Shown: one piece after another, positions 1 to 13,081 of the stretch
Layout of the letters: each line of letters begins with the position of its first letter
How positions within the stretch are numbered: the stretch's first letter is position 1
Assembly (NCBI GenBank): GCA_043824495.1
Contig: JBDRSV010000014.1
Location: 1 to 13,081, forward strand
Direction of reading: 5' to 3'
DNA length: 13,081 bases
DNA from: Candidatus Aenigmatarchaeota archaeon
Lineage (GTDB): Archaea; Aenigmatarchaeota; Aenigmatarchaeia; QMZP01
The notes under the pieces: model-generated
What the model was told of the DNA's origin: nothing
Database searches by the model: none
What the model saw: the letters and a program-made list of their open reading frames with translations, nothing else
Position numbers and translations under genes: made by a program

Positions 1-1662
1 GTAAAAACAACTACAGATTCCAATGGTTTGACCAGCTGGATATGGTTAAAGGAATACAACCAAACAGGCAACGGGACTTATGTAACAGGGTGTACAGGAT
101 CTACAGGACGCATAAATTGCACAACTCCTCACAACGTGACAGTATCTCATGCAAGCTATAATGGAAATTCGTCTAACTATACAGTTGATGTAAGTCAAAC
201 AAATCACTTAATGCTCAACATAACTATTGTAGTAATTACTTGTTCCCCTCCAGTATCAAGTGATTGGAATGTATCGACATCTTGTATAATTACTAGTGAT
301 GTTTTGTATGTTGCAGAAGATCAAGATCTAAATGTTCTAGATGGTGGATCCTTAACACTAGTGAATACTACTCTGTGGATGAATTCAACTGCAAATGGAA
401 CATCTGAAATTCATATTTTCTTTGGAGGAGAATTAAAAATAAATGATAGTTCTAATTCCGGAACTATGATTAATTCAACCAACCCAAATAACCATTTCGG
501 GTTTGTTGTAGATAATGGAACCAACTTTTCTATGATAAATTCTCAACTAGAAAACGCAGGCTGGGCTGATGTAGTAGGTCAGAGAGGTTTAGAAATTAAT
601 ACAAGCATAGGAGAGTTCTACGGAAACTTGATAAAAGATAATTATTTTGGTTTAGTCTTAATGAAAGATAATAATGTACTTTCTAATAACACTCTAGACA
701 ACAACATATACAATGTTTACGTTCTTAATGGAACTGGAAACATTTTCTGGGATAACACTCTAAGTAATGGAGTTACAGATGTGCGTATAGGAAGTATAGG
801 AAACACAACATTCTTGAATACAAGTTTTGATAAAGCAGAGATTTTTGATTCCGGTTCAGGAGCTTCTTTAGATGTTCAGTGGTATTTCAAGGTTGTTGTA
901 CAGAATATTTTGGAAAAAGGACTCAAAGACGCCAATGTAAGTTTGACAAATACATCATCAAATATAGTATTTCATGAACTGACAAATCATTTAGGAGAGA
1001 CCACTCTAAGAAACATAACAGAATATGTATCAACATCTTCAGGACAAACGAATACAAATAATCATACTCTTAATACAACAAAATTGACAGAAATGGACAT
1101 AAGACAATTAAACATAACAGGAAATAATGTTGTTAACATTGTACTGGATTTATTCAGAGATTTTCAAATTGTATTGAACATAAACAATACAAATGCTTTA
1201 GTTTACGTGCCTGGTACAGGTGTTTTAAACTCAAATGATTTAGGAACTGGTTTGAATTATACAAATCATACAAGATCTTACGTAGCGTCATATAGCGGAG
1301 ATGTTCTAACAGGACTTGTTGCTTCTTCAGTAGAGAAATTAACAGCAAGTAATACAGCAGGCTATCATAGCATAGGTATACAGAGAAACATGACTCATAC
1401 AAAAATATTATTGCCTTTCACAAGAGGTGACTGGGGAGGAATTGAAAATAGAATGAATTTAATAGAGTCAGGGGACTTCTTTTTAGAAATAACACCTACA
1501 TTTGGCTTTGGTTTGGGACTCAAATATCCTATAAAACTCTTACTAAAATATTCTGATGTAAACATACAGAATGATTTAATATTAAATAAGGGAATCCATA
1601 AGCTAGCCATAGAAAGTAATAAAAGTGGAACAAAAGCTATAACAATAATAAGGCAGGAGTAA
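1..1662 (+). CDS. Large secreted/surface glycoprotein, 5'-truncated; parallel beta-helix (NosD/PbH1-like) segment plus repeated beta-rich modules
   Basis: Frame 1 is open from base 1 (VKTTTDSNGLTSWIW...), so the TTG at 28 is not the true start. About 30 N-X-S/T sequons. Asn-ladder repeats (GNLIKDNYFGLVL..NNVLSNNTLDNNIYNVYVLNGTGNIFWDNTL) are typical of right-handed beta-helices. Stop TAA 1660-1662. Confidence 0.75.
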   Translation, partial: VKTTTDSNGLTSWIWLKEYNQTGNGTYVTGCTGSTGRINCTTPHNVTVSHASYNGNSSNYTVDVSQTNHLMLNITIVVITCSPPVSSDWNVSTSCIITSDVLYVAEDQDLNVLDGGSLTLVNTTLWMNSTANGTSEIHIFFGGELKINDSSNSGTMINSTNPNNHFGFVVDNGTNFSMINSQLENAGWADVVGQRGLEINTSIGEFYGNLIKDNYFGLVLMKDNNVLSNNTLDNNIYNVYVLNGTGNIFWDNTLSNGVTDVRIGSIGNTTFLNTSFDKAEIFDSGSGASLDVQWYFKVVVQNILEKGLKDANVSLTNTSSNIVFHELTNHLGETTLRNITEYVSTSSGQTNTNNHTLNTTKLTEMDIRQLNITGNNVVNIVLDLFRDFQIVLNINNTNALVYVPGTGVLNSNDLGTGLNYTNHTRSYVASYSGDVLTGLVASSVEKLTASNTAGYHSIGIQRNMTHTKILLPFTRGDWGGIENRMNLIESGDFFLEITPTFGFGLGLKYPIKLLLKYSDVNIQNDLILNKGIHKLAIESNKSGTKAITIIRQE

Positions 1663-1663
1663 T

Positions 1664-2086
1664 ATGAAAATATTAGTAGGCGGAACTTTTAATATAGTGC
1701 ACCCAGGTCATGTATTCTTTTTAGAGAAAGCTAAATCCCTAGGAGATTATTTAGTTGTCGTAATAGCCAATGATAAGACTGTTTTGAAATCAAAGAAGTT
1801 TCTTCTTTTCAGTGCAGAAGAACGAAAGAAAATGATAGAGAGTTTGAAGTGTGTTGATAAAGTTGTGATAGGACAAGAAAGTGACTTCTTCAAGATTGTG
1901 GAGAAAGAAAAACCAGATATAGTAGCTCTAGGTCATGATCAAACAATGGAAGAGGAATGGATATTAGAGAGAGCAGAAAAAATGGGAATGAAAATCAAGA
2001 TTATCAGAATTAAAGATAAGGTTGATGGTTACAATACAACAGAGATCATGAAGAAGATATCGAAATTAATGAATGGGGAAAATTAA
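1664..2086 (+). CDS. ribL: FAD synthase (archaeal RibL, cytidylyltransferase family)
   Basis: N-terminal GGTFNIVHPGH (HxGH motif), VIAND, ERKKMIESLKCVDKV and KPDIVALGHDQ motifs; 140 aa; GGAG RBS upstream; starts 1 nt after the previous stop. Confidence 0.85.
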   Translation: MKILVGGTFNIVHPGHVFFLEKAKSLGDYLVVVIANDKTVLKSKKFLLFSAEERKKMIESLKCVDKVVIGQESDFFKIVEKEKPDIVALGHDQTMEEEWILERAEKMGMKIKIIRIKDKVDGYNTTEIMKKISKLMNGEN

Positions 2087-2092
2087 TTCCCC
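2075..2092. terminator. Hairpin between convergent genes, possible bidirectional terminator
   Basis: GGGGAA-AATTAA-TTCCCC: 6-bp stem, 6-nt loop, overlapping the ribL stop and 8 nt from the stop of the convergent small ORF. Confidence 0.45.
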
Positions 2093-2099
2093 GAAAATA

Positions 2100-2171
2100 T
2101 TAAAACATATCACTTTCTTCCTCTTCGAAACCCTCTTCTTCACTTTCGTCTTCCTCTTCGACAAATAACAT
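2100..2171 (-). CDS. 23-aa hyperacidic micropeptide MLFVEEEDESEEEGFEEEESDMF
   Basis: ATG at 2171, TAA at 2102-2100; AGGAGGT Shine-Dalgarno at 2183-2177, 5 nt upstream; BRE/TATA-like GAAAAC-TTTAAA at 2228-2217. Confidence 0.65.
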   Translation of the reverse strand: MLFVEEEDESEEEGFEEEESDMF

Positions 2172-2216
2172 AAAATACCTCCTGGAAGCAACTAGTTATT
2201 AATAAGCACACACACA

Positions 2217-2228
2217 TTTAAAGTTTTC
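2217..2228 (-). promoter_or_regulatory. BRE-TATA promoter candidate for the acidic micropeptide
   Basis: Minus strand reads GAAAACTTTAAA, matching the archaeal BRE+TATA layout; predicted TSS near 2192, just upstream of the RBS. Confidence 0.5.
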
Positions 2229-2246
2229 TATTATGTACTGTTCCTT

Positions 2247-2720
2247 TTAAAAGAATTTCCGTAAAAGGATGGTTTTTCTGCCAGATTCCCCGAACTTTTC
2301 ATCTATATACTCCTTCAATGGAACTAACCCAATATTCTCGCTCAATTTTATCATAGCCCTATTTTCAGGCCATGTTGTAGAATAAATACCTCTTAGTTCT
2401 AGTTTCTTCATATCGTCTATGCACATCTTGGCCAATTTGGTTCCTATACCTTTTTTTCTATAATCTGGGTGAACTCCTATGATAGAAATGTATCCATAAT
2501 TATTTTCATATAATCTCCAAGAAACAAATCCAATAATATTTTCCTTTAATAAAACACCAAATGATATTTCTTTACCCTTCTTTATTCCTCGAATCTCTTT
2601 ACTTATTTCACTTTCGGATAAAGGTGGTACATAGTCGTTCTCTAATAAAAATAGGAATTTTTCAATATTATTCGAATCCTTTTTTGTCAATTTCTTGAAT
2701 ACAAAGTTCATATCACACAC
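2247..2720 (-). CDS. GNAT-family N-acetyltransferase (RimI-like)
   Basis: Acetyl-CoA motif A VHPDYRKKGIGTKL and motif B TWPENRAMIKLSENIGL. True start may be the ATG at 2711 rather than the GTG at 2720. Confidence 0.85.
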   Translation of the reverse strand: MCDMNFVFKKLTKKDSNNIEKFLFLLENDYVPPLSESEISKEIRGIKKGKEISFGVLLKENIIGFVSWRLYENNYGYISIIGVHPDYRKKGIGTKLAKMCIDDMKKLELRGIYSTTWPENRAMIKLSENIGLVPLKEYIDEKFGESGRKTILLRKFF

Positions 2721-3561
2721 TTATACATTCACAGAATTGGTTATTTGCAACAGAACACAGGCTGTTATCTGCTGTTATTCCTAGTATAACATTTGTCCCC
2801 TGATAGTTAACTCTATACGTTTGGAGTACAGCACCTCCACTATTTGTTTCCATTAGAGTCGATGCTTGTGGATCATCAAATTCCTCAGCTAACATGTTTA
2901 AACCAAACTCACTTGATAACTGTGCCATACTAGGACATCCTGCTGGTAAGTCACCTCCGCTTATGGTTTCTATTTCATCAGCTAGAGTGCTTAACTCCTC
3001 TGCTGTTATCCCTAAATCAGCTAAAGGATCTGGGAATCCCTGGAAAGTAACTGCAGCAAAAAGTAAGAAACCAACAAGTATAACAACACCAATTATGCTT
3101 ACTGGGGTTAGTTTTTGTTTTCCTTGGATACTTGCAGCTTTTTTCAGTGTTGCTTGTAAGCTAGCAATCTTATTCTTGATACCCTGGATGTTATACACAT
3201 GAATACTTATCATGTATACACAAGCTAGTAAAATGAAAGCCGCTATAAGACCGCCCATGAAAACATTGATCTGGAATGTTTTGTATATACCTTCATTCAA
3301 GAAGGGTAAGAATTCTGACAAAGAAATGCCTGCTATTAATGCAGCGAAACCGAGTCCAATCCTAAATATGAAATGAAAAAATATATTTGTGTAGCCTCTG
3401 TATCCTTTCACTGCTATAGAACCAAGGAATAATATGAGAAATATATAACCGACTACGAAAGCCACAAAAAACATTGTAGGAAGTTCTCGCAGAAGATCTG
3501 GCATGAAGCTCAATATGCCTGTTAAATCAGTAAGCGCCATACTATGTATTTGTGTGAGCAC
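2713..3561 (-). CDS. Polytopic membrane protein with C-terminal Cys-containing extracytoplasmic domain
   Basis: About 4 hydrophobic helices in the N-terminal two-thirds, then an acidic domain ending CSVANNQFCECISV. Likely start is ATG 3540 (or 3504). Confidence 0.7.
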   Translation of the reverse strand: MLTQIHSMALTDLTGILSFMPDLLRELPTMFFVAFVVGYIFLILFLGSIAVKGYRGYTNIFFHFIFRIGLGFAALIAGISLSEFLPFLNEGIYKTFQINVFMGGLIAAFILLACVYMISIHVYNIQGIKNKIASLQATLKKAASIQGKQKLTPVSIIGVVILVGFLLFAAVTFQGFPDPLADLGITAEELSTLADEIETISGGDLPAGCPSMAQLSSEFGLNMLAEEFDDPQASTLMETNSGGAVLQTYRVNYQGTNVILGITADNSLCSVANNQFCECISV

Positions 3562-3562
3562 G

Positions 3563-3577
3563 TTAAAAAGTATTAAG
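3563..3577. promoter_or_regulatory. Shared divergent TATA region (thrC / membrane protein)
   Basis: TTAAAAAGTATTAAG: AAAAAG-TATTAA lies ~24 nt before the thrC ATG (3600); on the minus strand TTTTTAA lies ~23 nt before ATG 3540. Confidence 0.4.
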
Positions 3578-3599
3578 CAATCAAACCTAACAAAATGTT

Positions 3600-4784
3600 A
3601 TGTATGAAAAATTTCTTTTGTGTTCTAAATGTGATACTAAATACAAACTAAAAGAGCTAGTTTTTAGATGCAGAGAATGTGGTGGATCTCTGGAAGTTAT
3701 TTATGATTACACAAAACTGAAGAAAATAATTAGTTTGAAAATTCTCCAAAAACGACCTTTCAATCATGCAAGGTACAAAGAGTTCTTTCCTGTGAAAAAT
3801 CTGGTCAGTATACAAGAGGGAGGAACTCCGCTAATAAGATCACATAATATAGAGAAAGAATTTGGATTGAAATTCGAATTATATTTCAAGAATGAAGCTG
3901 TTAATCCAACAGGATCTTTCAAAGATAGAGGTTCAACAGTGGAACTTGCAAAGGCTATAGAATTTGGTAAGAAACACGTGGCTTGTGCATCTACTGGAAA
4001 CATGGGAGCTTCTGTAGCTGCTTATTCGGGAATAGCTAGAAAAAAATGTAGAGTGATAGTCCCAAAAGATGCAGCACATGTGAAAATAGAACAAATTCTA
4101 GGATACGGTGCAGACGTGTATCAAATTAATGGGGATTATAATGATGCAGCAGATCTGGTTGAATATGCATTCAGAAAGCACGGAGCTTACTTACTAGGTG
4201 ATTATTTGTATAGAAGAGAAGGAACAAAATCAGTTGGCTTCGAGCTGGCAGAACAAATAAATGCAGATTATGTGGTTTGTCCTGTAGGCAATGGTACTCT
4301 CATATCAGCTGTATGGAAAGCCTATAAGGAATTCAAAGAGCTCGGATTCATAGAATCAACACCAAAAATAGTGGCTATACAAGCTGAAAAATGTAATCCT
4401 GTGACAAAGGCTTTCAGATCAGGGGAAGCAATAATTCCTGTTTCTGGGAAAACAATAGCAGTGGCAATGGAGTGTGGAAATCCTCTTGATGGGGATAGAG
4501 CTCTAAAAGCAGTACACGAGTCTACTGGTTATGCTGATCATGTGTCTGATAAAGAGATCCTAAATTCTAGGAATACATTAGCAAAGACAGAAGGATTATT
4601 CGCAGAGCCTGCTGGTGCTGCTTCTCTAGCAGGAATATTAGCAGGCAAAACCAAGATCAAGAGAGGCAGTAAAGTCGTTTGCCTAGTCACTGGTCATGGA
4701 TTGAAAACTCCAAAAACAGGTACAAGAGGTGTGCTCAAACCTATAGGCATGACAAGAAAAAGTGTAGATGCTCTATTTTCTTAA
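3600..4784 (+). CDS. thrC: Threonine synthase (PLP-dependent, fold type II)
   Basis: N-terminal CxxC...CxxC, EGGTPL, NPTGSFKDR (PLP lysine), ASTGN, PVGNGT, EPAGAASLAG and VTGHGLK motifs. Confidence 0.9.
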   Translation: MYEKFLLCSKCDTKYKLKELVFRCRECGGSLEVIYDYTKLKKIISLKILQKRPFNHARYKEFFPVKNLVSIQEGGTPLIRSHNIEKEFGLKFELYFKNEAVNPTGSFKDRGSTVELAKAIEFGKKHVACASTGNMGASVAAYSGIARKKCRVIVPKDAAHVKIEQILGYGADVYQINGDYNDAADLVEYAFRKHGAYLLGDYLYRREGTKSVGFELAEQINADYVVCPVGNGTLISAVWKAYKEFKELGFIESTPKIVAIQAEKCNPVTKAFRSGEAIIPVSGKTIAVAMECGNPLDGDRALKAVHESTGYADHVSDKEILNSRNTLAKTEGLFAEPAGAASLAGILAGKTKIKRGSKVVCLVTGHGLKTPKTGTRGVLKPIGMTRKSVDALFS

Positions 4785-4800
4785 ATTCTCTCTTTAGGAG

Positions 4801-4824
4801 AGCTTTATAAGCTTTATATATATA
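4801..4824 (+). promoter_or_regulatory. rps15 promoter region with tandem AGCTTTATA repeat
   Basis: AGCTTTATA-AGCTTTATA-TATATA upstream of an AGGTGA RBS (4851-4856) and ATG 4860. Confidence 0.45.
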
Positions 4825-4859
4825 GATTAAACCAATTAACTGAGTATAAAAGGTGAACT

Positions 4860-5315
4860 ATGTCAAGAATGTATTCAAGAAAAAAGGGAAAATCTGGCTC
4901 AACAAAACCATTGAAAAAAGAAGCCCCTTGGGTGAAATATAAACCTAAGGAAATTGAAGATATTGTGGCTAAACTCGCAAAAAAAGGCTACACATCATCC
5001 AAAATAGGCCTAGTCATGAGAGACGAGTATGGTATTCCTAGTGTGAGTACGGTTTCTAAGGGAACCAAAGTAGCAAAAATTATGAAAGACCACAAAATAT
5101 ACCCAAAAATGCCTGAGGATATGTTAAGTCTGCTAAAGAAAGCAGTGAATCTTAATGGTCATATGGAAAAGAACAAGAAGGATTACACGTCCAAAAGAGG
5201 ATTGGAAATTACAGAATCGAAGATAAGGAGACTTGCTAAATATTATAAGTCTAAGGGTGAAATGGAAAAGACTTGGAAATACGACCCTATGGCAGCAAAA
5301 CTTCTAGTAAAATAG
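4860..5315 (+). CDS. rps15: 30S ribosomal protein S15 (uS15, archaeal S13e type)
   Basis: MSRMYSRKKGKSGS N-terminus, IGLVMRDEYGIP, PEDMLSLLKKAV, KRGLEITESKIRRLAKYYK; AGGTGA RBS. Confidence 0.97.
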   Translation: MSRMYSRKKGKSGSTKPLKKEAPWVKYKPKEIEDIVAKLAKKGYTSSKIGLVMRDEYGIPSVSTVSKGTKVAKIMKDHKIYPKMPEDMLSLLKKAVNLNGHMEKNKKDYTSKRGLEITESKIRRLAKYYKSKGEMEKTWKYDPMAAKLLVK

Positions 5316-5340
5316 TTTATTTTTATACAGGTGTTTTTTT

Positions 5341-7521
5341 ATGGCAAAAGATCTCGCTGAAACAGTAAAGAATTTGATGACACAACCTAAACAAATAAGA
5401 AATATGGGTATAGTTGCGCATATAGATCATGGTAAGACTACATTATCAGATAATCTTTTAGCTGGTGCAGGTATGATTTCTGATGAACATGCAGGACAAC
5501 AACTAGCTATGGATTTTGTAGCTCAAGAACAAGAAAGAGGAATCACAATTTACGCTGCTAATGTTTCTATGGTTCATGATTACAACAATCAAGAATATCT
5601 TATTAACATGATTGATACTCCAGGTCACGTAGATTTTGGTGGAGATGTTACCAGAGCAATGAGAGCTGTGGATGGAGTTATAATTGTGGCTGATGCTGTT
5701 GAGGGTGTGATGCCACAGACAGAAACAGTTATCAGACAGGCTCTAAAAGAAAGAGTTCAACCAGTTCTATTCATCAACAAAACAGATAGATTACTCAAAG
5801 AATTAGAACTTACACCAGAACAAATGCAAGAAAAATTCAAGAGTATAATCACAGAAGTTAACATGCTTATCAACAAGTACGGAGAAAAACAATACAAAGA
5901 TAAATGGCTAGTTAATGTGGATGATGGGTCTGTTGCTTTTGGTTCAGCAACCAAAAAGTGGGCAGTATCTGTTCCTTTAATGAAACAATCTGGAATGACA
6001 TTCAAAGAGGTCATTGAAATGACAGCGAAGGGAGAAGAAAAGGAGCTAGCAAAGAAAGCTCCTCTAACTGAAGTGATCCTTAACATGGTTATTGAACATC
6101 TTCCAAATCCTTTGGAAGCTCAAGCTTACAGGATTCCTCATCTATGGGCTGGAGACCTTGATTCTGAAGCAGGAAAAAGTATGCTTAATTGTGATCCTAA
6201 TGGACCTTTGGCTGCTATAGTTACAAAAATTTATCCCGATCCACATGCAGGCTATGTCTCGACTGTGAGAATTTTCTCAGGAAAGATAGAAAAAGGCCAA
6301 GTAGTTTATTTGGTAGGAAAAGAAAAAATGGAAAAAACCCAACAAGTTTCTATTTACAAAGGCGCACAAAGACTTGCGATGGATGAAGTTTATGCGGGTA
6401 ATATTGTAGGAATTGTTGGTTTGAAAGATGCTTTCTCAGGAGAAACACTTACAACAGTAGATAATCCAATAGAAGGATTCGAATCTATTACTCATATGTT
6501 CGAACCAGTTGTTACAAGAGCAATTGAGCCAAAACAGCCTCAACAATTATCTAAACTTATAGAGTTCTTGAAAAGAACAAGTAGAGAAGATCCTACTCTT
6601 AGAGTTAAAATTAATGAAGAAACAGGAGAATATCTTGTTTCAGGTCTAGGAGAATTACATATTAATGCTAAAATAGAAATTCCAATAAAAGAAGCAGAAA
6701 TTGATGTTGATATTTCTCCACCAATTGTTATCTACAGAGAGTCCATCAAAGATAAAACTCCAGCAGCAGTAGAAGCTAAATCACCAAATAAACACAATAG
6801 ATTCTTCATACTCGCGGAAGCCTTACCAAAAGACGTTTATAATGCAATGGTTAGAGGGGAAGTTCCAGATCAAGAAGTTAAGAAAAAGAATTTAGAGTTA
6901 CAAAATCAACTTGTTGAACTTGGAATGGAGAGAGAAGAGGTAAAAAAGATAAAAGAAATCTACAATAAGAATGTTTTACTTGATACAACACGGGGTGTTG
7001 GTGCTATATTAGAAATCATGGAAATGATTAAGCAGGCTTTCAGAGAAGCAATGAATGAAGGTCCACTAGCTAGGGAACCATGTTCTGGTATGAAAATCAT
7101 GCTTGTTGATGCAAAACTTCACGAAGATGCAATTCATAGAGGACCAGCTCAAGTTATTCCAGCTACAAGAAATGGTATCAGAGATGCTATACTTGGAGCA
7201 AAACCATACATGCTTGAACCAAAGCAGGTAATTAGAATTGATGTTCCTACAGCACAAATCAGCGGGGCAACAAAAGAAGTCCAAAACAGAAGAGGACAAA
7301 TTCTTGAAATGGGAGAGGAAAGAGGAGCAAGCATAATCAAAACAAAGGTTCCTGTAGCTGAGATGTTTGGATTCAATTCAGCTCTTAAATCCTCAACAGG
7401 TGGTCAAGGATTCTTCTGGTTAATTGATATTGTTTATGAACCAATACCAAAAGATCTTGAACCAAAAGTCATAAAACAAATCAAAGAGAGAAAGGGAATT
7501 TCTGACACAGTAGAAGAATGA
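5341..7521 (+). CDS. fusA: Translation elongation factor EF-2
   Basis: AHIDHGKTT, ERGITI, DTPGHVDF and NKTD GTPase motifs; diphthamide loop HEDAIHRGPAQVIP; 726 aa; CAGGTG RBS. Confidence 0.98.
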   Translation: MAKDLAETVKNLMTQPKQIRNMGIVAHIDHGKTTLSDNLLAGAGMISDEHAGQQLAMDFVAQEQERGITIYAANVSMVHDYNNQEYLINMIDTPGHVDFGGDVTRAMRAVDGVIIVADAVEGVMPQTETVIRQALKERVQPVLFINKTDRLLKELELTPEQMQEKFKSIITEVNMLINKYGEKQYKDKWLVNVDDGSVAFGSATKKWAVSVPLMKQSGMTFKEVIEMTAKGEEKELAKKAPLTEVILNMVIEHLPNPLEAQAYRIPHLWAGDLDSEAGKSMLNCDPNGPLAAIVTKIYPDPHAGYVSTVRIFSGKIEKGQVVYLVGKEKMEKTQQVSIYKGAQRLAMDEVYAGNIVGIVGLKDAFSGETLTTVDNPIEGFESITHMFEPVVTRAIEPKQPQQLSKLIEFLKRTSREDPTLRVKINEETGEYLVSGLGELHINAKIEIPIKEAEIDVDISPPIVIYRESIKDKTPAAVEAKSPNKHNRFFILAEALPKDVYNAMVRGEVPDQEVKKKNLELQNQLVELGMEREEVKKIKEIYNKNVLLDTTRGVGAILEIMEMIKQAFREAMNEGPLAREPCSGMKIMLVDAKLHEDAIHRGPAQVIPATRNGIRDAILGAKPYMLEPKQVIRIDVPTAQISGATKEVQNRRGQILEMGEERGASIIKTKVPVAEMFGFNSALKSSTGGQGFFWLIDIVYEPIPKDLEPKVIKQIKERKGISDTVEE

Positions 7522-7638
7522 ATTTAAAATTTCTTAACTAATTCTTGGTTCTAGAAAAGAATAATATAAAATCGAGTATAGGTAAGTATTATTCTAAACA
7601 TGATGTCTAAATAAATCTCTAAAACTAAATAATCAATT

Positions 7639-8199
7639 ATGAATCTGAAAAAGATGGAAAAACATAATCCGCAAATGTGGAAAACTCTAATTTTCTTTTC
7701 TAGATTAGTTGTGTTATCTATACCAGTTTATCTTGTGATAACATTGGGTGTAGATTTAATTGTTCTCCAAAACACAGTTGCAGATAATTCTTATCTCATG
7801 TTTAAATATACTGGTTTTGCTGTTGCAAAAGAAGGTCCAGCTCTTACAGTTGGATTGGATGATGAAACTAGACAACCTTTCTATTTCATAATATCAGAAG
7901 ATTCTACTGGATGGAAATCTTTGTTATTTTTCGGAGCTCTACTCCTAGCAGTCCCAGAAATACACAATAGAAAAAGAATGTGGGGATTGATAATAGGATT
8001 ACCTGTAATATGGATAGGGAATTTGGTTCGCATATATGTAATAGTTATGGTGGAAAGGTCATATGGTTTCCAAGCAGCTGCGATAACACATGACTACTTA
8101 TGGCAAGTTGGTTTGATGATTTTAGTTTTAGCAACGTGGCTTTTGTGGTATGCAAAAGTTACAGAAAAATTCCAGAAGAAATCTGAGTTGAGAATTTAA
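7639..8199 (+). CDS. Archaeosortase/exosortase-family membrane protein, with Ser at the usual catalytic Cys position
   Basis: Short sortase topology with IISEDSTGW (Cys motif position), GNLVRI (N128/R131) and ITHD (H151) between TM helices. Confidence 0.75.
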   Translation: MNLKKMEKHNPQMWKTLIFFSRLVVLSIPVYLVITLGVDLIVLQNTVADNSYLMFKYTGFAVAKEGPALTVGLDDETRQPFYFIISEDSTGWKSLLFFGALLLAVPEIHNRKRMWGLIIGLPVIWIGNLVRIYVIVMVERSYGFQAAAITHDYLWQVGLMILVLATWLLWYAKVTEKFQKKSELRI

Positions 8200-8267
8200 A
8201 ACATTTTTCATTTTTCGCCTTTGAGAGTCACCTATATATCCGAGAAAACAAATAATCAAAGAGTATT

Positions 8268-8942
8268 ATGAATGTTGATTGGGTCATAACAATGGGATTG
8301 TTTATAGGATTTGTTGTATGGGCTCTTAGTTTTTACAGTTCTTTCTTTACAGGAGTTGCAGACATTTCATCATTTGCAGATATAACAAACGGAAGAATAC
8401 TAGAAAATCTAACAATAGATAGTTACGAAGTTCCTATAAGATACAATTCATCTAATATGACTTCTAATACTGTTTTACATTTTGATTTTGTGTGGCCGGA
8501 AGATACACAAAACACAACTAAAATTTTCTCCGGAACAACGGAAATCACATGTTCAATTTTAAATAATGTGATATATTTCGAAACAGATTTAACTAATCTT
8601 ACTTACAATTATTTCAAAATGACGTTTAGTAAGAAGAATGTGACAGCAAACTGTGCCAATTTTGCACCTGCACACAATAGAACGCAGATAGTTCCATGGG
8701 CAATGCAGAAGAAGAGCCTAATCTCCCAGAGTATCATAAACATGATGACGAATCTTACTTATGCTGATTATAAATCACAGTTGGGAATAACACGAGATTT
8801 TAGAATAGAGATAAACGAAAGTGGAACAGAAACTAATTATGGTTTACCTTTACCAAATAATAGAAATGTGTATTCAAGAGAAACAACAACACGATTAGAA
8901 GAAACCAATTCTGAAGTTGATATAACAGTTATGGTATGGTAA
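8268..8942 (+). CDS. Membrane-anchored secreted glycoprotein, possibly pilin/type IV filament-associated
   Basis: Single N-terminal hydrophobic helix (VDWVITMGLFIGFVVWALSFY), ~9 N-glycosylation sequons, C-terminal beta strand ending in W. In-frame stop just upstream confirms the ATG start. Confidence 0.6.
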   Translation: MNVDWVITMGLFIGFVVWALSFYSSFFTGVADISSFADITNGRILENLTIDSYEVPIRYNSSNMTSNTVLHFDFVWPEDTQNTTKIFSGTTEITCSILNNVIYFETDLTNLTYNYFKMTFSKKNVTANCANFAPAHNRTQIVPWAMQKKSLISQSIINMMTNLTYADYKSQLGITRDFRIEINESGTETNYGLPLPNNRNVYSRETTTRLEETNSEVDITVMVW

Positions 8943-8978
8943 TGGGCACATGGGGATTCGAACCCCAATTACAGCCTG
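8943..8978 (-). tRNA. Orphan tRNA 3' half (positions ~38-73), isotype undetermined
   Basis: Minus strand C-AGGCT-GTAAT-TGGGG-TTCGAAT-CCCCA-TGTGCCC-A: perfect T-arm, 5-nt variable loop, acceptor 3' strand and A73. No matching D-arm or anticodon 5' strand in the adjacent 30 nt. Confidence 0.7.
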
Positions 8979-9008
8979 TTTACAATCTCTGCTTATGTTG
9001 AGGGGTGA

Positions 9009-9081
9009 TAGGCGAGCCGGGACTTGAACCCGGGTCTCGACCTCCGCAGGGTCAAATTCTATCCAACTAAACTACTCGCCT
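9009..9081 (-). tRNA. tRNA-Arg(GCG), intronless, CCA not encoded
   Basis: AGGCGAG TA GTTT AGTTGGATA GAAT T TGACC CTGCGGA GGTCG AGAC CCGGG TTCAAGT CCCGG CTCGCCT A: full cloverleaf, anticodon GCG, G37, A20 (Arg identity element), A1-U72. Confidence 0.95.
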
Positions 9082-10168
9082 TTTTTAGTTTTTCCATTTT
9101 ACTTGGATTACTCGAGTTTATCTCTTTTATCCATTTATTAAGCAATGTCGGCCCGTTTAGGGAGATTGTCCATTTATATACGGTTGGGATAAAGCCAAGT
9201 TTCTTGAGCATGCTCGTTGTTTGATCGATAAGTTTTTTTGATTTTATACTTATAGTGATTATGGGGTATCTTTTTTTTCTCATATAAATACAGCCGTCCG
9301 TGTCAAAAAGCCCACGTATAAACGAACAATACACTTCTTTATTTTTTGTTTTGAGTATTGATTCTGGGACTTCGGTTCTTTCGACTTTGTTTCCATAAGG
9401 AAGGCCTATGATTTTGTTTTTAAATTCTCCTAGCGCTTTGGAATAAATTTCAAATCCAGTAACACTTGGTAATTTCATGATTTTAAGGTCTATATTATAT
9501 AATTTCTTATAGAGCGCGACTAAATATTCTGTTACATATTCTTCTTCTTTTTTGTTACATTTAACGGAAAAATAGTGCCTGCTTTTTGATAAACACCCGT
9601 CGCCTAAATGTATACCAATTTCTTCTGCAAGTTCTTTGGACATTCTTTTTGGAAAAATCATACCCTTTCTTTTATCTGCCCATGTAAATTTTATTTTTTT
9701 ACTATTGAAAAAAACCTTGTTGTTTGTGAAGAAAGGGGTGTTTTCCTTTTCTAATTCTCGAATCTTAAGATCCCTTTTCTTTAATTTACCATCTATGGTC
9801 ATTTTAATTAAGTCTGTTCTGTATTTTTCCCATAGATTAAATAAAGCTTTTTTCCGATCTGGTCTCTTTCTTCCTTTATTTTTCTTACCGCCGATTTTGC
9901 CGCCCTTTACACATCCCCAATTATCTCTCTTCTCGTCTAATATCCGAATTTCTAATTTCTTTGGAATTATGTGACCCGGAATATACCTCTCCCCATATTT
10001 CCATGTCTTAAGAGTTCTTATAGGTATTTTCATTTTATGGGAAAGATCCTTTAGATTTTTGGCCCCATGATGATCTTTCAAAAAATCAAAAACTTTCTCT
10101 CTTGATTCATTATTCAATAAAAATCTCATAATTAATAATTGGTCACTCATGTTAATAATACTATCCAT
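9059..10168 (-). mobile_element. Free-standing LAGLIDADG (DOD-type) homing endonuclease with N-terminal HTH
   Basis: Motif 1 LAEEIGIHLGDGCL and motif 2 FIRGLFDTDGCI, both with acidic catalytic residues; N-terminal HTH-like LKDLSHKMKIPIRTLKTWKYGERYIP; very basic; no intein splicing termini. Alternative starts at 10150 or 10129. Confidence 0.85.
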
Positions 10169-10182
10169 TATACTATAGGCCC
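10158..10182 (-). tRNA. Orphan tRNA 5' fragment (positions 1-25)
   Basis: GGGCCTA TA GTAT AATGGATA GTAT: acceptor 5' strand, U8-A9, 4-bp D-stem (G.U, U-A, A-U, U.G), A14, G18G19, A21. The sequence after it forms no anticodon arm. Confidence 0.55.
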
Positions 10183-11079
10183 TTAAACTAAAGCTCCAAT
10201 TATGAATGCAAGCAATCCTATGAACATCCCAATTTTTATTTTTTTACTTAATTTAGAATAATCTTTCTTTTTCTTCGCTTTTGGTATTCTGTATATTATA
10301 TACAGGAAAAGAATGTCAGTGATCCATACAATTCCAATGTAGCTCAAACCAACTAATCCAATCAAATACGGAACAGGAGAAACCAATATTGCTCCGACCA
10401 ATGCTATTTGGGCAGTTGATTTAGCTTTTCTTTCACTGTATTTAAGTTTAGTTCCATCTCTTGTAATTTTGAATCTCTCTGCAAGTTTATCCTTAACTTT
10501 TGAAGATGCTCTTTTTAAGAAACTTTTTGTGTCTCCTTCCAAATCTTCCAAATCTTTTACAATCTCTCTGGCAACGTTTGCTAACATTGCAAGAACGAAA
10601 AATATGAAAGGTAGAGTCATATTACCCATTGCAGCTCCACCAAACAAGAATGTAGATCCGACTAAGTAACTCACTGCGAGATTCCCTAAAAGAGTTTTGT
10701 TTTGCAGAGAACGTGCATAGATGATTAACAGGAATGAATTAAATGCAGCTATAATAAGTGGGTAAATTGTATTTAGAGTTAGAGCTAGAGTTATTCCAAT
10801 AAGGAATAATATTATAGAAAACCATAATCCAGCAGATTTTGAAATTCTATCTGTTGCTAGTGGTCTATTTCTTCTATTTGCTTTATCAGAATCTATGTCA
10901 TAATAATCGTTTATTACATTACCAGCACCTGTGATCAAAAAAGCAGCAATCATAGCTATGTAAATAGGAGTAGTTGTAACCAGTAATGTAATATCAGAAA
11001 CAAGTAATCCACCAATAAAAACAGCAAATATACTCATAACACAATTTACCGGTCTCAGTAATTTGATATAATCTAACAT
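10183..11079 (-). CDS. UbiA-family prenyltransferase, likely digeranylgeranylglyceryl phosphate (DGGGP) synthase
   Basis: LLRPVNC N-terminus, first Asp-rich motif NDYYDIDSDKANRRNRPL, LGNLAVSYL, second motif REIVKDLEDLEGD; multiple TM helices. Confidence 0.85.
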   Translation of the reverse strand: MLDYIKLLRPVNCVMSIFAVFIGGLLVSDITLLVTTTPIYIAMIAAFLITGAGNVINDYYDIDSDKANRRNRPLATDRISKSAGLWFSIILFLIGITLALTLNTIYPLIIAAFNSFLLIIYARSLQNKTLLGNLAVSYLVGSTFLFGGAAMGNMTLPFIFFVLAMLANVAREIVKDLEDLEGDTKSFLKRASSKVKDKLAERFKITRDGTKLKYSERKAKSTAQIALVGAILVSPVPYLIGLVGLSYIGIVWITDILFLYIIYRIPKAKKKKDYSKLSKKIKIGMFIGLLAFIIGALV

Positions 11080-11082
11080 GCC

Positions 11083-11490
11083 TTACACCTTACTCACAGG
11101 ATGTCTTGCTCCACATGCTTCACATTTTAAGAAATAAAATTTGTCCTCTTTGGTTATTTTTGTGTCAGGTTTTTTGCACTCAGTGCATATCACATAAGAT
11201 TTCATATACAAATCAATTTTCTTATTCACAAGAGAAGTGGAAAATGTTCCAATTAATATTAAACTCTGACTAGATAGTTCCCAAGAAGTTGCTAGTTCTT
11301 TCGCTAGGAATTTTATCAAATGTTTTTGATCTCTTCTCAAAGCATTTGCTATCTCTATAATATTTTTAATTAAAGTTTTACTACCTTGAATTAAGACTAT
11401 CGGTTTAGGTACTTCAAACCTGTCTGTTGTTTCAACTTTATCAGGCACTTTCTTCATCCCCTCTTTTAGTAGCTCTTCATAGCTTTTCAT
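11083..11490 (-). CDS. eif2b: Translation initiation factor aIF-2 subunit beta
   Basis: RFEVPKP, GSKTLIKN, HLIKFLAKELAT, zinc ribbon CTEC...CEACGA; GTGAT RBS. Confidence 0.95.
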   Translation of the reverse strand: MKSYEELLKEGMKKVPDKVETTDRFEVPKPIVLIQGSKTLIKNIIEIANALRRDQKHLIKFLAKELATSWELSSQSLILIGTFSTSLVNKKIDLYMKSYVICTECKKPDTKITKEDKFYFLKCEACGARHPVSKV

Positions 11491-11588
11491 ACTATCACAT
11501 AGTTAGTTGATACTTATTAATGGTTAGTTAATCAGGACTTGGAATAGATATATAAATATTCATATCATATTAGAATAATAGTGGTTAT

Positions 11589-12719
11589 ATGACTGATTTT
11601 GATCAATATGGACCTGAAAAAATAGTAGAAATTCATGATCCTAAAACAGGAGCGCACGGTTTCACAGTTGTAGATAATACAGCATTAGGACCTGCAAAGG
11701 GTGGAATCAGAATGACTCCTACAGTTTCTATAGAGGAAGTTTCTAGATTAGCAAGAGCAATGACATGGAAATGTGCAATAGCAGATCTTCCTTTTGGTGG
11801 AGGTAAATCTGGTATAGTAACAAATCCAAGAGAAATAAGTCCAGAGAAAAAGCAAGATATTGTTGCAGCTTTCTCAAGAGGATTGAAAATAATTTCACCA
11901 GAACTCTATGTAGCAGCTCCTGACATGAACATGGCAGAAGAAGAAATGAGAACATTTGCAAATGCAAATGGATCTCTTAAATCGTGTACAGGAAAACCAG
12001 CTAATATGTGCGAAAAGGATGGGACTGGATGTGGTCTACCACATGAGCTTGGATCAACAGGATTCGGAGTATTTCATTCTATTGTTGTTGCAGCTAAACA
12101 CATCGGATTGAACCTAAATGGTGCAACTTTCTCAATTGAAGGATTCGGAAATGTAGGAACCTTCGCTGCTAAGTTCTTAGAAGAACTTGGAGCAAAAATG
12201 GTTGCAGTATCAGATTCCAAAGGATGTGTATACAACCCAAAAGGAATAGATGTCGCAAAAGCATTGAAAGTTAAACAAGAAACAAGATCAGTTTCCAATT
12301 ACGAAGACGGAAACAAGCATGATACCGGTGATATTTTTAGTTTAGAAGTAGATATAATTGTGCCTGCCGCACTTCCAGATGTAATCAACAAACAAAATTA
12401 TGAAAGTGTGAAGGCAAAAATAGTAGCAGAAGGAGCAAACATCCCAATGAAACATTGGATAGAAGAAGAATTTCATCAAAAGGGAATTCTTATAATTCCT
12501 GATATAGTTGCAAATGCAGGTGGTGTGATCTCTTCATATGCAGAGTATATAGGAAAAGATAAAGATTACATGTTCAAGCTTGTAGAAGAGAAAATAACAA
12601 AAAACACACAAATAGTTCTAGACCATGCAAAGAGTGAAAAAATTTCTCCAAGAAAAGCCGCAATGGAGATAGCAGAAAAAAGAGTTACAGAAGCAATGAA
12701 GAAAAAAGGAATGATGTAA
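11589..12719 (+). CDS. gdhA: Glutamate dehydrogenase (Glu/Leu/Phe/Val dehydrogenase family), compact form
   Basis: GPAKGGIR, MTWK, GGGKSG, APDMN, GFGNVG (dinucleotide binding), EGANIP and PDIVANAGGVISSY motifs. Confidence 0.9.
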   Translation: MTDFDQYGPEKIVEIHDPKTGAHGFTVVDNTALGPAKGGIRMTPTVSIEEVSRLARAMTWKCAIADLPFGGGKSGIVTNPREISPEKKQDIVAAFSRGLKIISPELYVAAPDMNMAEEEMRTFANANGSLKSCTGKPANMCEKDGTGCGLPHELGSTGFGVFHSIVVAAKHIGLNLNGATFSIEGFGNVGTFAAKFLEELGAKMVAVSDSKGCVYNPKGIDVAKALKVKQETRSVSNYEDGNKHDTGDIFSLEVDIIVPAALPDVINKQNYESVKAKIVAEGANIPMKHWIEEEFHQKGILIIPDIVANAGGVISSYAEYIGKDKDYMFKLVEEKITKNTQIVLDHAKSEKISPRKAAMEIAEKRVTEAMKKKGMM

Positions 12720-12801
12720 TTACTGGTTCATATTAGGCCATTTTCTTTGAATTAGATGAAGTATTATTCCTAGTAATATGGATATAATTAACCATCCAAT
12801 A

Positions 12802-13081
12802 TCACTTCAAAAACTGATCTACTTTATCCCTTGCTTTCTCTCTTTGATCTTGATGTTTTTCTAAGAATTTTGTCATTTTCTCAATTAGAATCTGTTTAAG
12901 CTCGCCTGTCAAGAGCTTTCCAGATTTGTACTCATCATGTATTTTTTTTATCTTCTTATCATCTTCTTCGAACATGAAATATAACATCTGATAAGAAATA
13001 TCCACATCAGGATTTCCGCCCTTTTCTCTATGTTCTTTAACGGTCTCTCTTCCTCCAGAAAATGCGTGTTTATTTATTTTT
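12802..13081 (-). CDS. trpS: Tryptophanyl-tRNA synthetase, C-terminal fragment (gene continues beyond window end)
   Basis: Frame is open to the window edge: KINKHAFSGGRETVKEHREKGGNPDVDISYQML...YKSGKLLTGELKQILI, the archaeal/eukaryotic TrpRS anticodon-binding domain. Confidence 0.95.
   Translation of the reverse strand, partial: KINKHAFSGGRETVKEHREKGGNPDVDISYQMLYFMFEEDDKKIKKIHDEYKSGKLLTGELKQILIEKMTKFLEKHQDQREKARDKVDQFLK

Follow-up and report, generated by a model that had tools for sequence, protein, structure and literature searches.

A LAGLIDADG endonuclease gene and a complete tRNA-Arg(GCG) lodged in a broken tRNA-Arg(GCG) gene of an Aenigmatarchaeota archaeon: a likely mobile endonuclease-plus-tRNA cassette

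How does a complete tRNA gene, preceded by an open reading frame for a LAGLIDADG protein, come to lie between the two ends of another tRNA gene whose middle has gone? The question is raised by a stretch of 13,081 nucleotides (hereafter the window) from the genome of a Candidatus Aenigmatarchaeota archaeon. This host has aIF2-beta and aEF2, and its EF-2 is closest to proteins labelled Aenigmatarchaeota. A first-pass annotation had offered three models for the arrangement, namely the pieces of a split or tri-split tRNA, a giant intron, and a cassette of endonuclease and tRNA that had invaded a tRNA gene and brought a replacement with it. The comparative data presented here agree with the third of these. 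Very probably, a mobile cassette consisting of an endonuclease gene and a foreign tRNA-Arg(GCG) inserted itself into the tRNA-Arg(GCG) gene that resided, as a single copy, downstream of ubiA, and the two outer pieces are the non-functional stubs of that gene.

Layout of the locus and the empty site in a sister genome

The nested arrangement described by the first-pass annotation is real, and every element of it is present. Read along the minus strand, the order is the ubiA stop codon, the 5' stub, the LAGLIDADG ORF, the tRNA-Arg(GCG), a spacer, the 3' stub and the stop codon of a convergent ORF. The features, in window coordinates, are:

10183..11079, minus strand: ubiA-family prenyltransferase gene, left flank (Pfam UbiA, E = 4e-34)
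10158..10182, minus strand: 5' stub, tRNA-Arg(GCG) positions 1-25, acceptor 5' strand and D-arm (21/25 bases identical to L119:116-140 of the sister genome G001)
10130..10157, minus strand: AT-rich left border of the cassette with a TATA-like stretch, putative promoter (about 25-30 nt before the ORF start)
9059..10129, minus strand: LAGLIDADG endonuclease ORF of 356 aa, with its stop codon in the inner tRNA (Pfam LAGLIDADG_3, E = 1.3e-12)
9009..9081, minus strand: inner, cassette-borne, complete tRNA-Arg(GCG) (ARAGORN; Rfam 59.8 bits, cut-off 29)
8978..9008, minus strand: 31-nt spacer forming the right border of the insert (homologous neither to the G001 gene nor to spacers in other cassettes)
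8943..8977, minus strand: 3' stub, tRNA-Arg(GCG) positions 38-73 (29/35 bases identical to the G001 gene; covariance model 19.5 bits)
8268..8942, plus strand: convergent ORF, right flank (no Pfam family; homologous to DNA beside the G001 tRNA)

The ubiA stop codon occupies 10183-10185 and the 5' stub follows from 10182 without a gap, while at the far end the 3' stub finishes at 8943 and base 8942 is the last stop-codon base of the plus-strand ORF at 8268-8942. The exact abutment of both stubs to their neighbours' stop codons, at 10183 and 8942, was thus rightly read at the outset. The 3' stub contains the 3' strand of the anticodon stem, the variable loop, a canonical T-arm (8951-8967), the 7-nt acceptor 3' strand and A73. 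The acceptor strands of the two stubs, GGGCCTA and TGTGCCC, pair at 6 of 7 positions with one G.U pair and one C-U mismatch, and here too the letters bear out the earlier description. Two borders had to be moved. Homology of the 3' piece begins with A38 at 8977 and not at 8978, because of which the spacer measures 31 nt instead of 30; and the ORF starts not at 10168 but at the ATG at 10129 (MRFLL..., as in its homologues), so that, its true start not being the ATG in the stub, the ORF does not overlap the 5' stub.

The insert (10157-8978) amounts to 1180 nt and stands in place of positions 26-37 of the resident tRNA. The first impression that no 26-37 piece is evident holds good, for these positions are gone, and a genome-wide scan for anticodon arms complementary to the stem strand that is left gave, besides the inner tRNA, only chance-like matches in an assembly that is 80% complete.

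The covariance model was made from 26 tRNA-Arg(GCG) genes and the window was scanned with it at E <= 10. Exactly three matches were obtained in the 13 kb: the inner tRNA at 88.9 bits, the 3' stub at 19.5 bits (E of about 1e-3) and the 5' stub at 9.4 bits (E of about 0.5). The score of the 5' stub is marginal in itself, and this stub is accepted as real because it is identical at 21 of 25 bases to the intact gene at the corresponding site of the sister genome.

That site was found in a genome of the same genus (G001; contig C87, locus L119), where the end of ubiA is followed by a 25-nt spacer, an intact and intron-less tRNA-Arg(GCG) gene (L119:116-187) and the convergent ORF. The comparison of the ubiA-side interval among relatives, proposed in the first-pass annotation, therefore yields an empty site that holds an intact tRNA-Arg(GCG). 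Several relatives of the same family or order also carry tRNA-Arg(GCG) directly downstream of ubiA, on either strand and often with odd introns. A single homologous site is, in other words, polymorphic within one genus, filled in the genome of the window and empty in G001.

Of the 60 positions in the stubs, 50 (83%) agree with the G001 gene and only 38 (63%) with the inner tRNA of the window, the inner tRNA itself being 67% identical to the G001 gene. Since the stubs match the sister gene better than they match the inner tRNA, they represent the resident tRNA-Arg(GCG) with positions 26-37 replaced, and the earlier guess from A20 that the broken gene was a tRNA-Arg proves right. In the 3' stub, the acceptor strand and the variable loop are identical to those of G001, while in the T-stem two base pairs have changed in a compensatory manner.

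The sister genome also accounts for the abutments. On the side of the convergent ORF, genes are tightly packed in G001 as well, with 1 nt between tRNA and ORF, which explains the contact of the 3' stub with the stop codon. On the ubiA side, contact results from loss of the 25-nt upstream spacer with its TATA-like element, which is kept in G001 and absent before the 5' stub of the window. The C5-U68 mismatch in the stubs is likewise derived, G001 having A5-U68. The derived mismatch and the lost promoter spacer are marks of decay, and the intact D- and T-arms can no longer be taken as a sign of function over decay, as had been proposed. They are well preserved because the insertion is fairly recent and postdates the split from the sister species.

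This relative age can be deciphered from the substitutions. Flanking coding DNA is 64-69% identical to that of G001, which is below the 83% of the stubs, and four of the ten differences between the stubs and the G001 gene are compensatory substitutions in the T-stem that can only have accumulated in a resident gene still at work. Both observations indicate that most of the sequence divergence of the two species preceded the insertion. Young as this insertion is, the endonuclease lineage is old and diverse, since no known endonuclease comes closer than about 60% identity. Metagenome contigs were scanned with exact or degenerate patterns of the 3' stub in search of polymorphism within populations, and none matched.

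The endonuclease and the tRNA it carries

The ORF of 356 aa is intact, has more than 100 full-length homologues and keeps all 35 residues that are invariant in the family. Among these are the aspartates of the two LAGLIDADG motifs (D177 and D278), which show no variation across 42 homologues. In the AlphaFold model (pLDDT 90), the C-terminal portion of about 200 aa resembles I-Tsp061I, I-DmoI, PI-PfuI and TliVMA, so that the structural matches cover archaeal monomeric endonucleases as well as the endonuclease domains of inteins; in the comparison with archaeal intron-encoded endonucleases, the TM-score normalised to the target was 0.62-0.70. The N-terminal domain of about 150 aa is conserved within the family. 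By its motifs and predicted fold the protein is a monomeric double-motif LAGLIDADG homing endonuclease, for which site-specific cleavage is predicted.

The inner tRNA-Arg(GCG) at 9009-9081 on the minus strand is identified by both ARAGORN and Rfam as one complete tRNA, with a full cloverleaf and A20 in the D-loop. It is the best match of the covariance model genome-wide, and the sole tRNA-Arg(GCG) found in the assembly (1.01 Mb, 80% complete). Its first 23 nt are at the same time the last 23 nt of the endonuclease ORF, whose TAG stop codon lies in the D-loop of the tRNA.

Neither the protein nor its tRNA resembles what is typical of the host's relatives. At E <= 1e-30, only 2 of the 90 other genomes from the order, and none of the 46 from the family, yielded a copy of the endonuclease, and the two copies from the same order are 38-44% identical to that of the window. 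The closest relatives are 50-60% identical over their full length and come from records labelled Woesearchaeota, Nanoarchaeota or Pacearchaeota; in these also the ORF runs into a tRNA-Arg(GCG), usually between the stubs of another tRNA. With ARAGORN alone, a tRNA-Arg(GCG) was found at the ORF end in 20 of the first 27 loci. Identity of the window's inner tRNA reaches 74-85% with its counterparts in other cassettes, against 61-70% with resident genes from its own order, and it shares with the inner tRNAs of those relatives an unusual acceptor stem (RGGCGAG/CTCGCCY). From this sequence affinity of both components, the cassette looks foreign to its host. In a search for a close donor, the contexts of the nearest homologues showed the same design with another stub type (GCCCC... 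acceptor), and none was identified among them. A collection of viral contigs contained only distant LAGLIDADG cores (at most 33% identity) and no relatives of the cassette.

Recurrence of the design and alternative explanations

Systematic comparison was extended to 18 non-redundant loci of the closest subfamily. The covariance model found the T-arms of the 3' stubs in these loci but was too insensitive for the 5' stubs, for which reason stubs were located by local alignment to a consensus. In 15 of the 18 loci the distance from the end of the 5' stub to the ATG is fixed at 30-33 nt, and this interval contains a conserved TATA-box-like motif that we infer to act as a promoter. A 3' stub with T-arm and acceptor strand follows shortly after the inner tRNA in 13 of the 18, and the stubs pair at 7 of 7 acceptor positions in 11 loci. 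In one locus (L046) the outer anticodon arm survives entire, and from this the ancestral insertion point can be put at about 25/26; elsewhere the outer anticodon arm is degenerate or gone. The acceptor stem of the stubs is of a GCCCC type in the related loci and of a GGGC type in the window. It is the GGGC type that the genus and family of the host carry, so that the stubs come from the host and the cargo comes from the cassette.

The design is not confined to one isoacceptor. More distant subfamilies sit in the same manner at tRNA-Arg(CCU) with both stubs, the 3' stub there beginning in the anticodon loop, and others at tRNA-His with a 5' stub only. Altogether, the endonuclease family has 488 relatives among species-representative genomes. 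A same-strand tRNA was found by ARAGORN at the ORF end in at least 50 of 80 loci, a lower bound because ARAGORN misses intron-bearing tRNAs.

Across the related loci, identity is 0.77-0.79 for the stubs, 0.71 for the inner tRNA and 0.43 for 4-fold codon sites; the stubs are thus about as conserved as the working inner tRNA, in spite of silent-site saturation in the endonuclease genes. The conservation of stubs in other genomes may reflect their renewal from the host gene at each new invasion. It is unlikely, in our estimate, that they are instead maintained by selection, for which three roles can be conceived. The stubs could serve as homology arms for homing of the cassette into naive tRNA genes; they could form an operator that offers the endonuclease its own half-site beside its own promoter; and as an anticodon-less, tRNA-like clamp, they would direct the processing of the cassette transcript by RNase P and tRNase Z. 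Were the stubs indeed selected, such cassettes would be a direct source of split or fragmented tRNA genes in DPANN archaea.

A still less likely reading holds that the LAGLIDADG protein has been domesticated as a regulator or an RNA chaperone, is immobile and is kept by vertical descent, and that the insertion arose by illegitimate recombination. Long residence is suggested by copies that are mutually only 50-60% identical, and a conserved N-terminal domain without known function, together with an ORF and a tRNA that are physically welded, would suit such a protein. It would, however, leave unexplained a distribution so patchy that an empty and a filled site occur within one genus, as well as the invariance of both catalytic-motif aspartates. 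Each subfamily lies inside a broken copy of its own cognate tRNA, and this is the pattern that target-specific homing predicts.

The second model of the first-pass annotation took the 1180-nt interval to be a giant intron, of the bulge-helix-bulge (BHB) type or of group I, that belongs to a working outer tRNA and carries the endonuclease and another tRNA. LAGLIDADG genes do occur in archaeal rRNA introns, relatives of the host have BHB-type introns in the D-arm and T-loop of tRNA-Arg(GCG), and the outer gene of L046 is complete save for the insert. Exons without positions 26-37 could not, however, furnish an anticodon, and the archaeal group I introns published so far all lie in rRNA genes (PMC6125680). 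In addition, the sister gene is intron-less, cofolding of the two junction regions disclosed no BHB motif, and an Rfam search over 8700-10400 at E <= 10 returned the inner tRNA and noise only, with no group I or other intron. We consider this model very improbable and have abandoned it.

Weakest of all, and hardly to be credited, is the first model, in which the outer pieces make up a split or tri-split tRNA whose anticodon piece is encoded elsewhere and joined in trans by the splicing endonuclease: the 6/7 acceptor pairing, the intact D- and T-arms and a genome rich in odd, intron-laden tRNAs, with only about 25 tRNAs detectable in all, might speak for it, but the same gene is continuous and intron-less in G001, neither a partner piece nor a BHB motif was found in the searches described above, the GCG anticodon is already provided by the inner tRNA, the acceptor mismatch is derived, the 5' piece is without its upstream spacer, and the outer anticodon arm is degenerate or absent in most related loci.

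Proposed mechanism and relation to known systems

For the preferred reading, invasion by an endonuclease-plus-tRNA cassette, what we infer about cleavage, target site, immunity, promoter use, homing and the route of transfer may be laid out as follows. Cleavage by the endonuclease would fall within or close to the D-stem/anticodon-arm region of an intact tRNA-Arg(GCG) gene. The break would then be repaired from a donor that bears the cassette, the ends of the tRNA serving as homology where they match and end-joining taking over elsewhere. The variant tRNA of the cassette would escape cutting and take over the decoding of CGY codons. Insertion into an essential gene would thereby be tolerated, because the tRNA of the cassette would not be cut and would replace the gene that was destroyed.

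The basis of this presumed immunity is not obvious, since the anticodon arm of the inner tRNA resembles the resident type, the 27:43 pair being the only consistent difference noticed. All 6 resident genes sampled from the order have C-G here, as against none of the 15 inner tRNAs from the closest subfamily. Lying near the insertion point, the difference might contribute to immunity, and it is to be read as a lead only, because residents and inner tRNAs come from different lineages. Transcription could start at the TATA-like stretch before the ORF or else within the ORF, at a conserved A-rich block that lies 17-37 nt upstream of the inner tRNA. The former would make the inner tRNA dependent on the promoter of the endonuclease, a possible form of "addiction"; in the latter, the promoter would be embedded in the last 40 nt of the ORF.

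A full-text search of the literature found no account of endonuclease-plus-tRNA cassettes in archaeal tRNA genes, which is no proof of their absence. The nearest analogues known are the mobile endonuclease ORFs (mORFs) of fungal mitochondria and SegB of phage T4. A mORF is a free-standing LAGLIDADG or GIY-YIG gene that brings a foreign copy of part of its host gene, the native part being displaced alongside (PMC3630166). [quoted passage not shown] The same holds for the window, whose stubs (83%) are nearer to the G001 gene than its inner tRNA is (67%). Unlike mORFs, which target mitochondrial protein genes, the element described here targets a tRNA gene in an archaeal chromosome; its cargo is a whole gene, hence the stubs on both sides; and the end of its endonuclease ORF runs into the first bases of the cargo, which also supply the stop codon.

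SegB is a free-standing GIY-YIG homing endonuclease encoded in the tRNA gene cluster of phage T4, which recognises a tRNA-gene sequence and drives the co-inheritance of its own gene and neighbouring tRNA genes, a process known as intron-less homing (PMC2330249). It differs from the present case in nuclease family, in belonging to a phage and not a cell, and in being intergenic and not nested in a broken gene. To our knowledge, no replacement-and-stub architecture has been described for SegB.

With I-DmoI, I-Tsp061I and I-PorI, which are encoded in BHB introns of archaeal rRNA genes, the window's protein shares archaeal hosts and the monomeric double-motif fold. Those enzymes depend on RNA splicing to preserve the host gene, whereas here a spare gene would come to the rescue and no intron is involved; the window's protein has, moreover, the extra conserved N-terminal domain of about 150 aa. 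Split tRNAs are known from Nanoarchaeum equitans and a tri-split tRNA-Gly from Caldivirga maquilingensis. The stubs resemble these in their breaks at about 25/26 and 37/38 and in their complementary acceptor strands. The pieces of split tRNAs join by means of complementary leaders, in contrast to the window, where the middle is missing and the pieces lie in cis around an insert.

Overall, the filled and empty sites within one genus indicate that an essential tRNA gene present in a single copy is open to a homing endonuclease that relies on neither intron nor intein and instead brings along a spare tRNA, presumably resistant to cutting. Such an element would be a natural "home-and-rescue" system and the counterpart of the engineered "home-and-rescue" gene drives. 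It would also imply that the tRNA allele of one DPANN lineage can be replaced by the type of another, in this instance a Woesearchaeota-type tRNA in an Aenigmatarchaeota-type host. The family of 488, tied as it is to specific isoacceptors, would represent natural enzymes that probably read tRNA-gene sequences. Finally, the cassettes offer a testable origin for orphan tRNA halves in DPANN genomes, which could otherwise be mistaken for split tRNAs.

Candidate promoter and immunity determinant of the cassette-borne tRNA, and the state of the 5' stub

Two short features of the cassette region were singled out, the first associated with the complete inner tRNA-Arg(GCG) carried by the cassette and the second with the 5' stub, the 5' end of the broken resident tRNA:

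9098-9118, minus strand: GGTTCAAATAAYCCAAAAAA block, comprising the codons for GSNNPKN, 17-37 nt upstream of the inner tRNA
10178-10177, minus strand: positions 5-6 of the 5' stub

The GGTTCAAATAAYCCAAAAAA block is conserved at the DNA level in the window and at the corresponding position in loci L034-L054, and is a candidate that could serve as an embedded promoter of the inner tRNA. With respect to the tRNA body, the alignment placed C-G at pair 27:43 in all six resident tRNA-Arg(GCG) of the host's order and in none of the 15 tRNAs carried by cassettes of the closest subfamily; this pair adjoins the insertion point and is a possible determinant of immunity.

The 5' stub reads CT at its positions 5-6, as against AC in the intact gene at the empty site of the same-genus genome G001, and acceptor pairing is broken there. 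The CT matches the consensus of the stubs in other cassettes, a likeness that would be consistent with the 5' arm having been partly co-converted from a donor instead of decaying at random.

Resident tRNA genes in relatives and related endonucleases at other tRNA loci

Non-canonical inserts were observed in the resident tRNA-Arg(GCG) downstream of ubiA at four loci of relatives, and these genes were overlooked or wrongly labelled by ARAGORN:

L005 (genome G014): D-arm insert of ~33 nt, close to position 22/23
L002 (G008): 12-nt insert within the T-loop
L023 (G035): D-loop and T-loop both bear inserts
L029 (G009): non-canonical insert

Related endonucleases were also encountered in other tRNA settings. 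At L084:1948-2696 (CP070803.1, Woesearchaeota), a tRNA-Tyr(GUA) is interrupted after approximately position 31 by 675 nt containing a related LAGLIDADG ORF without a replacement tRNA; this represents a genuine tRNA intron carrying an endonuclease, or else a dead gene. The tRNA-His subfamily (L070, a Micrarchaeota record, and L065) has only a 5' stub, located upstream of the ORF; that of L070 reproduces exactly the first 25 nt of the downstream tRNA-His, and the layout suggests a minimal cassette bringing just a new 5' end. A distantly related endonuclease (38% identity) in G055, of the host's order, recorded as both L036 and L056, lies immediately upstream of a tRNA-Arg(GCG) whose acceptor is of the GGGCC type. 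This site does not adjoin ubiA, and an inverted fragment resembling a tRNA 3' end is located upstream of the endonuclease.

LAGLIDADG and tRNA-like sequences elsewhere in the host genome

Three additional LAGLIDADG-domain sequences are present in the host genome, listed here by contig:

C5, ~6.9-7.4 kb
C3:13192-13965
C15:34351-35409

One is an intein within a 1214-aa MCM-like ORF, one a free-standing 257-aa ORF adjoining the tRNA-Ala of an apparent rRNA operon, and one a 352-aa ORF with an HTH-like tail at its C-terminus.

Orphan T-arm/acceptor-like sequences and one partial tRNA match were also found, all outside the called tRNAs:

C1:20437-20453
C5:52179-52195, similar to the 3' portion of the tRNA-Ser(GGA) located 2.6 kb upstream
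C10:37519-37581

In the 1.0-Mb assembly of this genome only ~25 tRNAs can be detected, and many of its tRNA genes are therefore probably multi-intron or fragmented.

Follow-up and report, generated by a model that had tools for sequence, protein, structure and literature searches.

A tRNA-Arg(GCG) fragment beside a LAGLIDADG endonuclease-plus-tRNA cassette in an aenigmatarchaeal genome: probable remnant of a displaced resident gene

The locus and its two tRNA pieces

The window, that is, the whole stretch of DNA analysed here, is an entire contig of 13,081 bp from a 1.01-Mb assembly of ~35% G+C that is 80% complete and comprises 29 contigs. It contains the archaeal marker genes for aIF2-beta, EF-2 and S15, and the homologues of its local genes come from metagenome bins of Woese-, Pace- and Nanoarchaeota. 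Many tRNAs of this genome bear introns, some of them several, and few are detectable at all; for this reason a hidden partner of a split tRNA was a fair worry here.

The features of interest lie on the minus strand. A gene for a UbiA-family prenyltransferase (10183-11079) is followed, from the first base past its stop codon, by the 5' part of a tRNA (10157-10182). After a short junction (10130-10156) comes a gene for a double-motif LAGLIDADG endonuclease of 356 aa (9059-10129), whose end overlaps an intact tRNA-Arg(GCG) (9009-9081). A spacer of 30 nt (8979-9008), which the earlier note had called a leader, separates this tRNA from the 3' part of another (8943-8978). The 3' piece abuts the stop codon of a plus-strand ORF (8268-8942), the product of which is 224 aa long, has an N-terminal hydrophobic segment and many N-x-S/T sites, and gives no Pfam or NCBIfam match. 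Upstream of that ORF, also on the plus strand, an exosortase/archaeosortase-like protein is encoded (7639-8199; PF09721, 9e-10), and judging from these features the two products may be a sortase and its substrate. Within the endonuclease ORF, Rfam reports a weak match to CRISPR-DR63 on the minus strand (9389-9425; 19.3 bits compared with a gathering score of 37, E 4.4), which we take as chance.

The 3' piece corresponds to tRNA positions ~38-73. Read along the minus strand, it begins with the 3' strand of the anticodon stem (positions 38-43, at 8978-8972) and continues with a variable loop of 4 nt (8971-8968), a T-stem with 5/5 pairs (8967-8963 with 8955-8951) enclosing a TTCGAAT-type T-loop (8962-8956), the acceptor 3' strand TGTGCCC (8950-8944) and A73 (8943). 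Pairing and coordinates bear out the earlier note in describing the 3' part of a tRNA, complete with perfect T-arm and A73 and placed 30 nt past tRNA-Arg, and in stating that TGTGCCC is distinct from the acceptor strand of that neighbour. Its choice of a register with a 4-nt variable loop was equally sound: it agrees with the native tRNA-Arg(GCG) of the relatives G032 and G070, and with the variable loop of the native gene being 4 nt long, the register of the piece is settled. On its own the piece is too short for the Rfam tRNA model, which does not list it at E<=10; the case for it is comparative, 15 or 16 related loci having homologous stubs in this position.

The 5' piece sits 1.2 kb upstream of the 3' piece, in cis. 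From 10182 onwards it reads as an acceptor 5' strand GGGCCTA, U8, A9, a D-stem of 4 bp with an 8-nt D-loop that contains GG, and ends at position 26. The earlier note had remarked that a perfect GGGCACA partner for the 3' piece is absent from the window; this is correct, and according to a pattern search such a partner is absent from the genome too. What had been overlooked lies within the window itself (10182-10157): GGGCCTA and, after it, a D-arm. This GGGCCTA strand pairs with 8950-8944 at 6/7 positions, including one G-U pair and leaving one C-U mismatch. Pairing in the D-arm and the T-arm of the two pieces is still perfect. Between them lie the endonuclease ORF and the intact tRNA-Arg(GCG), and an exon with positions 27-37, that is, an anticodon-stem 5' strand with anticodon loop, was not found anywhere in 8979-10156. 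The end of the spacer together with the first two bases of the 3' piece (8985-8977) may derive by decay from the anticodon loop that the resident gene once had: compared by eye with native genes, TTG is kept, CGG has changed to TAA and two extra nucleotides are present. Across the related loci the spacer varies in length from 0 to ~45 nt.

At the junction between the 5' piece and the ORF, an AT-rich, TATA-like stretch (10160-10152) overlaps the end of the piece. Most relatives have a clear TTTAAATA-type box at this junction, ~25 nt ahead of the ATG, and we infer that the stretch serves as the promoter of the cassette. A second TATA-like box, ~30-35 nt upstream of the 5' stub, is kept in many loci.

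The endonuclease cassette and its relatives

The endonuclease contains two LAGLIDADG motifs (PF14528, 1.3e-12) and an N-terminal extension of ~150 aa. Its start at 10129 is the third ATG of the ORF and was placed by alignment with 37 homologues. Its catalytic motifs, GDG and DTDG, show no variation among 38 homologues, and the nearest relatives of solved structure, at the level of the fold in the PDB, are intein and intron homing endonucleases. The protein has ~200 homologues, many of them 50-60% identical over the full length. The neighbouring tRNA-Arg(GCG), recognised by ARAGORN and scored at 59.8 bits by Rfam (9081-9009), is the only GCG isoacceptor found in the assembly, which is 80% complete.

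Gene and tRNA are physically interlocked. The endonuclease ORF lacks a separate stop codon; the first 23 nt of tRNA-Arg (9059-9081, minus strand) supply both the stop and the seven codons ahead of it. An ASS(I/L)V-type C-terminus, encoded within tRNA-Arg, is conserved in the homologues. RNase P cleavage of a co-transcript of ORF and tRNA would yield an mRNA without a stop codon.

The arrangement recurs in other genomes. Among ~30 loci with full-length homologues (34-59% amino acid identity), tRNA-Arg(GCG) overlaps or follows the end of the ORF in nearly all. A 5' stub stands ahead of the ORF in 21 loci of Woese-, Nano- and Pacearchaeota type; it always ends at position 25/26 and is then followed by a TATA-like box. 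A 3' stub of varying length is kept in 15 or 16 of these 21 loci, leaving five or six without a usable one. In 12 loci its acceptor strand pairs 7/7 with that of the 5' stub, including U-A/C-G and A-U/G-C variants; the acceptor pairing of L052, assessed by eye, adds a further locus, and pairing is imperfect in L045, L058 and the window. The loss of stub sequence is polar: positions 27-53 go first, and the 5' stub and the extreme 3' end remain. In L052 the 3' stub still comprises positions 27-73, directly after the cassette tRNA, with the Arg anticodon loop visible; in L124 the same positions are present with a shortened anticodon loop. The stub of the window begins at ~38, compared with 49 or 54 in many other loci. 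No clear stubs were seen in the deeper-branching loci of Iainarchaeia type or in G055. One such locus (L065, Iainarchaeum) shows the cassette tRNA-Arg, then a tRNA-Leu, then a short tRNA-Leu-like fragment of T-arm and acceptor; ~100 nt upstream of its ORF there is a sequence like the first 10 nt of tRNA-Arg.

The distribution of the cassette is patchy. A full-length homologue was found in one other of 91 genomes of the order and in none of 46 other genomes of the family, and the flanking genes vary from locus to locus. Three cassette ORFs are broken by early stops, at codons 106 (L060), 6 (L062) and 139 (L063). The tRNA-Arg and the stubs remain, except that the contig of L063 ends before the tRNA. 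From these sequences, all three look like degenerating copies of the endonuclease gene. At the DNA level, 60 relatives proved too divergent for comparison, with matches confined to tRNA cores. Between cassette loci, the 5' stub is conserved at 81-92% in most of the closest pairs, compared with 36-68% at four-fold sites and ~50% in the outer flanks. Such conservation would result if a conserved tRNA gene had been the site of repeated, recent insertions, or if the stubs were under selection.

More distant LAGLIDADG relatives (L073-L123) lie on the same strand as, and directly upstream of, a tRNA gene, with one kind of tRNA per clade. These are tRNA-Arg(CCU) in eight loci, tRNA-His(GUG) in six and tRNA-Arg(UCG) in four, along with single cases of Ser, Thr and Val; a further 28 distant loci were counted as lacking a tRNA, possibly an overcount as ARAGORN misses intron-bearing tRNAs. 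With distant relatives standing ahead of other tRNAs, the principle of an endonuclease coupled to a tRNA seems general in DPANN archaea.

Which tRNA gene was disrupted can be read from the acceptor stems and the gene neighbourhood. The cassette tRNA of the window has an acceptor of the GGCGAG type, and GGCGAG/CTCGCC is common to the cassette tRNAs of 17 of 19 hosts. The stubs share their acceptor types with the native genes of cassette-free relatives, namely GGGCCTG, GCCCCTG or GGGCCCG. When the stubs of the window were scored against ~50 tRNAs, drawn from their own genome, the closed genome G032 of the same family and further relatives, tRNA-Arg(GCG) of G032 came out best with a combined score of 26, followed by a next best of 18, and the cassette tRNA reached 12. 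For the 5' stub alone, identity to this native gene is 21/26, again the best of the ~50, and four of the five differences are changes from G/C to A/T. The cassette tRNA is ~20/26 identical by eye, and because this margin is marginal, the assignment of the 5' stub to the resident gene leans on acceptor type and synteny. In three genomes of the family, G032, G070 and G024, the native tRNA-Arg(GCG) adjoins the UbiA gene, a conserved neighbour, and so do the stubs of the window. From acceptor types, scores and UbiA synteny, we therefore regard the stubs as the resident gene at its ancestral place. The native tRNA-Arg(GCG) of G070 (L126, ~444-330, minus strand) contains a T-loop intron of ~44 nt, which is why its BLAST match covers the first 56 nt only.

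Split, duplicated or displaced

Taken together, the anatomy of the locus and its repeated occurrence, the constant point of insertion, the existence of two tRNA types, the synteny of the native gene and the patchy presence of the cassette make it likely that the 36-nt piece is the nonfunctional 3' remnant of the original tRNA-Arg(GCG), displaced by an endonuclease-plus-tRNA cassette. This cassette would consist of a promoter, the LAGLIDADG homing-endonuclease gene and a complete tRNA-Arg(GCG) of foreign type. It would have entered the resident gene after position 26, leaving the 5' stub at 10182-10157 and the 3' stub at 8978-8943; with tRNA sequence left on either side of the insert, the gene was split and not duplicated. 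In the proposed course of events, the enzyme would cut cassette-free tRNA-Arg(GCG) genes near position 26/27, and repair from a cassette-bearing copy would paste in the endonuclease gene along with its uncut tRNA, so that the essential tRNA would never be lost to the host. With the function now presumably supplied by the cassette tRNA, the stubs would be free to decay, as the missing anticodon arm and the one broken acceptor pair suggest. Cleavage activity, target and mobility of the endonuclease are predictions. Several features of a homing-endonuclease cassette with a replacement gene are present: the catalytic motifs are intact, one fixed position of one target gene is occupied in many hosts, the carried and the displaced copy belong to different lineages with the displaced copy being host-like, and presence is patchy and includes degenerate copies.

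A rival reading is a working tRNA part, in one of two versions: a trans-spliced 3' half with the 30-nt leader as a guide, which the earlier note had favoured, or a 3' exon located past a 1.2-kb BHB intron of an outer tRNA, which would hold the endonuclease gene and tRNA-Arg. In Nanoarchaeum equitans, split tRNAs are encoded as separate halves that carry a complementary GC-rich extension and join at a BHB. The piece described here resembles such a half in beginning near position 38 with non-tRNA sequence in front; unlike it, it has no trans partner, complementary GC-rich extension, BHB or promoter of its own, and the isoacceptor is intact next door, only 30 nt away. Several features do speak for a working part: T-arm, D-arm and six of seven acceptor pairs are intact, the genome has tRNAs with several introns, an assembly that is 80% complete could miss a partner, and with the 5' junction a weak BHB is obtained in the register GTAA / ACA / GGC. 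Against these stands the search for a partner, in which no 5' half and no complement of the leader were found. Nothing tRNA-like turned up beside a leader complement in the 29 contigs of the 80% complete genome. Of ~70 sites able to pair with the acceptor strand (up to one mismatch, G-U allowed), none is followed by a D-arm; blastn-short of the 66 nt against the genome returned only chance-level matches of 10-14 nt; a scan of all contigs for acceptor and anticodon-stem partners, ranked by leader duplex energy, gave only the antisense of the locus itself; and the best non-self leader duplex has -23 kcal/mol, in non-tRNA contexts, with no trailer helix of 12-14 bp found. The only acceptor partner is the cis piece at 10182-10157, which lacks positions 27-37. 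The structural evidence points the same way. The duplex at the junction has -6.0 kcal/mol, compared with -5.9 +/- 2.2 for shuffles, and BHB-like matches over the 21 loci are near the shuffled level and share no common position. The GTAA/ACA/GGCTG register, which the earlier note had offered as a BHB, amounts to one weak match at that level, and the product of this sole candidate would also lack an anticodon arm, the absence of which already contradicts the reading. Joining the pieces in silico at 1564 pairs of junctions produced many molecules accepted by ARAGORN, with inconsistent anticodons and abnormal lengths; such joins demonstrate only that acceptor, D-arm and T-arm are present. Moreover, positions 27-53 are missing altogether in most related loci. 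A split tRNA for a missing isoacceptor was rejected, given that the piece derives from a tRNA-Arg(GCG) that is already intact 30 nt upstream, and so was a BHB intron carrying a homing endonuclease, with no BHB at the boundaries and no anticodon arm. We consider a working part in either version extremely improbable.

As its own alternative, the earlier note had proposed an att-like relic of an old integration, in other words a duplicate left by an element with a tyrosine integrase in a tRNA gene, for which the tRNA-Thr locus of Caldiarchaeum (PMC3293823) and elements of the pNOB8/SSV type are precedents. The idea of an integration relic came close; the att duplication by an integrase did not hold up, the locus having a 5' and a 3' stub on the two sides of the insert instead. 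Similar tRNA 3' fragments do seem to be present elsewhere in the genome, e.g. a tRNA-Ser-like end on contig C5. Yet the intact tRNA with an identical 3' 36 nt that such a duplication implies was not found, a pattern search with up to three mismatches returning only the fragment itself, and the sole gene between the pieces encodes the LAGLIDADG endonuclease and no integrase. A link to the integrase gene on contig C15 was also dismissed, as the 14-nt (E 0.17) and 11-nt matches are at chance level and lie in the catalytic domain. An att-type origin is, in our view, very unlikely. A third possibility accepts the split gene and holds that its stubs are kept by selection instead of merely decaying, either as DNA homology arms for recombination of the cassette into tRNA-Arg(GCG) genes of new hosts, or as a tRNA-like clamp of acceptor, D-arm and T-arm that closes the ends of a long transcript with the endonuclease mRNA and tRNA-Arg. 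Conservation far above that of synonymous sites and flanks speaks for selection, as do the 7/7 acceptor pairing in 12 loci with its U-A/C-G and A-U/G-C variants, the polar loss that spares the 5' stub and the extreme 3' end, and the persistence in many loci of a TATA-like box ahead of the 5' stub. All covariation can, however, go back to the time before the gene lost its function. The loci do not preserve any single RNA structure: many have lost the 5' strand of the T-stem, and a usable 3' stub is missing from five or six of the 21. The acceptor of the window contains its C-U mismatch, and for homologous recombination, arms with lengths of 26 and 20-45 nt are short. Selection on the stubs accordingly appears to us an unlikely explanation.

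The remnant of a displaced resident gene is the reading that we retain for the 36-nt piece. Two other orphan tRNA 3' ends were observed in this genome, a tRNA-Ser(GGA)-like one on contig C5 near 52182, 2.6 kb downstream of that gene, and a tRNA-Gln(CUG)-like one on contig C24 near 102268. By their sequence, both look like classical integration duplicates.

Known systems and implications

Introns with a BHB in archaeal rRNA genes, of the I-DmoI type, encode LAGLIDADG homing endonucleases. The cassette shares with them a double-motif LAGLIDADG gene at a fixed position of an archaeal stable-RNA gene. Unlike these introns, it has no BHB at its boundaries, its flanks cannot be joined into a working RNA, and it brings a replacement gene of its own in place of splicing. 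The logic of the cassette matches that of the mobile endonuclease ORFs (mORFs) of fungal mitochondria, first seen in atp6 of Allomyces macrogynus (Paquin et al. 1994, as described in PMC3630166). Among their targets are atp6 and cox2; the mORF supplies a foreign end for the gene that it enters, and the native one stays behind as a relic (PMC3630166). Here, too, an endonuclease gene enters a gene that the host cannot do without, the part it displaces is supplied as a foreign copy, and the native part persists downstream as an unexpressed relic that is nearer to close relatives than is the inserted copy. The differences concern target and anatomy: the target is a tRNA gene of an archaeal chromosome and the whole gene is replaced instead of a C-terminal part, relics of both the 5' and the 3' end are present, the LAGLIDADG protein has an extra N-terminal domain, and the ORF reads into the replacement tRNA.

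Similarly, the SegB protein of phage T4 is a free-standing GIY-YIG homing endonuclease of a tRNA gene cluster that recognises tRNA gene sequence (PMC2330249). It spreads along with neighbouring tRNA genes and replaces the markers of the recipient, a behaviour that the cassette would share. SegB belongs to a different enzyme family and to a phage, the text consulted describes no split resident gene or stubs for it, and for the enzyme considered here cleavage is a prediction. For the tRNA-Thr(GGU) locus of Caldiarchaeum subterraneum, it has been proposed that fragmented tRNA genes may arise in such a way (Sugahara et al. 2012, PMC3293823). There, too, an intact tRNA and a fragment of its isoacceptor stand 1-2 kb apart, and a mobile element occupies the space between them; that element encodes a recombinase and leaves a 5' fragment only, whereas the present one encodes an endonuclease and leaves both ends. 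In the literature searched, we found no description of an archaeal LAGLIDADG gene that travels with a complete replacement tRNA. As for the fragment, it is ordinary debris; the endonuclease cassette is new as a form of gene replacement by homing endonucleases.

Orphan tRNA halves in tiny archaeal genomes invite readings as split or trans-spliced tRNAs, and the present locus offers a concrete and recurrent origin for them. For annotation this means that stubs of this kind should not be labelled split tRNAs. An endonuclease tied to one isoacceptor and equipped with a spare tRNA would destroy the resident gene at no cost to the host, and the enzymes of such cassettes would be new sequence-specific nucleases with tRNA genes as targets. 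The findings bear on the origin of fragmented tRNA genes and on the horizontal replacement of tRNA genes. In its most far-reaching form, which we hold to be doubtful at present, the stubs would be conserved recombination arms or an RNA clamp of an active cassette that travels widely among DPANN archaea and overwrites tRNA-Arg(GCG). If this were true, gene replacement by endonucleases would rank as a general source of orphan tRNA halves, and split or oddly interrupted tRNA genes would perhaps come from it as well.
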